From an uncultured Actinomycetes bacterium (lineage in GTDB: Bacteria; Actinomycetota; Actinomycetes; Nanopelagicales; Nanopelagicaceae), in the NCBI GenBank assembly GCA_903838035.1, contig CAILWW010000096.1, positions 14,280 to 78,279 on the forward strand: DNA of 64,000 nt, read 5' to 3'. The position numbers and the translations under genes were made by a program. Positions 1 through 64,000 of this stretch are shown piece after piece. Position 1 is the first letter of the stretch. Every line of letters starts with the position of its first letter. The notes under the pieces were generated by a model. That model did no database searches and was not told where the DNA came from. It was given only the letters and a program-made list of their open reading frames with translations.

Positions 1-352
1 CGTGACCATCAATTAACGGCAAACGCATCGAGAAAGATTGCGCCATACGAACCATGGCGTCATAAATCGCGCCATCACCGTGTGGGTGCAACTTACCCAT
101 AACTTCACCAACAACTCGAGCACACTTCACATGGCCCTTGTCAGGACGTAGGCCCATATCTGACATCTGATGAAGGATGCGACGCTGTACCGGCTTTAAA
201 CCATCGCGAGCATCGGGCAGTGCGCGGGAGTAGATAACGGAATATGCATACTCAAGGAATGACTCGGACATCTCTTGCGAGACATCGATATCAACAATTT
301 TTCCTGGGTTCTCACCTGGTTTTGGGAGAACGGCTTTGGGTGCTTTTGCCAT
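1..352 (-). CDS. DNA gyrase/topoisomerase IV subunit A, N-terminal part (runs off the window edge); probably the parC-like second copy
   Basis: Not in the ORF track. My translation from ATG at 352 gives [59 protein letters not shown]...[43 protein letters not shown], the canonical GyrA/ParC motifs. Confidence 0.93.
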
Positions 353-378
353 GGGGGCTATCTTGGCAGTGGAAGGAG

Positions 379-1272
379 CTAATCCTTGGGAGCGACAAGC
401 GGGCGCGAGCCGATATGTGCAACACAACGCCCGGCAAGTTCCGCACCGCGAGAAAGGGCCTCATGTAAATCTCCGCCCTCACTCCAGATTTGAATAAATC
501 CTGCGGCAAAGGCATCGCCGGCACCAGTTGTATCTATAACCGTGGTTGGGGCTGCTTCCACTTGAGTGACCGAACTTTCGCGAGTCGCGCCAAGGGCACC
601 AATCGCGCCACGTTTGATGACTACACATTGGGCAAATTGCAAAAGGTCTGCCGCGGCATCGACTGGATTTGATTGGCCGGAGAGGAAGTGAGCCTCTTCT
701 TCATTGAGCAAAATAAGATCCATGAGAGATAACCATTCACGAACTTTGCCAACGCCAACTTCGAGAAGCACGCCTACGGTGGAGGGGTCAAAGATAATCG
801 GCAACTTCTGTTCTTTTGCCATCTGAATAATTTCTAGAATCCCGGTTCTAGATAGCGGATTGACCAAGGAATAGCCGGATAGATAGATGGCATCAAAGCC
901 TTCCAGCGATGGCAGATCTGAGGGGCCGATACCTGCATTCGCACCAGAGTCAGGGAACATGGTGCGCTCGCCGAGGTCATCGACCAAGACAATAACAACT
1001 CCGGTACGAGCACCAGCTATGACCGAATGATTATGTTCAACCCCATATTGATCGAGCTCTTGAATGACGGTCTTGCCTGCGGCGTCATCGCCAACGCGGG
1101 CGACGAGAAAGGCTGGAGTTTGATTGACGGCAAGCCAACTTGCGACATTTGCCGCAGCGCCGCCGCCTTGGGTCGAAATCTTTGCCCGCATCTCGACGCC
1201 CGGTTGGATTTCTTTCCCGATGAGAGCAGTGACATCAAGCATGATGTCACCAATACAAAGAATGCGTGCCAT
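379..1272 (-). CDS. PfkB/ribokinase-family sugar kinase, likely pseudouridine kinase
   Basis: [20 protein letters not shown] and DTTGAGDAF PfkB signatures; directly downstream of psuG in the same orientation. Confidence 0.8.
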
Positions 1273-1277
1273 AAATA

Positions 1278-2162
1278 TTAAAGAGCGAGTGCAATCTCAG
1301 TTGCAAGTGCGGTATTTGATTTAATGATATCGATGTTGACTCGCAAGGATTCACCTGAGCTCGAGGAATGGAAATGTTCGAGCAAGAAGGGAGTTACTGC
1401 TTTGCCAGTAATCTTCTTTGCATCTGCTGCGGCAAGTCCTGCCTGCAGAATCTGGTCATGCAGAATCGGATCCATCTCTTTTTCTACTGGATTAGTCACG
1501 ACGATGGCCCGATCATTTGTCCGAAGCTCAAATCGATTCTTCCAAATTTCGGCAATTTCTGTTGCGCTTTCAACGCGATGCTCGAGGGCAAAGCCGGAAT
1601 CAGTGAGATAGAAACCTGGGAAGCGGTTTGTCCTATATCCAAGGACAGGAATGGAATAAGTTTCTAAACGTTCTAGCGTGCCCGCAACATCCAAGATCGA
1701 CTTGACGCCTGCGCAGACGATGATGATTGGCAGTTCTGCAAGAGCGATTAAATCTGCTGATTCGTCATATACATGTCCGCGGTGAACGCCACCAAGACCG
1801 CCGGTAGCAAAGACTGAGATGCCAGCTAAATGTGCGATGTGTGAAGTCGCCGCAACGGTAGTAGCAGCAGATTGACCGGTCATCTCAATGATGGCCAAGT
1901 CACGGGTAGAGGCCTTTACAACGCTGTCGTCATTGGCGATTCGGTTGAGCTCATCTGGCTCCAGGCCAACATGAATATGACCATCAATCAAGGCGATAGT
2001 TGCAGGCACAGCGCCTTTCGAGCGGACTATCTCCTCAACTTCCAGAGCTACTTCCAGATTGCGCGGACGTGGAAGTCCATGGCTAATGATGGTGGACTCC
2101 AGTGCGACTATGGCGGTACCGGAGGCTTTGGCTGCTTCTACTTCGCGGGAAAATTTCATCAC
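1278..2162 (-). CDS. psuG: Pseudouridine-5'-phosphate glycosidase
   Basis: VALESTIISHG, ATTVAAT, FATGGLGGVHR, SADL, AGVKSILD and TPFLL motifs of the PsuG/IndA family. Confidence 0.93.
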   Translation of the reverse strand: MMKFSREVEAAKASGTAIVALESTIISHGLPRPRNLEVALEVEEIVRSKGAVPATIALIDGHIHVGLEPDELNRIANDDSVVKASTRDLAIIEMTGQSAATTVAATSHIAHLAGISVFATGGLGGVHRGHVYDESADLIALAELPIIIVCAGVKSILDVAGTLERLETYSIPVLGYRTNRFPGFYLTDSGFALEHRVESATEIAEIWKNRFELRTNDRAIVVTNPVEKEMDPILHDQILQAGLAAADAKKITGKAVTPFLLEHFHSSSSGESLRVNIDIIKSNTALATEIALAL

Positions 2163-2212
2163 TCTCCGAGATTACCTCACTTGCTCTGCTTGGAGTACGG
2201 CAAGATAGCGCC

Positions 2213-3337
2213 GTGAGCAATCCCATAAGTCCGCGATATGGATTTGGGCTAGCCGAATTATCTTCATCAATATTCGCCTCATTAGGTGTCAGTGGCGCAG
2301 AAGATTATTTAAACATTGGGCCGAGCCCCTTCGGTCGCGAATGTTTTGTACTTATCGATGGAATGGGCGCCGATGTCATAGCGAAATATGGCGAGCTCTT
2401 TCCTATCTTCTCAGAGCTAACATCTCTGTCAAACCTCGGCACTTATTTTCCTTCCACCACTGCAGTAAGCCTTTCATCAGTAGGCACTGGAGTACTTCCG
2501 GGCACGCATGGCATGTTGGGCTACACCGTTCGCGTTCCCCGAAGTGGCGAACCAGGTCGGTTGCTCAATTCACTGAAGTGGGATGAGCGGGTCGATCCAG
2601 TGATGTGGCAAAAAGTTCCAACTCTTTTTGAACGGGCGCAACATGTTGGCGTGCAGGTTTCGCACATTGCAGCTAAACGTTATGAGGGAACCGGCTTTAC
2701 GCAAGCAGCACTACGAGGCGCTAAATACTCAGGCGCTAATCAAATTTCAGAGATGTTGACCGAGGCGGCGATTGCCCACAGAAGTTCACCGAGCTACTCA
2801 TATGTATATATCAATCATCTTGATGCTGCAGGGCATGATGAAGGAGTCGGTTCGGCGAAATGGCTGGAGACTTTGAAAATAGTTGCCGAGCTCCTCGAAG
2901 GACTTCTCCTACGACTTCCTAAAGGCACCCGCCTCTGGGTGACGGCAGATCACGGCATGATCAATGTGGAAGAGAAGATTGTTTTGGGCCAAGCCAACCC
3001 TTTGCTAGAAGGAGTTTCCTTGGTCGGGGGAGAGCCCCGGGCCAGACATATTTATCTTCGCGAAGGTTCCGAGCTTGATGCTCTAAAAACCTGGCGCGAT
3101 TTTCTGGGGGAGAGGGCTGATGTCTTTCTCCGCGATCAAATTATTAGCGAAGGATATTTCGGGCTCGATGTTTCGATAGATAGCCGCGAGCGCATGGGTG
3201 ATTTAATTGCAATTGCTAAAGGCGGAGTAATTTTGATTGATCCCGAACGGATTAAGCAAGAGAGTTCCATGGTCGGCCACCATGGCGGGCTAGATCCGGC
3301 CGAACAACAAATACCGTTACTTACTATAAATCTTTAG
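2213..3337 (+). CDS. Alkaline phosphatase superfamily protein (nucleotide pyrophosphatase/phosphodiesterase type)
   Basis: LIDGMG, FPSTT (Thr nucleophile), LDAAGH, TADHG and GHHGG metal-ligand motifs. Start moved from 2102 to GTG 2213 to avoid overlap with psuG. Confidence 0.85.
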   Translation: MSNPISPRYGFGLAELSSSIFASLGVSGAEDYLNIGPSPFGRECFVLIDGMGADVIAKYGELFPIFSELTSLSNLGTYFPSTTAVSLSSVGTGVLPGTHGMLGYTVRVPRSGEPGRLLNSLKWDERVDPVMWQKVPTLFERAQHVGVQVSHIAAKRYEGTGFTQAALRGAKYSGANQISEMLTEAAIAHRSSPSYSYVYINHLDAAGHDEGVGSAKWLETLKIVAELLEGLLLRLPKGTRLWVTADHGMINVEEKIVLGQANPLLEGVSLVGGEPRARHIYLREGSELDALKTWRDFLGERADVFLRDQIISEGYFGLDVSIDSRERMGDLIAIAKGGVILIDPERIKQESSMVGHHGGLDPAEQQIPLLTINL

Positions 3338-4247
3338 GATCTTTTGGGGTACTGCCAAACATAATTTCATCCCATGATGGAATCTTTGGACGAGAGCTAA
3401 CGCCATCGCGCTTGGCCTGTTCTATATCCTCGGCCAACTCATCATCTTCTGGAAAATCTTCTTCGAGTTCATCGATGTCTGTGCTGTCTTCAACTTCTTG
3501 AATATCTTCTTCAATCACTTCAATACGTTGAACGCTGGTAAGGGTGACGGTGCGCTCTTCTTGAATATCTTCTTTTACTGCCACCAACCTTGGCACAGGA
3601 GGATTCTCATGGTTATAGACAATTCCATGAGTAAGGGCGGTGCGATTTTGGCGAGGGTCGCGATCTTCGCCACCAATCCACTTCGCCGAATCATCTTCTG
3701 AAAGCAGCACTCCACGAGTTGCATCAAAATTCCATTGTGCTGTGTTGAGCCCATCGCGCGATGGATAGTGAAGGATTACCGTCCACTGTCCATCAGAACT
3801 TCTATGTGTATTCCATTCCACCTGCTCGAGATCTACGCCATGGGCACCAAGCGTCTCTGACATCGCCTCTTCCAAAATCTTCGCGCCCGCCTCGCGCTTG
3901 AGCGGAGTTTTTAGAGCTTGCGAAATTATGTATGCGCGCTCTTGCAGGATTGGTCCAGCAAATTTTTCAATCTTCTCCATCGGCCACTCAGTTGTGCGAG
4001 AGATGGAATCCATAGATTCGCCGGCGCGAAGTCGCGCTTGGATATCTTTAACGGAAATAGTGGGGCGGTCATCGATTGGCGCGACCGAACTCAAACGAGG
4101 TTGATTGACGGTGGCGCGCAACGTATCGCCAATTCGAATTGAATACTTGCTTCCCAAAGTATCGGTGAGTTCGAGGTGCTGACCATCTTCGCTGCGGCCA
4201 ACGAGTCGCAAATCGGTGGTCTTGCCTTGGTCTTCGTGCTCACTCAT
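3324..4247 (-). CDS. sepH: Septation protein SepH (DUF3071)
   Basis: N-terminal DLRLVGRSEDG...IQARLRAGES...KFAGPILQER helix-turn-helix, acidic linker and C-terminal PSWDEIMFG motif typical of actinobacterial SepH. Confidence 0.88.
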   Translation of the reverse strand: MSEHEDQGKTTDLRLVGRSEDGQHLELTDTLGSKYSIRIGDTLRATVNQPRLSSVAPIDDRPTISVKDIQARLRAGESMDSISRTTEWPMEKIEKFAGPILQERAYIISQALKTPLKREAGAKILEEAMSETLGAHGVDLEQVEWNTHRSSDGQWTVILHYPSRDGLNTAQWNFDATRGVLLSEDDSAKWIGGEDRDPRQNRTALTHGIVYNHENPPVPRLVAVKEDIQEERTVTLTSVQRIEVIEEDIQEVEDSTDIDELEEDFPEDDELAEDIEQAKRDGVSSRPKIPSWDEIMFGSTPKDPKDL

Positions 4248-4309
4248 GGGGAAAGAGTGCCACAGGGTGGGTGATTTTTGCGGTAACCCAAAGCGAGTAG
4301 ATTAGGAAT

Positions 4310-5068
4310 ATGAAGGAATTTGAGCAGCTCCGCCAATTGGCAGTTGAAATTGCCCAAGCCGCTGGTGCGCTCCTGGCAGAACGACCTGATGTTTTCGATA
4401 TCAATCAGAAATCTTCAGCAGTGGACTTTGCCACGCAAATGGATATCGCCGCCGAGAAATTAATCGTTGACCGCATTCTCACCGCGCGCCCCAACGATGG
4501 AATCATCGGCGAAGAGGGAAGCGAAAGAGCTTCCACTTCGGGCATAACCTGGGTCATCGACCCACTCGATGGAACTGTTAATTATTTCTATGGCATTCCG
4601 GGATGGAATGTGAGCATTGCTGCAAAAAATTCCGAAGGTGTAGTTGCCGGAGCGGTCTATTCCCCAACGACTCAATCGCTGTGGAGCGCCAGCTTGGGCG
4701 GCGGTGCAACATTTAACGGCAAAAAAATCGCCTGCAACGATCCCGTCGCTTTAGATCGGGCGATGTTGGCAACTGGCTTCTCCTACGACCTTGAAGAGAG
4801 AAAGTCGCAAGGAGCCATGGTCGCCTCACTGCTGCCACGGGTGCGAGATTTCCGCCGAAATGGCGCGGCGGCGGTCGACCTTTGCTATGTGGCAATGGGC
4901 GCGCTGGATGGATATTTTGAGGCTGGACTTAAAGAGTGGGATTTGGCCGCCGGTGGGCTAATTGCCCAAGAGGCGGGGGCTATCGTCTCGGGCGGCCCAA
5001 GCTCAGGCCAGCCGGTTATTGCTGCTGGCCCTGCCCTCCATGCGGTACTTTCCCGTGAGATCCTGTGA
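4310..5068 (+). CDS. suhB: Inositol monophosphatase family protein
   Basis: GEEG, WVIDPLDGTVNY and WDLAAG motifs. Confidence 0.88.
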   Translation: MKEFEQLRQLAVEIAQAAGALLAERPDVFDINQKSSAVDFATQMDIAAEKLIVDRILTARPNDGIIGEEGSERASTSGITWVIDPLDGTVNYFYGIPGWNVSIAAKNSEGVVAGAVYSPTTQSLWSASLGGGATFNGKKIACNDPVALDRAMLATGFSYDLEERKSQGAMVASLLPRVRDFRRNGAAAVDLCYVAMGALDGYFEAGLKEWDLAAGGLIAQEAGAIVSGGPSSGQPVIAAGPALHAVLSREIL

Positions 5069-5177
5069 GATTCCGAGGGATTGAGCGGATTGGCTAGCGC
5101 CACCCCCTCTGTGGCAAGATACAGCCTCTCGCTAGAGAAAATATTTAGCTCGTTACCGTATTGAAAAGGACCCTCAC

Positions 5178-5678
5178 ATGAACGTGTTAGACGCAGTAGA
5201 TGCTGCCTCACTTCGCTCCGATGTAATCAACTTCCGTTCCGGAGACGAAATCAAGATTCACGTTCGCGTTATCGAAGGTAACAAGAGCCGTATCCAGGTC
5301 TTCCAAGGAATCGTCATTCGTCGCCAGGGTTCAGGCGTCCGTGAGACTTTCACTATTCGCAAGCTCTCCTACGGCGTCGGCGTAGAACGTACCTTCCCAG
5401 TACACACACCAGTCATCGAGAAGTACGAAATGGTCCGTCGCGGAGATGTTCGCCGAGCAAAGCTTTACTACCTACGCGATCTTCGCGGTAAGGCATCAAA
5501 GATTAAAGAGCGTCGCGGAGCTAACAACGAATTCATCGTTGAGGATGTTCCAGTCGCCAAGGCAGCGCCCGTGGTTGAGGCTCCAGTAGCTGAAACTCCA
5601 GTTGTTGAAGTGGAGACTCCAGTAGTCGCCGAAGCTGCAGCAGAGGTTGCAGTCGAAGAAACAACTCCAGAAGCTTAA
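5178..5678 (+). CDS. rplS: 50S ribosomal protein L19 with an acidic low-complexity C-terminal tail
   Basis: FRSGD..VHVRVIEG..RIQVFQG...[18 protein letters not shown]...[12 protein letters not shown]; SD AAGGA upstream. Confidence 0.97.
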
Positions 5679-5689
5679 GTCTGCCGCAG

Positions 5690-6388
5690 GTGCGCTTTAA
5701 TAATTTGCGCCTTCCGAAAAAGGGTTCTCTTGCCAGAGAAATTCCAATCATCGTTATTGCCGCGCTCGTGGTTTCGGTCATCGTAAAAACTTTCTTTGTT
5801 CACTTCTTCTACATTCCATCTGGCTCGATGGAGAACACGCTCCAAGTCGGAGATCGCATCGCGGTTAATAAGTTCGCTAATTTCTTTAGCGATATCAAGC
5901 GTGGCGAAGTTGTGGTATTTCGTGATCCCGCCAATTGGCTTGGTGCAGCTCCAACAGATACTTCAAAGGGGATTGTTGAAGCACTCAAAACCGGTTTAGT
6001 CGATGTCGGCGTACTCCCAGATCCAGCTAAGCAATATCTAATTAAGCGAACCATTGGCGTCGGCGGAGATCACATCATCTGCTGCGACAAGCAAGGTCGC
6101 CTCACAGTCAATGGCATCTCGGTCAATGAACCATATATTTTCGCCGGAAATAAACCGAGTGATTCAAATTTTAGCGTCACGGTTCCCAAGGGCTATATCT
6201 GGGTAATGGGTGACCATCGCGGCGCCAGTGCTGACTCGCGTTTTCACACCGATGATATTCATAAAGGATTTGTCCCACTCAGTGACGTCGTTGGTCGGGC
6301 AGAGTTTGTTGTTTGGCCCTTCAACCATATGAAATTTTTGAGCGTTGGACACGATCTATCGAAAGTAAAAGTTACCTCAACGAATTAA
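5690..6388 (+). CDS. lepB: Signal peptidase I
   Basis: Single TM segment, IPSGSMENTL (catalytic Ser), LIKR (catalytic Lys), MGDHR..SADSR; conserved rplS-lepB-rnhB order. Confidence 0.95.
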   Translation: MRFNNLRLPKKGSLAREIPIIVIAALVVSVIVKTFFVHFFYIPSGSMENTLQVGDRIAVNKFANFFSDIKRGEVVVFRDPANWLGAAPTDTSKGIVEALKTGLVDVGVLPDPAKQYLIKRTIGVGGDHIICCDKQGRLTVNGISVNEPYIFAGNKPSDSNFSVTVPKGYIWVMGDHRGASADSRFHTDDIHKGFVPLSDVVGRAEFVVWPFNHMKFLSVGHDLSKVKVTSTN

Positions 6389-7006
6389 ATGGCCTTTATT
6401 GAAGAGAGCCTTCGCGATTCAGGAATAACTCGCGTTGCCGGTGTAGATGAGGCAGGACGTGGCCCATGTGCCGGCCCGCTAGTAATTGCTGCAGTAATCC
6501 TGAAAGACTTCAACTCACCAAACCTTACAAGAGTTCGCGATTCCAAAGCGCTCTCGGAAAAGATTCGGGAATCGCTCTTTGATGTAATTAAGTCCGAAGC
6601 ACTTTCTTTTTCAATTATTGAAATTTCGGTGGCCGAGATTGATCAGTATGGGCTACATAAATCCAATATCGAAGGTATGCGAAGGGCGATCAGTGCGCTT
6701 GAGCTGACTCCCGAGTATGTACTGACCGATGGATACCCCATTCCAGGGCTGGCCTTACCGAACCTTGCGGTCTGGAAAGGCGATCAGGTTGCAATGTGTA
6801 TTAGCGCGGCTTCCATCTTGGCCAAGGTCTATCGGGATCGAAAGATGTGCGAATTAGATGTCTTGCACCCGGAGTATGGGTTGGCATCACATAAGGGTTA
6901 TATCAGCGCCGGTCATACCGAAGCAATTAAGCGTTACGGGGTCAGAGATTTCCACAGAAAATCCTTTTCCAATATTCAAGAGCACCTGCGAAATGAGAGT
7001 AAGTAA
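6389..7006 (+). CDS. rnhB: Ribonuclease HII
   Basis: GVDEAGRGP, DSK, KGD...ISAASILAKV.RD, HKGY and HRKSF motifs. Confidence 0.95.
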   Translation: MAFIEESLRDSGITRVAGVDEAGRGPCAGPLVIAAVILKDFNSPNLTRVRDSKALSEKIRESLFDVIKSEALSFSIIEISVAEIDQYGLHKSNIEGMRRAISALELTPEYVLTDGYPIPGLALPNLAVWKGDQVAMCISAASILAKVYRDRKMCELDVLHPEYGLASHKGYISAGHTEAIKRYGVRDFHRKSFSNIQEHLRNESK

Positions 7007-7027
7007 TCTGATTTACATTCCCGAGCT

Positions 7028-7384
7028 ATGGGAAAGAATCAGGAATCTGGGGCGCGCGGTGAAGAACGTGCAGCAACTTATTTACTAAGTCAAGGATATG
7101 TAATTCTCGACCGCAATTGGCGCGTTGCCGGCGGTGAGATTGATATCGTCGCACAAGAGAGTGACGGCAGAGTCGTTTTTGTTGAAGTTAAAGCGCGGCG
7201 TGACCAAAGCTATGGACATCCGCTAGAAGCTATTACACATCAAAAGGCGCAGCGCCTTCGAAAGTTAGCACTCACCTGGCTAATCTCACATAATTCTTGG
7301 AGCTCTCCCTTTCGTATCGACGCCGTAGCAATAATCGGAACTGGTGAAGAATTTTCGCTCGATCATCGCAAGGCAATTGCATAA
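7028..7384 (+). CDS. YraN-family putative endonuclease
   Basis: G..GE..A..YL, RNWR...GEIDIVA, FVEVKAR and RID motifs; conserved position before comM. Confidence 0.9.
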   Translation: MGKNQESGARGEERAATYLLSQGYVILDRNWRVAGGEIDIVAQESDGRVVFVEVKARRDQSYGHPLEAITHQKAQRLRKLALTWLISHNSWSSPFRIDAVAIIGTGEEFSLDHRKAIA

Positions 7385-8910
7385 TGACGCTGGCAAAGGT
7401 GCAGACGATTTCTTTGAATGGACTGTCCGGTCATCTGGTCGATGTAGAAGTAGATATTTCCGATGGCCTGCCCGGTTACACGCTGCTCGGCCTGCCAGAT
7501 GCTGCGCTCTCTGAATCTCGAGAACGCGTTCGCTCGGCTCTAGTTAACAGCGGGGCGCCATGGCCAAATCGCAAAGTGACGGTCTCGCTCTCTCCGGCTT
7601 GGCTTCCCAAAAGTGGATCTGGATATGACTTGCCTATTGCGATGGCCTTATTAATAGCGCAAGCAATAGTCGAGGTAAGTTGTATTGAAAGCTCCATATT
7701 TCTTGGCGAGCTCGGACTCGATGGACAGATCCGCGGTGTTCGCGGCGCCCTGCCTTCGATTATCTCGGCACAGCAGCGCGGCGTGAAGCAGGCAATTATC
7801 TCGTTTGAAAATTATCTTGAATGCCAAGCTATTCCAGGAATCGAACTCATCGCTTTTGCAGATTTAAGAGAACTTCTTAACTTTTTTCAGAACGGCCAAC
7901 TGCCAATTCGAGAAGTGAATTCAAAAGTGGAGATCGAGAATGAAGCCACCAAAGATCTGACTGATGTGGCGGGACAAGACCTGCCGAGGAGAGCGTTGGA
8001 GATTGCCGCCGTCGGTGCACACCACCTTCTTTTACTTGGTCCACCAGGTGCGGGTAAGACCATGTTGGCAGAACGCTTGCCCGGGATACTTCCGGAATTA
8101 ACGATTGAGCAAGCCCTTGAGGTCGCCTCTATTGCATCTCTTAGCGGCACCAATAGTGCACGCATGGCGCTCGATCGACGCCCGCCATTTATCTCGCCAC
8201 ATCATTCAACAACAGCAACGGCGATGATTGGTGGTGGCACACATTTCATACGACCTGGTGCATGTTCACAAGCAAATCTGGGAGTTCTCTTTATTGATGA
8301 GGCCCCAGAATGCAGCAACGGCGTGCTTGCTTCGCTCCGCCAACCTCTGGAATCAGGAGTCGCAACAATTTCGCGGGCAGTAGGAACTCTTACTTATCCA
8401 GCTAAGTTCTTGCTTGTACTCGCAGCCAATCCTTGTCCATGTGGAAAGTACAGTGGAAAGGGCAGGGGATGTATGTGTAGTTCCCTCGCTATCAGGCGTT
8501 ACGTTCAGAAAATTTCCGGGCCACTCTTGGACAGAATCGATATCCGAATCTTTGTGGAACCACCTACTCGAGTGGAGATGTCTGCCGCGGAGTTAGGCGA
8601 ATCAAGTGCAGTTGTTCGCACTCGAGTTGCCAGCGCGCGAGCGGCGGCACGGGAGCGATTTCGCGAATTTCCATGGGAGCTAAATTCACATATTCCAGCT
8701 AGCCAATTGCGAAAGCGATTTTCTGCGCAAAAACCAGCCATGCAGCTGCTGCATCAAGAGCTTGATGCAGAACGTCTAAGCGCTCGTGGGCTCCACAAAA
8801 CTCTACGGGTGGCATGGAGCATTGCCGATTTAATAGGCGCAACCATTCCCACATTGGAATGTGTGGAGGAGGCTTATCGCCTTCGTGCCGGAACCAGCGA
8901 GATCCTATGA
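7384..8910 (+). CDS. comM: YifB/ComM AAA+ ATPase (Mg-chelatase related)
   Basis: GLPDAALSESRERVR, GPPGAGKT Walker A, PHHS, LRQPLE, NPCPCG zinc site and SGPLLDRID. Confidence 0.92.
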   Translation: MTLAKVQTISLNGLSGHLVDVEVDISDGLPGYTLLGLPDAALSESRERVRSALVNSGAPWPNRKVTVSLSPAWLPKSGSGYDLPIAMALLIAQAIVEVSCIESSIFLGELGLDGQIRGVRGALPSIISAQQRGVKQAIISFENYLECQAIPGIELIAFADLRELLNFFQNGQLPIREVNSKVEIENEATKDLTDVAGQDLPRRALEIAAVGAHHLLLLGPPGAGKTMLAERLPGILPELTIEQALEVASIASLSGTNSARMALDRRPPFISPHHSTTATAMIGGGTHFIRPGACSQANLGVLFIDEAPECSNGVLASLRQPLESGVATISRAVGTLTYPAKFLLVLAANPCPCGKYSGKGRGCMCSSLAIRRYVQKISGPLLDRIDIRIFVEPPTRVEMSAAELGESSAVVRTRVASARAAARERFREFPWELNSHIPASQLRKRFSAQKPAMQLLHQELDAERLSARGLHKTLRVAWSIADLIGATIPTLECVEEAYRLRAGTSEIL

Positions 8911-9776
8911 AGGAACCGTCAGCACGTCTCGCCCTCTTTTCCGCCATTGAGGGAGGCTCGCAATTTTGGAGCAATGAGATATCTGAACATGGTTGCTTGA
9001 TGGTCTACTCCAAATTAATTAACCGTCAATACAAGGCGAAGGAACTCTCGGCTGAGCGAATTGCAGAGCGTCTGGAAAGTTTCGATGAGAGTCGAGCGCT
9101 CGAGGAGATAGCAAAGTCAGATGGATTTCTTTTAATGCCAGAGTATGAAGATTGGCCAAATCGATTAGCAGACTTGGCCGCTCCACCAATTGCGTTGATC
9201 GCGACCGGCGTACGCGAACACCTAGAAGTTCTTGCTGACTCCATCTCCATCGTAGGTACCAGAAACCCAACGCCATATGGAATAAGGGTTGCATCCGAGA
9301 TGGCAACTGCTTGCGCAGATAGAGAGTGGGCGGTAGTCAGTGGCGGTGCCTACGGAATTGATAGCGCGGCACATAAGGGAGCCCTTGCTGGTGAAGGTGT
9401 AACCGTCGCGGTACTTGCCAGCGGACTATTGCAAAATTATCCTGCAGGTAACGCTCGCCTCTTTCAAGAGATTAAAGAGAGTGGCTTACTGCTATCTGAA
9501 GTCATGCCTAATGTAAGCGCCGTTCCTCATAGATTCCTCACACGCAACCGTTTGATTGCTGCGCTCTCCCGAGGCACAGTGGTTGTAGAAGCCGCATTTC
9601 GAAGTGGCTCCCTGCGAACGGCGAGAGATGCAGCCGAGATATTTCGACCGGTCATGGCGATTCCTGGAGCGATCACTTCACCAGCCAGCGAAGGATGCCA
9701 TCGCCTGATCAACGAGCGATGCGCCGAGTTGGTCACCTCCATCTCAGATATTCTGGAATTGGTAACTCCACTTTAG
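8907..9776 (+). CDS. dprA: DNA-processing protein DprA
   Basis: IVGTRNPT.YG, VSGGAYGIDSAAH, FLTRNRLIA, VVEA..RSGSL.TA. Start set at ATG 8907, which overlaps the comM stop (ATGA). Confidence 0.92.
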   Translation: MKEPSARLALFSAIEGGSQFWSNEISEHGCLMVYSKLINRQYKAKELSAERIAERLESFDESRALEEIAKSDGFLLMPEYEDWPNRLADLAAPPIALIATGVREHLEVLADSISIVGTRNPTPYGIRVASEMATACADREWAVVSGGAYGIDSAAHKGALAGEGVTVAVLASGLLQNYPAGNARLFQEIKESGLLLSEVMPNVSAVPHRFLTRNRLIAALSRGTVVVEAAFRSGSLRTARDAAEIFRPVMAIPGAITSPASEGCHRLINERCAELVTSISDILELVTPL

Positions 9777-9797
9777 ATTGAGTGAGAGAATTGCGTC

Positions 9798-10709
9798 ATG
9801 AACCAAGAGCATCGCGCCGGATTTGTCGCCATTGTTGGACGCCCCAACACCGGTAAATCCACGCTAGTAAATGCCCTCGTTGGTCGAAAGATTGTTATTA
9901 CCTCGCATCATCCAAACACAACTCGAAATCCAATTCGCGGAATTATTACCCGTCCAAACTTTCAGATGATTGTTGTAGACACCCCTGGTCTGCATAAACC
10001 CAAGACCTTGCTTGGTACCCGACTAAATGCGATGGTCTCGGAGAATCTTGAGTCAGTCGATGCAGCGCTGCTCTGTCTGCCAGCGGATGAAGCCATTGGC
10101 GCAGGGGATGAGTTCATCGCCCGGGAATTGATTTCTAAGCGACAAGTATTTATTGCGGTCACTAAAATTGATCGCGTTAAGCCAGAAGAGCTCATGGCGC
10201 ATCTCGCCGCCGTCAATTCATTTGCGCAAAAGGTAGGGCTCAAGGTTGTGGAAATAGTTCCGCTCTCGGCAAAGCGGGAGGAGCAGACCGAACTTCTCCT
10301 AGATCTGCTCAGCAAAGCCCTCCCACTCTCACCATCGCTCTATCCAGAAGATATAACTACGGATCAAGCAACCGAGATGACTATCACTGAACTTATTCGC
10401 GAGGTAGCGATTGAGAAGTTATATGAAGAGTTGCCGCACTCAGTAACCATCACCATCGATGAGATGAGCAAGCGGGAGGGAAAGAATTTCTACGATATTC
10501 ACGCAACCCTCCATGTAGAGCGCGATAGTCAAAAGTCCATCATTATCGGTCCACAAGGCTCACGCTTGAAAGATATCGGAATGGGTGCAAGAGCGGCCAT
10601 TGAAACATTTCTCGATGCCAAAATATATTTAGGCCTGCATGTGAAAGTCTCCAAGGAATGGCAGCGAGATCCTAAGGCGCTGGCCAAGTTGGGCTTTATC
10701 GAGCGTTAA
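9798..10709 (+). CDS. era: GTPase Era
   Basis: GRPNTGKSTL, DTPG, TKID, and KH domain VERDSQKSIIIG. Confidence 0.96.
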   Translation: MNQEHRAGFVAIVGRPNTGKSTLVNALVGRKIVITSHHPNTTRNPIRGIITRPNFQMIVVDTPGLHKPKTLLGTRLNAMVSENLESVDAALLCLPADEAIGAGDEFIARELISKRQVFIAVTKIDRVKPEELMAHLAAVNSFAQKVGLKVVEIVPLSAKREEQTELLLDLLSKALPLSPSLYPEDITTDQATEMTITELIREVAIEKLYEELPHSVTITIDEMSKREGKNFYDIHATLHVERDSQKSIIIGPQGSRLKDIGMGARAAIETFLDAKIYLGLHVKVSKEWQRDPKALAKLGFIER

Positions 10710-11566
10710 TTTGTTTTTCGGCTGGCAAAATATGAACCGAGCAAAACAAGTGGAAGCCCAGTAACAATTCCCAGAGTTAAAGGTTCGCCCAGTAAAATCA
10801 CTCCAAGCAGAACTGCGAATGCGGTGTTGAGATACGTGACGAGTGATGCACGAGTCGGTCCAATGATGGGCATCAATTGGAAGAAGAGAATAAAAGCGAG
10901 TGCGGTAGGAAAAAGGCCAAGCAAGATTACTGAACTTGTCACAGTGAACGACGGCATATGGCTGGGCAGATGTGTCAGCGCGAGTGGCGCGTAGATGACA
11001 GCAGTAAATGCCATAGCAATTCCATTGACCGCAATTCCATCCACCGTTGGAATCTTTCGATTGACCAAGATAGTGGCCCATGAGTAACCCATGGCCGCGA
11101 CAATAATCATTGCAATCGCGAGCGGACTTTGTTTGCCCGAGAAACTTTCGATTCCAACAACAAGAACGACCCCGATAAAGCCAAGTATTAGACCAAAGAG
11201 GCGCTTTTTATGCCATACAGATTTATCGCCATGAAACGATGCTTGGAGCGTGGACCAGATCGGAACGGTAGCAACTAATAATCCAGCCAATCCGGAGGAG
11301 AGTTTTTTCTCTGCGGTCGTAATCAAAATCCAAGGACCAACCATCTCGCCAAGTGCATAGGGAATGACATAACGAAGATTGGCGAAGCCAACGCGCAGGC
11401 TCTTTCGATGGATCGCCATCGGAATGAGAATTAAAGAGCCAATGAGAACTCGACTGAAAACAATCACGACCGGGGAGAGGTCTCTGACCGCTACCTTCAT
11501 CAGCAGGTAAGGGATTCCCCAAAGTAGTCCAGTGAGCAGGAATAGGCCCCAGTTTTTACGTGACAT
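10706..11566 (-). CDS. DMT/EamA-family transporter
   Basis: About 10 hydrophobic segments in two EamA repeats (LWG.PY..MK; GPTRASLVTY). Confidence 0.85.
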   Translation of the reverse strand: MSRKNWGLFLLTGLLWGIPYLLMKVAVRDLSPVVIVFSRVLIGSLILIPMAIHRKSLRVGFANLRYVIPYALGEMVGPWILITTAEKKLSSGLAGLLVATVPIWSTLQASFHGDKSVWHKKRLFGLILGFIGVVLVVGIESFSGKQSPLAIAMIIVAAMGYSWATILVNRKIPTVDGIAVNGIAMAFTAVIYAPLALTHLPSHMPSFTVTSSVILLGLFPTALAFILFFQLMPIIGPTRASLVTYLNTAFAVLLGVILLGEPLTLGIVTGLPLVLLGSYFASRKTN

Positions 11567-11578
11567 TTATATCCAGTC

Positions 11579-12733
11579 CTATTTCTTTGAGTTAATTACT
11601 GATTGATAAAGCGCGCGAGTTTGATCTGCAATTGATGCCCATGAGAAATCCTTGATAGCTCGAGCACGACCAGCTGCGGCGTAAAGTGCAAGTCGATCCG
11701 GATCGCCCATAAGTTCAGTGACCTTCTGTGCGAGTGCGGATTCAAATGCCGCTGCATCGCCCGTATAGTCCACAAGTTCGCCGGTTATTCCTTCTTGTAC
11801 AACTTCCGGAATCCCGCCAACGCGTGATGCCAATACCGCAGTCTGACAGGCCATCGCCTCTAGATTCACAATTCCTAGCGGTTCATAAATGGAAGGACAG
11901 ATAAAAAGTGCGGCGCTGGAGAGAAGAGCTTTTACTTCGGCTTGCGGCAGCATCTTTTCAAACCAATGCACATTCGTGCGAGTGGATTGCAGTTCGGCGA
12001 TAAGAGTTGAGACTTCTGCGCCGATTGCTGGTTCATCTGGACTTCCCGCCGCAAGAACAAGTCCAATATCGGGAGCGACTTCTTTCCAGGCACGAAGAAG
12101 ATGTCCTAAGCCTTTTTGTCTGGTAATTCGTCCTACAAAAAGTACATAGGGGCCATTGATTCCGTATTTAGCGAGCAACTGCGGATCGGGCGAAGGTGAG
12201 TACTTCTCGGTATCAACACCATTTAAAATTGTATGAACTTTAGTCGGATCTAAATCTGGATATGCGCGAAGTACATCTCGTTTCATGCCATTGCTGACCG
12301 CAATGATGGCATCGGCGCTCTCATATGCAGTTCGTTCCGCCCAAGAAGAAAGTTTGTAGCCGCCGCCGAGTTGTTCTGCTTTCCATGGCCGATCGGGCTC
12401 CAGTGAGTGAGCAGTAATTACATGGGGGATGCCATGGAGGAGCGAGGCAAAGTGGCCAGCCATATTTGCATACCAAGTGTGCGAATGCGCCAGTTCTACA
12501 CCTGCTACACCTTGTGCAATCTGCAGGTCAGTTGCAAGAGCAGCCAGGGCGGGATTGAGCTCTTGTAGCTCGGCGGGCAACGGATAGGCAGTTGCATCAC
12601 TTCTAAGTTCGCCGAAGCAGTGCACATCTACCTCAATGGTGCTTCGCAGCGCCTTAGTAAGTTCAAAGGCATGGACACCAGCGCCACCATAAATGTGGGG
12701 CGGCCATTCTTTGGTCAGTATTCCCACGCGCAT
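11579..12733 (-). CDS. glgA: GT4 'glycogen synthase' GlgA of the actinobacterial maltose-1-phosphate synthase (GlgM) type
   Basis: [50 protein letters not shown]; divergent from glgC as in mycobacteria. Confidence 0.92.
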
Positions 12734-12739
12734 GAGAGA

Positions 12740-12749
12740 AGGGTATCGT
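12740..12749. promoter_or_regulatory. Overlapping divergent -10 elements for leaderless glgA and glgC
   Basis: AGGGTATCGT gives TATCGT on + and TACCCT on -, each 6 nt from its ATG. Confidence 0.65.
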
Positions 12750-12755
12750 TACGTC

Positions 12756-13982
12756 ATGGCTCGCCAAGAACCCCTGCTTAGTATCGTTTTGGCTGGCGGC
12801 GAGGGCAAGCGTTTGATGCCACTTACCGCCGACCGGGCCAAGCCGGCAGTTCCATTTGGCGGGGCATATCGACTCGTGGACTTTGTCCTCTCAAATTTAG
12901 TCAATGCCTCAATGACAAAAGTTGCAGTGCTAACACAATATAAATCTCACTCGTTGGATAAGCACATCACTACTACTTGGCGGCTATCGACGCTCACTGG
13001 AAATTACATTACTCCGGTACCTGCGCAACAACGCCTCGGCCCTCGTTGGTATACCGGTAGCGCAGATGCCATCCTGCAAAACTTTAATCTCATTCAAGAT
13101 GAGAACCCTAAGCACGTGCTGGTCTTTGGTGCCGATCACGTGTATCGAATGGATCCGCAGCAAATGTTTGATTTCCATCTGGAGATAAAGGCTGGCATCA
13201 CCATTGCCGCCATCCGGGTAAAGCGCAGCGAAGCATCAGAATTTGGCGTCATCGAACTTGCCGAAGATGGAATTACCGTCAAGGCTTTCCATGAAAAACC
13301 GAGCGATCCTCCTGCAATGCCGGGTAATCCGGAGTACTCGTTGGTTTCAATGGGCAATTACATCTTCCGTCGCGAGGAGATGGAAGAGGCCTTAATTCTT
13401 GACTCAGAAGACCTCGATAGTCGTCACGATATTGGCGGCAACATCATCCCGATGATGGTTGCGCAAGGAAGAGCGTTCGCTTATGACTTCACAAATAACA
13501 TTGTGCCGGGCGAGACCGAGCGCGATAAGGGTTATTGGCGAGATGTGGGAAGTATCGATGCCTATTACGACGCACATATGGATTTAGTCTCCATTCACCC
13601 AATTTTCAATCTTTACAATCGTGAGTGGCCACTTCTCACAAATCCGCCATCACTACCACCAGCAAAATTCTCGGAGAATGGCTCTGCTGTGGACTCAATT
13701 GTCGGAGCTGGTTCCATCATCGCTGGTGGCCGGATGGAGCGATCGGTCGCCTCTTTTGATGTACTCCTTGGCACCAATGCACTAGTGCAGGGTTCGGTTC
13801 TGATGCCCTCAGTTCGGGTCGGCCAGAATGCCATAATCAGAAATGCCATCTTAGATAAAAATGTGGTTGTAGAACCTGGAGCTCAGGTTGGCGTCGATCA
13901 TGAAAAGGACCGCCAGCGTTTCACGATCTCCGATGGTGGAATTGTGGTGGTCGGCAAAGGCGTGACCATTACCGCTCACTAA
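12756..13982 (+). CDS. glgC: Glucose-1-phosphate adenylyltransferase
   Basis: [37 protein letters not shown]. Start moved to ATG 12756. Confidence 0.96.
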
Positions 13983-14911
13983 TCCAAGAGTGAATTAATC
14001 TCCTTCGCTAAATCGCTTTGAATGAGCTCTGAGTCAGGAGTTACTTCGGCCAAGATAAAGCAACCGTGGATTTGTCCTTCCCACTCTCGGTAGATAACTC
14101 GTACCCCACTTCGCTTCAGTTGATCGGCATAGGCGTAACCATCATCAAGCAGAGGATCAAATTCGGCGGTGAAGATTATTGCCGGGGCTACTCCGGTTAA
14201 ATCTTTGGCGGAAGCAGGTACGGCATATGGGTTTTTGATATCGGCGCTTGCGTTTAAATATTGCTTCCAAAACCATTCCATAGCTTTTGCGGTTAATCCA
14301 TACCCCATTGCAAATTCGCGAGCCGAATCGCTGCGAAGTGATGGATCCATGCATGGATAGATCAGAGCTTGAAATTTGAGATTTACGATTCTGGTATCGC
14401 GCGCCTTTATGGCAACTGCGGCTGCAAGTGTTGCACCAGCGCTGTCACCGCCAACGCCAATTTGCTCTGGATCGATACCAAGCAGTGATGCGTTCTGTAA
14501 TGCCCATTCCAGCGTTGCATAACAATCATCGAATGGAATGGGAAATTTATGCTCAGGTGCTTTTTGATATCCAACGGCGATAACCACAAACTGTCCTTTA
14601 TTAGCCATTGATCGCAGAGCTTGCTCATAAATATCCAAAGTATTGAGTACCCAGCCACCGCCATGAAAATAGAGCAGAGCGGGCAGGTTTTTTCCTTTTG
14701 GATTTTCAAATGGGCGATAAATCCGAATTGGAAGATCACTGGTTGGACCTGGAATAAAACGGTGTTGTACCGAGTGAATTGGTTCGGGAGTACCAGAGAG
14801 CAGAGGGCGCCCTTCAAGATTGGCACGAAGCGTGGCGACCGGGGCTTCCCACGGAGCCGGAAGGCCTTTCGCGGCTAAATTCTGGAGATATTGACTCATC
14901 TCTGGCTTCAT
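13979..14911 (-). CDS. Alpha/beta hydrolase, hormone-sensitive-lipase (Aes-like) esterase
   Basis: HGGGW oxyanion motif, GDSAG nucleophile elbow, DPL.D and HG catalytic residues. Confidence 0.9.
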
Positions 14912-14988
14912 GGGCCAAGCCTAGTGAGGGTAGACTTTCGCCGTCATCGTGGACGAAGAATTTATATAAATTTTCATCGGAGTTAAAG

Positions 14989-16014
14989 ATGCGTATTGGT
15001 GTTCTCACTGGTGGCGGCGACTGCCCAGGTCTCAACGGAGTTATTCGCGCAGTTGTGCGCAAAGGCGTTAAAGAATATGGCTACGAATTTGTCGGCCTAC
15101 GCGATGGCTGGAAAGGCCCGCTAGAAGGCTTAACCATGCCTTTGACCCTAGAAAATACTCGCGGGATTCTCCCCAAAGGCGGAACGATTCTCGGCTCATC
15201 TCGCACTAACCCTTTTAAAATCGAAAATGGCGTAGAACGCATCAAAGAGAATTTGGCCAAGCTCGGTATAGATGCCCTGGTTGCAATTGGTGGCGAAGAT
15301 ACTCTCGGAGTTGCTACCAAACTCGATGCCCTCGGCGTTAAGGTGGTTGGAGTTCCCAAGACAATTGATAATGACCTCAGCAACACCGATTACACCTTTG
15401 GTTTCGATACCTCAGTAAATATCGCGATGGAGGCCATCGATCGCCTTCACACAACCGCGGAATCACATCACCGTCCACTGGTCGTCGAGGTTATGGGTCG
15501 CCATGCTGGTTGGATTGCGATGCACGCAGGCATTGCCGGCGGCGCCGCAGCAATTCTGATTCCCGAAATTAAATTCTCGGTTGAGAAAGTCTGCAACTGG
15601 GTGGAATCTCGATTCGCCGATGGCTTTGCTCCAATTATCGTTATTGCCGAAGGCGCGATTCCACAAGATGGCGATATGAAGGTCAAGGATCAGACCCTGG
15701 ATGCCTTTGGCCATGTAAAGCTCTCCGGTATCGGCGATTGGCTCGCCGGTGAGATCGAGGAGAAGACTGGCCGCGAAACTCGTTGCACCGTCCTTGGCCA
15801 TATCCAACGTGGTGGATCTCCCACCGCTTTTGACCGCGTGCTCTCTACTCGCTTTGGTCTTAGCGCGATTTCAGCGATTCATGAAGGTGACTTTGGCAAG
15901 ATGGTTGCGCTTCATGGAACCAATATCGCTCGAGTTCCCCTAGCTTCGGCCACCACAGAGCTCAAAGTTGTAAAACCAGAGTTCTATGCAGAATCGGAGA
16001 TTTTCTTCGGGTAA
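14989..16014 (+). CDS. pfkA: 6-phosphofructokinase
   Basis: MRIGVLTGGGDCPGLN, GGTILGSSR, GGEDT, PKTIDND, EVMGR, LGHIQRGG. Start moved to ATG 14989 (GGAG upstream). Confidence 0.95.
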   Translation: MRIGVLTGGGDCPGLNGVIRAVVRKGVKEYGYEFVGLRDGWKGPLEGLTMPLTLENTRGILPKGGTILGSSRTNPFKIENGVERIKENLAKLGIDALVAIGGEDTLGVATKLDALGVKVVGVPKTIDNDLSNTDYTFGFDTSVNIAMEAIDRLHTTAESHHRPLVVEVMGRHAGWIAMHAGIAGGAAAILIPEIKFSVEKVCNWVESRFADGFAPIIVIAEGAIPQDGDMKVKDQTLDAFGHVKLSGIGDWLAGEIEEKTGRETRCTVLGHIQRGGSPTAFDRVLSTRFGLSAISAIHEGDFGKMVALHGTNIARVPLASATTELKVVKPEFYAESEIFFG

Positions 16015-16056
16015 TTGCGCCGCGTAAGCGTCTGCAACTTCCCTAAGATATAACTT

Positions 16057-17400
16057 ATGACTTCTTTAGAATCACTATTTACTCCTGGCCTTGTAGCTGC
16101 TCAACAACCACAATGGCCAGGGGGAGTCGATGGCGCCGCCGTTCAGGGCGCAGTAAATACTTTAAAGAAGTTGCCACCGCTTGTATTTGCCGGTGAGTGC
16201 GATGCGCTCAAAGCAAAAATTGCCGTCGCGCAGGAAGGTAAGGCCTTCTGGTTGCAAGGCGGGGATTGCGCCGAAACTTTTGCGGCCGCTACCGCCGATT
16301 CAATACGAAATCGCATTAAGACCATCCTTCAAATGGCTGTAGTCCTTCAATATTTCGCCAGCTTGCCGGTAATCAAAGTTGGACGTATGGCTGGACAGTT
16401 TGCCAAGCCTCGCTCCAATGACAATGAGACCCGAAATGGCGTAACTCTTCCGGCCTATCGCGGCGATGCCGTAAATGATTTGGAATTTACCGAGACTTCC
16501 CGAACCCCAGATCCACAACGTTTGGTGCAGGTATATAACACCTCGTCCTCCACGCTCAACTTAGTGCGCGCTTTTACGCAAGGCGGCTTTGCCGATGTTC
16601 GCGAAGTTCATAATTGGAATAAAGGTTTTGTCAGCGATCCTCGATTTGGCACCCGTTACGAGCAGATGGCAACCGAACTTGGCCGCGCCCTCGAATTTAT
16701 GACATCGGCAGGCGTGGATCCGGAAGCCTTTAAGACCGTTGATTTCTACTCGAGTCACGAAGCGCTGATTCTGGAATATGAAAAGGCTTTAACGCGGATC
16801 GATTCTCGTACCAACTTGGCCTATGACGTCTCGGCGCACTTCCTCTGGATTGGTGAACGCACTCGTCAGCTCGATGGCGCACATATGGATTTCGCAGCAA
16901 AGATTCATAACCCGATTGGTATCAAACTTGGACCAAAATCCACCGTTGAAGATGCACTTGCCATGATCGCCAAACTAAATCCAGATAACGAGCCAGGTCG
17001 CCTTACCTTTATTACTCGTATGGGTGCCGGCCAAATTCGCGAAAAGCTACCGACGCTGGTTAAGGCGGTAACTGATTCTGGTGCGAAAGTACTTTGGGTC
17101 TGCGACCCAATGCATGGAAATACCTATGAAGCCCCCAGTGGATATAAGACTCGCAAATTTGATGATGTTATGGATGAAGTACGCGGCTTCTTCGAAGTTC
17201 ATAAAGCGCTCGGTACCCATCCAGGCGGCATCCACATTGAACTCACCGGTGATGATGTCACTGAATGCGTGGGTGGTGGAGAGCAGATCTCTGAGGACGA
17301 CTTGGCCACACGCTATGAGAGTGCGTGCGATCCTCGCCTTAATCACTCGCAATCGCTCGAGCTCGCCTTCTTGGTGGCCGAGATGTTGCGCGACCGCTAA
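16057..17400 (+). CDS. Class II DAHP synthase (3-deoxy-7-phosphoheptulonate synthase)
   Basis: LQGGDCAETF, GRMAGQFAKPRS, WIGERTRQ, DPMHGNT and CDPRLN motifs. Confidence 0.95.
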   Translation: MTSLESLFTPGLVAAQQPQWPGGVDGAAVQGAVNTLKKLPPLVFAGECDALKAKIAVAQEGKAFWLQGGDCAETFAAATADSIRNRIKTILQMAVVLQYFASLPVIKVGRMAGQFAKPRSNDNETRNGVTLPAYRGDAVNDLEFTETSRTPDPQRLVQVYNTSSSTLNLVRAFTQGGFADVREVHNWNKGFVSDPRFGTRYEQMATELGRALEFMTSAGVDPEAFKTVDFYSSHEALILEYEKALTRIDSRTNLAYDVSAHFLWIGERTRQLDGAHMDFAAKIHNPIGIKLGPKSTVEDALAMIAKLNPDNEPGRLTFITRMGAGQIREKLPTLVKAVTDSGAKVLWVCDPMHGNTYEAPSGYKTRKFDDVMDEVRGFFEVHKALGTHPGGIHIELTGDDVTECVGGGEQISEDDLATRYESACDPRLNHSQSLELAFLVAEMLRDR

Positions 17401-17441
17401 GCCCCCTTCTCAAGAGCGCAATTTACCCTTAGGGTTTCGTT

Positions 17442-17936
17442 GTGCTCCTGACTTCTACCTTTAAGAGCCCTGTTGGGTCGCTCTACTTGGTCAGTGACGA
17501 ACATATTCTCCTTGGAGCTGGATTTCGGAGTTTCGCTGATCTCTTTGAACGCATGGATCCCATTGACTCCGGCAAGAAACCCAATTCAATTAAAACAATT
17601 CCCATCATTACAGATTTAATCTCCGATTATTTCGACGGTGACATATCAGCTTTTGGCGGAATTCAAACCAGGCAACCAGGGGCCGAATTTTCCCAAGCGG
17701 CTTGGAAAGCGATGCGAAAAATTCCCGCAGGCAAAGTATGGTCATACTCTGAATTAGCAAAGCGCGCGGGTTCGCCCGATGCGGTGCGCGCTGCTGGAAG
17801 TGCCTGTGCTCGGAATTTGATTGCACCGATTATCCCTTGCCACCGAGTTGTAAAAACCGGGGGAGCGCTAGGCAATTATGGATATGGCCTAGATATTAAA
17901 GAGTGGTTCTTACGCCACGAAGGCGCGCTTAAGTAA
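17442..17936 (+). CDS. ogt: Methylated-DNA--protein-cysteine methyltransferase
   Basis: IP.G...SY..LA...G...AVRAAG.AC..N and active-site PCHRVV. Confidence 0.92.
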   Translation: MLLTSTFKSPVGSLYLVSDEHILLGAGFRSFADLFERMDPIDSGKKPNSIKTIPIITDLISDYFDGDISAFGGIQTRQPGAEFSQAAWKAMRKIPAGKVWSYSELAKRAGSPDAVRAAGSACARNLIAPIIPCHRVVKTGGALGNYGYGLDIKEWFLRHEGALK

Positions 17937-18953
17937 TTCCGGTAGGACTTGGCAGACCTTTTCAATATCTGCATCCGTTATATCTAAATGTGTAACAAGT
18001 CTTAAGAATTTTGGACCCAGGGCGCTGGCGGCAATTCCTTGAGCTTTGAGTTGATCATTGAGCGCAGCTGCAGTGAGCGTGGTGTTGGTTAAATTCAAAG
18101 CGACAATATTGGTATCAACATGACTTGGATCAATAGTGGAAGGAACTGCTGCATGGCAGGCCTGTGCAATTTTCTTAGCTCGGGCATGATCATCTGCCAG
18201 TCGCGCTAAATTGTGATCGAGCGCATAATGTCCGGCCGCGGCAAGAATTCCCACTTGGCGCATTCCACCGCCATATCGTTTTCGCCAGATGCGAGCGGAG
18301 GCGATCCGCTCCTTGGATGATGCAAGTACAGAGCCAACCGGGGCGCCTAAGCCTTTTGAGAGACAGACACTTACGGTGTCGAAATTTCTGCCGTAATCCT
18401 TGAGCGAGATTCCAGTTGCTACATGGGCATTCCATAGTCGGGCACCATCTAGATGCATAGCAAGTCCTAGTGCGCGTGATTGAGTCCGTAGCTTCACAAT
18501 CTCTTCGATAGGTTGAATCGTTCCGCCGCCAAAGTTATGAGTATTTTCAACGGCAATTGCCGTCGTAGAGACCAAGTAAGGTCCACCATCTGGCCTGGCA
18601 ATGTTTAGGGCATCATCTGCTCGCAGCAATCCACGATCGGCCTGCCAGGTTCGAGATGTAATTCCGCTAAAGACTGCGGCGGCACCGAGTTCTGCTCGGA
18701 CAATATGAGCCTGGGAATCACAAATTATCTCTTCGCCAGGTTTTACAAGTAATCGCATTGCAAGTTGATTTGCAAGTGAACCAGACGGCGCAAAGAGCGC
18801 AGCTTCTGCGCCTAGCAATTCGGCGATTCGCTCCTCTAATGAATTGACGGTTGGGTCATCGCTGTAGACGTCATCTCCTACGGGTGCGCTCATCATTGCT
18901 TCGCGCATACCGGAAGATGGCTTGGTTACTGTGTCGGAGCGAAGATCAATCAT
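17910..18953 (-). CDS. ltaE: Low-specificity L-threonine aldolase
   Basis: DLRSDTVT, GDDVY..DPT, ENTHN, HLDGAR and PLP lysine in SKGLGAP. Confidence 0.92.
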   Translation of the reverse strand: MIDLRSDTVTKPSSGMREAMMSAPVGDDVYSDDPTVNSLEERIAELLGAEAALFAPSGSLANQLAMRLLVKPGEEIICDSQAHIVRAELGAAAVFSGITSRTWQADRGLLRADDALNIARPDGGPYLVSTTAIAVENTHNFGGGTIQPIEEIVKLRTQSRALGLAMHLDGARLWNAHVATGISLKDYGRNFDTVSVCLSKGLGAPVGSVLASSKERIASARIWRKRYGGGMRQVGILAAAGHYALDHNLARLADDHARAKKIAQACHAAVPSTIDPSHVDTNIVALNLTNTTLTAAALNDQLKAQGIAASALGPKFLRLVTHLDITDADIEKVCQVLPELLKRAFVA

Positions 18954-19822
18954 GGATTAATCTTCTCACGCCCTTCGGCCCAAATAATCAAATACATCGC
19001 CACCATTACCATTGCTCCGCCAGCCGCCGTCTTGCTTGTCATGGATTCATGAGCGAAGAGAATCCCAAATATTGCGGCGAAGACGACCTCCATTGTAAGA
19101 ATGACGGCAACCGTAGTAGGAGCCATAAAAGATTGGGCCCAGGTCTGAAAGATAAAGGCCACGGCAGTAGCGAAGAGTGCGCAATAGATGATTGCCCACC
19201 AAACGCCAGCATCTGGTGGGGTATGAAAGCCGCTCTTTAAACTTGCAAGTGAGGTCAGGAGCGCACAAGTGCCTAGCTGAACCACTGTGAGCGCGTAAGT
19301 GTCCATGCCGCTCGACCATTCACCAAGCGCGACGATATGCGCGGCAAAGAGCAGGGCGCTAATGAATACTAGAAATTCTCCAAGTCCAAGGTGCAAACCC
19401 TTGAAGGAGAGAATCAATAAGCCTGCAGTTGCCAGCAGAACCGAGAACCATTGCAGACGATGAATCGCTTTGCGAAGCACCAGGGCGCCAATCACTGGAG
19501 TAAGAACCACATAGAGGCCAGTAATAAAGCCGGTCTTAGCCACTGTGGTGAGTGTGAGTCCAAATGATTGAAAGATATAGCCGCCACCTAAGAAGGTTCC
19601 AACAAGTGCGCCCTTGGCCAAAAATCTTCGATCTATTTTATTGAGTACTTTGGGCTTGAGTGCAATCAGCACAAGTGTGGCCACAATAAATCGCCAGGCT
19701 AGAAATGAGTTGACATCAATTCGATGGAGCGAGCTCTTCATGACAACAAAGGCGCCACCCCAAATCGCTGATACGGCTAAGAGGATGGCGGCGAAGAGGC
19801 TCTTTCGTTCAACCGCTTTCAT
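18950..19822 (-). CDS. DMT/EamA-family transporter
   Basis: About 10 TM segments with IWG..FV..K, FITGLYVV.TP and E.VFA EamA patterns. Confidence 0.85.
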   Translation of the reverse strand: MKAVERKSLFAAILLAVSAIWGGAFVVMKSSLHRIDVNSFLAWRFIVATLVLIALKPKVLNKIDRRFLAKGALVGTFLGGGYIFQSFGLTLTTVAKTGFITGLYVVLTPVIGALVLRKAIHRLQWFSVLLATAGLLILSFKGLHLGLGEFLVFISALLFAAHIVALGEWSSGMDTYALTVVQLGTCALLTSLASLKSGFHTPPDAGVWWAIIYCALFATAVAFIFQTWAQSFMAPTTVAVILTMEVVFAAIFGILFAHESMTSKTAAGGAMVMVAMYLIIWAEGREKINP

Positions 19823-20688
19823 TTAATTTTGCTGCGCATTTTTTTCAGGAGCGCAACTTCTCTCCCATGTTCTGGCTCCATTCCAGGAGTTTCGAGTATG
19901 AGTGGAGCATTTGCAATTGCAGGATGTGCCAGTAATTCCTCAAATGGCTTTAAGCCAATTTCGCCCTCGCCGAGATTTTGATGTCTATCTTTCAAAGCTC
20001 CACAGATATCCATCGAGTCATTTGCATGAATCAGCTGAATCCGTTCTACTCCCACAATCGAGACCAGTAAATCAAGGGTTTCAGTCATGCCACCCTTTTT
20101 GGCAATGTCATGACCAGCTGCAAATACATGGCAGGTATCTAGACATACTCCAACTTTTGGGTGCCACTCCAGCGCGTCAAAGTAATGTACGAGGTCATCG
20201 AGTTTCTTCACTAAAGATTGTCCTTGACCGGCAGTCGGCTCGAGGAGTAACCATGGGTCTTCATCCTTAAGCTTCTTTAATACCGGAGCCATTCCTTTTT
20301 TGATCTGCTTCCACGCATTAGGCAAGTGATCAGCATCTACGGCAGAGCCAGTGTGTATGACCACTCCCTTTGCGCCAATCTCTCGGCCGCGCTTTAGCGA
20401 GTAGGCAGTTGAGGCGACCGAATTTTCATACGTTGATGCAGTAGGCGAGCCAAGATTGATCAGGAATGGGGCATGTACGTAGGTTTCAATGTCCAGCGCC
20501 TCGGCCTTATCGCGAAAGGCTTTATCGGCCTCCGGATTTGCCTCCGGCATCGCCCACCCTCGTGGATTCGAGGCGAATACTTGAATTGCTTCGGCGCCAA
20601 TTTCTTCGGCGTAAGCGATAGAGCGTTTAGCCATCCCGCCAGAGGTGGGGGTGTGGGCGCCGAGACGAGGTAAGTGAGCTGTTGCCAT
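19819..20688 (-). CDS. nfo: Endonuclease IV
   Basis: HAP.LINL, HTGS, E.TAGQG, CLDTCH, HAND, DRH and ILET zinc ligands. Confidence 0.93.
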   Translation of the reverse strand: MATAHLPRLGAHTPTSGGMAKRSIAYAEEIGAEAIQVFASNPRGWAMPEANPEADKAFRDKAEALDIETYVHAPFLINLGSPTASTYENSVASTAYSLKRGREIGAKGVVIHTGSAVDADHLPNAWKQIKKGMAPVLKKLKDEDPWLLLEPTAGQGQSLVKKLDDLVHYFDALEWHPKVGVCLDTCHVFAAGHDIAKKGGMTETLDLLVSIVGVERIQLIHANDSMDICGALKDRHQNLGEGEIGLKPFEELLAHPAIANAPLILETPGMEPEHGREVALLKKMRSKIK

Positions 20689-20697
20689 GAGGCGAGC

Positions 20698-22641
20698 CTA
20701 ACCCAGAGTGATTGTGACTGTGGCACCTGGCTTCACTTTGCTCTTAGCTTTTGGCGATATGGATATGACTACTTTATTTCGGCGAGTTCCAATCACCCGC
20801 TTTTTCACAAGGAGTCCGAGATTTTGAATTGCGCTTCGAGCTTTTGCCTCGCTCATTCCAGTGACTTGAGGTACATATGCATATGCCGGACCTTGGGAGA
20901 CGATTAAGGTAATTACCGACTTCTTATTTGCAGTCGGAGCTGTAGGAGCGGATTGTGAAATTACCATTCCGATCGCAACGGTATCGCTGTAGCCATAAAT
21001 GGTATTTACGGTAAAGCCGGCATTGGTAATTTCATTAAGTGCTTGATCAGCAGATAGCCCAACATAAGAAGTGCCACCCAAAGCCTGACCAAGGCTGGTG
21101 ATGATATTAATCATCGCCCCGCGCTTGGCAGGTGAGGCTGCGGCCGGCGAAGTAGTGGCCACCATATCTTTGGGAATTGTGTCGCTATATTCCTGCGAAG
21201 TTGTACCCACTTGTAATCCTGCAGCTTTAAGCGCAGCAGTAGCGGCATCAACGCTTGAACCCGATACATCAGGAACGGAAATTCTTTCCGGGCCACCAGA
21301 GATTGTGAGGTGAACGGTTCCATGAACTCTGACCGAGCCACCACCACCCGGTTCTGTCGCCAGGATGAGACCTTTCTTCGTCTCCTCGCTAAATTGCGTT
21401 CCAGCTACATCAGATTTTAAGCCAAGCGTCGCCAAGGTGGAGTTAGCTTGGCTTTGGGTTAATCCCACCAATGATGGGATCGCAACTTTAGCCCCAGAAA
21501 AAAAGAAGTGGAAGGCGCCATAGGTAAGTGCAACCACAAGTAGCAGCGCGATAAATCTATTTCTCTTGACTCGCTTGGAGAGCTTGCGCTTGCGCTTGAT
21601 CTCAGCAGTTGAGCTCTTTTTTGAGGTAGCCACTTCATCCTTCTCTCTAGCGGAAGTTAACTCTGAAATAGTTGTAGAAATTACTGGCGCCCCGATGCCC
21701 ACAGCGCCGCGTAATTTTTGTGCTCGAGATTTGGTTCGCTCTTCTTTAATTAATGGTGGGACATCAAGTTCTAAACTAAGTTGCCTGTTACTTGGGTCCA
21801 AGTCTCGCTGCAGCCTTTGAATCTCACTTTCTAGTTCAACCGCGCTTGCATATCGCTTATCGGGGTTGGGATCAGTGGCGCGTACAACAATCGCATCTAG
21901 CAGACTAGGGATTCCCGCTTTTAAGGAGGAGGGAGCAGGAACTCGTTCGTTTACATGCTTATAAGCGATTTGAATCGGCGAATCGCCTTCAAAGGGTCTG
22001 GTACCCGTCAACATTTCAAAGAGCACGATTCCGAGGGCATAGACATCGCTGCGGGCATCGCTTACGCCTCGTTGTACTTGTTCGGGGGATAGGTAGGAGA
22101 CGCTTCCTAAAATGACGCTGGATTCAATTGTCATCGTGGCCGAACTTTGCCCACCTCGGGCCAGCCCGAAGTCGGCGACCTTGACTCGACCATCCTTGGC
22201 TATCAAAATATTTTCCGGCTTAATATCGCGATGCACAATCCCTAATTTATGAGCAGCTACGAGCGCGCTGATGACTGGTGAGATATATCGAAGCGCCTCT
22301 TTGACGCCGAGCGAGCCCTTCTCGTGAATAAGTTCGCGCAAGGTAAATCCATCGACAAATTCCATAACCAGAAACACTGCCGGCGCTCCGCCTTCATTCC
22401 AGCCTTGATCTTGAATCGCCACCACATTGGGATGAGATAAGGAGGCAGCGGCTTTAGCTTCGCGAATAAACCGGGTTACATACTCTTCATCGTTGGCCAG
22501 ATGTGGATGCATAATTTTGACTGCAACCATACGGTCTAGGCGCAAATCGAGCGCTGAATAAATACTGGCCATTCCGCCTGCTGCAACCAGCTTCTGGAGT
22601 TGGTATCGCCCATCAATGAGCTCGCCAGTTAAGTCAGACAC
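20698..22641 (-). CDS. Stk1/PknB-family PASTA-domain Ser/Thr kinase (PknL-like position)
   Basis: GGMASIY, VAVK, HRDIKPEN, DFGLAR, YLSPEQ; basic juxtamembrane stretch, one TM and about 4 PASTA repeats (IPSLVG, VPDVSG, VPQVTG). Confidence 0.92.
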   Translation of the reverse strand: MSDLTGELIDGRYQLQKLVAAGGMASIYSALDLRLDRMVAVKIMHPHLANDEEYVTRFIREAKAAASLSHPNVVAIQDQGWNEGGAPAVFLVMEFVDGFTLRELIHEKGSLGVKEALRYISPVISALVAAHKLGIVHRDIKPENILIAKDGRVKVADFGLARGGQSSATMTIESSVILGSVSYLSPEQVQRGVSDARSDVYALGIVLFEMLTGTRPFEGDSPIQIAYKHVNERVPAPSSLKAGIPSLLDAIVVRATDPNPDKRYASAVELESEIQRLQRDLDPSNRQLSLELDVPPLIKEERTKSRAQKLRGAVGIGAPVISTTISELTSAREKDEVATSKKSSTAEIKRKRKLSKRVKRNRFIALLLVVALTYGAFHFFFSGAKVAIPSLVGLTQSQANSTLATLGLKSDVAGTQFSEETKKGLILATEPGGGGSVRVHGTVHLTISGGPERISVPDVSGSSVDAATAALKAAGLQVGTTSQEYSDTIPKDMVATTSPAAASPAKRGAMINIITSLGQALGGTSYVGLSADQALNEITNAGFTVNTIYGYSDTVAIGMVISQSAPTAPTANKKSVITLIVSQGPAYAYVPQVTGMSEAKARSAIQNLGLLVKKRVIGTRRNKVVISISPKAKSKVKPGATVTITLG

Positions 22642-22677
22642 GGTGAAATCTTATGGAGTGCCCGCCCGCCCTAGCCT

Positions 22678-23235
22678 TTATGGCGCGCCATAAAGCTGGT
22701 GATCTGCCGCTGCCTTCGTCTGCTCGTCGGCAAAGTGTTTGAGTTCGGCTCGCTTAAAGCCTTTTATCTGCGCCTCTATTTCAAATCCATCACGCTCGAG
22801 GACTCGCTCGAGTCCTAACTCCATGGAGACTTCAATCCAAATTGCAACCGAAGTCGAGCTTCGCATTATTCGTTGCCCCGAACCCACTCCTTCAACGATG
22901 GTGATGGGGGAGGAGTGATAAAGCTGAGGTTCATCATATTTATGAATGAGCCAATCGAATTTTGGTAAATGAAAATTACGACCCGAAGCAACACCAGGAA
23001 GCAATTGATTTTTCAGAAGTGAGGTGAGCTCGCCTGTGAGCGCGCGCTCCCACCCGTTGTACAAGTCATCCATATGAATAACGGTGATTTCGTCACCAAT
23101 TGCTTGCGCGATTTGAGATGCGAGTGTTGTTTTACCCGATCCTGCTGGACCATCGATAGTGATGAGCTTTGATTCGCCACATTTGGGTGGCGATTGCTCA
23201 ATGCTCTGAAGTATGGGCGATAAATGATGTGGCAC
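22678..23235 (-). CDS. P-loop nucleoside-kinase-fold protein (uridine kinase / nicotinamide riboside kinase-like)
   Basis: IDGPAGSGKTT Walker A, IHMDDLY, IVEG and R..ERDG lid; overlaps the pnuC 3' end by 38 nt. Confidence 0.75.
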   Translation of the reverse strand: MPHHLSPILQSIEQSPPKCGESKLITIDGPAGSGKTTLASQIAQAIGDEITVIHMDDLYNGWERALTGELTSLLKNQLLPGVASGRNFHLPKFDWLIHKYDEPQLYHSSPITIVEGVGSGQRIMRSSTSVAIWIEVSMELGLERVLERDGFEIEAQIKGFKRAELKHFADEQTKAAADHQLYGAP

Positions 23236-23815
23236 GAGACTCCTTTAGCCAACGCTTCCAACCGGCAACAGCAATGAGGACAAAGATGAAGTAGAGGATG
23301 GAGGTCAGGTAGTACTTTCCATGCCAGAACTGATAGGTATAGACAGCATCAACAACAAACCAGAGCGGCCAATTCTCATATTTTTCAACCACCATCAAGA
23401 CTTGAGCGACGCAGCTTCCAACAAATCCGAATGCATCGGTGAGTGATGCCGCAGCCCCTACCTTTTTAAGAAGTGGATAGAGCGCGCCCCAAGCAATAAC
23501 TCCGCCAATAGCCCAGTAACTCTTCTCCTTCGTGGTCAGGCGCGCAGGCACTGCACCTTTCTTGCCCCAACCAAACCAACCCCAGAAGCCTCCGGCTATG
23601 AAGATCAATTGCAGCCAAGCACTTGCATAGTATTTCTCTTGCCAGAAGAGAACTGCATATAACATCGAACTGATATTCCACCACGGCCAGGTTGAGCGAG
23701 GACCAAATACACCCAGACCTACTCCAACTACGGAGGTTACGAAGGCGAAAAATTCAAGATAGGTGAGCTGGTATCCCCACGCGGTGAAGAAGACTGCCAT
23801 TAGATGAAAATGCAT
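23198..23815 (-). CDS. pnuC: PnuC-family vitamin transporter (PnuT-like given the riboswitch)
   Basis: LE..AF, W.W.I...LYA..F....YASA.LQ, DA.....S..AQ.LM..K.ENW..W.VVD, GW..W PnuC pattern. Start at ATG 23815 behind SD GGAAAGGGG. Confidence 0.88.
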   Translation of the reverse strand: MHFHLMAVFFTAWGYQLTYLEFFAFVTSVVGVGLGVFGPRSTWPWWNISSMLYAVLFWQEKYYASAWLQLIFIAGGFWGWFGWGKKGAVPARLTTKEKSYWAIGGVIAWGALYPLLKKVGAAASLTDAFGFVGSCVAQVLMVVEKYENWPLWFVVDAVYTYQFWHGKYYLTSILYFIFVLIAVAGWKRWLKESRATSFIAHTSEH

Positions 23816-23821
23816 GATTAA

Positions 23822-23906
23822 CCCCTTTCCAATTCGCATTACCGAACTGGTTCGACGGTCGATCCGAATTTCGGACCCTCTCAGCCAATACAGCGGCTCC
23901 CGTTGT
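23822..23906 (-). ncRNA. TPP (THI-box) riboswitch-like aptamer, variant lacking the J4/5 pyrophosphate-binding bulge
   Basis: The minus strand reads ACGGGAGCC-GCUGUAUU-GGCUGAGAG-GGUCCGAAAUUCGGAUC-GACCGUCGAACC-AGUUCG-GUAAUG-CGAAUU-GGAAAG. P2, P3, CUGAGA, GAACC and the UAAUG loop match the THI box; the CCUGAU and GCG.AGG motifs are missing. Confidence 0.8.
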
Positions 23907-23923
23907 ATTGAACTGTAGCCTTT

Positions 23924-24841
23924 TTATTTGCGGCGTGCGAGGAATGCGCGAAGAAATGCGGGGAGAGCTACTTTGATTCGGCGCCAGGTTGACGTCTTTG
24001 CCCGGTGCGTAAATATTTGATAATCAATCCTTTCGACCTCATCGACAATTCCGCAGTACAGCTCGGAGGCGGTTTGGATGCAGGCTCTACTTTCCGGCGC
24101 AAGCAGTGCAATGCCTGGCTCTGCCTCTCGTTGCAATCTGCGGACGCGGGCAATCTGTTCTTGCAAGGCTGAGCGAATCTGTGGGGTAAGGATGCGCGCT
24201 TCCAGCATCTCATAACTCACGCCATGAGCTTGTAGCTCTGAAATTGGAAGATAGATTCGCCCTCGGTCTAAATCCTCACCCACATCGCGAATGAAGTTGG
24301 CTAGTTGAAAAGCGGTTCCTAATTTTTCGGCGGCCATTACGGTTTCAGGTGCGGTTTCGGGAGAAAGTGAACCCAGGATCGGAAGCATTTCTAGGCCGAT
24401 GACCGAAGCTGATCCATATACATATTCCATTAAATCTTCGTAGCTCTGATACTCGGTGACAGTTAAATCCATCTCCATGGAGTGAAGGAAAGCTTCAAAG
24501 TAGGCAATCGGGATAGAAAATCGCTGCACGGTATCAACCAGTGCTCGACCAATGTGATCATGGCTGCGACCGGCACGAATGTCAGCTAGCACCCCTTGCC
24601 CCCAGGTGCGAAGGTGCTCTGCCTTCTCGGAGTCGGTGAGCTCTGATGCCAGGTCATCGACTATTTCGTCGGCATACCGAGCAAAGCCATAGAGCGCATG
24701 GACAAAGGGGCGCTTCTCCGGCGGGAGGAGCAGGGTCGCTAGGTAATAAGTCTTGCCGTGCAGGGCATTTAGCCGCTTGCATTCAGCATAGGAGGCCCGC
24801 AGGGATGGTTCGGTGATACCAGCACGCGTGAGCTCATCCAT
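23924..24841 (-). CDS. crtB: Phytoene synthase
   Basis: KTYY.AT.LLP, YGFARYADEIVD, SMEMD, FQLANFIRDVGED..RGRIYLP. Confidence 0.95.
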   Translation of the reverse strand: MDELTRAGITEPSLRASYAECKRLNALHGKTYYLATLLLPPEKRPFVHALYGFARYADEIVDDLASELTDSEKAEHLRTWGQGVLADIRAGRSHDHIGRALVDTVQRFSIPIAYFEAFLHSMEMDLTVTEYQSYEDLMEYVYGSASVIGLEMLPILGSLSPETAPETVMAAEKLGTAFQLANFIRDVGEDLDRGRIYLPISELQAHGVSYEMLEARILTPQIRSALQEQIARVRRLQREAEPGIALLAPESRACIQTASELYCGIVDEVERIDYQIFTHRAKTSTWRRIKVALPAFLRAFLARRK

Positions 24842-24993
24842 GGGTGAACTCTACTTTCGAAGTCGGGCCAGCGTGGCGAACTCTCAGGTAACCCTCGGCA
24901 ACCAGTATTTTCCCTCTATTCCCACGGTCTTGTGAGCCGACTAATCACACGGGGTCGCAAACACCCCCGATAACAAAATCAGGAAGGTCCCTC

Positions 24994-26442
24994 ATGCTCG
25001 ATTCGTTCTTCAAAATCACAGAACGCGGATCAACAGTAGGCCGTGAAATCCGTGGTGGCTTCGTCACCTTCTTCACAATGGCATACATCGTTGCGCTCAA
25101 TCCGCTCATCATCGGTCTGGCCAAAGACAGCACCGGTAAGTACCTCGGTGGCGATGGTTCCCATCCAAACCTCGCAATGGTGGCAGCAATGACAGCTCTT
25201 ATGGCTGGTCTCTTGACCATCCTGATGGGCGCAGTTGCTAACTTCCCATTGGCGCTCGCTACCGGTCTCGGTCTAAACACATTCGTCGCTGTTGGTATCG
25301 CCTCTCGTATGACTTGGGCCGATGCAATGGGCCTCATTGTGCTCGAGGGCATCATTATTACGGTTTTGGTTCTTACTGGCTTCCGTACTGCAGTATTCCG
25401 CGCGGTTCCGCAACAACTCAAGATCGCAATCTCTGTTGGTATCGGACTATTCATTACTTTGATCGGTCTAGTCGATTCCGGATTCGTACGTCGTACCGGT
25501 TCCGGTCCAGTCCCAGTACAACTTGGCGACAATGGAAATCTTGTTGGCTGGCCAATTGTTGTATTTGGTTTTGGTCTGCTCTTGATGATCGCGCTCTTGG
25601 TAAAGAAGGTTAAAGGTGCAATTCTCATCAGCATCATCACCTCAACCGTTGTCGCAATCATCGTGGAGAAGGCGTTCAAGATCGGCCCTAACTTTGATGG
25701 CGCAACTGGCAAGGTCAATCCAAAGGGTTGGGGACTTAACGTTCCAGCACTTCCAAGCAAAGTTGTGGCAAAGCCTGATTTCGGCCTATTTGGTCACTTC
25801 AGCATCTTCGGTGGATTCCATGTCGCTGGCATAACTATCATCTCCGCAGTTCTCCTTGTCTTCACGCTCTTGCTCTCTGACTTCTTCGACACCGTCGGAA
25901 CAGTCACCGCAATTGCAACCGAAGCTAATTTGATTGATGCCCAAGGCACAATTCCAAATAACAATAAGATCCTTATTGTCGACTCACTTGCAGCAGCGAT
26001 GGGCGGCGTTGGAAGTATTTCTTCTAACACTTCATACATCGAATCAGCATCAGGCGTCGGCGAAGGTGCTCGCACAGGTCTTGCCTCTGTCGTGACTGGA
26101 ATTCTCTTCCTGCTCACCACTTTCTTGGCTCCACTTGTTGCCGTCATTCCTTACGAGGCTGCAACTCCAGCCCTCGTCATCGTTGGTTTCTTGATGATGT
26201 CTCAGATCAAGGAAGTGGAGTGGTCAGATTATGGAATTGGTATTCCAGCATTCTTGACCATCATCTTGATGCCATTTACCTACAGCATCTCAGTCGGTAT
26301 TGGCGCAGGATTTATCTCACATGTATTGATCCGTTTGGTCCAAGGTCGTGGAAAGGAAGTTCACGGACTTCTCTACTTCGTCTCTGGTCTATTCGTCATC
26401 TATTTCTTGCAATCTCCAATTAGCGTTTGGATTGCTAAGTAA
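24994..26442 (+). CDS. NCS2/AzgA-family purine (guanine/hypoxanthine/adenine) permease
   Basis: EIRGG.VTF.TMAYI, A.GLGLN, DFFDTVGT and YIESASGV.EGARTGL AzgA signature; next to apt. Confidence 0.92.
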   Translation: MLDSFFKITERGSTVGREIRGGFVTFFTMAYIVALNPLIIGLAKDSTGKYLGGDGSHPNLAMVAAMTALMAGLLTILMGAVANFPLALATGLGLNTFVAVGIASRMTWADAMGLIVLEGIIITVLVLTGFRTAVFRAVPQQLKIAISVGIGLFITLIGLVDSGFVRRTGSGPVPVQLGDNGNLVGWPIVVFGFGLLLMIALLVKKVKGAILISIITSTVVAIIVEKAFKIGPNFDGATGKVNPKGWGLNVPALPSKVVAKPDFGLFGHFSIFGGFHVAGITIISAVLLVFTLLLSDFFDTVGTVTAIATEANLIDAQGTIPNNNKILIVDSLAAAMGGVGSISSNTSYIESASGVGEGARTGLASVVTGILFLLTTFLAPLVAVIPYEAATPALVIVGFLMMSQIKEVEWSDYGIGIPAFLTIILMPFTYSISVGIGAGFISHVLIRLVQGRGKEVHGLLYFVSGLFVIYFLQSPISVWIAK

Positions 26443-26456
26443 TAGTTCAATAGTTG

Positions 26457-26499
26457 AATCAGGCTCTGGGGGATATCCTTCAGAGCCTGATTTATTTAT
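26457..26499 (+). terminator. Intrinsic terminator hairpin after the permease
   Basis: AATCAGGCTCTG...CAGAGCCTGATT 12-bp stem followed by a T-rich tail. Confidence 0.75.
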
Positions 26500-26511
26500 G
26501 AAGGGGAAGTT

Positions 26512-27048
26512 ATGAGAGCGGAAGAGTTGAATGAGCTGCAGGCGATTATTCGCGATGTCCCAGATTTTCCATCTCCCGGAATTCTCTTTAAGGATATAAC
26601 ACCACTACTCCGTGATTCTCGCGCCTTCGGCCTCGCTGTATCAGGGTTGGCCGAACTAGCGGAAGATGTGGATTACATCGCAGGTGTAGAGGCTCGCGGC
26701 TTTATTTTTGGGGCAGCAATCGCCCAGAAAACTGGAAAAGGTTTCATTCCGATCAGAAAGAGTGGCAAGCTGCCCGCTGCAAGTTATTCCGATAGTTATT
26801 CCCTGGAATATGGCGAGAGCACGCTACAGATTCATCAAGATGCTCTGCACCCTGGAGAGCGAGTAATGATTATCGATGATGTGCTGGCCACCGGCGGAAC
26901 TTTAGCTTCCGCTATTCGCTTGGTTGAGCGTTGTGGTGCAGTCGTAGGTTCCCTAGCTGTTCTGATGGAGATTGTTGGCCTTGAAGGAAAAAGTAATTTA
27001 GCTAATCAATTTCCTCAAGTTTCGCTATCAATCTTGATTAACGAATAG
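26512..27048 (+). CDS. apt: Adenine phosphoribosyltransferase
   Basis: PDFP.PGILFKDITPLL, EARGF, RK.GKLP, LEYG, IDDVLATGGT. Confidence 0.96.
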   Translation: MRAEELNELQAIIRDVPDFPSPGILFKDITPLLRDSRAFGLAVSGLAELAEDVDYIAGVEARGFIFGAAIAQKTGKGFIPIRKSGKLPAASYSDSYSLEYGESTLQIHQDALHPGERVMIIDDVLATGGTLASAIRLVERCGAVVGSLAVLMEIVGLEGKSNLANQFPQVSLSILINE

Positions 27049-28519
27049 CTCCAACAATTCGCTCGGCGGCGAGGCGACCTGAGATAAGCACCATCGGCAC
27101 TCCAACTCCAGGTTGAGTTCCAGATCCGGCAAAAACAACATTCTCAAATCCTTGCGCCATATTCTTTGATCTAAATGGACCGGTCTGGAAGAAGGTATGC
27201 GCTGCTGCAAATGGCGCGCCAGCCTCCATTCCCTGGGCCTGCCAATCTAGTGGCGTGGTCATATGCTCCACTTCAATAGAGTCGCCAAATCCGGTGTAGC
27301 CACGCTCCTCCATAGTTTTGATCATTTGGTCGCGATATTTCGGCCCTTGGACCTTCCAATCGATATCTGCAGTTAAGTTTGGCGTAGGGAAGAGGACGTA
27401 ATAGCTTGATTTTCCGGCCGGGGCTAAATCTTTATCGTCGTACGTTGGAACCGTAACCAGCAAACTCGGATCGGTCATGAGAATCTTCTTATTGATGAGC
27501 TCGTCAAAGACGCCATCCCAAGATTCGCCAAAGTGAATATTGTGATGGGCGAGATGGTCATAACTCTTGCTGGAGCCAATTAAAAGTGTGGCACATGATG
27601 GGGAGTAGTTCAGTCGCTTCACTTGGCGAGGTTCTTTACCCAGTAGCTCTTTATAGGCGATGGGGAGATCAGGGTTCAAAATCACAGCATCGCATTCGAT
27701 GCGTTGACCATCCTCGGTGATGACTGCGCGCGCTCTGCCATTTGAGTGCTCAACAGATGTGACCGTTGTGTTGTATTTGAACTCAACGCCGTGCTTCTGT
27801 GCCGCTGCGGCGAGCGCGCGTGGGACAGCGTGCATTCCGCCCTTGGGGAAGAAGACGCCGTTAACTGAATCCATATAGGCGATGACTGCATAAATAGCGA
27901 GGGCTTGTTGTGGGCTGACTCCGGCGTACATCGCCTGGAATGAGTAAACCTTCTGAGTGCGTGGGTCTTTGAGAAATTCGCTGACTTTGGGAGCAAGTCT
28001 TTTGAAGCCACCAAGAGCTATGAGCCGCGCCAAATTAGGAGTGAGCAGGTTAAGAGGTGAGTCAATATTTCGGTCGATGAAATCATTCATCTCATACTTA
28101 TAAAGCTTGGTGACAAAATCTACATACCGACCATATCCAGCTGCTTCATCAGCGCCGATCACGGTGCGAATCTCCTCTTGCATACGCCCAGTCTCGGCAT
28201 GCACATCGAGCGATGAACCATCATGATAGAAAGCGCGGTACAAGGGCTTAAGCGGAAGAAGTTCGAGCCAATCCTTCATATCTTCGCCCACGCAAGAGAA
28301 ACAATCTTGAATCAGGTCGGGCATTGTTAATACGGTTGGTCCGGTATCAAAGGCATAGCCCTCCTTATTGAGGAGCCCATTTCGACCACCCGGAACGCTC
28401 TCGCGTTCTACAACTGTAACCTTTCGCCCAGCGCCTGCCAGTCGTAGCGCAGCGCTGAGACCACCCAAACCAGCTCCGACGATAACAACGTGATCAGTTG
28501 GACCAGTTACTTTTTTCAT
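27038..28519 (-). CDS. crtI: Phytoene desaturase
   Basis: GAGLGGL dinucleotide-binding fold, FDTGPTVLTMP, PKGGM, GSGTQPGVGVPMVLISG; coupled to crtE. Confidence 0.93.
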   Translation of the reverse strand: MKKVTGPTDHVVIVGAGLGGLSAALRLAGAGRKVTVVERESVPGGRNGLLNKEGYAFDTGPTVLTMPDLIQDCFSCVGEDMKDWLELLPLKPLYRAFYHDGSSLDVHAETGRMQEEIRTVIGADEAAGYGRYVDFVTKLYKYEMNDFIDRNIDSPLNLLTPNLARLIALGGFKRLAPKVSEFLKDPRTQKVYSFQAMYAGVSPQQALAIYAVIAYMDSVNGVFFPKGGMHAVPRALAAAAQKHGVEFKYNTTVTSVEHSNGRARAVITEDGQRIECDAVILNPDLPIAYKELLGKEPRQVKRLNYSPSCATLLIGSSKSYDHLAHHNIHFGESWDGVFDELINKKILMTDPSLLVTVPTYDDKDLAPAGKSSYYVLFPTPNLTADIDWKVQGPKYRDQMIKTMEERGYTGFGDSIEVEHMTTPLDWQAQGMEAGAPFAAAHTFFQTGPFRSKNMAQGFENVVFAGSGTQPGVGVPMVLISGRLAAERIVGAIR

Positions 28520-29592
28520 GTATTCCTTTTTGTGACGATGGCGGCTAAATCGATCAGGGCCTTGCGTGCAGGCTCGGCAACGCGATCGCTATCTACTGCC
28601 TCAAGTGCGGAATTGGTGAGTGATGAAATGAGATCTTCTACTTCAGCAAGCGCATCGGTATTTACAATAATGGAGCGAATCTCTTCGACTGCATCTGAAG
28701 AGATTGATGGATTGCCAATATGTTCTTCCATGATTGCTCGTTGGGCATCCGAGACTCGATCGAAGGTGGTTGCCAAGAGCACAGTTCGCTTTCCTTCACG
28801 TAAATCATCTCCGGCTGGCTTACCGGTTTCAGACGGATTACCAAATACGCCAAGGACATCATCGCGCAATTGAAAGGCCTCACCGAGTGGAAGTCCATAT
28901 GCAGAGTAAATTTTCATCAGCTCATCAGAATTACTTGTCCCAAGGGATGCGCCAAAATGTAATGGCCGCTCGATGGTGTACTTACCAGATTTGAAGCGGG
29001 CAACTTTGAGCGAACGTTCCACGCTCTGGCTGGCCAGAGTTGATTCATAGATATCAAGATATTGGCCGGCCATGAGTTCAACGCGCATCTCGTCGTACAT
29101 GGGAAGAGCGCGTAAGAGTGCAGAGCTTTCTACCCCTGATTGATGGAGCATCTTTGCCGACCAAACTAGGGCTAAGTCGCCAAGCAGAATTGCCGAATTG
29201 ATTCCGAATTGCGCCGCCGAACCCTCAGCGCCATCACGTTTGTGAAACGCCTCGAATGCCCGATGAATCGAGGGTGCACCCCGTCTTGAATCAGATCCAT
29301 CCATGACATCGTCATGCATGAGTGCGCAAACGTGAATAAGTTCGAGCGCAGCCGATGCTTTGATCACTGCTTCATCGGGATGCGCACCTGTGCCCAAATA
29401 TCCGACATAGGCGAAGATTGGACGAAGACGTTTTCCTGAGTCGCAGATAAAACTATGCATCGCCGAAGCAACAGCTTCAAGTTCTGGGCCAATCTCCCGC
29501 AAATATCGGCATTCTTGTGAGGAGAATTCCGCGAGGGCCGAGTTAAGTAAATCTCTCTGCTCTATCAGGCTGAAATTCGCGGCAAAAGTCAT
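28516..29592 (-). CDS. crtE: Geranylgeranyl diphosphate synthase (polyprenyl synthetase)
   Basis: GKRLRP, HDDVMD...RRG, GQYLD, KSGKYT, FQLRDD and GDDLREGK. Start moved to ATG 29592 to clear metF. Confidence 0.9.
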   Translation of the reverse strand: MTFAANFSLIEQRDLLNSALAEFSSQECRYLREIGPELEAVASAMHSFICDSGKRLRPIFAYVGYLGTGAHPDEAVIKASAALELIHVCALMHDDVMDGSDSRRGAPSIHRAFEAFHKRDGAEGSAAQFGINSAILLGDLALVWSAKMLHQSGVESSALLRALPMYDEMRVELMAGQYLDIYESTLASQSVERSLKVARFKSGKYTIERPLHFGASLGTSNSDELMKIYSAYGLPLGEAFQLRDDVLGVFGNPSETGKPAGDDLREGKRTVLLATTFDRVSDAQRAIMEEHIGNPSISSDAVEEIRSIIVNTDALAEVEDLISSLTNSALEAVDSDRVAEPARKALIDLAAIVTKRNT

Positions 29593-29617
29593 AAGGCAAG
29601 GGTAACCTGCGGGGTCT

Positions 29618-30481
29618 ATGAGTTCGACATCTTTCTCTGTGGAGTTCTTCCCGCCTAAGGATTCCGCGGGTGAAGAACGCCTTTGGAGTGCAGTAGAACA
29701 CCTCAAAGATATGGCACCCGATTTTATCTCGGTTACATATGGGGCTGGCGGCAGTACCCGTGACCGCACAGTGCGGATAACGAAGGAACTCACAGAACGA
29801 ACCGGGATTTCGACCGTTGCACACTTAACCTGTGTTGGTTCGACTAAAGATGAGTTAAATCAGATACTCGATCAGTATTCGGCTTCCGGCATTAAAAGTA
29901 TTTTGGCGCTACGTGGAGATCCCACCGGTGGACCTTCCGCACCGTGGCAAACCACTCTCGGTGGATTTGATCATGCCTCGCAATTAGTTGAGCTCGCAGC
30001 CGCGCGCGAAACTTTTGCAATTGGCGTAGCGGCATTTCCCGATGGCCATCCTGCCTCCGATGGTGATTTTGAAAGAGATATAGATGTACTCATCGCCAAA
30101 GAGCAAGCAGGAGCAAGCTTCGCCACAACTCAATTTTTCTTTGAAGCCGAGAAGTGGGAGCGATTAGTCCATCGGCTACGAGAGCGCGGCTCTTCCATGC
30201 CAGTCATAGCCGGAATTTTGCCCATCACCAATCTCAAGCAGTTGAAGCGGATGGGTGAGCTCAGCGGTATTCCTGTTCCGGCATCGATTGAAAAGAAATT
30301 TATTGGGTATGAAACCGATCCAGAATCGGTATCGAAAATTGGTACTGAGATTGCGACCGAGCTTTGTGAACAGTTACTTGCTTCGGGCGTTCCCGGCCTT
30401 CATTTCTACACCATGAATTCCTCCCATGCGACGATGGATATTGCAGCAAACCTTGGATTACACACACGTGGATCGCGATAG
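29618..30481 (+). CDS. metF: 5,10-methylenetetrahydrofolate reductase
   Basis: SVEFFPPK, SVTYGAGGS, AHLTCV, LALRGDP, TQFFF, HFYT.N. Confidence 0.95.
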   Translation: MSSTSFSVEFFPPKDSAGEERLWSAVEHLKDMAPDFISVTYGAGGSTRDRTVRITKELTERTGISTVAHLTCVGSTKDELNQILDQYSASGIKSILALRGDPTGGPSAPWQTTLGGFDHASQLVELAAARETFAIGVAAFPDGHPASDGDFERDIDVLIAKEQAGASFATTQFFFEAEKWERLVHRLRERGSSMPVIAGILPITNLKQLKRMGELSGIPVPASIEKKFIGYETDPESVSKIGTEIATELCEQLLASGVPGLHFYTMNSSHATMDIAANLGLHTRGSR

Positions 30482-31091
30482 TTTCTTTGCTCAGTGGAGC
30501 GCGCTTCACGGTAACGTTGAAATCAGTGGTGTTGTTAAGGGCTGGCTGACTATTTCATTTCAAGTGATAAAACCGCTTAGGAAAGCGCGCATCACGCCTA
30601 ATCATTTAACACTTTCCGGTTTAATCTGCGCAGTTGTGCTCTGGCCGCTAGCAAAAAGTTATTGGGCAATTCCGCTGCTCGCCCTCTCACTATTAGGCGA
30701 CGGGCTAGATGGTTCGCTGGCGATAATCACCGAAAGTACTTCACGATGGGGCGCGATGTTGGACTCACTCGTCGATCGCCTCAGCGAAGGTTTCTGGGTA
30801 CTTGCCTTTTACCAACTCGGGGTGGATTTTCGCCTGCTCTTCTTAGCCTGGGGCGCCGCTCTCACACAGGAATATATTCGTGCGCGAGCTGGGGGATTGG
30901 GTTTTAAAGAGATTGGCGTGGTGACAATTTGCGAGCGACCAGTTAGAGCAAGTCTGCTCTGCATCGCACTCGTTGCATATATTATTAAATTACATATTGT
31001 GGGAGATATTGCTTTGGCGTGGGCGATCATGCAAGTAATTTCACTTGCGCATCTAAGCCTTAGTGCTTTTCGCCGCCTGCAATTGCATTAG
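30468..31091 (+). CDS. CDP-alcohol phosphatidyltransferase family protein
   Basis: TPN.LT and DGLDGSLA....SRWGAMLDSLVDR signature. Start at GTG 30468. Confidence 0.85.
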   Translation: MDRDSFFAQWSALHGNVEISGVVKGWLTISFQVIKPLRKARITPNHLTLSGLICAVVLWPLAKSYWAIPLLALSLLGDGLDGSLAIITESTSRWGAMLDSLVDRLSEGFWVLAFYQLGVDFRLLFLAWGAALTQEYIRARAGGLGFKEIGVVTICERPVRASLLCIALVAYIIKLHIVGDIALAWAIMQVISLAHLSLSAFRRLQLH

Positions 31092-32574
31092 CAACTATCT
31101 CTGCACTAATCCCAACTAATGGCAATCCGCCGCCAGGGTGGGCTGAACCTCCTACACAATAGAGATTCTTTAACGGTGAACGATTTCTTGCGCGCAAAAA
31201 GGCGGCGCGTGAGGAGTTGCTGGAAGTTCCATAGATAGAGCCACCGGGAGCGGCAACGGTATTTTGTAAATGAAGTGGAGTTCGAAATTCCATAAAATCT
31301 AGCCGTTGGGAGACATTGAGACCAAGCTGGTCGAGCTTCTTGATGATTTGCTCTGCATATTTCTCTGACCCAGTGCTCCAGTCATGGCCCACTCCCGGTT
31401 CATGGCGAGGAGCATTTACCAAGACAAACCAGGCTTCTTTATCTGCACCTTTAGTCATAGTTGAATCCTGTGGTGCACAGATATAGATAGTGGGGTCGCT
31501 TACCGGAACTTTCTCGTCGAAGATTTGATCGAACTCACGATCGTAATTCTCCGGGAAGTAAATATTGTGATGTTGCATTGCCGGAGATGGAGTCGAGCTC
31601 TTAGAATTATCTAGTCCAAGCAGGAGAGTGAAGCCGGCCAGGGATTTGGTCGCCTTTGCTAATTTCTTACGTTCTGAATTAACGGTTCGCAATTTCTTCG
31701 GCAAGAGTTTGTTGTAGACATACTCGGCATCGGCATTTGCGACTACTTCATCGGCAAGGACTATCTCGCCAGAGTGCAACTCAATTCCGATGGCACGATT
31801 CTTTTCGCTGAGTATCGAGGCGACTTCACTTCGGAGATGAATCTTCACTCCCAGCTCGCGCGCTCGATCTTCCAGAGCCTCGGAGAGCTTTCCGATGCCA
31901 CCTTCAATATGCCAAGCTCCAAAAGTACTTTCAACAAAGGCGATAGTCAGTAGTACCGCTGGGACTTTACGGGGGTCTGAGCCGGTATATGTTGCATATC
32001 GATCCAGGATGGCGAGTAAGTACGGATTGTCTGTATACCTCTTGGTTAATGTGCGCAATGAGGTAAATGGTGCGATTTGCTTAAGGTCCTTAAGTAATCC
32101 TTTACGTCGCAAAAGCGCCCAAATTGAGGTCAACTCGGATTCCACATAGGGAGTCCGAGAAACATCCCACATATGTTCTGCGCGTTGCATCAAGTTATGC
32201 CATTGATTGCCAGCAGCTTGTCCAAATTTTTCATCAATCGCAGCGCAAATTGCCGGAATCGAGAGGTTGGGGAAATCAATCTGAGTTCCATCCGCAAAGT
32301 GATAGGCAAAGGCCGGATCCACGGGTTGGATTTTAAGAATGTGCTCTAACCGTTTACCTGTTTTCAGGAAGAGATCTCGATAGACGGCGGGAAGCGTAAG
32401 CAAGGATGGGCCAGTATCAAAGCCATAATCCCCGAACCACTCTGTTCTGCATTTTCCACCAGTGCGATCCGAGGCTTCATATATGGAAACGTCATATCCA
32501 GATTTAGCTAAGCGAATAGCGCTAGCCATTCCTCCTACGCCAGCACCAATTACGACAACCTTCTGTTTAACCAA
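31060..32574 (-). CDS. Second CrtI-family carotenoid desaturase/oxidase (CrtD/CrtP-like)
   Basis: GAGVGG, FDTGPSLLTLP, RYATY.GSDP, FVLVNAP and GG.AHPGGGLPLV; these CrtD/CrtP-type motifs differ from the crtI copy. Confidence 0.85.
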   Translation of the reverse strand: MVKQKVVVIGAGVGGMASAIRLAKSGYDVSIYEASDRTGGKCRTEWFGDYGFDTGPSLLTLPAVYRDLFLKTGKRLEHILKIQPVDPAFAYHFADGTQIDFPNLSIPAICAAIDEKFGQAAGNQWHNLMQRAEHMWDVSRTPYVESELTSIWALLRRKGLLKDLKQIAPFTSLRTLTKRYTDNPYLLAILDRYATYTGSDPRKVPAVLLTIAFVESTFGAWHIEGGIGKLSEALEDRARELGVKIHLRSEVASILSEKNRAIGIELHSGEIVLADEVVANADAEYVYNKLLPKKLRTVNSERKKLAKATKSLAGFTLLLGLDNSKSSTPSPAMQHHNIYFPENYDREFDQIFDEKVPVSDPTIYICAPQDSTMTKGADKEAWFVLVNAPRHEPGVGHDWSTGSEKYAEQIIKKLDQLGLNVSQRLDFMEFRTPLHLQNTVAAPGGSIYGTSSNSSRAAFLRARNRSPLKNLYCVGGSAHPGGGLPLVGISAEIVANAIAGGEKH

Positions 32575-33646
32575 GAGCTCGACCTCTCCAAGTTAAATTT
32601 CCACGAGATTTCTTCCACCACGATAAGGCGATGAGATAAAGCAAGAGGAGAGTAGCGAGCGGGTGCAAGAGTGCGATAAAAGGATTAGAACGAGTTTTAA
32701 TCGCGGCAATCAGACGCGAGAGCAGCACAAAAGTTAGTCCAAATGCAGCAGTTAGCGATCCATGCACGGTATAGATCAGCGGAATTATTCCGGTAGCAGT
32801 GAGGATGAGAACTGTGAGAGCGGTCCCACCTAGTGAACCAAAAGCACGCCAGAGCGATTTGGTGTAACCCTCCTTAAGCTCATTAAAGCTCTCATACATT
32901 CGGCAGGAGATTAATTGACTTGCATCTGCAACCGCGCCTCGGTAACCATTTCGGACTAACTCTCGAGCCAGCTCCAAATCATCGAGCACCTCACTCTTGA
33001 TATTTTCATGACCGTCAATAGCCAAATATGCGCTGCGTTTTACGATGAAGAACTGTCCATTCGCAATCGTGGTAGATGGTCTTGGAGAGCGCTCTGCAAA
33101 TCGAAGGAAGACGCTTGAGATCCACGACCATTGCAACAGCGGCTGAATGAGCAACTCGGCAAAACTTCTAGCAATCTGGCGCGGATACGGTGAGAGAAAA
33201 TCCCATTGTTGCTCTTTAACCAGTGCCATACTGGCAGATAAGGCAAGTGGGGAAATTCTGACATCTGCATCCATAAAGATTAAGTAATCCGCTGCTGATT
33301 GATCTGCGAGTTGGGAGAGGGCGAAACTCTTTCCCATCCAGCCATCCGGTAGGTTGGAGCCGGAGCTGAGAGAAATTTTCTGGTTAAATTCTCGGAGCAG
33401 CGGTTCGGTCTGATCGCTGGAGTGATCATCCAGTACTGAAATCTTGAGATTGGGACAATTTTCTGTGGCGAGCGCCGCTTCCAAGCAGCCACGAACATTG
33501 CGCTCTTCATTGCGCATAGGAATCAAGATTTCGAGTGAATCTTCAATTGATATGGCCGAGCTTGCCTTGACGGTGCGCATAGTTAAAGCGTTGGTGAGAG
33601 CGGTGAGTAGCGCCATTCCGCAAAGTAAGAGAGGAAAAATTGGCAT
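32567..33646 (-). CDS. GT2 carotenoid glycosyltransferase (CruG/CrtQ-like)
   Basis: IPMRNEE, DDHSSD, GWMGK, F.DADV, ANGQF, LDD..LAR, CRMY and C-terminal WRGR; carotenoid context. Confidence 0.82.
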   Translation of the reverse strand: MPIFPLLLCGMALLTALTNALTMRTVKASSAISIEDSLEILIPMRNEERNVRGCLEAALATENCPNLKISVLDDHSSDQTEPLLREFNQKISLSSGSNLPDGWMGKSFALSQLADQSAADYLIFMDADVRISPLALSASMALVKEQQWDFLSPYPRQIARSFAELLIQPLLQWSWISSVFLRFAERSPRPSTTIANGQFFIVKRSAYLAIDGHENIKSEVLDDLELARELVRNGYRGAVADASQLISCRMYESFNELKEGYTKSLWRAFGSLGGTALTVLILTATGIIPLIYTVHGSLTAAFGLTFVLLSRLIAAIKTRSNPFIALLHPLATLLLLYLIALSWWKKSRGNLTWRGRALG

Positions 33647-34459
33647 TTAGAGGTAATCAGGTCGGCCAAGAGTGATGGAGAAGAAATAAGGCGCCATGAC
33701 TGCACCAAAGAGCAATCCGCCGATGCCGGCAATCCCGGGACGGTGAAAGAAGAAGAGATTGCCCACGATACCTGAGAGCAGCGTCCACAATAGAAAAATA
33801 TCCGGAACAACCGAGCTTGGGCCAACCTTACGTCGCTCTTTCGGAAGCACAAGGTGTAATAGGGCGATCAGTCCCATACCTGCAAATAACCAACCGGCCG
33901 CATTTGATAGTGGAATTTCTGGTTCAAAGGGAATATGCGCACCTGATATGACCCAACTCCAGCGATGAGCGCTGACCATTTGTGGATCGAGAAAAACATC
34001 CCAAGCCATCAGCGCTAGGCCGCCATAGAGAAATGCCCAATGTGGAGTTAAGCGACGCGCGGCTATCAAGATCGGATGAGCCATCATGATCCATGCAAAT
34101 GGAACGACGAGTGGAACGCCGGCAATCGCAATTCCTAGCGAATGGTCATATGTGTAATCACCAAATGGATATCCGGTCTTACTTCCAAGAATTTCTATGG
34201 CAAGTGCGAAAGCGAAGGTTGCGAGCAAATAAGTTGTGAAATATCGAGCGCCAAATGAGAAGAGTGAATGGACCAACATCGCTGCTGCGCCGCCATAGAC
34301 GGTAAGAATTGTGATGTTGCGAAGTACTTCACCATGAACTAGCGGATATGCAATCTGTAAGGCAATCGCAACCGTCAATAGTCCAAAGAGAATGAAGGTC
34401 TGTCGATTGCTGATAGCGCGGCGGGCATTTAAGCGAGGTCGGTATTGCCGCAGTGACAT
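33647..34459 (-). CDS. Carotenoid 1,2-hydratase CruF-like membrane protein (DUF422)
   Basis: E..G..TG.PFG.Y.Y...LG, VPL.VP.AW, WD..LDP.MV and P.SN..GW motifs. Confidence 0.85.
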   Translation of the reverse strand: MSLRQYRPRLNARRAISNRQTFILFGLLTVAIALQIAYPLVHGEVLRNITILTVYGGAAAMLVHSLFSFGARYFTTYLLATFAFALAIEILGSKTGYPFGDYTYDHSLGIAIAGVPLVVPFAWIMMAHPILIAARRLTPHWAFLYGGLALMAWDVFLDPQMVSAHRWSWVISGAHIPFEPEIPLSNAAGWLFAGMGLIALLHLVLPKERRKVGPSSVVPDIFLLWTLLSGIVGNLFFFHRPGIAGIGGLLFGAVMAPYFFSITLGRPDYL

Positions 34460-34484
34460 GCCCTAATTCTGCCCCAATGGAGAG

Positions 34485-35147
34485 TTAAAGTGCACCACTC
34501 TCAGAAATAATCGCAAAACGCGCGAATAGCTCCTCGGAGTACCAATCTATTTCCTTGGTCTTCGCTATCGCCGCAAGGTGAGGCGCGCTCTTATAGGCAA
34601 ATTCTCGTAAATCCGCAGCGCTCTCCCACGAGGAGAATGTTCCTTGGAGGCCGATTGGTGCCTCGCCAATGCCAAGGGCAAACCTCAAGCCAGGGGAGGC
34701 GTGGAGCGATTCTGTAACCCTGGGAACCGATCTCCAAAAAATTAAGTTTTGTCGCCATTTAATGCGGGCTCGAGTGATGGCAATGACCGGCCCGTTCCAA
34801 TCTAAGGTTTCGACTTCAAATGGCTCTTTGCCCGACCATTTTCCGTGAGAAGAGAGCGGTCGCAGGAGAGCGGAATATTCACTTTTTGCAACAGAACGCC
34901 AATTTCGTACGAGCTTCGAATCATCAAAATCTGCAAGTGCGCTTTGAGAGCCGGTAACTAGCAGCCCCCACCGGTGTGCGTTTGCATCTCTCGGAGTAAA
35001 GCGTTCACCAGTCCCAGTGCCAAGTAATTTGAAGAAAGGAATAGTTGGATTACCTTTGAGGTGAATGCGGTTAGTGGCCATATAGGAAATTGCACGAGGT
35101 AGGGAGCGAGTCGGTACATCCCAGAAATAAACTTTAGCCATGTTCAT
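34485..35147 (-). CDS. crtA: Spheroidene monooxygenase CrtA-like protein
   Basis: FFKLLGTG.G..F, HG.WSG, ITRARI, GIGEAP..LQGTFS.W, FAY...PH, WY.EELFARF. Confidence 0.85.
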   Translation of the reverse strand: MNMAKVYFWDVPTRSLPRAISYMATNRIHLKGNPTIPFFKLLGTGTGERFTPRDANAHRWGLLVTGSQSALADFDDSKLVRNWRSVAKSEYSALLRPLSSHGKWSGKEPFEVETLDWNGPVIAITRARIKWRQNLIFWRSVPRVTESLHASPGLRFALGIGEAPIGLQGTFSSWESAADLREFAYKSAPHLAAIAKTKEIDWYSEELFARFAIISESGAL

Positions 35148-35929
35148 GCCCGACCTGCACTTTCCAAAATTTCAGAGATGACTTCATCGGGGTGATCCCA
35201 CATGGGAGCATGACCGCTCTCGGATAGAACTACCCATTTTGCATGCTTTGGTGCAAGCGACCTCTCCTGCGAGGTGCGAACAGGAAGCGTGTTATCACTG
35301 TCACCGAAAATTATAGTTACCGGAATAGAGCTTGCCACCTCCTTTTCAAATCGCTCTCCTAAAAAAGAATCCCACATTGGGAAATAGCCCTCCGAAGTTC
35401 CCATCGCCTTAGTCGCATCGATACAGACGTCAGTTGGCAGATCCCGCCAACGTGGACTGACCATGCCAAATCCAATCAGTTTGGCCCAGTCATATTTCAA
35501 AAGCACAGGCGAAACTTTATGAAGCGACTTTGCCATATATCGAGTGATGGCTGCGCCTGGAACTCGAGAGTTATACGGTGCTAGCCATAAACCTGCCGGC
35601 GCCAATCCGGTATAGGAGATCACTCGATCTGGAAAAAGTGCAGCTAGCTCTAGGCCAACCCAACCACCCAAGGAGCTACCTACCAAGTGTGCCTTATCAA
35701 TTTCAAGCTCATCCAAGTTTTGAATAATTAGATGCGCAAGTGAAGTTGGATCAAGTTTTAGATCTGGGTTAAATGGCGTACTTCCGTGGCCTGGGAAATC
35801 AAGTGCTATCGTTTGGAAAAATCTGGAAAGTTCGGGCCGGATCATCTTCCAGGTTGTGGAGGCAGAGCCAAGCCCATGTATCAGCACGAGCGGAGTTCCG
35901 CTTCCCTCAATTGTGGAGTGCAATTTCAT
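35144..35929 (-). CDS. Alpha/beta fold hydrolase
   Basis: LIHGLG, D.PGHG, GSSLGG nucleophile elbow, GDSD and GHAP. Confidence 0.88.
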   Translation of the reverse strand: MKLHSTIEGSGTPLVLIHGLGSASTTWKMIRPELSRFFQTIALDFPGHGSTPFNPDLKLDPTSLAHLIIQNLDELEIDKAHLVGSSLGGWVGLELAALFPDRVISYTGLAPAGLWLAPYNSRVPGAAITRYMAKSLHKVSPVLLKYDWAKLIGFGMVSPRWRDLPTDVCIDATKAMGTSEGYFPMWDSFLGERFEKEVASSIPVTIIFGDSDNTLPVRTSQERSLAPKHAKWVVLSESGHAPMWDHPDEVISEILESAGRA

Positions 35930-36822
35930 CGCCTGGAACCTCGAGGGGAGAGATGCATGTTAGGGAGCGCTGGTGCAGGAATTCGACCACCTATGCGATC
36001 TTCAAATCTCGGAAATTCAGGGGAGTGGTTATTCCATTTTTCGCGCAACTCAACTATTTGCTCATGGCTTCTGGCGATGAAATTCCACCACATAATTATC
36101 TCTTCGGTAAACGGCTCCCCGCCAAGGAGGAGAAATTTACTCCCTGATAAAGAAGATATGGTGATTTTATTTACTCCCTGGTCAATGAAGTGCAGTTCTC
36201 CGGCCTCGATTACTACCTCATCGATAGTCAAAGAGCCTTCAATTATGAGAAATCCATATTCAAAATTGGAATTAAGTTCGAAATCCTGTCTGGTCGAAGC
36301 CGCTACCTTGATTTCTGCTCCTACTAATGGGGAGAAATTTTTCGTATGAGCATCATGTCCATTCATCGCGCCCATGAAGAGCCGAATATCGAAATTACCG
36401 ATAGCAAAGGTTGGCAGGCTTTCATAGTGGTCAAAAGTCGGTTCTGCATATTGGTCTGCCGAAGGCAGAACGGTCCACAGTTGAACGCCGTGAAGTGCTT
36501 GCGAATCTTTTGTTGATAATTCAGAGTGCGAAATCCCTTTGCCGGCGGTCATAATATTTAGTTGGCCAGGTCTAATAATTGCAACGCTACCAAGCGAGTC
36601 TCGATGTTCCACTTCTCCTTCAAATAACCAAGTTACAGTTTGAAGTCCGGCATGTGGATGCGCCGCAACGCTCATCGCAGAGGGTTCGAAGTTTGGACCA
36701 TAATCATCGAGAAAACACCAGGCACCGATTGTGCGAATCTCACGATGAGGAAGAGTCCTGCGCACCTCGATGCCAGATCGGGTAGTTAATTGAACGAGGC
36801 GTGGTTGGAGAGTTGTGCGCAT
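35926..36822 (-). CDS. Pirin family protein
   Basis: HPHAG.QTVT, HRDSLG, MTAG.GISHSE metal ligands, QLW and WWNF. Confidence 0.92.
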   Translation of the reverse strand: MRTTLQPRLVQLTTRSGIEVRRTLPHREIRTIGAWCFLDDYGPNFEPSAMSVAAHPHAGLQTVTWLFEGEVEHRDSLGSVAIIRPGQLNIMTAGKGISHSELSTKDSQALHGVQLWTVLPSADQYAEPTFDHYESLPTFAIGNFDIRLFMGAMNGHDAHTKNFSPLVGAEIKVAASTRQDFELNSNFEYGFLIIEGSLTIDEVVIEAGELHFIDQGVNKITISSLSGSKFLLLGGEPFTEEIIMWWNFIARSHEQIVELREKWNNHSPEFPRFEDRIGGRIPAPALPNMHLSPRGSRR

Positions 36823-36837
36823 TTGATCTCCCTCGCT

Positions 36838-37587
36838 TTAGTGAATTACCCAGGTTTTGATTAGCGTAAATGCTGTTACGCCAAAGAGGAGTGAGGCCAA
36901 GCCGCGGCGCAAAATTATTGGCGAGAGTTTGCTGCTGTGGTGTGAGGCGAGCAGCGAGACGACTATGGCAGCACTTCCGATATAAATGGGAAGCGACCAG
37001 CGAACTTGGCTCCATATGGCATGGTGGCCCAAGAATGAGATCAGGCAGTTAAGCGCGATGATGAGCAGCGAAGTTCCAGCGGCTTTACTTTGCGGAGTAT
37101 GAAAGAAGCGAACCAGAACCGGTATTGCAAGGAATCCTCCGCCAACGCCAAAGAGTCCGGTCATCGCTCCTATTACCAGCGACATAATTATCAGAATTGA
37201 AAGTGGAATTCGTTTCTCTGCTCGACCGGAAATTGTTGGCCGGAGCATGCTTAGTCCTGCGATCAACATGACGGTGGCAAAACCTGTGGTAATTAAATTT
37301 GGCGCAATGTGTTTGGCCAGCATCGAGGCGCCGAGGTTAGTTATTAATCCCAACCCAGATACGGCAAGTGCCTCACGAGGTAGCACCTCTCCTTTGCGCC
37401 ATTTCGGAATAACTCCTGCAAATGCGGCGAGAAATACGACAGCAAGCGATGCGGTTGTGGCTTGTATGGGGGAGAAGTGAAAGATGTAGAGAAGTACGGG
37501 AACGGTCAACATCGCACCGCCAGCGCCTACTAGTCCAAGGACTGCACCAATAAATGCGCCGGAGATGAGGGCGAGTATTGGATCCAT
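36838..37587 (-). CDS. TauE/SafE (TSUP) family exporter
   Basis: GLVGAGGA.L.VP and GLFGVGGGF..P repeats, A.GTSL. Start moved to ATG 37587. Confidence 0.88.
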   Translation of the reverse strand: MDPILALISGAFIGAVLGLVGAGGAMLTVPVLLYIFHFSPIQATTASLAVVFLAAFAGVIPKWRKGEVLPREALAVSGLGLITNLGASMLAKHIAPNLITTGFATVMLIAGLSMLRPTISGRAEKRIPLSILIIMSLVIGAMTGLFGVGGGFLAIPVLVRFFHTPQSKAAGTSLLIIALNCLISFLGHHAIWSQVRWSLPIYIGSAAIVVSLLASHHSSKLSPIILRRGLASLLFGVTAFTLIKTWVIH

Positions 37588-37613
37588 GCCCCTATCGTGC
37601 CAGTTGGGCAAGG

Positions 37614-37644
37614 AAAAAGCCCCCGGAGCGAACTCCAGGGGCTT
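37614..37644 (-). terminator. Intrinsic terminator downstream of the DoxX gene
   Basis: On the minus strand AAGCCCCTGGAG-TTCG-CTCCGGGGGCTT forms a stem-loop followed by a T run. Confidence 0.78.
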
Positions 37645-37666
37645 AATTCTTATCCTTTAGCTGGAA

Positions 37667-38098
37667 TTACTTCCAGAGAACTGCGTGTGCCTTTGATACA
37701 ACGATGCCGATATCAAGACCATGCTTTGCAGCAAGTGAAGCAAGAGCAGCAACCATAAGGAGAAGGGCGGCAAGTCCGATGTTCTTGGTGAAGTTAATCA
37801 TTTCACCCATCTTGGCGGTTGCATCTTCAACGGTCCAGAAGTTGTGGAAGATGATTGCTGCGAGAACGAGGAATACTGCAAGTGCAATTGCGCCAAGATC
37901 AGCAAGGTATCCAAGAAGGATGAAGAGTCCGCCTGCAATCATTACTAGGCCGGAGAGGATCACGCCGAGCTTTGCAGCTGGGAGCTTCTTGTACTTTGCA
38001 TAGCCAGTCATTGCCTCAAGCTTTGTGAGGTGGTTGATTCCACCATTGATGAAGTAGAGACCAGCGAGAACCTGACCAATTACGAATAGTGCTTTCAT
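37667..38098 (-). CDS. DoxX-family membrane protein
   Basis: G.VL..LYF..GG.NH, HNFW, F.KN..LA; four TM segments. Start at ATG 38098 behind AGGA. Confidence 0.85.
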   Translation of the reverse strand: MKALFVIGQVLAGLYFINGGINHLTKLEAMTGYAKYKKLPAAKLGVILSGLVMIAGGLFILLGYLADLGAIALAVFLVLAAIIFHNFWTVEDATAKMGEMINFTKNIGLAALLLMVAALASLAAKHGLDIGIVVSKAHAVLWK

Positions 38099-38270
38099 TG
38101 ATGTCCTATCTATAAGGGAGCGCCACCCGGGACGAGAGCGCCTTATTACCCCTTTACGGTAAGGGGTATTGATTGAAATTTCAACCAAATGCACGGCGTG
38201 TTTAAGGGAATCACGCTCAATTTCTCTGCCTGATCCTAAGAATTCACCTCCCTGTACGCCTGCTTGCCAC

Positions 38271-38292
38271 TGTCGGTAGGGAGGGCTATCTT
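38271..38292 (+). promoter_or_regulatory. PafBC / RecA-NDp-type promoter
   Basis: TGTCGG(38271-76)-N10-TA(38287-88)-N3-T(38292), an exact match to the RecA-NDp consensus; TTGCCA also lies 17 bp before TATCTT. Confidence 0.7.
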
Positions 38293-38309
38293 TCGAACAT
38301 ATGTTCGAA
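38292..38309. promoter_or_regulatory. LexA (SOS) box
   Basis: Perfect palindrome TTCGAACATATGTTCGAA matching the actinobacterial TCGAAC-N4-GTTCGA consensus, overlapping ATG 38301. Confidence 0.92.
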
Positions 38310-38663
38310 GAACCCGCTTCCGCCCCCACAGAGATAGTGGCCGCACCGATCCGTCCGGTTGCTGCCGTACTCGCCCCTGAAGGTGAACCAATCGAGTTCA
38401 TCTACAAGGGCCGTCGCTTCCATATTCATGCCATCACTTCAAGGTGGCGTGAATCTGGTGGCTGGTGGAATCGCATTGATGATGGGCGCAATCGCAAAGC
38501 TCGTGAATCCGATGAGTTCAGCATCTTGCGCCAACTAGATGACGGCGCTCGCGCTATCTGGCGAGTAGAAGCCGCCCCGGAAGGCGCAATGGCGACCTTT
38601 GAAATCGAGCTCGATGAACTCACAAATAGTTGGATGATTCGTCCCACTTCACGAGCACAGTAA
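38301..38663 (+). CDS. DUF6504-like small protein (resembles an ImuB C-terminal domain)
   Basis: P..F.Y.GRRF.I.....RWRE.G.WW...WRVEA....FE...D.....W pattern; first gene of the SOS cassette. Confidence 0.75.
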   Translation: MFEEPASAPTEIVAAPIRPVAAVLAPEGEPIEFIYKGRRFHIHAITSRWRESGGWWNRIDDGRNRKARESDEFSILRQLDDGARAIWRVEAAPEGAMATFEIELDELTNSWMIRPTSRAQ

Positions 38664-38675
38664 ATCGCCAGTCCA

Positions 38676-41600
38676 ATGAAATCTTTTACCCATCTTCGCG
38701 TTGCTAGTGGCTACTCATTTAAATATGGCACCGCGCATCCCCACCAACTTGTTGCACGCGCAGCTGAATTTGGAATGAAATCTTTAGCCCTTACTGATCG
38801 CGATGGAATGGCTGGCGCGATTCGATTTACGCAAGAGTGTGAATCTGCAGGTATCACTCCAATCCTGGGTGTGAACCTCAGCTTTCTGCAGAAGAAATTT
38901 CGTATCACTCTGCTAGCTCAACAAGGGCATCTTGACTCGCTCTATCAACTTCTCACCGCAATTAAAATGAATAGCGAAGAGAGCATCTTGACCCATGAAA
39001 TCCTTGAACGCTTTGCTATCTATTCTCGTAATGTATTAATTGCCCATGGCCCACTCTCACCGCTTGGCGATGCAATTGCTCACCGCCGACCTGCCCAAGC
39101 TCTCTCTATCTATAACTCCACCCGCGAACTCTTTGCCGAGAGCGCTATTGAATGTATCTCTCATCAAGCCAGAGATGGCTCGCCCTACTCCACAAGTTTT
39201 GCTGGACGGGCACTTGCCTTTGCTCGTGATAATAATCTTCCAGCAATACTTACCAATGCAGTTCGCATGCTTGATCGCAGCGATGGCCCTGTTGCAGATG
39301 TGCTCGATGCTGCGCGCAACTTGCTTCCACTGCATCCAAAAAATATTGAACGAACCAATAGCGAGGCCTATCTAAAAGATGGCTCCGCAATGCACCGAAT
39401 TGCGGACGAGGTTGCTCGCGCGGCAGGGGAGCGCGGCGGACGAGCTCTGCTTGCAACCACAGCGGCTTGGGCAGAGCGTTGCGCGCTCTCACCGCGAAGA
39501 GATGTCGGCATCGGCGAGATTCACCTCCCCGAACCTTCTGTCGTCGGGGCATCGAATACGGCTGAGCTCTCACAGATATTGCGGGCACGATGTGAAGCAG
39601 GTCTGGCAAAGAAGTATTCCGGATCAATATCGGTAAAGGCGCAAGAGCGTTTAGAAGATGAACTCGCGACCATCTCCGCTTTAGGTTTCGGTTCCTACTT
39701 TCTTACCGTTGCAGACATTACCGATATGGCTAGAGCTCGCGGGATTCGGGTTGCCGCACGAGGCAGCGGTGCTGGGTCGCTGATCTGCCATGTACTTGGC
39801 ATCTCTGGCGTCGAACCGCTCTCGCAAGATTTACTTATGGAGCGTTTCTGTTCAACTCTGCGGGGCGAGCTTCCCGATATTGATATCGATGTGGAATCAG
39901 CTCGCCGACTAGAAATATACGATGCAATCTTTGAGCGCTATGGTGATTCAGATTGGAGCAAGCCCGGCAACGCTTCTAGATGTGCCACCGTATCTATGGT
40001 CGAAACCTACCGGGCGCGCCATGCAATCAGAGATGTTGGCGCGGCACTAGGGATCGCCCCTATGGAGATTGATCTGATTGCCAAATCACTTCCTCATATT
40101 CGCGCAAAAAATATTGGTACGGCTTTAGCTAATCTTCCCGAACTCAAATCGTTGAAGCTTGATACTCCAATTTTACAGATGGCAATTGAACTTGCCGCGA
40201 AGCTAGATGGACTTCCGCGCCATCTCTCCATGCATCCCTGCGCCATCGCTCTCTCCGATATTGGGCTACGCGACCACTCACCCATCATGCAGAGCGCCAG
40301 CGGTTATCCCATGCTCGAGTGGGATAAGGATGATGTCGAAGCAATCGGCTTGCTGAAGTTAGATGTCTTAGGCGTTCGTATGCAATCGGCAATCTCTTTT
40401 GCTTTAGCTGAAGTCGAGCGCGTTGAAGGAGAGGAGATAGATATCGATGCCATCCCGCTCGATGATCACCTCACCTTTGACCTTATTAAATCAACTCGAA
40501 CTCTAGGTATATTTCAAATTGAAAGTCCGGGCCAACGTGAACTTGTCGGCAAAATGGCTCCAGCTACTTTTACCGATTTAATTATTGATATCTCCCTCTT
40601 TCGCCCAGGCCCCGTCAAAAGCGACATGATCACTCCCTTTCTTAACTTTCGACAGGGCTTGCAGAGCCGCCCCCAGATTCATCCCGACCTTGAAGAAATT
40701 TTGAGTCAAACCCAAGGCGTTGTTGTATTCCACGAACAAGTCATTCGCATCATTGCTTGCTTAACTGGCTGCACGCTGGCAGAGGCAGATGAGAGTAGGC
40801 GCCTGCTCGGAAGTATTGAAGGGCAACAAGAGGTCTGCGATTGGTTCTTCGCCGCGGCAATAGCCAATGGCTATGAGCAATTAGTCGTGGAGCGAGTCTG
40901 GGATATTTTGCGATCCTTTGCTTCATTTGGTTTCTGCAAAGCTCATGCTGCTGCCTTTGCGCTGCCTACTTATCAATCGGCCTGGCTCAAGACGCATCAC
41001 ACCGCCGCCTTTCTTGCTGGCGTGATGACTCACGACCCAGGAATGTATCCCAAGCGATTAATCGCAGATGAGGCAAAGCAATGGGGAATCACTCTTGCGC
41101 CTTTGGATATCAATCTTTCAGATCGAGTTCATCGCGTAGAACGAACTAATCTTCCCGGCCGCACTCCAATTTCTGCGCCAAATGTTTTAAGTAGCGGCGC
41201 ATCGCTGCAATTGCCGGATGCGAGAGGTTATGCCATCCGACTTTCGCTCATGGATGTCGCCGCCATTAGCGAGCGAGAGGTGGAAGCAATTATCGCTGGC
41301 CGGCCTTATGTGGATCTGGCAGACTTTGTCTATCGCGGAGGTACCTCCAGACCCGTTACTGAATCACTGATCATGGTCGGGGCATTTGATCAACTACATC
41401 AACTAGATAACAGTGAATTAAACCGTAGAGATTTATTACTGCATCTCCATGATCTATATCGCTCGCATGGAATCCCCAAAAGTTCTGGCTCTGCGCAAAT
41501 GTTGCTCGAACTTACTCCGCCTAAACTCGCTTCGAGTGGACTTCCTGACCTGACGCCCAGGGAAGAGGTTGCGCACGAGATAGCGATATTAAATATGGAT

Positions 41601-41990
41601 ATCTCTCACCACATGCTCGAGTTTTACGGAGATTTTCTCAATCATCTTGGAGCCATCAAATCATCTGATCTTATTAAAGCTCGTGCTGGCTCAACAGTTC
41701 TTGTTGCTGGCGTTAAGGTCGCTTTGCAAACTCCTCCGGTGCGCTCCGGTAGAAGAGTGATGTTTCTTAGCATTGATGATGGCTATGGTTGCAGTGATGT
41801 GACCTTCTTTGAAGATGTGCAAAATAGTTATGCATCACTTCTCCGCTCATCCTCACTCTTTCTCGTGCAAGGAGTACTTCGCAGAACCGGTCCACGCGGA
41901 GTCTCGCTTCGCGCCACGGCGGCGTGGGAACTAGCAGAGTCCTACGAGAAGTGGCGTAATCTCGGCGTAATGGAGAAAGGGTTGGCATGA
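38676..41990 (+). CDS. dnaE2: Error-prone DNA polymerase III alpha (DnaE2)
   Basis: PHP domain (H..SGYSF, ALTDRDG), RGSGAGS, catalytic PDIDID, KLDVLG, FGFCKAHAAAF and C-terminal OB fold; SOS box upstream. Confidence 0.92.
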   Translation: MKSFTHLRVASGYSFKYGTAHPHQLVARAAEFGMKSLALTDRDGMAGAIRFTQECESAGITPILGVNLSFLQKKFRITLLAQQGHLDSLYQLLTAIKMNSEESILTHEILERFAIYSRNVLIAHGPLSPLGDAIAHRRPAQALSIYNSTRELFAESAIECISHQARDGSPYSTSFAGRALAFARDNNLPAILTNAVRMLDRSDGPVADVLDAARNLLPLHPKNIERTNSEAYLKDGSAMHRIADEVARAAGERGGRALLATTAAWAERCALSPRRDVGIGEIHLPEPSVVGASNTAELSQILRARCEAGLAKKYSGSISVKAQERLEDELATISALGFGSYFLTVADITDMARARGIRVAARGSGAGSLICHVLGISGVEPLSQDLLMERFCSTLRGELPDIDIDVESARRLEIYDAIFERYGDSDWSKPGNASRCATVSMVETYRARHAIRDVGAALGIAPMEIDLIAKSLPHIRAKNIGTALANLPELKSLKLDTPILQMAIELAAKLDGLPRHLSMHPCAIALSDIGLRDHSPIMQSASGYPMLEWDKDDVEAIGLLKLDVLGVRMQSAISFALAEVERVEGEEIDIDAIPLDDHLTFDLIKSTRTLGIFQIESPGQRELVGKMAPATFTDLIIDISLFRPGPVKSDMITPFLNFRQGLQSRPQIHPDLEEILSQTQGVVVFHEQVIRIIACLTGCTLAEADESRRLLGSIEGQQEVCDWFFAAAIANGYEQLVVERVWDILRSFASFGFCKAHAAAFALPTYQSAWLKTHHTAAFLAGVMTHDPGMYPKRLIADEAKQWGITLAPLDINLSDRVHRVERTNLPGRTPISAPNVLSSGASLQLPDARGYAIRLSLMDVAAISEREVEAIIAGRPYVDLADFVYRGGTSRPVTESLIMVGAFDQLHQLDNSELNRRDLLLHLHDLYRSHGIPKSSGSAQMLLELTPPKLASSGLPDLTPREEVAHEIAILNMDISHHMLEFYGDFLNHLGAIKSSDLIKARAGSTVLVAGVKVALQTPPVRSGRRVMFLSIDDGYGCSDVTFFEDVQNSYASLLRSSSLFLVQGVLRRTGPRGVSLRATAAWELAESYEKWRNLGVMEKGLA

Positions 41991-43195
41991 GCGAAGAACT
42001 CTCGACCATTCTCCATGTAGATATGGATGCCTTCTATGCATCTGTTGCTGAAAAAGATAACCCTGAATTACGTGGCAAAGCGCTAGTGGTTGGAGCAGGG
42101 GCGCGTGGAGTTGTTCTCTCCGCAAACTATGAAGCCCGCAAATTCGGAATTCGCGCCGCCATGCCAGTAGGCCGCGCGCAGCGAATGGCGCCTCATGCCA
42201 TCTTCGTTCCACCCAATCATCATAGATATAGCGAAGTCTCCGAGAAGGTCATGGAGATATTTCGTTCGGTCTCACCATTAGTCGAGCCGCTCTCGCTAGA
42301 TGAGGCATTTATCGATGTCACAGGAGCTAAACGGTTACTCGGTACTGGATGGGAGATAGCACAGAAGATTCGAAAAGATGTCTATGCCAGCCAAGGAATA
42401 ACTTGTTCAGTCGGAATCGCAACCACAAAATTTATCGCCAAGCTTGCCTCTGATAAATGTAAACCAAATGGAATTATGGAGGTTGATCAGGAGCGAGTTC
42501 TAGAATTTTTACATCCACTACCCGTCTCGGCGATCTGGGGAGTTGGACCTAAAACAAATGAAGAGTTAGCGAAACTTGGCCTACGTACTGTTGAGGATAT
42601 TGCAACAACTCCGCTGACGACTCTCATTCGCGCACTTGGCGAGGCGAGCGCTAAACACTTATACGAACTCTCATGGGGCCGTGACTATCGAGATGTAATT
42701 CCGGATGAACCAGATAAGAGCATCAGCAACGCGGAAACTTTTGCCAGCGATATCGAAGATAGAGATGAAATTCTTCGAGAGTTATTGCGCTTGACCGAGA
42801 AGGCGACCTATCGCGCACGTGAAAAAAATAAAAGTGCCCGAACTATCTCTATAAAAGTGCGCTTCGCGGATTTCAAAACTATCTCTCGCTCAAAGACCTT
42901 GCCCCTACCCATCAGCGGAACGCAAGAGGTTTACGAAGTTGTGAAATCGCTCTACCTAGCGCTAAAAATCGATGGTGCTCGAATTCGCTTGGTGGGAGTC
43001 GGGCTAGATGGGTTGGCCGATGGGATCGATGGCCCTGAGCAGCTGGCCTTTGGCGAACGGGAGAAGGGCTGGCGGGAGGCGATTAAGGCAGTCGACCAAG
43101 CCTCAACCCGCTTTGGACATGGCTCGGTAAGGCCAGCAACTCTGATTTCCACTTCCGAGGAGGGCCCAAAGCGAAGTGGAGATGCACAAAAGTAG
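41987..43195 (+). CDS. dinB: DNA polymerase IV (Y family)
   Basis: HVDMDAFYASV, SANYEARKFG, SLDEAF, AKLASD..KPNG, RLVGV; C-terminal QLAF clamp-binding-like motif. Confidence 0.94.
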   Translation: MSEELSTILHVDMDAFYASVAEKDNPELRGKALVVGAGARGVVLSANYEARKFGIRAAMPVGRAQRMAPHAIFVPPNHHRYSEVSEKVMEIFRSVSPLVEPLSLDEAFIDVTGAKRLLGTGWEIAQKIRKDVYASQGITCSVGIATTKFIAKLASDKCKPNGIMEVDQERVLEFLHPLPVSAIWGVGPKTNEELAKLGLRTVEDIATTPLTTLIRALGEASAKHLYELSWGRDYRDVIPDEPDKSISNAETFASDIEDRDEILRELLRLTEKATYRAREKNKSARTISIKVRFADFKTISRSKTLPLPISGTQEVYEVVKSLYLALKIDGARIRLVGVGLDGLADGIDGPEQLAFGEREKGWREAIKAVDQASTRFGHGSVRPATLISTSEEGPKRSGDAQK

Positions 43196-43218
43196 CATTC
43201 TGCTCTATTGTTCTATTT

Positions 43219-43596
43219 GTGCCACTCTCCGATCATGAAAAGCGCCTTTTGGCCGAGATGGAGGCCGCCCTCGAGAGCGAAGATCCGCGCCTAGTCTCAA
43301 CAATGACCGGCATGAGCGGGAAAGTTCGAACTCCTCGCGCAGGTCGGGTATTAAAAGGAGCGCTCCTTGCGCTCGGCGGGCTCGCCCTCTTGCTCGCGGG
43401 GCTCATCGCAAAGTTGGTAATCGTTGGCATAGCTGGTTTTCTGGTCGCCCTCACGGGCCTGGTGTTAGTTTTCTCAAATTTAGGTGGCGGCCAATCCACT
43501 TCACTCCGCAAAGGGGCCCAAAAATCTGGTCCGAATAAGCCCAAGTGGAGCGATCGCTTGGAAGAGCGCTGGGAGCGCCGTAATTTCGATCAATAA
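43219..43596 (+). CDS. DUF3040 membrane protein
   Basis: MPLSDHEKRLL.EME.AL..EDP, two TM segments and C-terminal RLEERWERR; the usual gene upstream of mraZ in Actinobacteria. Confidence 0.88.
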   Translation: MPLSDHEKRLLAEMEAALESEDPRLVSTMTGMSGKVRTPRAGRVLKGALLALGGLALLLAGLIAKLVIVGIAGFLVALTGLVLVFSNLGGGQSTSLRKGAQKSGPNKPKWSDRLEERWERRNFDQ

Positions 43597-43613
43597 TTAA
43601 CTCAGATTTTCGC

Positions 43614-43644
43614 AAAGCCACCCAATAAATCGGGTGGCTTTTTT
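43614..43644 (+). terminator. Intrinsic terminator after DUF3040
   Basis: AAAGCCACCC-AATAAATC-GGGTGGCTTT stem followed by TTT. Confidence 0.8.
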
Positions 43645-43675
43645 CATTTGCCGGTTTATTAAAAGCAAAAGATTG

Positions 43676-43760
43676 AGTGGGGCCAATAGGGGGAGAAGGG
43701 GAAAATAGTGGGAAAAAGGGGTGCGAAATGGAGTAAAGTGGTGTAAAGTGGTGGAACTGG
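43676..43760 (+). repeat. MraZ operator array (10-bp periodic A-A-G-T/G-G-G repeats)
   Basis: tagggg/aagggg/tagtgg/aagggg/aaatgg/aagtgg/aagtgg units at about 10-bp spacing upstream of mraZ; they resemble known GTGG(G) MraZ boxes. Confidence 0.75.
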
Positions 43761-43817
43761 CTGAATTTCACGCGTGGAGCGTGGAGTTTGAGCTTAAAAA
43801 TGGGGGAGGTGGCGCAG

Positions 43818-44249
43818 ATGTTTCTCGGCACCCATGAACCCAAACTCGATGAAAAAGGGCGCATTATCTTGCCGGCCCGATTCCGCGAAGAGCTCTCCAA
43901 TGGCCTGGTTGTCACCAAGGGGCAAGAGCGATGCCTCTACGTATTTCCGAGCAGCGAGTTCACCGCCATCACCGAACGCCTACGAGGCGCACCTGTTACC
44001 GAAAAAGCAGCTCGCGACTACATGCGCGTGATGTTTGCCGGAGCGCATGATGAAGTTCCCGACAAGCAAGGCCGCGTGACTATTCCATCTGGTCTTCGCA
44101 CATATGCAGGTCTAGAAAAAGATTGCGTTGTTATTGGCGCAAATACCCGTCTGGAGATTTGGGATTCCGCCTCTTGGGATTCATATCTGGCAGATCGGGA
44201 AAAGAGTTTCTCCGACGTCTCTTCGGAGGTGCTACCCGGTCTCTTTTGA
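43818..44249 (+). CDS. mraZ: Transcriptional regulator MraZ
   Basis: [17 protein letters not shown] and DKQGRV.IP repeats, LEIW. Confidence 0.96.
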
Positions 44250-44263
44250 GCCTCTTTTAAAAA

Positions 44264-44360
44264 TCTCTCTGTTGTGGCCACCGCCGACCCAATAACGACG
44301 CCCCTTCCCCGGCGCCGTTACCCCAAGATCCGTCGGCCGGCGGTGACCAGAGTAGAGAGA
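44264..44360 (+). ncRNA. mraW RNA motif
   Basis: Long GC-rich hairpin between mraZ and rsmH (TCTCTCT...AGAGAGA base, CACCGCCG/CGGCGGTG) topped by the conserved CUUCCCC loop. Confidence 0.8.
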
Positions 44361-44406
44361 AAGTAAAAATAATTTCGTCGCGTTAGTTCAATAAAAAAGC
44401 AAGAGA

Positions 44407-45366
44407 GTGAAGGGGGAGAAGTTGCAACTACATATACCTGTAGCACTTGATCGTTGCATCGCTCTGCTCACCCCTGCGCTTGCAAGAAACTCAGAGCCAA
44501 TTCTTATCGATGCAACGCTAGGAATGGGTGGACACACCAAAGCACTCTTAGAGAGCTTCCCCTCTTTAAGAGTCATCGCCTTTGATCGAGATACTTCAGC
44601 AATTGCAGTGGCAAAAGAGACGCTGGGAGATTTATCTAATCGCGTCACAATTATTCATGCAGTTTATGACCAGATAGCAAGCACGCTAGAAGAGTTAAGT
44701 GTTACCTCAGTCGATGGAGTTCTCTTCGATCTCGGCGTCTCCTCCATGCAACTTGATGAAGCAGAGCGTGGTTTTGCCTACTCACAAGAGGCGCCACTTG
44801 ATATGCGCATGGACCAGAGCACTGGAAGTAGTGCATTGGATATTCTCAACTCTTACTCGCGCTCTGATCTCATCCAAGTTATTAGAACTTACGGAGAAGA
44901 GAAATTTGCTCCTCGAATTGTGGATAACATCATTGTTGCTCGTGAAAGTGGACGGTTAAAGAGCACTAAAGATTTAGCAGAGATAGTTAAAGAGAGCATT
45001 CCTGCACCAGCTCGTCGAACCGGTGGAAATCCAGCAAAGCGAACATTCCAAGCCCTTCGCATCGAAGTAAATCAAGAACTTGAAGTCCTCGAGCGCGCAC
45101 TGCCGCAAGCGCTCAACGCATTATCTGTTGGCGGTCGAATAGTCGTAATGGCATATCAATCGCTCGAAGATAAAATCGTAAAGAAGGCATTTGCTGCTAT
45201 TACCCAGTCAGGAACTCCACTTGGTTTGCCGATAGATCTTCCAAATTCTGCGGCGAAGTTCAATTTTGTGCTGCGCGGAAGCGAGGGCGCAAGCGATGTT
45301 GAGATTGCGGCTAACTCACGCGCCGGCTCGATGCGGCTGCGTTGCGTGGAGAGAGTGGCTGCATAA
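44407..45366 (+). CDS. rsmH: 16S rRNA m4C1402 methyltransferase
   Basis: HIPV, DATLG.GGH, DLGVSSMQLD...RGF, LDMRM, FQALRIEVN.EL. Confidence 0.96.
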   Translation: MKGEKLQLHIPVALDRCIALLTPALARNSEPILIDATLGMGGHTKALLESFPSLRVIAFDRDTSAIAVAKETLGDLSNRVTIIHAVYDQIASTLEELSVTSVDGVLFDLGVSSMQLDEAERGFAYSQEAPLDMRMDQSTGSSALDILNSYSRSDLIQVIRTYGEEKFAPRIVDNIIVARESGRLKSTKDLAEIVKESIPAPARRTGGNPAKRTFQALRIEVNQELEVLERALPQALNALSVGGRIVVMAYQSLEDKIVKKAFAAITQSGTPLGLPIDLPNSAAKFNFVLRGSEGASDVEIAANSRAGSMRLRCVERVAA

Positions 45367-45818
45367 TGGCAATAACTACGCTCCCTCCGCTGGATACTAA
45401 ACCGCTATTAGTTCCAGTTCGCCCAAAACCAAAGGTCGTCAATCGCGGCGCAAAGGTTTTCTTGCGACTCTTGCCAGACCTCAAAGCCGAAGAAGGAAAT
45501 CGTACGAGTTCGCGCGGCTTCATTCTCATTCTGGCCGCAATTGTTCTCTTCAACGTCCTTGCACTTTTAGCAATTAATACCTTTATGGCGCAAGATGCAT
45601 TTGTTTTAGAGCGACTCAAAGTTGCCACCAATGCCACCAATGATCAGCGCGATGCCTACCTTCGAATGGCAGAGCAAAAAGCCTCTCCAGATTATCTGGC
45701 GGCTACTGCCGCAAAGTTGGGAATGGTTCCGGCTACGACCATTAAGTATCTAGACCTAAATGCAACGCCTGCAAGCGTGCCAACTATCGGAACTCTCGTC
45801 GTGAATCCAGGCAAGTAG
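45366..45818 (+). CDS. ftsL: FtsL-like cell division protein
   Basis: One TM segment plus a coiled coil ending in LA..A.KLGMVP; lies between rsmH and ftsI. Confidence 0.7.
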   Translation: MAITTLPPLDTKPLLVPVRPKPKVVNRGAKVFLRLLPDLKAEEGNRTSSRGFILILAAIVLFNVLALLAINTFMAQDAFVLERLKVATNATNDQRDAYLRMAEQKASPDYLAATAAKLGMVPATTIKYLDLNATPASVPTIGTLVVNPGK

Positions 45819-47638
45819 TGAGCTCGCAAAATATATATCAGCGCAGAATTCGCACTCTGCTTGGTCTTACCTTTGCTTTGATTCTGGTCCTTGCCTTCAG
45901 ATTGATTCAAGTTCAAGCGGTGGATGCCGCTTCAATTAGCAAGCGTGCCGCAAGTGAATTAATGAATACATCAGTCTTATTGGCACCTCGAGGCGAGATC
46001 ACTGATGTAAACGGAATTCCACTTGCCCGAAGCGTTGCCGCATTTAATATTGTCATCGATCAAACGATGATTACCGATCCGGCAAAGGCCGCGGAGTTAA
46101 CTTCGCCAGTGCTTGGAATGGCTACGACTGATCTCATACCTCTCTATACCGGAATCAAGCGCTATCAAATTATCGAAAAGAACGTTTCGCCAGCGGTGTG
46201 GAGAAATCTTCAAACTACGCTAGCGGATTACAACACCTCGGTCTTAAAAGAGCGTGGGGGATTAGCAAAACGTATCGTGGGATTCTTCTCTGAGCGTGAA
46301 TACATCCGACAGTACCCAACAGGAAAACTTTCTGCTTCGCTGATTGGAATAATTAATGCCCAAGGAGTGGGAGCTGCGGGAATTGAAAGTAGTCTTAATT
46401 CTAAATTGCAAGGCATTAATGGCATCTACCAATATGCAAACGGTGCCGGCACAATTATTCCAGGATCGGCAACAGTTCAAGTTGCGGCAAAGGCTGGAAC
46501 CGGAATTCGGCTGACTATCGATAGAGATATCCAATGGGTGGCCCAAGATGCAATCTCGCAGGCAGTTAAAAGTGCCCAGGCGAAATCTGGAACTGTGATT
46601 GTCATGGATCCAAAAACTGGCGAGATTTTGGCGCAAGCTAGCGCCCCAACATTTAATCCATCCGATCCAAAGACCATTACTCAAGAAAGCCTTCGCAATC
46701 CGGCAGTCCAAGATGTTTACGAACCGGGTTCGACCGGAAAGGTAATCACGCTATCTGCCGCGATTAATGAGAAGAAAGTGGAGCCCAATACGGTCTTCAC
46801 CATTCCTTACCAATATAAAGTTGGAATCTCCACCTTCCACGATGCTGAACATCATGGGACTGAGCGCCTTACGACTTCTGGAATTCTCGCGCAGTCGAGC
46901 AATGTTGGCGCTATTCAAATTGGCGCAACTATCGGCAGCAATACTTTGTATGACTATCTAAGAAAATTTGGAATTGGCAGCAGTACTGGTTCTGGTTTAC
47001 CAGGAGAGTCCGCCGGGCTTCTTCCCAGCGTAGACCAGTGGTCAGGATCGAGCGCGCCAACAATTGCCTTCGGACAGGGCTATTCAGTTACTGCCCTTCA
47101 AGCTACTAGCGTTATGGCGACGATTGCGAATGATGGTGTGCGCGTCACTCCAACAGTTATAGCGGGAACTACTGATAGCAGCGGAAATTACGCCCCAAGG
47201 GGAGATCAGCCCAAAGTGCGAGCTGTTGAAGCAGATACTGCCGCAAAGATTCGCACCATGCTGGAGAGCGTTGTCTCCGAACAAGGTACCGCTCCTGCTG
47301 CTGCTATCCCTGGCTATCGAGTAGCGGGAAAGACCGGCACCGCACAGCGCGCAGATTCGGTCTGTCACTGTTACAAAGGATATGTCTCTTCTTTTATCGG
47401 TTTCGCACCCGCCGATGCGCCGAAATATGTTGTCAGCGTGGTCATTCAAAATCCAGTAGGCCAACACTTCGGTGGAGTTATTGCTGGGCCAGTCTTTAAA
47501 AAGGTAATGACATTTGTCCTGCAATCACGCCACGTGGCGCCTACTGGCGGAAAGCCGGCTCCGATAGCCTTAACGGAGGCCGATCTTGCTGCACAAGCAC
47601 AGTCGCCCGCATTGAGTGTAAAGGTGAGCAAACCATGA
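45818..47638 (+). CDS. ftsI: Class B penicillin-binding protein FtsI
   Basis: RGEITD.NG, EPGSTGK (SxxK), SSN (SxN) and KTGT motifs. Confidence 0.95.
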   Translation: MSSQNIYQRRIRTLLGLTFALILVLAFRLIQVQAVDAASISKRAASELMNTSVLLAPRGEITDVNGIPLARSVAAFNIVIDQTMITDPAKAAELTSPVLGMATTDLIPLYTGIKRYQIIEKNVSPAVWRNLQTTLADYNTSVLKERGGLAKRIVGFFSEREYIRQYPTGKLSASLIGIINAQGVGAAGIESSLNSKLQGINGIYQYANGAGTIIPGSATVQVAAKAGTGIRLTIDRDIQWVAQDAISQAVKSAQAKSGTVIVMDPKTGEILAQASAPTFNPSDPKTITQESLRNPAVQDVYEPGSTGKVITLSAAINEKKVEPNTVFTIPYQYKVGISTFHDAEHHGTERLTTSGILAQSSNVGAIQIGATIGSNTLYDYLRKFGIGSSTGSGLPGESAGLLPSVDQWSGSSAPTIAFGQGYSVTALQATSVMATIANDGVRVTPTVIAGTTDSSGNYAPRGDQPKVRAVEADTAAKIRTMLESVVSEQGTAPAAAIPGYRVAGKTGTAQRADSVCHCYKGYVSSFIGFAPADAPKYVVSVVIQNPVGQHFGGVIAGPVFKKVMTFVLQSRHVAPTGGKPAPIALTEADLAAQAQSPALSVKVSKP

Positions 47639-49122
47639 GACCGATAAATTCACCAAGTCGAACTCTTGCGCAAATCCTTCGCTTTCTTGACCATTTAGAA
47701 GAGGCTCCCGAGCTTTCGATTAGTGGAATTACGAGCAATTCTCGAACGGTTATTCCCGGTGATTTATTTATAGCCCAAGCTGGCGTGACCCCCAACTCCA
47801 GGCACGGCGCCGAATTTGTGGATTCAGCAATTGCTGCTGGAGCAGTAGCGATAATAAGCGACGGCAAAGGCGAAATTAATAGCAATGTAATACCAATTTT
47901 TGAAGTTCCGGAGATCACTTCATTAATTGGTGATCTTACCTCGTGGTTCTATAACCACCCCTCCCGCGCTATGTACACAGTTGGAATCACTGGAACAAAC
48001 GGTAAGACAACGACAACTTCAATTCTCTATCAGCTCTGGAAATTAGGCGATAGAAGTGCCGCTGCGATCGGTACTTTAGGCACCGTCATCGACGATGAGC
48101 ACTATCTAGGCACTCACACAACTCCAGCTGCGGCAGAATTGCAAGAAAGTTTGGCTGCGATTGCCGAACGAGGCGTGACACATACAGTCATGGAGGTAAG
48201 TTCACATTCATTAGTTCAGCATCGAGTCAGTGGAACTCGCTTCTCGCTCGTCGGATTTAGCAATCTCAGCCAAGATCACTTGGATTTTCATGGTGATATG
48301 GAGCGTTATTTTCAAGCAAAGAAGAGACTTTTCACTTTAAATTACTCTGATAAAGCGTTGATAAATATTGACGATGAGCATGGTCTTCGCCTCAGTCAAG
48401 AGATATCCATCCCTTACAGCACTCTCTCGCGGTCAAATCCAAAGGCGCAATGGAGCTTTGCGCATTACCTTCCAACCTTGAGCGGATTTGAAGTCAGCAT
48501 CAGGGGAGAGGGTGGGATTCTCATTGAAGGTTTCTTGCCGCTTGTGGGCGAACATAATCTCGATAACGCTCTAATGGCGATTGCTTTCGCAGTGGAAAGT
48601 GGAATTGACCCCATGCTTATCGCATCGAGAATGCGTGAAATTCGCGCGGTTCCTGGTCGCATGGAGAGCGTGAATCTAGGTCAGGGCTTCACTGCGATTG
48701 TAGATTTCGCACATTCGCCAGATTCAGTTGAGAAGATTCTTCGCACTCTGAAGAAAAGCACAAGCGGACGGTTAATCGCAGTCCTTGGCTGTGGGGGAGA
48801 TAGAGATCGAAGCAAGCGTCCTCTTATGGGTAAATTGCTCTTTGAGATTGCAGATATTGCTATTTTCACCAGCGATAACCCGCGCAGTGAGAATCCGCAA
48901 GAGATTCTCAAAGAAATGACTGCTGGGTTGGAGCTAGATAAAAACTCTCGCATCGAAGTCGATCGCGCCGTTGCCATTGCACTCGCCGTTGAAAGCGCCG
49001 AAGCAGGCGATTGTGTAGTTGTATTGGGCAAAGGCCATGAAATCGGCCAGGAAATAGCTGGCGTGAAGCATCCATTCGATGATCGAATTGAGTTGGCAAT
49101 AGCAATCGAGGCAAAAAAGTGA
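47635..49122 (+). CDS. murE: UDP-MurNAc-tripeptide synthetase (DAP-type specificity motif)
   Basis: GITGTNGKTTT, EVSSH, DHLDFH, DFAH, GCGGDRD and DNPR motif. Confidence 0.95.
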   Translation: MRPINSPSRTLAQILRFLDHLEEAPELSISGITSNSRTVIPGDLFIAQAGVTPNSRHGAEFVDSAIAAGAVAIISDGKGEINSNVIPIFEVPEITSLIGDLTSWFYNHPSRAMYTVGITGTNGKTTTTSILYQLWKLGDRSAAAIGTLGTVIDDEHYLGTHTTPAAAELQESLAAIAERGVTHTVMEVSSHSLVQHRVSGTRFSLVGFSNLSQDHLDFHGDMERYFQAKKRLFTLNYSDKALINIDDEHGLRLSQEISIPYSTLSRSNPKAQWSFAHYLPTLSGFEVSIRGEGGILIEGFLPLVGEHNLDNALMAIAFAVESGIDPMLIASRMREIRAVPGRMESVNLGQGFTAIVDFAHSPDSVEKILRTLKKSTSGRLIAVLGCGGDRDRSKRPLMGKLLFEIADIAIFTSDNPRSENPQEILKEMTAGLELDKNSRIEVDRAVAIALAVESAEAGDCVVVLGKGHEIGQEIAGVKHPFDDRIELAIAIEAKK

Positions 49123-50516
49123 TTCCATTATCTATCGCAAAGCTAGCAGAGATTACGCAAGGCAAAATTAATAACGTAGCTAATCCCGATGAGATTATCG
49201 AACAAATGCCGGAGATAGATTCTCGAAAGATTGATGCAAACCATTTCTTTGTCGCACTTGTCGGGGAACATCTCGATGGTCATGATTACGTCGATTCAGC
49301 TATCGCCGCCGGCGCCAAATTAGCCTTTGTCTCCCGAGCGGTAAATGCTCCATCAATACTTGTGGATGATGTAACCCAGGCACTTGCGGAGATCGCTACT
49401 TATGTTCGTGGCCAGTTATCAGGGCTCAAGGTGATAGCTATAACAGGCTCTCAAGGCAAGACCACCACAAAGGATTTAGCTGCCCACATTTTGCAAAGCG
49501 CGGGCGAGACCGTGGCAAATGTTGGCTCTTTAAATAATGATTTGGGGGTTCCGCTTACTCTCTTGAGATGTAAATCCAGCACTAAGTTTTGTATTGTCGA
49601 AATGGGAGCGCGTCATCGTGGCGATATCGCCCGACTGATGAAGATTGCTCAGCCCAATATCGGAGTCGCGCTGGTCGTTGGAACCGCTCACGTTGGTGAA
49701 TTTGGAAGTCAAGCAGAGATAGCGAAAGCCAAGTCGGAGATAATTACAGGGCTTGATTCAGGCGCAACTGCAATTCTTGGAACTTATGATGAATTTACTC
49801 CGCATATGGCCGATGGACTAAATCTGAAAGTGCTGGTATTTGGCGAGGGCTCGGGCTGCGATGTGAGAGCGGCCGATCAAGAATTTCGAGAGGGACGCGC
49901 ACATTTCGATCTTGTCACTCCACAAGGTCGAGCCGCCGTTGGCCTCCAACTTCTCGGGATGCATCAAATCGCAAACGCGTTAGCCGCCGCCACTATTGCA
50001 CTTTCACTGGATGTTCCGTTGGAGACTATCGCTGCCGCATTGTCGACCGCCCAACCCGCCAGCAAGTGGCGCATGGCGCTCATCGAAGAGAGTGGCTTGC
50101 TCCTTATTAATGATTCTTACAATGCTAACCCCGAAAGTATGGCCGCCGCTCTTCGGACGCTGGCGCTACTTGCGCAAGAGCGCGGGGGCGAGAGCTGGGC
50201 GATATTGGGCAAGATGCAGGAGCTCGGCGCGTCTAGTACTGCTCTGCACAAGCAAATTGGCAAACTGGCCTCTGATATCGGAATTGATCATCTGGTCTCG
50301 GTTGGAACCCAGGAGTATCTGCTCGCTGAGGAAGACCAAGCGCTAGTTGAACATTACTTTGATAAGAACGAAAAGGCTTTGGAGATTGTGCAGCACCTTT
50401 CGCAGGGAGATGTTGTTCTCGTGAAAGCTTCGCGTTCGGAGGGCTTCGAAAAGCTGGCCTCAGCAATTATCGAGAGCTGGAGAGATATGAGAGAAGTGGA
50501 GAGCGCGGCGAAATGA
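49119..50516 (+). CDS. murF: UDP-MurNAc-pentapeptide synthetase
   Basis: ITGSQGKTTTKD, NN.LGVPLT, DSYNANPESM and KASR. Confidence 0.95.
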   Translation: MIPLSIAKLAEITQGKINNVANPDEIIEQMPEIDSRKIDANHFFVALVGEHLDGHDYVDSAIAAGAKLAFVSRAVNAPSILVDDVTQALAEIATYVRGQLSGLKVIAITGSQGKTTTKDLAAHILQSAGETVANVGSLNNDLGVPLTLLRCKSSTKFCIVEMGARHRGDIARLMKIAQPNIGVALVVGTAHVGEFGSQAEIAKAKSEIITGLDSGATAILGTYDEFTPHMADGLNLKVLVFGEGSGCDVRAADQEFREGRAHFDLVTPQGRAAVGLQLLGMHQIANALAAATIALSLDVPLETIAAALSTAQPASKWRMALIEESGLLLINDSYNANPESMAAALRTLALLAQERGGESWAILGKMQELGASSTALHKQIGKLASDIGIDHLVSVGTQEYLLAEEDQALVEHYFDKNEKALEIVQHLSQGDVVLVKASRSEGFEKLASAIIESWRDMREVESAAK

Positions 50517-51580
50517 AAGGTATTTTGCTAGCCGGAACTCTGGCGACTCTAGGGAGCTTTCTCTTTACCCCAGTATTTATTCGCATACTTGCAAAGCGTG
50601 GATATGGCCAGATGATTCGCGATGACGGCCCAAAGAGTCATCATTCAAAACGCGGTACGCCGACTATGGGCGGAATCATTTTAATTGGCGGAACAAGTGC
50701 CTCGTATCTATTAAGCCACCTTGTAACTGGCGAGAAAATGACGAGTTCGGCGCTCCTAGTTTTGGCTTTAATAATTGGACTTGGCGCCGTCGGATTTCTC
50801 GATGATTACCTCAAAGTTGTTCGCCAGAATTCGCAGGGGCTTCGAGCTAAGCAGAAACTCTTTGGCCAAGCAATCTTCGCGGCGAGCTTTGCAATCGCTG
50901 GCCTACATTTTCGAGATCAGGCAGGGTTGACACCAATCTCGCTTCACCTCTCGACGGTACGCGAAACCTCGCTCAAGCTCGGATCAGTATTGCTCGTCCT
51001 TTGGGTGATATTCCTTGTTTTGGGAACAAGCAACGGCGTAAATCTCGCAGATGGTTTGGATGGACTTGCTACAGGTGCTGCCATCATGACCTTTATCGCT
51101 TTTGTCGTTATAGGCGTATGGGAATTTAAACAGAGTTGTGGATTAGAACAGAACACCATCATCTCTAAGTGTTACGTAGTACGAGATCCCCTTGATATGG
51201 CTTTGCTCGCCGCGGCTCTCGCGGGTTCGTGCGCTGGATTTCTCTGGTGGAATGCCTCACCTGCAAAGATTTTCATGGGCGATGTTGGATCACTTGCACT
51301 CGGTGGTGCAATCGCTGGACTTGCCATCACTTTACGCACTGAGTTTCTACTTGCCCTCCTTGGTGGCCTCTTTGTAATTATTACCCTCTCGGTAATTATC
51401 CAAACCGGGTACTTCAAACTCTCTGGTGGAAAACGGGTATTTAAAATGGCGCCATTACAACACCATTTTGAATTATTAGGCTGGGGAGAGGTAACAATTG
51501 TTATCCGATTCTGGATCATCGCCGGAATGACTGTGGCGGCAGGTCTGGGAATTTTCTATGGCCAATGGGTCGTTGCCTAA
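50513..51580 (+). CDS. mraY: Phospho-N-acetylmuramoyl-pentapeptide transferase
   Basis: KRGTPTMGG, DDYLK, NLADGLDGL, FMGDVGS and MAPLQHHFE. Confidence 0.96.
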   Translation: MKGILLAGTLATLGSFLFTPVFIRILAKRGYGQMIRDDGPKSHHSKRGTPTMGGIILIGGTSASYLLSHLVTGEKMTSSALLVLALIIGLGAVGFLDDYLKVVRQNSQGLRAKQKLFGQAIFAASFAIAGLHFRDQAGLTPISLHLSTVRETSLKLGSVLLVLWVIFLVLGTSNGVNLADGLDGLATGAAIMTFIAFVVIGVWEFKQSCGLEQNTIISKCYVVRDPLDMALLAAALAGSCAGFLWWNASPAKIFMGDVGSLALGGAIAGLAITLRTEFLLALLGGLFVIITLSVIIQTGYFKLSGGKRVFKMAPLQHHFELLGWGEVTIVIRFWIIAGMTVAAGLGIFYGQWVVA

Positions 51581-51582
51581 AA

Positions 51583-52959
51583 ATGTCATTTCTAGAATCG
51601 CTCTCCGATTCGCATATAGTTATTTTGGGCGGTGGAGTAACGGGAGCTTCAGTTCTTCGCTTTCTCAGAGAACGCGGCAATTCAAACCTTTACATTTTCG
51701 ATGAAAAGCTAGAATCGGTAGAAGGACTTTCGGTCTCAACACAACTCCCGGATAGCTTTGACTTAGCAATCGTTTCTCCGGGCTGGAAACCAAACCACCC
51801 GCTCATCTCCGAAATAAAGCAGAAAAATATTGAGCTAATCGGGGAAGTAGATTTCGCTTGGCGAATTCGAAAGGAGTTAGCCCCTAATCAGAAGTGGGTA
51901 GCGGTAACGGGGACCAACGGCAAGACCACAACCGTGCAAATGGTGGAATCAATCATTGGCTCATCTCACTTTTCAGGGATTGCCTGTGGCAACGTCGGTG
52001 TGAGCGTGATTGAAGCCGTCTCGAATAAGGCCCCATACGATCTCCTAGCTTTGGAGCTCTCCTCGTTTCAGATTGAATGGATGCACGAGGCAACTTTTGA
52101 AGCAGTCTCAATTTTAAATATCGCCGATGACCATATCGATTGGCATGGTTCATTTGAGGCATATGCGAATGCAAAAATGCGGCTACTTAACTTCACTTCA
52201 TTAGCCGTGATTGATACTGGGGATCCAGAGGTGGTACTTCGTTCGACCTCATGGAGTGGAAGAAAGGTTTTCTACTCTCTGGATACGCCGAATCTCGGAG
52301 AATTGGGCCTGGTCGAAAATCTCATTATCGATCGCGCCTTCATCTCTGAAGGTAGCGATGCTGAAGTTATGGCAGAGCTTGGTGATATCAATCCCGCGGT
52401 CCCACACAATGTCTTAAATGCCATGACCGCTGCCGGAATTTGCCGCTCGCTCGGTATCTCATATGAAGCAATTAAGCAGGGCCTAGCTCAATTTTCGCCA
52501 GATCACCATCGTCTTGAATTAGTAGCAACGGTTAATGGAATTCAGTGGGTGGATGACTCGAAAGCAACAAATCCGCATGCTGCAATGGCCGCACTTGGCT
52601 CTTATCTCTCTGTTCTCTGGATTGCGGGTGGATTGGCTAAAGGAGCACAAATGGAACCGCTCATCAAAAGAATGGGTGGACGGATTAAGGCTGCGATTCT
52701 CATAGGGGCAGACCGTGAACACATTGAAAGAGCGCTGAAAGAGTTTGCTCCCGATGTGCCCGTGTATCAGGTAGATAAATCTTCCACATCAGCTCAATTG
52801 ATGGATGATGTAGTTCGGAGGGCAGCTTCGATTGCGCAGGATGGCGATACAGTTCTATTGGCACCGGCTTGTGCATCTATGGATCAATTTCGATCGTATG
52901 CGGAACGAGGCGAACTCTTTGTCGCAAGCGTCAATAAGTTGGTGAAAAATGCAAGCTAG
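51583..52959 (+). CDS. murD: UDP-MurNAc-L-Ala:D-Glu ligase
   Basis: SPG, TGTNGKTTT, ELSSFQ, DDSKATN and LAPACASMDQF. Confidence 0.95.
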   Translation: MSFLESLSDSHIVILGGGVTGASVLRFLRERGNSNLYIFDEKLESVEGLSVSTQLPDSFDLAIVSPGWKPNHPLISEIKQKNIELIGEVDFAWRIRKELAPNQKWVAVTGTNGKTTTVQMVESIIGSSHFSGIACGNVGVSVIEAVSNKAPYDLLALELSSFQIEWMHEATFEAVSILNIADDHIDWHGSFEAYANAKMRLLNFTSLAVIDTGDPEVVLRSTSWSGRKVFYSLDTPNLGELGLVENLIIDRAFISEGSDAEVMAELGDINPAVPHNVLNAMTAAGICRSLGISYEAIKQGLAQFSPDHHRLELVATVNGIQWVDDSKATNPHAAMAALGSYLSVLWIAGGLAKGAQMEPLIKRMGGRIKAAILIGADREHIERALKEFAPDVPVYQVDKSSTSAQLMDDVVRRAASIAQDGDTVLLAPACASMDQFRSYAERGELFVASVNKLVKNAS

Positions 52960-54160
52960 ATTCCAAAAGACCAAAAAAGCTTCGGCTAAGTATGTTCACT
53001 TTCTGTCAAAGCCAGAGTCAAATTATTTCCTAATTTTAACCTGCGTCGGATTTCTCTCCGGCCTAGGTTTGGTCATGGTTCTATCAGCATCTGCCGTCCA
53101 CTCTTTTGAGCAGAATGGCTCAACGTTCAGCATTTTCATTAAACAAGTACTTTTCATGACACTGGGAATCGGTATTGGTTATATCGCTATGCGATTGCCA
53201 ATCGAACGCTGGAGTTCAATCACAAAGATTGCCCTTCCTATCGCTGCGGTTACTCTGATACTCCCGATGGCACCCGGTCTTGGCGTAACAGTTAATGGAA
53301 ATAGAAACTGGATTGGGCTTGGACCGATAACAATTCAACCAAGTGAGCTCGCTAAATTCTTTCTGATTTTATGGGCAGCAATGCAGTTACGCCGACATCA
53401 TGAGCGGCTAGAGCGAGACATCCAATCAAATCCGGCAATCTCTTTGGCTGGTGGAAGTGCCATCGTTCTTGGATTAATCATGTTGGGCAAAGATCTAGGC
53501 ACTGCCGCCATAGTTGCCGGAATTATTGTTGGCATGCTCTTTGTTTCTGGCATTAAAACAACTCACATCACATTTACCGTAGCAATCCTGGGTGCGCTTG
53601 GTGCTGGGTTTACCCTTACGCATACAAACCGAATGCGCCGGTTCACCGCAATTCTCGATCCCTTTGCGCCATCGGTCTATAAATTCGCAGGATGGCAACC
53701 TGCTCACAGTCTCATGGGCCTAGCAAGTGGTGGACTCTTTGGAGTAGGAATTGGCGCGAGTCGTCAAAAGTGGGCCAATCTCTCAGAGGCACACACTGAC
53801 TTTATATTCTCCGTCATCGGTGAAGAGATGGGGCTTCTAGGAACGTTATTAGTTCTCTTTACATATGCAGTTCTCATCTTTGCGATTTTTAGAGTCGCCA
53901 TGAACACTAAAGAGCTTTTCGCAAAGTTTGCCGTTATAGGAATTATCTCGTGGCTCACGCTTCAGATCGTGATTAATATTGGAACGAATGTCAGTCTAAT
54001 TCCGGTTATTGGCGTAACCCTTCCCTTCATCTCCTATGGAGGCTCTTCCCTGGTTGCCAACTACGTCGCAATAGGTTTTGTGCTCAACGTCGTTCGCCGG
54101 GATCCAGAACTCCAAAAAGTTCTCAAGGCCAATAAATTGGCAAGGCGCGAAAAGGCATGA
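52949..54160 (+). CDS. ftsW: SEDS glycosyltransferase FtsW
   Basis: NG.RNWI, QPSELAK, D.GT, EAHTDFIF..IGEE.G and LPFISYGGSS. Confidence 0.95.
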   Translation: MQARFQKTKKASAKYVHFLSKPESNYFLILTCVGFLSGLGLVMVLSASAVHSFEQNGSTFSIFIKQVLFMTLGIGIGYIAMRLPIERWSSITKIALPIAAVTLILPMAPGLGVTVNGNRNWIGLGPITIQPSELAKFFLILWAAMQLRRHHERLERDIQSNPAISLAGGSAIVLGLIMLGKDLGTAAIVAGIIVGMLFVSGIKTTHITFTVAILGALGAGFTLTHTNRMRRFTAILDPFAPSVYKFAGWQPAHSLMGLASGGLFGVGIGASRQKWANLSEAHTDFIFSVIGEEMGLLGTLLVLFTYAVLIFAIFRVAMNTKELFAKFAVIGIISWLTLQIVINIGTNVSLIPVIGVTLPFISYGGSSLVANYVAIGFVLNVVRRDPELQKVLKANKLARREKA

Positions 54161-55245
54161 AGCGAGTTCTCTTAGTAGGCGGCGGGACGGCCGGACACGT
54201 GGAGCCAGCGCTTGCAGTAGGCAAGTGGTTGGTGGCTCATGATTCTCAGATTCAAGTGGCCTTTCTTGGTACTCGTTCTGGGATTGAAGTCGATCTGCTC
54301 TTGAAAGAAGATTTTCCGCTTCACTGCATCACCAAGGTTCCGCTCCCTCGGAAAATAAATAGTGAACTTTTTACCTTCCCTTTTCGCCTCATCTATAGCT
54401 TGGCGCAATCACTTCGTATCATTCGAAACTTTGATCTCATTATTGGATTTGGCGGATATGTAAGTGCCAGTGCATATCTTGCGGCTAGGGCGCTAAAAAA
54501 GCCCATTGTTATTCATGAAGCAAATGCTCTTCCTGGATGGAGCAATAAACTGGGTGCTCGATTCGCCACCGAAATAGCCGTAGCTTTCGAATCTGTGAAG
54601 CGAAGCTATCCTGCCTGGTCTAATGCAATTTTTACCGGTATGCCAATCCGGAAAGAGATTTCAAAGGTTGCGGAACTTTCGAGCGATCAAAAGCGAGATA
54701 TCAAAACTAGAGTGGTTTACGAGCTCGGTTTGGATCCGAAGCTGCCGATTATTTTCGCCTTTGGTGGATCGCAAGGTTCGGCGGCAATAAATAAAACAAT
54801 AATTGATTTCTCACAGTCAGAGGCTGGTAAATCGGTGCAGATTATCCATGCCGTAGGTGGGAAGAATTCATTGCCTTCGGCAGAATCCAATTACCGTTCA
54901 TTTTCCTACATTTACAATATGGCTGAGATGTATGTTGCTTGCGATTTAGTCATCTCACGAAGTGGCGCGGTAAGCTGCGCAGAGATAGAAGCTATTCACA
55001 AATTTGCAATATTTGTACCACTTCCCATAGGCAATGGAGAGCAGTCGGCAAATGCCTATGACTTGGTTAACTCTGGCGCCGCACTTATCTGCAACAATTC
55101 AGAGTTCACGCCATCTTGGCTAGAGCGCAATATAGAAAGCCTGATTGCACAAGCAACGAAATTCAATAACGCTCAAATCTCTGCACCTTGGCAGAATGCA
55201 GATGAGGCCATCGGCAACATCGCGCTTTCGATTATGGAAAGATAA
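54157..55245 (+). CDS. murG: Lipid II GlcNAc transferase
   Basis: GGGTAGH, GFGGY, HEAN, GGSQG, RSGA and EQ..NA. Confidence 0.95.
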   Translation: MKRVLLVGGGTAGHVEPALAVGKWLVAHDSQIQVAFLGTRSGIEVDLLLKEDFPLHCITKVPLPRKINSELFTFPFRLIYSLAQSLRIIRNFDLIIGFGGYVSASAYLAARALKKPIVIHEANALPGWSNKLGARFATEIAVAFESVKRSYPAWSNAIFTGMPIRKEISKVAELSSDQKRDIKTRVVYELGLDPKLPIIFAFGGSQGSAAINKTIIDFSQSEAGKSVQIIHAVGGKNSLPSAESNYRSFSYIYNMAEMYVACDLVISRSGAVSCAEIEAIHKFAIFVPLPIGNGEQSANAYDLVNSGAALICNNSEFTPSWLERNIESLIAQATKFNNAQISAPWQNADEAIGNIALSIMER

Positions 55246-55250
55246 AGCCC

Positions 55251-56642
55251 ATGTCATTGACGCTTGACCAATTGCGAGCGAAGTCCATTCACTTTGTGGG
55301 GATGGGCGGCGCCGGCATGAGTGGCATAGCCCGAATCTTGCTTGCGCAAGGGGCAAGAGTCTCCGGATCGGATGCTAAGGACTCAATGGTTCTTCAGGGT
55401 CTGGCGGCGCTTGGTGCCAAAACATTTGTGGGGCATGCAGCGGAACATCTTCAGGGAGTAGATGTAGTTGTTGTATCAAGTGCGATAGATGAGCGAAATC
55501 CAGAGATTCAAAGGGCGAAAGAGCTCAATTTGTTAATTCTTGGCCGAGCTAAGGCGTTGGCGCTCTTGATGAGCAAATCAACCTCCGTGGCTGTGGCTGG
55601 AACTCATGGAAAAACTACGACGACCTCGATGTTGACCGTAGCTCTTCAATCAGCCGGCCTTGATCCCTCATTTGCAATTGGCGGAATGATCAACAGTTCT
55701 GGAACAAATGCGCATTTAGGAACGGGAACAATATTCGTCGTTGAAGCAGATGAGTCCGATGGTTCATTTCTGGAATACAAACCAGATGGCGCCATCATCA
55801 CAAATATGGAACTCGACCATGTGGATCATTTCCCTGATTTCGCCTCCGTGCTCGCGGCCTTTCACAAGTTTGTTGACTCCATAAAACCAAATGGATTCCT
55901 CGTTCTCTGCGTAGATAGCCCTGGAGTAAAGCAACTCTTGGCAGAGATTGGGCGCAAAGATCTCAAGGTAGTCACATATGGAGCCGGCGGAGAATTTTCC
56001 TATTCTCATCTCTCGATCCGGGCGAGCGAGAGCTCAGCCCGAATTGCACGTAATGGAAGTGTTCTGGGGGAGCTTTCACTCACCATCCCGGGTGAGCATA
56101 ATGTGATGAATGCAATCGCTGCGCTAGCGGCCGGCCTTGAACTAGGTGCTGGAATTTCTCCGTTAATGGAGGGGCTGCACAACTTCTCCGGTGCCCGGCG
56201 TCGCTTCGAAGTAAAAGGCGAAGTTGCTGGAATAACCGTTGTTGATGATTATGGACATCACCCCACAGAAGTTCGGGTCACGCTGGAGACGGCGAAGCGA
56301 TATGCAGGTACGGGAAGAGTTCTTGTCATCTTCCAACCACATAGGTACAGCCGCACTCAGGCGTTCCTTCATGATTTTGCCAGCGCGCTCTCCCTTGCTG
56401 ATTTCGTCGCGCTTTTAGAAATCTATCCCGCGAGTGAGGCTCCTATTCCTGGTGTCTCATCGAGAAATATAGTTGAACTCATGAAGAAGGAGCAGGCCAA
56501 CTTCGAACCATCCATGTTGCAAATCGTGAGCGATATCGTCGAGCAGGCAAAGAGTGGGGATCTCATTCTTACCTTAGGCGCCGGTGATGTAAATTCACTC
56601 GCTCCCATAATTATTCAAGCGCTTCATGAGAAGTTTGCTTAA
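55251..56642 (+). CDS. murC: UDP-MurNAc:L-Ala ligase
   Basis: HFVG.GGAGMSG, AGTHGKTTT, EADESD, DDYGHHP and FQPHRYSRT. Confidence 0.96.
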   Translation: MSLTLDQLRAKSIHFVGMGGAGMSGIARILLAQGARVSGSDAKDSMVLQGLAALGAKTFVGHAAEHLQGVDVVVVSSAIDERNPEIQRAKELNLLILGRAKALALLMSKSTSVAVAGTHGKTTTTSMLTVALQSAGLDPSFAIGGMINSSGTNAHLGTGTIFVVEADESDGSFLEYKPDGAIITNMELDHVDHFPDFASVLAAFHKFVDSIKPNGFLVLCVDSPGVKQLLAEIGRKDLKVVTYGAGGEFSYSHLSIRASESSARIARNGSVLGELSLTIPGEHNVMNAIAALAAGLELGAGISPLMEGLHNFSGARRRFEVKGEVAGITVVDDYGHHPTEVRVTLETAKRYAGTGRVLVIFQPHRYSRTQAFLHDFASALSLADFVALLEIYPASEAPIPGVSSRNIVELMKKEQANFEPSMLQIVSDIVEQAKSGDLILTLGAGDVNSLAPIIIQALHEKFA

Positions 56643-57349
56643 TGCGCCATCTGCACAAATCAAAGCGAGCTCGCAATCTAAGAATCGCTATCTTCGCAAT
56701 CGTGATAGCAGCACTTATCTACACTCTTGGCTGGTCTGGTTTGCTGGCGGTGAAGAAGATTGAGATATCTGGAACTTCACAGATAGATTTGATTTCACGC
56801 GATTTATCGAGAGATCACATTGCACTTCATCAGAATATGCAACTAGCGCGAGTAGATGTTAAAGCTATTTCACATTCGATTTTAAGCCACACATGGGTAG
56901 CCAATGCAATAATTTCTCGTAACTGGTTTGCTGGAACCGTTAAGATTGTGCTAACCGAACGAACTCCTGTTGCAGAATTCACCACAACTTCTGGCGAAAC
57001 TGAATATTTTGACGCTTCAGGCGCAAATTTCACGTACCCATCGCCTTTCATAGCTCTGCCAAAAGTGACTTTGCAATCAGGTGGCGAACTTTCAAGGAAA
57101 TCAGCTGCGGGGCTCATCTCGCAACTGCCCTCCGACCAACTTGCTGGCCTGATAGATCTCGTGGTTTACAGCCCTAATAAAATTATTATGGATATTCGAA
57201 TGGGGAATCGAAGCCTTCGTATTAATTGGGGAGATAGCAGCGAAATCAGCTTGAAAAATAAGGTGTTAGGCGCGCTTCTACTCTTGCCGGAAAATCAAAA
57301 AATCAGCAACGTTGACTTGAGTAATCCACGAGAACCAATTACAAAATAA
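56642..57349 (+). CDS. ftsQ: Cell division protein FtsQ/DivIB
   Basis: TM segment, POTRA-like segment, ERTPVA, WG...KNKVL..LL and DLS.P; lies between murC and ftsZ. Confidence 0.85.
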   Translation: MRHLHKSKRARNLRIAIFAIVIAALIYTLGWSGLLAVKKIEISGTSQIDLISRDLSRDHIALHQNMQLARVDVKAISHSILSHTWVANAIISRNWFAGTVKIVLTERTPVAEFTTTSGETEYFDASGANFTYPSPFIALPKVTLQSGGELSRKSAAGLISQLPSDQLAGLIDLVVYSPNKIIMDIRMGNRSLRINWGDSSEISLKNKVLGALLLLPENQKISNVDLSNPREPITK

Positions 57350-57413
57350 GTTTCGTGTCGGTTGTTGCTTCTACATACCTCGCACCATAGTTTTGCTAAT
57401 CGAGATATAACCA

Positions 57414-57441
57414 ACCATAAGTCTCAAGTAGAGATTTAGGT
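57414..57441. promoter_or_regulatory. Imperfect inverted repeat upstream of ftsZ (candidate FtsR-type operator)
   Basis: ACCATAAGTCTC-AAGTA-GAGATTTAGGT immediately before the ftsZ ribosome-binding site. Confidence 0.5.
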
Positions 57442-57458
57442 ACAGGAAGAGGCAGATT

Positions 57459-58613
57459 GTGGCAACACCGCAAAATTACTTAGCAGTTATTAAAGTCGTT
57501 GGCGTTGGCGGCGGCGGTGTGAATGCGATTAATCGAATGATTGATGCCGGATTAAAAGGCGTTGAATTCATTGCAATCAACACAGATTCACAACAGCTCA
57601 TCATGAGTGATGCAGATGTGAAATTAGATATTGGTAAGAAAGTAACACGCGGGCTAGGTGCGGGTGCGGCGCCAGAGATTGGTAAGCAGGCGGCCGAAGA
57701 TTCCGCGGATGAGATTGAAGAGCTTCTTCGTGGTGCAGATATGGTCTTTGTTACTGCTGGTGAAGGCGGAGGTACCGGCACCGGCGGTGCTCCTGTTATC
57801 GCAAAGATTGCAATGGATCTTGGCGCGTTGACTGTTGGTGTTGTTACACGTCCATTCTCATTTGAAGGAAAGCGTCGCTCATCTCAAGCAGAACAGGGAA
57901 TCGAAGCTTTGCGCGAAGTTGTCGATACCCTCATCGTTATTCCGAATGATCGCCTACTAGCAATCTCCGATCGTTCCATAAGTCAGATTGAAGCTTTTAA
58001 GAGCGCTGATGCAGTTCTCCTCTCCGGCGTACAAGGAATTACTGATCTCATAACAACACCTGGTCTGATAAACCTCGACTTCGCTGATGTTAAGAGCGTG
58101 ATGCAAGGAGCTGGTTCTGCGCTGATGGGAATTGGTTCTGCGCGCGGTGAATCACGCGCAACTCGCGCCGCCGAACTCGCGATCTCTAGTCCGCTGCTGG
58201 AAGCGTCTATAGATGGAGCTCATGGAGTACTCCTCTCCATTGCGGGCGGATCAGATATTGGCCTCTTTGAAATAAGCGAAGCTGCTGAGCTAGTTCATGA
58301 TTCAGTTCATCCAGATGCAAATATCATCGTTGGAACTGTCATTGATGATGCCCTTGGCGATGAGGTCCGAGTGACCGTCATTGCCGCAGGCTTTGATGGG
58401 GGAGCTCCAAAGAAGATCTCCATGCCGGTAATTGATGCTGCGACTCTGAGCGGAAGCGCCGATCCACTACCTATAGATGATGCGCTCTCGGTTGCTCTGG
58501 ATATTCCGTCGAATGAGATTCCCACTACTGCTACATCGCAAGGTCGGAAGCGAATTACCTTTGAAGAGCTAGTTATTGAAGATGAGATAGATATCCCAGA
58601 CTTCATGCGATAG
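57459..58613 (+). CDS. ftsZ: Cell division protein FtsZ
   Basis: GVGGGGVNA, tubulin signature GGGTGTG, NLDFADV and C-terminal DIPDFM. Confidence 0.98.
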
Positions 58614-58620
58614 CACGAAG

Positions 58621-59286
58621 ATGGCGCGATTTTATTTCTCATCTATTTATGGTGGAGTTTCTACGGAAGCATACGCTGCCCTAAATCTGGGTGATCATGT
58701 TGGAGATAGCCCCATTCATGTCTCAGAAAATCGGGATGTTCTGGCGAGGCAACTTGGGCTCAAATCTATTAGCTTCATGAACCAAGTTCATGGAAGCGCT
58801 GTCGTTCAGGTCGACTCAACCACCAAGCAGATTCCCACTTGCGATGCAATAGTTACCACAGAGAAATCCTTGGGGCTGGCAGTTTTAACGGCCGATTGCA
58901 TTCCGTTGCTGATAGATGGCGAAAATTGCATTGCCGCAATTCATGTGGGGCGGCGTGGTTTAGTAAGCGGCGTTATCACTGAATCCATAGCTGTATTGAA
59001 GAATTTAGGAGCTACACGATTTAAAGCAGTGCTTGGCCCATCGATATGTGGCAAGTGTTATGAAGTGGATCTAACTATGTATGATGAAATTTCCTCTCAA
59101 TTGCCCAGCACGTCTACTAGCCGCGAGGTGCACTCACTAGATTTACCAAGCGGGGCAATCGATGAGCTGACGAAATTAGGGGTAGCTACAAAAGTCCATC
59201 ACATCTGCACCATGGAGAGCCCAGATTATTTCTCGTATCGCCGCAGTGGGATCGCCGGGAGAATGGCGGGGGTCATCTCCTTATGA
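58621..59286 (+). CDS. pgeF: PgeF/YfiH peptidoglycan-editing / purine nucleoside phosphorylase-like protein
   Basis: LNLG.HVGD, QVHG, TADC.P, H.G.RG, GPSICG.CYEV and FSYRR. Confidence 0.9.
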   Translation: MARFYFSSIYGGVSTEAYAALNLGDHVGDSPIHVSENRDVLARQLGLKSISFMNQVHGSAVVQVDSTTKQIPTCDAIVTTEKSLGLAVLTADCIPLLIDGENCIAAIHVGRRGLVSGVITESIAVLKNLGATRFKAVLGPSICGKCYEVDLTMYDEISSQLPSTSTSREVHSLDLPSGAIDELTKLGVATKVHHICTMESPDYFSYRRSGIAGRMAGVISL

Positions 59287-59969
59287 GTCAACGAAAAGCA
59301 GAGCTGGCAGCGAATTTGGCTGCCATACAGTCCCGCATCGATGCGGCGGCAACCACCTGCGGGAGAGCGCCATCGGAAATAACTTTGGTGGTGGTCACTA
59401 AGACTTTTCCGGTTGAAGATATCAAGCTCCTCTATGAGCTCGGAGTTCGAAATTTTGGTGAGAATAGAGACCAGGAAGGTTCGATTAAAGCGCCAGCCCT
59501 GCCTAAGGATTGCATCTGGCATTTTCAAGGCCAAATTCAAAGTAATAAAATTAAGTCAATTCTTACTTGGGCAAATTGCATCCACTCACTCGATGCTTTA
59601 AAGCATGCCGCCAAAATTGCCGAGATCGGCTCCAACGTGCAAATTCTGGTTCAAGTGGCGCTCGAGCAGGTACTGAGGGCCGATCGCGGGGGAGTAGATC
59701 CGGCAACGCTTGATGACTTTCTGGAACGAGTAATTGACGGCTTTAAATTAAATGTCGTCGGTCTCATGGCGGTTGCTCCGCTAGAGGCCAGACCAAAGGA
59801 GGCCTTCGATGAATTATCGAAAATTAGAACAGGTCTGGTCCATAAGTGGCCACAGCTCCAGCAACTCTCTGCCGGAATGAGTAATGACTTTGAAGCAGCT
59901 ATCGCGGCTGGCGCGACACTTGTGCGGGTGGGGAGCTCAATCCTCGGTTCTCGCAGCGCCCCCCTTTAA
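59283..59969 (+). CDS. yggS: YggS-family PLP homeostasis protein
   Basis: VTKT, FGEN, WHF.G.IQSNK, GLM, SAGMS.D and VRVGS. Confidence 0.93.
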   Translation: MSQRKAELAANLAAIQSRIDAAATTCGRAPSEITLVVVTKTFPVEDIKLLYELGVRNFGENRDQEGSIKAPALPKDCIWHFQGQIQSNKIKSILTWANCIHSLDALKHAAKIAEIGSNVQILVQVALEQVLRADRGGVDPATLDDFLERVIDGFKLNVVGLMAVAPLEARPKEAFDELSKIRTGLVHKWPQLQQLSAGMSNDFEAAIAAGATLVRVGSSILGSRSAPL

Positions 59970-59978
59970 AATTTACCC

Positions 59979-60512
59979 ATGGCTAAAGCATTTAAGAAGA
60001 TGGCAAATTACCTCGGACTTGTGGATGACGAGGAGCTAGAAGAGTCCTTAGTTGAAGTTGCGGTTCAAGAGCCACGTCGCGGTTTTCGCGCGCTCTCGCA
60101 TTCTCGTCATGAAGATACAACCGAACTTCCTTCATATATGCGCCCTGCAAATCCGGCAGCAGCAGGTGTAACTCCTGTTCACACCTCCATCAGTCGTCCA
60201 GCTCCGGTCGCCGCAGCTACGACCTCAGCGCCAATGGATCGCATCGTCACCATTCAACCTCGCGTCTACGCAGATGTGCGCGCAGTGGGCGAGCAGTATC
60301 GCAATGGGCAACCTGTGATTATGAACCTCAGCGATGTCGATGAGAGTGAATGCAAACGTTTTGTTGATTTCGCATCTGGTTTGGTCTTTGGTCACTATGG
60401 AAAAATTGAGAGAGTAACCTCAAAGGTCTTTCTTTTGACTCCAGCGAATGTTGCGGTCACCACCGATAGCAATTCATCTGGCGGTCAATCCACTTTCTTT
60501 AACCAGAGCTGA
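59979..60512 (+). CDS. sepF: Cell division protein SepF
   Basis: N-terminal amphipathic KKM..YLGL and C-terminal VIMNL...KR.VDFASGL...G.IERV..KVFLLTP. Confidence 0.93.
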   Translation: MAKAFKKMANYLGLVDDEELEESLVEVAVQEPRRGFRALSHSRHEDTTELPSYMRPANPAAAGVTPVHTSISRPAPVAAATTSAPMDRIVTIQPRVYADVRAVGEQYRNGQPVIMNLSDVDESECKRFVDFASGLVFGHYGKIERVTSKVFLLTPANVAVTTDSNSSGGQSTFFNQS

Positions 60513-60517
60513 CGCTG

Positions 60518-60805
60518 ATGCCAGCCATTGGCAGTCTGCTCTATTCGATAATCCAACTATTCGTTCTACTTCTCTTCGCCCGAGTAATTTTGGATTACGC
60601 ACGTATGTTTGCTCCGCAGTGGAGACCAAGAGGGATTGTCCTTGTGCTTGCCGAATTTGTTTACGGGATTACTGATCCAGTAATGAGAACCGTGCGTAGA
60701 TTTATTCCACCGCTTCGCATTGGTCCGGTTGCAGTTGATTTATCTTTTATCGTTGTCTTGGTCGCTGCCCAATTAATTGGACGCCTAGTTTTAACTATTG
60801 CTTAA
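60518..60805 (+). CDS. yggT: YggT-family membrane protein (SepG/YlmG)
   Basis: ITDP....RR.IPPLRIG...DLS motif. Confidence 0.92.
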   Translation: MPAIGSLLYSIIQLFVLLLFARVILDYARMFAPQWRPRGIVLVLAEFVYGITDPVMRTVRRFIPPLRIGPVAVDLSFIVVLVAAQLIGRLVLTIA

Positions 60806-60808
60806 CTA

Positions 60809-63800
60809 TTAGATGGCTTTAGAAAGCTTGAGCCAGAGATCAATCTCTCGCCCAGCAAAATCACTTTCGCCCTCAACTTTAGTGAAGGAGAGCGCTAAGA
60901 CTTCTTCACCGATGAGCGCTTGATTGCGCTCTAAAGCTTGCACAATATTTGCCGGGCCAGACCATGAGACGTGGATACGGTCGCTGATATCAAAGCCAGA
61001 TTGTTTGCGCTCTTCTTGAATTGCGCGGATTATTTCGCGAGCCAGGCCCGCCTCGATGAGTTCAGGAGAGAGTTCCAAATCCAACGCCAAGCTCTCACCG
61101 GAGTGAGTCGCGACTGACCAACCTGCTTTTGGAGTCTCAGTTACGACTAAATCCTCGAGCGTGAGAGTGGCGCTCTTGTCGCCATCATATGAAAGTGATG
61201 CGGATGCGTTAGCGCGAAGCTCCTTCACTAGTGTGGCTGCATCAGAAGTTGCAATCGCCTTTGCGATCGCTTGGACATCTGCGCCATAGCGGGCACCAAT
61301 ACTTTTGAAGTTTGCCTTGATCGAGATACTCACTAAGTCGGCGCCAGCACTGGAAATATCATCTAATTTCAGGACATTGAGTTCATCAGCAACATGCGAA
61401 GCAATTTCCGGATCTACTTGAGACCAACCTGGCGCTGCGACAAGAGCACGGCTCAGTGGCTGTCTTATTTTAATTTTAGACTCAGCTCGGGCAGAACGAC
61501 CGAGTTCTACAAGCCGGCGAGTGAGCTGAACCGAATCGGAAAGCGCGAGGTCAATCTCGCTTGGATTAGAGATCGGGAAATCAGAGAGATGGACGGAGAG
61601 TTTCTCATTTCCGTCGGCCACGCGAACAAACTCTTGCCAGACGTGCTCGGTTATAAAAGGAACCATCGGTGCCATCAGCAGAGTGAGTTGTTTGATGCAG
61701 CGATAGAGAGTGTGAAGCGCGGCTGCATCACCATCCCAAAAGCGGCGACGAGAACGGCGAACGTACCAGTTAGATAAGTCATCAATAAATTTTGCGATTA
61801 GGCGTCCGGCATCTTGCGAGTCATAACCTTGGTATGCGGCATCCACGCCAGCTATGAGGGAATTAAGTTCAGAGATGATCCATCGATCAAGAGTGGTTAG
61901 CTCGCTAGTTGGAGTTTCCAGCGTGAAGTTTGCCGCTTTTGCGTAGAGGGTAAAGAAAGAGATTGTGTTCCAGTAGGTAAGTAGCGTCTTTCGTACGACA
62001 TCCGAGATCGCATCATGCCCAACGCGTCTGGCGCTCCACGGCGATCCAGCAGCCAGCATGTACCAACGAACCGCATCTGCGCCATGTTGGTCCATCAAGG
62101 CGACCGGCTCGAGCACATTGCCTAAGTGCTTGCTCATCTTGCGTCCATCTTTATCCAAGATATGACCAAGGCAGAGCACTGTCTCGTAGGAACTTTGGTC
62201 AAAGACCAGCGTGCCAATTGTCATCAGGGTGTAGAACCAGCCACGAGTTTGGTCAATCGCTTCTGCGATGAAGTCAGCCGGGTAGGAGGTCTGGAACTTT
62301 TCCAGCGAACCCTCTTTGTGCGGATAGCCCCATTGCGCAAATGGCATAGATCCAGAGTCATACCAACAGTCGATAACTTCTGGAACCCGATTCATTACTT
62401 CGGAACATTGTGCGCAGGCAAATGTAATGTCATCAACAAATGGGCGATGCGGGTCAGTCCCGCTGAGTTCTTGACCAGCGAGCGAGCCGAGTTCGGCAAG
62501 TGAGCCAATGCAAATCTCGTGTTTATTGGTACATCGCCAAATGGGAAGGGGAGTACCCCAATACCTATTTCGGGAGACCGCCCAATCAATATTATTGGTG
62601 AGCCAATCGCCATATCGACCGGTCTTGATGGTCTCTGGATGCCAATCGGTTTTCTGGTTCTCGCGTAGGAGCGCATCTTTAATCAATGTGGTCTTGATAT
62701 ACCAAGAGGGTTGTGCGTAATAAATCAGAACTGTGTGGCAGCGCCAACAATGTGGATAGGAGTGCTCATATTGGGTGTGCTTAAACATCAAGCCGCGGGA
62801 CTTTAGATCCTTGATCAGTGGCTTATCGGCATCCTTGAAGAAGAGCCCGCCAATCTCAGGGATGGAATCAACAAAGGTGCCATCTGGATTAACTGGATTT
62901 ACCACTGGCAAGTTGTAGGAGCGGCAGATGATTAAGTCATCGGCGCCAAAGGCTGGAGCTTGATGTACTAAACCGGTTCCATCTTCCACGGTGACATAAT
63001 CGGCAAGCACGATGAAATGTGAATCAGGAATTTCTAGGTAATCAAACGGCCGCGAGTAGGTCGTGCGCTCGAGTTCGGAACCTGAGAACGTTGCCAAGAC
63101 TTTCTGCTCTCCGCCCAGCACGTGGGCGAGATTTGAAGCAATGACTAGTCGTTCACTCTTATCTTCAACAGTCAGCTCAATTACTTGGTATTCAACTTTC
63201 GGGTTAACTGCGATTGCAGTATTTGAAACCAAGGTCCATGGAGTTGTGGTCCAGACCAAGAAGCTTGCGCCAAGTTCAGCAACCTTGCCGGAGGTGGCAG
63301 GAAATCGAACATAGACCGACGGATCTGTAACGGTCTCATAACCTTGGGCGAGTTCGTGATCGGAGAGACCGGTACCGCAGCGAGGGCAATACGGCGCAAC
63401 TCGGTGATCCTGAACAAGTAGGCCTTTATTCCAAATCTGTTGGAGCGACCACCAGACGCTCTCTACATATTCACTCGACATGGTCCAATAAGCTTCATCG
63501 AAATCAACCCAGAAGCCCATTCGTCTGGTCATTGTGGTGAAGGCATCTACGTGACGTTGTACGGATTCGCGACACTTCTCATTGAAGGCAGCAATGCCAT
63601 ATTTTTCAATATCGCCTTTACCACTAAAGCCAAGTTCCTTCTCAACTGCAATCTCAACTGGCAAACCATGGCAATCCCAGCCAGCTTTACGAACAACTTG
63701 GTTGCCCTTCATTGTCTGAAAACGTGGGAAGAGATCCTTGAAAACTCGCGCCTCAATATGGTGCGTGCCGGGCATGCCATTGGCGGTAGGAGGGCCTTCA

Positions 63801-63949
63801 TAGAAGGTCCAGGAAGGAGCGCCATCGCGCGCGGCAACGGTCGCAGCAAAAACCTGTTGGGTCTCCCAGAAATTGAGAATTTCGTGTTCAACGGTCGGAA
63901 GGTCAATAGCGGGAGCGAGGCTCTTAAATTCGCCTAGCTTCTGATTCAC
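60809..63949 (-). CDS. ileS: Isoleucyl-tRNA synthetase, type 2 (IleRS2)
   Basis: EGPPTANG.PGTHH, GWDCHGLPVE, WTTTPWTL, DQTRGWF, KMSKH, LSNWYVR.SRRRFW and the type-2 C-terminal domain. GTG 63949 is the likely start (ORF track gives 63985). Confidence 0.96.
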   Translation of the reverse strand: MNQKLGEFKSLAPAIDLPTVEHEILNFWETQQVFAATVAARDGAPSWTFYEGPPTANGMPGTHHIEARVFKDLFPRFQTMKGNQVVRKAGWDCHGLPVEIAVEKELGFSGKGDIEKYGIAAFNEKCRESVQRHVDAFTTMTRRMGFWVDFDEAYWTMSSEYVESVWWSLQQIWNKGLLVQDHRVAPYCPRCGTGLSDHELAQGYETVTDPSVYVRFPATSGKVAELGASFLVWTTTPWTLVSNTAIAVNPKVEYQVIELTVEDKSERLVIASNLAHVLGGEQKVLATFSGSELERTTYSRPFDYLEIPDSHFIVLADYVTVEDGTGLVHQAPAFGADDLIICRSYNLPVVNPVNPDGTFVDSIPEIGGLFFKDADKPLIKDLKSRGLMFKHTQYEHSYPHCWRCHTVLIYYAQPSWYIKTTLIKDALLRENQKTDWHPETIKTGRYGDWLTNNIDWAVSRNRYWGTPLPIWRCTNKHEICIGSLAELGSLAGQELSGTDPHRPFVDDITFACAQCSEVMNRVPEVIDCWYDSGSMPFAQWGYPHKEGSLEKFQTSYPADFIAEAIDQTRGWFYTLMTIGTLVFDQSSYETVLCLGHILDKDGRKMSKHLGNVLEPVALMDQHGADAVRWYMLAAGSPWSARRVGHDAISDVVRKTLLTYWNTISFFTLYAKAANFTLETPTSELTTLDRWIISELNSLIAGVDAAYQGYDSQDAGRLIAKFIDDLSNWYVRRSRRRFWDGDAAALHTLYRCIKQLTLLMAPMVPFITEHVWQEFVRVADGNEKLSVHLSDFPISNPSEIDLALSDSVQLTRRLVELGRSARAESKIKIRQPLSRALVAAPGWSQVDPEIASHVADELNVLKLDDISSAGADLVSISIKANFKSIGARYGADVQAIAKAIATSDAATLVKELRANASASLSYDGDKSATLTLEDLVVTETPKAGWSVATHSGESLALDLELSPELIEAGLAREIIRAIQEERKQSGFDISDRIHVSWSGPANIVQALERNQALIGEEVLALSFTKVEGESDFAGREIDLWLKLSKAI

Positions 63950-64000
63950 GCCTAGCCGCCTCTCGTGCCGATTGGGATTATTCAAGAATAAGGTTGGAGT

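What the first reader, a model, noticed from the sequence alone, without database searches (positions are those of the whole stretch)
23822..23906. TPP-riboswitch variant that has lost its pyrophosphate sensor: candidate new ligand specificity
Seen (minus strand): ACGG/CCGU P2, GCC/GGC P3, the intact CUGAGA pyrimidine-sensing junction, an extra GGUCCGA-AAU-UCGGAUC hairpin, GAACC and the UAAUG L5 loop. However, the P4/P5 arm reads CCAGUUCG-GUAAUG-CGAAUUGG, an uninterrupted 8-bp helix, instead of CCUGAU...GCG.AGG. Known: the J4/5 and J5/4 bulges (G60, C77, G78 in E. coli thiM) bind the pyrophosphate through Mg2+, while UGAGA binds the aminopyrimidine. The clean re-pairing with L5 preserved looks like selection rather than decay. 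The 3' end overlaps the SD (GGAAAGGGG) of pnuC, implying translational control. Inference: it senses unphosphorylated thiamine, HMP or another pyrimidine compound. Caveats: a convincing P1 is not visible, a TACAGT -10 at 23917-23912 would start the transcript at ~23905, and CAAUACA/UGUAUUG offers an alternative fold.
Basis: partly seen in the sequence, partly recalled or inferred. Interest (0 to 1): 0.85.

Follow-up and report, generated by a model that had tools for sequence, protein, structure and literature searches.

The report
Vitamin B1 riboswitch without pyrophosphate pocket
The leader of a vitamin-B1 transporter operon in abundant freshwater (acI) actinobacteria is a real, conserved derivative of the TPP riboswitch in which the pyrophosphate-binding bulges are replaced by a plain helix; it probably reads thiamine itself, a kind of variant mentioned in 2017 but never described.

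Summary
Window 23829-23903 (minus strand) matches Rfam TPP (RF00059) full length, but at only 35.1 bits against a gathering score of 54.3. The pyrimidine-sensing half and loop L5 are intact. Both internal-loop strands of P4/P5 are missing, which leaves an 8-bp helix.

This is neither decay nor an assembly error. The same form occurs once per genome in 137 of 151 genomes of the order, which record titles of relatives place in Candidatus Nanopelagicaceae (acI). P4/P5 shows compensatory changes in 5 of its 8 pairs. The form always precedes a PnuC-family (PnuT-like) transporter gene plus an overlapping P-loop kinase gene. Canonical TPP riboswitches in larger genomes of the same family control thiC, thiO and other transporters.

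The genus has ThiL, but I found no ThiC, ThiE, thiamine pyrophosphokinase or ThiK. The operon therefore fits a thiamine to TMP to TPP salvage route.

A conserved extended -10 box places the RNA 5' end at P2, so there is no P1. The ribosome-binding site abuts P4.

My best reading is a translational, probably OFF, switch that senses thiamine-family compounds without using the pyrophosphate.

This is not wholly new. Kang 2017 called this element a THI element. McCown 2017 cited unpublished P4-P5 variants that bind thiamin. This scan has noted similar variants on other DNA.

The parts
23912..23919 (-). Promoter -10 element TACAGT (23917-23912) with the conserved G at -14 (23919). The predicted transcription start is about 23904-23906.
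   Evidence: TAnnnT is invariant in 63 related leaders and lies 7-10 nt upstream of the C of CGGGAG. G at -14 occurs in 60 of 63 and TG in 43 of 63. The start site is inferred, not measured.
23829..23903 (-). Variant TPP-type aptamer, from P2 through the P4/P5 3' strand.
   Evidence: RF00059 gives 35.1 bits over the full model. The own model R1 gives 90.4 bits. The RNAalifold consensus and pair counts support it.
23900..23903 (-). P2 5' strand ACGG, which pairs with CCGU at 23855-23858.
   Evidence: Three pairs are invariant. The outer A-U pair changes to G-C in 5 of 73 and 13 of 73 distinct sequences.
23879..23897 (-). P3 hairpin (23897-23884) and the J3/2 pyrimidine-sensor motif CUGAGA (23884-23879).
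   Evidence: CUGAGAGG is invariant in 60 sequences. Three of the five P3 pairs show changes on both sides.
23861..23877 (-). P3a insertion hairpin GGUCCGA-AAU-UCGGAUC.
   Evidence: Five of six pairs covary and 99% of cells are paired.
23829..23850 (-). Zipped P4/P5 arm: CCAGUUCG (23850-23843), L5 GUAAUG (23842-23837), CGAAUUGG (23836-23829). It has no J4/5 or J5/4 bulges.
   Evidence: The bulge positions are deleted in the Rfam alignment. Five of eight pairs show changes on both sides, for example U-A to C-G in 22-24 sequences and A-U to G-C or C-G in 9-18. The L5 bases UAAUGC are invariant.
23822..23830 (-). Shine-Dalgarno region GGAAAGGGG. Its first two G are the closing pairs of P4.
   Evidence: Read directly from the sequence. 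A purine-rich tail follows P4 in all relatives.
23198..23815 (-). PnuC-family transporter gene (PnuT-like, 205 aa) starting at ATG 23815-23813.
   Evidence: PF04973 at E 5.5e-36. The start codon column is conserved. The element lies upstream of this gene in 62 of 62 loci with downstream DNA and in 79 of 79 loci found through the protein.
22678..23235 (-). P-loop kinase gene (185 aa) that overlaps the end of the transporter gene. It is the candidate thiamine kinase.
   Evidence: It has only remote similarity to uridine kinase and PRK06547. It is conserved next to the transporter gene. ThiL is present, while TPK and ThiK were not found.

Best explanation
This is a lineage-wide derivative of the TPP riboswitch that forms the 5' end of the mRNA for a thiamine uptake-and-trapping operon (PnuT-like facilitator plus a P-loop kinase) in thiamine-auxotrophic acI actinobacteria.

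The pyrimidine-sensor arm (P2, P3, J3/2 CUGAGA) and the L5 loop, which docks on P3, are kept. The internal loop of P4/P5, which in canonical aptamers binds the pyrophosphate through Mg2+ (G60, C77 and G78 of E. coli thiM; from my own knowledge of the crystal structures), has been closed into a continuous helix.

I infer that the RNA recognises the aminopyrimidine-thiazole part of thiamine and no longer depends on the pyrophosphate. It would then read free thiamine, or the summed pool of thiamine, TMP and TPP.

I also infer that ligand-induced docking of the two arms occludes the ribosome-binding site, which abuts or overlaps the P4 3' strand. This would lower translation of the transporter and kinase when the cell is replete.

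Shown here: the anatomy, the conservation and covariation, the gene association and the pathway context. Inferred: the ligand, the sign of regulation and the transcription start.
For: - Anatomy: RF00059 aligns full length with deletions only at the two bulges.
- Spread: this is the only TPP-like element in the genome. A sub-threshold hit of 30-48 bits occurs once per genome across the family. With model R1, 137 of 151 genomes of the order score at least 69 bits, while canonical TPP elements score 52 bits or less.
- Structure under selection: 94-95% of cells are paired, 14 of 23 pairs change on both sides, and no shuffle out of 500 reaches the observed covariation. This held in two separately gathered sets.
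- Ligand-contact motifs are invariant.
- Gene association: 62 of 62 variant loci carry the transporter and kinase genes, and none of 24 canonical loci does. Of loci found through the protein, 79 of 79 with upstream DNA carry the variant.
- Pathway: ThiL is present in 5 of 5 genomes of the genus. TPK, ThiK and ThiC were found in 0 of 5, and ThiE never reached its cut-off.
- Independent lineage: in family f52, P4/P5 arms without the J5/4 CG precede a pnuT-like gene plus an AAA_28 kinase gene. One canonical element precedes the same operon with the same SD-next-to-P4 platform.
- Literature: McCown 2017 (PMC5473149) states that P4-P5-mutated variants bind thiamin about as well as TMP and TPP. Kang 2017 (PMC5301498) reports thiamine auxotrophy in acI and a THI element before pnuC.
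Against: - No binding or expression data exist for this RNA, and no RNA-seq holder was listed.
- The absence of P1 removes the usual communication helix, so the switching mechanism is conjecture.
- Folding shows a competing pairing of the P2 3' strand with the SD in about 40% of the leaders. This would predict an ON switch instead.
- A zipped variant also precedes a biosynthetic gene (thiO) in another actinobacterium, where sensing the end product would be expected.
- A G-U pair is common in mid-helix, in 56 of 73 and 39 of 73 sequences. It could still hold a metal ion and a phosphate.
- The related genomes are kin, so the counts overstate independence.
Confidence: 0.6

Rival explanations
1. 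It is still a TPP-selective riboswitch. The pyrophosphate would be bound by other means, such as a metal ion at the conserved G-U wobble or at the junction, so the zipped helix is only a structural variant.
For: The G-U pair in mid-helix is the commonest state. A zipped variant precedes thiO in G315, where TPP is the logical signal. One canonical TPP element controls the orthologous pnuT-kinase operon in family f52.
Against: The nucleotides corresponding to C77 and G78 are absent. The G-U pair is replaced by G-C or A-U in 17 of 73 and 34 of 73 sequences. McCown 2017 reports loss of discrimination for P4-P5 mutants.
Confidence: 0.15
2. It is a thiamine-specific ON switch. Without ligand, the P2 3' strand (GACCGU) pairs with the SD. 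Thiamine binding would lock P2, free the SD and induce the transporter and the kinase.
For: The minimum-free-energy folds pair GACCGU with the SD in the window and in roughly 24 of 62 related leaders. There is no P1 and no other C-rich partner for the SD.
Against: The complementarity is short, follows from two motifs that are each conserved for other reasons, and is weak or absent in several genera. Canonical siblings that must be OFF switches have the same layout. Substrate induction of the only uptake route for an essential vitamin is hard to start from zero.
Confidence: 0.12
3. It is a relic aptamer that no longer binds a ligand and is kept as a structured leader for mRNA stability or a fixed translation level.
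For: It falls below the Rfam threshold, has no P1 and has lost the pyrophosphate pocket.
Against: The ligand-contact bases and L5 are invariant while the helices drift with compensation, across at least 137 genomes with streamlined DNA.
Confidence: 0.05
4. It senses HMP or another pyrimidine precursor, or a nicotinamide riboside compound transported by a true PnuC.
For: The HMP pocket is the only part retained. The transporter scores as NMN_transporter/PnuC in Pfam and NCBIfam.
Against: No ThiE and no convincing ThiD were found, so HMP would be of no use to the cell. A second Pnu paralog exists elsewhere in the genome. No Rfam family other than TPP matches the leader, apart from one weak lncRNA hit.
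Confidence: 0.05

Closest known systems
TPP riboswitch (THI element, Rfam RF00059; e.g. E. coli thiM)
   Same: The same fold plan for P2, P3, J3/2 CUGAGA, the P4/P5 hairpin and the L5 UAAU loop. It also sits in the leader of a thiamine-related gene and places the SD next to the aptamer.
   Different: It scores 19 bits below the gathering score. The J4/5 and J5/4 bulges are deleted, leaving a continuous 8-bp helix. There is no P1, and the RNA 5' end is predicted to lie at P2.
P4-P5-mutated TPP variants that bind thiamin, TMP and TPP alike (Roth, McCown, Zhang, Lee and Breaker, unpublished; cited in McCown et al. 2017, PMC5473149)
   Same: [quoted passage not shown] Variants can coexist with canonical TPP riboswitches in one genome (G049).
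   Different: No sequences or data for those variants are available, so identity cannot be checked. The acI form is a specific subclass: fully zipped, without P1, and tied to pnuT plus a kinase.
pnuT-tnr3 operons under canonical TPP riboswitches (Bacteroides thetaiotaomicron, PMC5613172; PnuT facilitated diffusion, PMC5749112)
   Same: A riboswitch precedes a Pnu-family thiamine facilitator and the enzyme that traps thiamine by phosphorylation.
   Different: There the partner is a thiamine pyrophosphokinase and those papers describe the element as a TPP riboswitch. Here the partner is an uncharacterised P-loop kinase and the RNA lacks the pyrophosphate pocket.
HMP-PP riboswitch (thiS motif, PMC6478431)
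   Same: A thiamine-pathway riboswitch with a ligand other than TPP.
   Different: It has an unrelated small fold embedded in a terminator. No Rfam match to it was found here.
NAD+-II riboswitch (pnuC motif)
   Same: It lies upstream of pnuC-family genes.
   Different: It has a different fold and ligand. No match was found in the leader at E up to 10.

Membership tests
TPP riboswitch (RF00059) | Score at or above the Rfam gathering threshold (54.3 bits) | tested here: not met
   35.1 bits. No hit at gathering thresholds. Relatives score 30-48 bits.
TPP riboswitch (RF00059) | Pyrimidine-sensor arm: P2, P3 and J3/2 CUGAGA | tested here: met
   Present and invariant. The helices covary.
TPP riboswitch (RF00059) | Pyrophosphate-sensor internal loop in P4/P5 (J4/5 and J5/4 CG) | tested here: not met
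   Both bulges are deleted in the Rfam alignment. The continuous helix covaries.
TPP riboswitch (RF00059) | L5 loop (UAAU) for docking on P3 | tested here: met
   UAAUGC is invariant in 60 sequences.
TPP riboswitch (RF00059) | P1 helix closing the three-way junction | tested here: not met
   The Rfam alignment flags non-pairs. RNAalifold finds none. The -10 box lies only 7-10 nt upstream of CGGGAG. The 5' end itself has not been mapped.
TPP riboswitch (RF00059) | Selective binding of TPP over thiamine | not testable with these tools
   This needs in-line probing or ITC.
Thiamin-binding P4-P5 variants (McCown 2017, unpublished set) | Mutated pyrophosphate-binding core with the rest of the aptamer kept | tested here: met
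   paper text.
Thiamin-binding P4-P5 variants (McCown 2017, unpublished set) | Thiamin bound about as well as TMP and TPP | not testable with these tools
   No binding data are available. Only context supports it.
HMP-PP (thiS) and NAD+-II (pnuC motif) riboswitches | Match to the family covariance model | tested here: not met
   The E-value search of 23700-24050 listed only TPP and one weak lncRNA hit.

The most novel reading that the evidence does not exclude
The acI element is a separate riboswitch class that is selective for unphosphorylated thiamine and rejects TPP. It would work without P1 as a substrate-induced ON switch: the P2 3' strand acts as the anti-SD, and thiamine turns on a PnuT facilitator together with a previously unknown P-loop thiamine kinase that feeds ThiL.
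Probability: 0.12. Interest if true: 0.8.

Novelty: new variant of a known kind. Interest (0 to 1): 0.55.

Why it matters
- Ecology: according to Kang et al. 2017, acI Nanopelagicaceae are the most abundant bacteria in most lakes and depend on others for vitamin B1. This RNA is the only thiamine-responsive element found in their genomes, and it controls their only evident uptake route.
- Annotation: the element falls well below the Rfam cut-off, so routine annotation misses it.
- Evolution of specificity: it is a clean natural case of a riboswitch losing one of its two ligand-recognition sites by closing an internal loop. The change recurs in a second actinobacterial family and is mainly tied to transporters.
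- Use: if it binds unphosphorylated thiamine well, it would be a natural aptamer for thiamine sensing.
- Enzyme lead: it marks the adjacent P-loop kinase as the likely missing thiamine kinase.

Tried and rejected
- RNA evidence: no RNA holder was listed for window 23000-24300, so the 5' end and expression could not be checked.
- P1: neither Rfam nor RNAalifold gives one. An apparent CCUUUC/GAAAGG helix in one genus overlaps the -10 box and is probably not transcribed.
It is not conserved in the same genus.
- Pseudoknots between the SD tail and the P3 or P3a loops: I saw no conserved complementarity by eye in the alignment.
- The simple sigma-70 scan found no promoter on this strand, because it requires a -35 box. 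It also found no terminator in the leader.
- The ORF start at 23839 is the AUG of L5. It is in frame here by chance and is followed by a stop in other genera.
- The second Pnu paralog (contig C78) has no riboswitch or kinase nearby, so its context is uninformative.
- The PDB sequence search for the kinase gave only remote P-loop, uridine kinase and PRK hits.
- The phylum scan showed that the top 27 non-acI hits keep the J5/4 bulge (usually CG). The zipped form is therefore rare outside acI and family f52 in the genomes sampled.
- Weak ThiD and ThiG matches are partial local hits and were not counted as those enzymes.

Full report
**Observation.**
- P2 ACGG (23903-23900) pairs with CCGU (23858-23855).
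- P3 is 23897-23884 and CUGAGA is 23884-23879.
- A 7-bp insertion hairpin spans 23877-23861.
- The P4/P5 hairpin is CCAGUUCG, GUAAUG, CGAAUUGG (23850-23829).
- GGAAAGGGG (23830-23822) follows, then ATG at 23815-23813.

At Rfam gathering thresholds the whole window has no RNA match. With E-value reporting, TPP (RF00059) aligns over model positions 1-105 at 35.1 bits (E 2e-5, gathering score 54.3). The only deletions inside the arm fall exactly on the two J4/5 and the two J5/4 positions. The downstream protein belongs to the PnuC family (PF04973). The next gene, which overlaps its end, encodes a 185-aa P-loop kinase with remote similarity to uridine kinase. A phytoene/squalene synthase gene ends 10 nt upstream of the Rfam match.

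**Not strain-specific.** This is the only TPP-like element in the 1.35-Mb, 87%-complete genome. In 101 genomes of the same family, 12 carry TPP hits above the gathering score. About 68 carry exactly one sub-threshold hit of 30-48 bits.

Reading these hits shows two clean classes. The canonical class keeps ACCUGAU...GCG.AGG. The variant class has ACCAGUYCG-GUAAUG-CGRAUUGG or compensated versions such as CUGGUCCG/CGGAUC(U)AG and CCGGUUCG/CGAGCC(A)GG. Some variant members have a single bulged base on the 3' strand.

I built a covariance model (R1) from 60 variant sequences. It separates the classes sharply. In 151 genomes of the order, 137 have one hit of at least 69 bits, while canonical elements score 52 bits or less.

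Record titles of related loci name Candidatus Nanopelagicaceae, Planktophila, Nanopelagicus and actinobacterium SCGC AAA044-D11. This places the window in the acI lineage.

**Structure under selection.** RNAalifold recovers P2, P3, P3a and the continuous P4/P5, and finds no P1. On a model-based alignment of 73 distinct sequences, the results were as follows:
- 95.2% of cells are paired, against 85.2% in shuffles.
- 14 of 23 pairs change on both sides.
- No shuffle out of 500 reaches the observed covariation.
- Slid registers collapse to 18-38% paired.

Within P4/P5, five of eight pairs show compensatory change. A second set of 79 loci, gathered through the transporter protein rather than the RNA, gives the same picture. 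These alignments are fitted to the model and the genomes are kin, so the numbers show consistency and are not independent events. The ligand-contact bases of the pyrimidine sensor, and UAAUGC of L5, are invariant.

**Gene association.** All 62 variant loci with enough downstream DNA carry the PnuC-family gene followed by the kinase gene. None of the 24 canonical loci does. Canonical elements in the larger genomes of the family precede thiC, thiO-like oxidases, a cytosine/purine/thiamine-type permease and ABC binding proteins. At least one genome (G049) has both classes. Of 80 loci found through the protein, 79 have the variant directly upstream. The remaining locus has no upstream DNA.

**Pathway context.** I searched five genomes of the genus, four of them 98-99% complete.
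- ThiL (TMP kinase) is present above its cut-off in all five.
- Thiamine pyrophosphokinase, ThiK and ThiC were not found.
- ThiE never reaches its cut-off.
- ThiD and ThiG give only partial local matches.

This agrees with the thiamine auxotrophy reported for acI strains (PMC5301498). It leaves thiamine to TMP as the missing step, and the co-transcribed kinase is the obvious candidate for it. A second Pnu paralog elsewhere in the genome has no riboswitch, so I read the regulated copy as PnuT. Pnu transporters are facilitators that rely on phosphorylation to trap their substrate (PMC5749112, listed).

**Expression platform.** An invariant TAnnnT lies 7-10 nt upstream of the C of CGGGAG in 63 of 63 leaders. 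It has G at -14 in 60 leaders and TG in 43. In the window it is TACAGT at 23917-23912, which predicts a 5' end near 23905. This is at the first base pairs of P2 and leaves no room for a P1 strand.

Canonical TPP leaders of the same family show the same spacing. The lack of P1 is therefore a family habit, not part of the variant change. There is no terminator in the leader.

The SD follows P4 by 0-3 nt, or overlaps its 3' strand in some genera. The same layout occurs in canonical thiO leaders of the family. It also occurs in the one canonical leader of an orthologous pnuT-kinase operon in another family. I therefore favour an OFF switch that hides the SD when the two arms dock.

Folding does show a rival. 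The P2 3' strand can pair with the SD in the window and in roughly 40% of the relatives, which would give an ON switch. Sequence alone cannot decide between the two.

**Wider distribution.** In 150 genomes of the class and 150 of the phylum, no hit outside the order exceeds 57 bits. I inspected 49 of the top non-acI loci; 47 keep a J5/4 bulge, usually CG. Two lack it. One (L124) precedes a pnuT-like gene plus an AAA_28 (NadR-kinase-like) gene. The other (L128) precedes thiO.

I scanned the family of the first exception (f52) and found several forms:
- Zipped forms, one-sided-bulge forms and a partly zipped form (L277/L278) before pnuT-AAA_28 operons.
- One canonical element before the same operon.
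- A third type, with a single G-A mismatch, before YkoE-like ECF/ABC transporter genes.

Closing of the pyrophosphate loop has therefore happened more than once, mostly in front of transporter genes. The tallies include genomes flagged as unpublished (G197, G220, G222, G226, G232, G381). No specific claim here rests on them.

**Prior knowledge.** Kang et al. 2017 found a THI element before acI pnuC by cmsearch and proposed PnuT, without remarking on the arm. McCown et al. [quoted passage not shown] They add that such variants occur in many bacteria and sometimes sit beside canonical ones. I found no later paper that describes them.

Notes from this scan record similar variants on other DNA (e1-5126852, e1-5451263, e1-3913920). 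They also record the neighbouring kinase on this window (e1-5458327).

**Verdict.** The element is real and functionally constrained. It is a defined subclass of the TPP riboswitch family that fails two defining features of that family: the pyrophosphate loop and P1. It most likely reports thiamine-family compounds irrespective of phosphorylation and tunes translation of the thiamine uptake and trapping genes. The ligand preference and the sign of regulation remain to be measured.

Noticed in passing
window 22678-23235 (-), with ThiL at G000:C82:18204-19115: The P-loop kinase overlapping pnuT is conserved with it across the family (motifs GPAGSGKTT, HMDDLYNGW, ILEGVG). ThiL is present, but no known enzyme for thiamine to TMP was found.
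   Followed up: partly
window 23837-23839 (-): The AUG inside loop L5 is in frame with pnuT in this genome, so ORF callers may extend the gene by 8 codons into the aptamer. Other genera have a stop in between.
   Followed up: yes
L002-L016, L027, L053, L082-L088 (canonical TPP leaders of the same family): Canonical TPP leaders in acI genomes also have a TAnnnT box 7-9 nt before ACGGG. Starting the mRNA at P2, without P1, therefore looks like a family-wide design.
   Followed up: partly
L010, L012, L013, L015, L016, L027, L053, L088: Canonical TPP leaders before ABC binding-protein genes carry a downstream CCCGUG (CCGUG in L012). It is complementary to the 5'-terminal CACGGG (the P2 5' strand) and probably acts as an anti-aptamer switching element.
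   Followed up: no
L259, L260, L268, L270 (family f52): A third P4/P5 type reduces the internal loop to a single G-A mismatch. It precedes YkoE-like (PF09819) ECF components, which are fused to ABC ATPases in three of the four loci.
   Followed up: partly
L124, L261-L267, L269, L271-L275, L277, L278 (family f52): pnuT-like genes paired with an AAA_28 (NadR-kinase-like) kinase, which is unrelated to the acI kinase (15% identity). They lie behind zipped, one-sided-bulge or partly zipped (L277/L278) P4/P5 variants. L264 has a canonical element before the same operon.
   Followed up: partly
L128 (G315): A zipped P4/P5 variant (CCGGCCCG / CGGGCC-A-GG) sits in front of a thiO-like oxidase gene in a 3.5-Mb actinobacterial genome. 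This is an exception to the link with transporters.
   Followed up: no
G000:C78:5964-6554 (L178 2426-3118): A second PnuC-family paralog has no riboswitch or kinase nearby. Its neighbours are CopD-like, FUSC-like, nitroreductase and MMPL genes, and its substrate is unknown.
   Followed up: partly
window 23924-24841 (-): The phytoene/squalene synthase gene ends 10 nt before the Rfam match. It lies just upstream of the leader, or one gene away, in most relatives, so any -35 region would lie inside its coding sequence.
   Followed up: no
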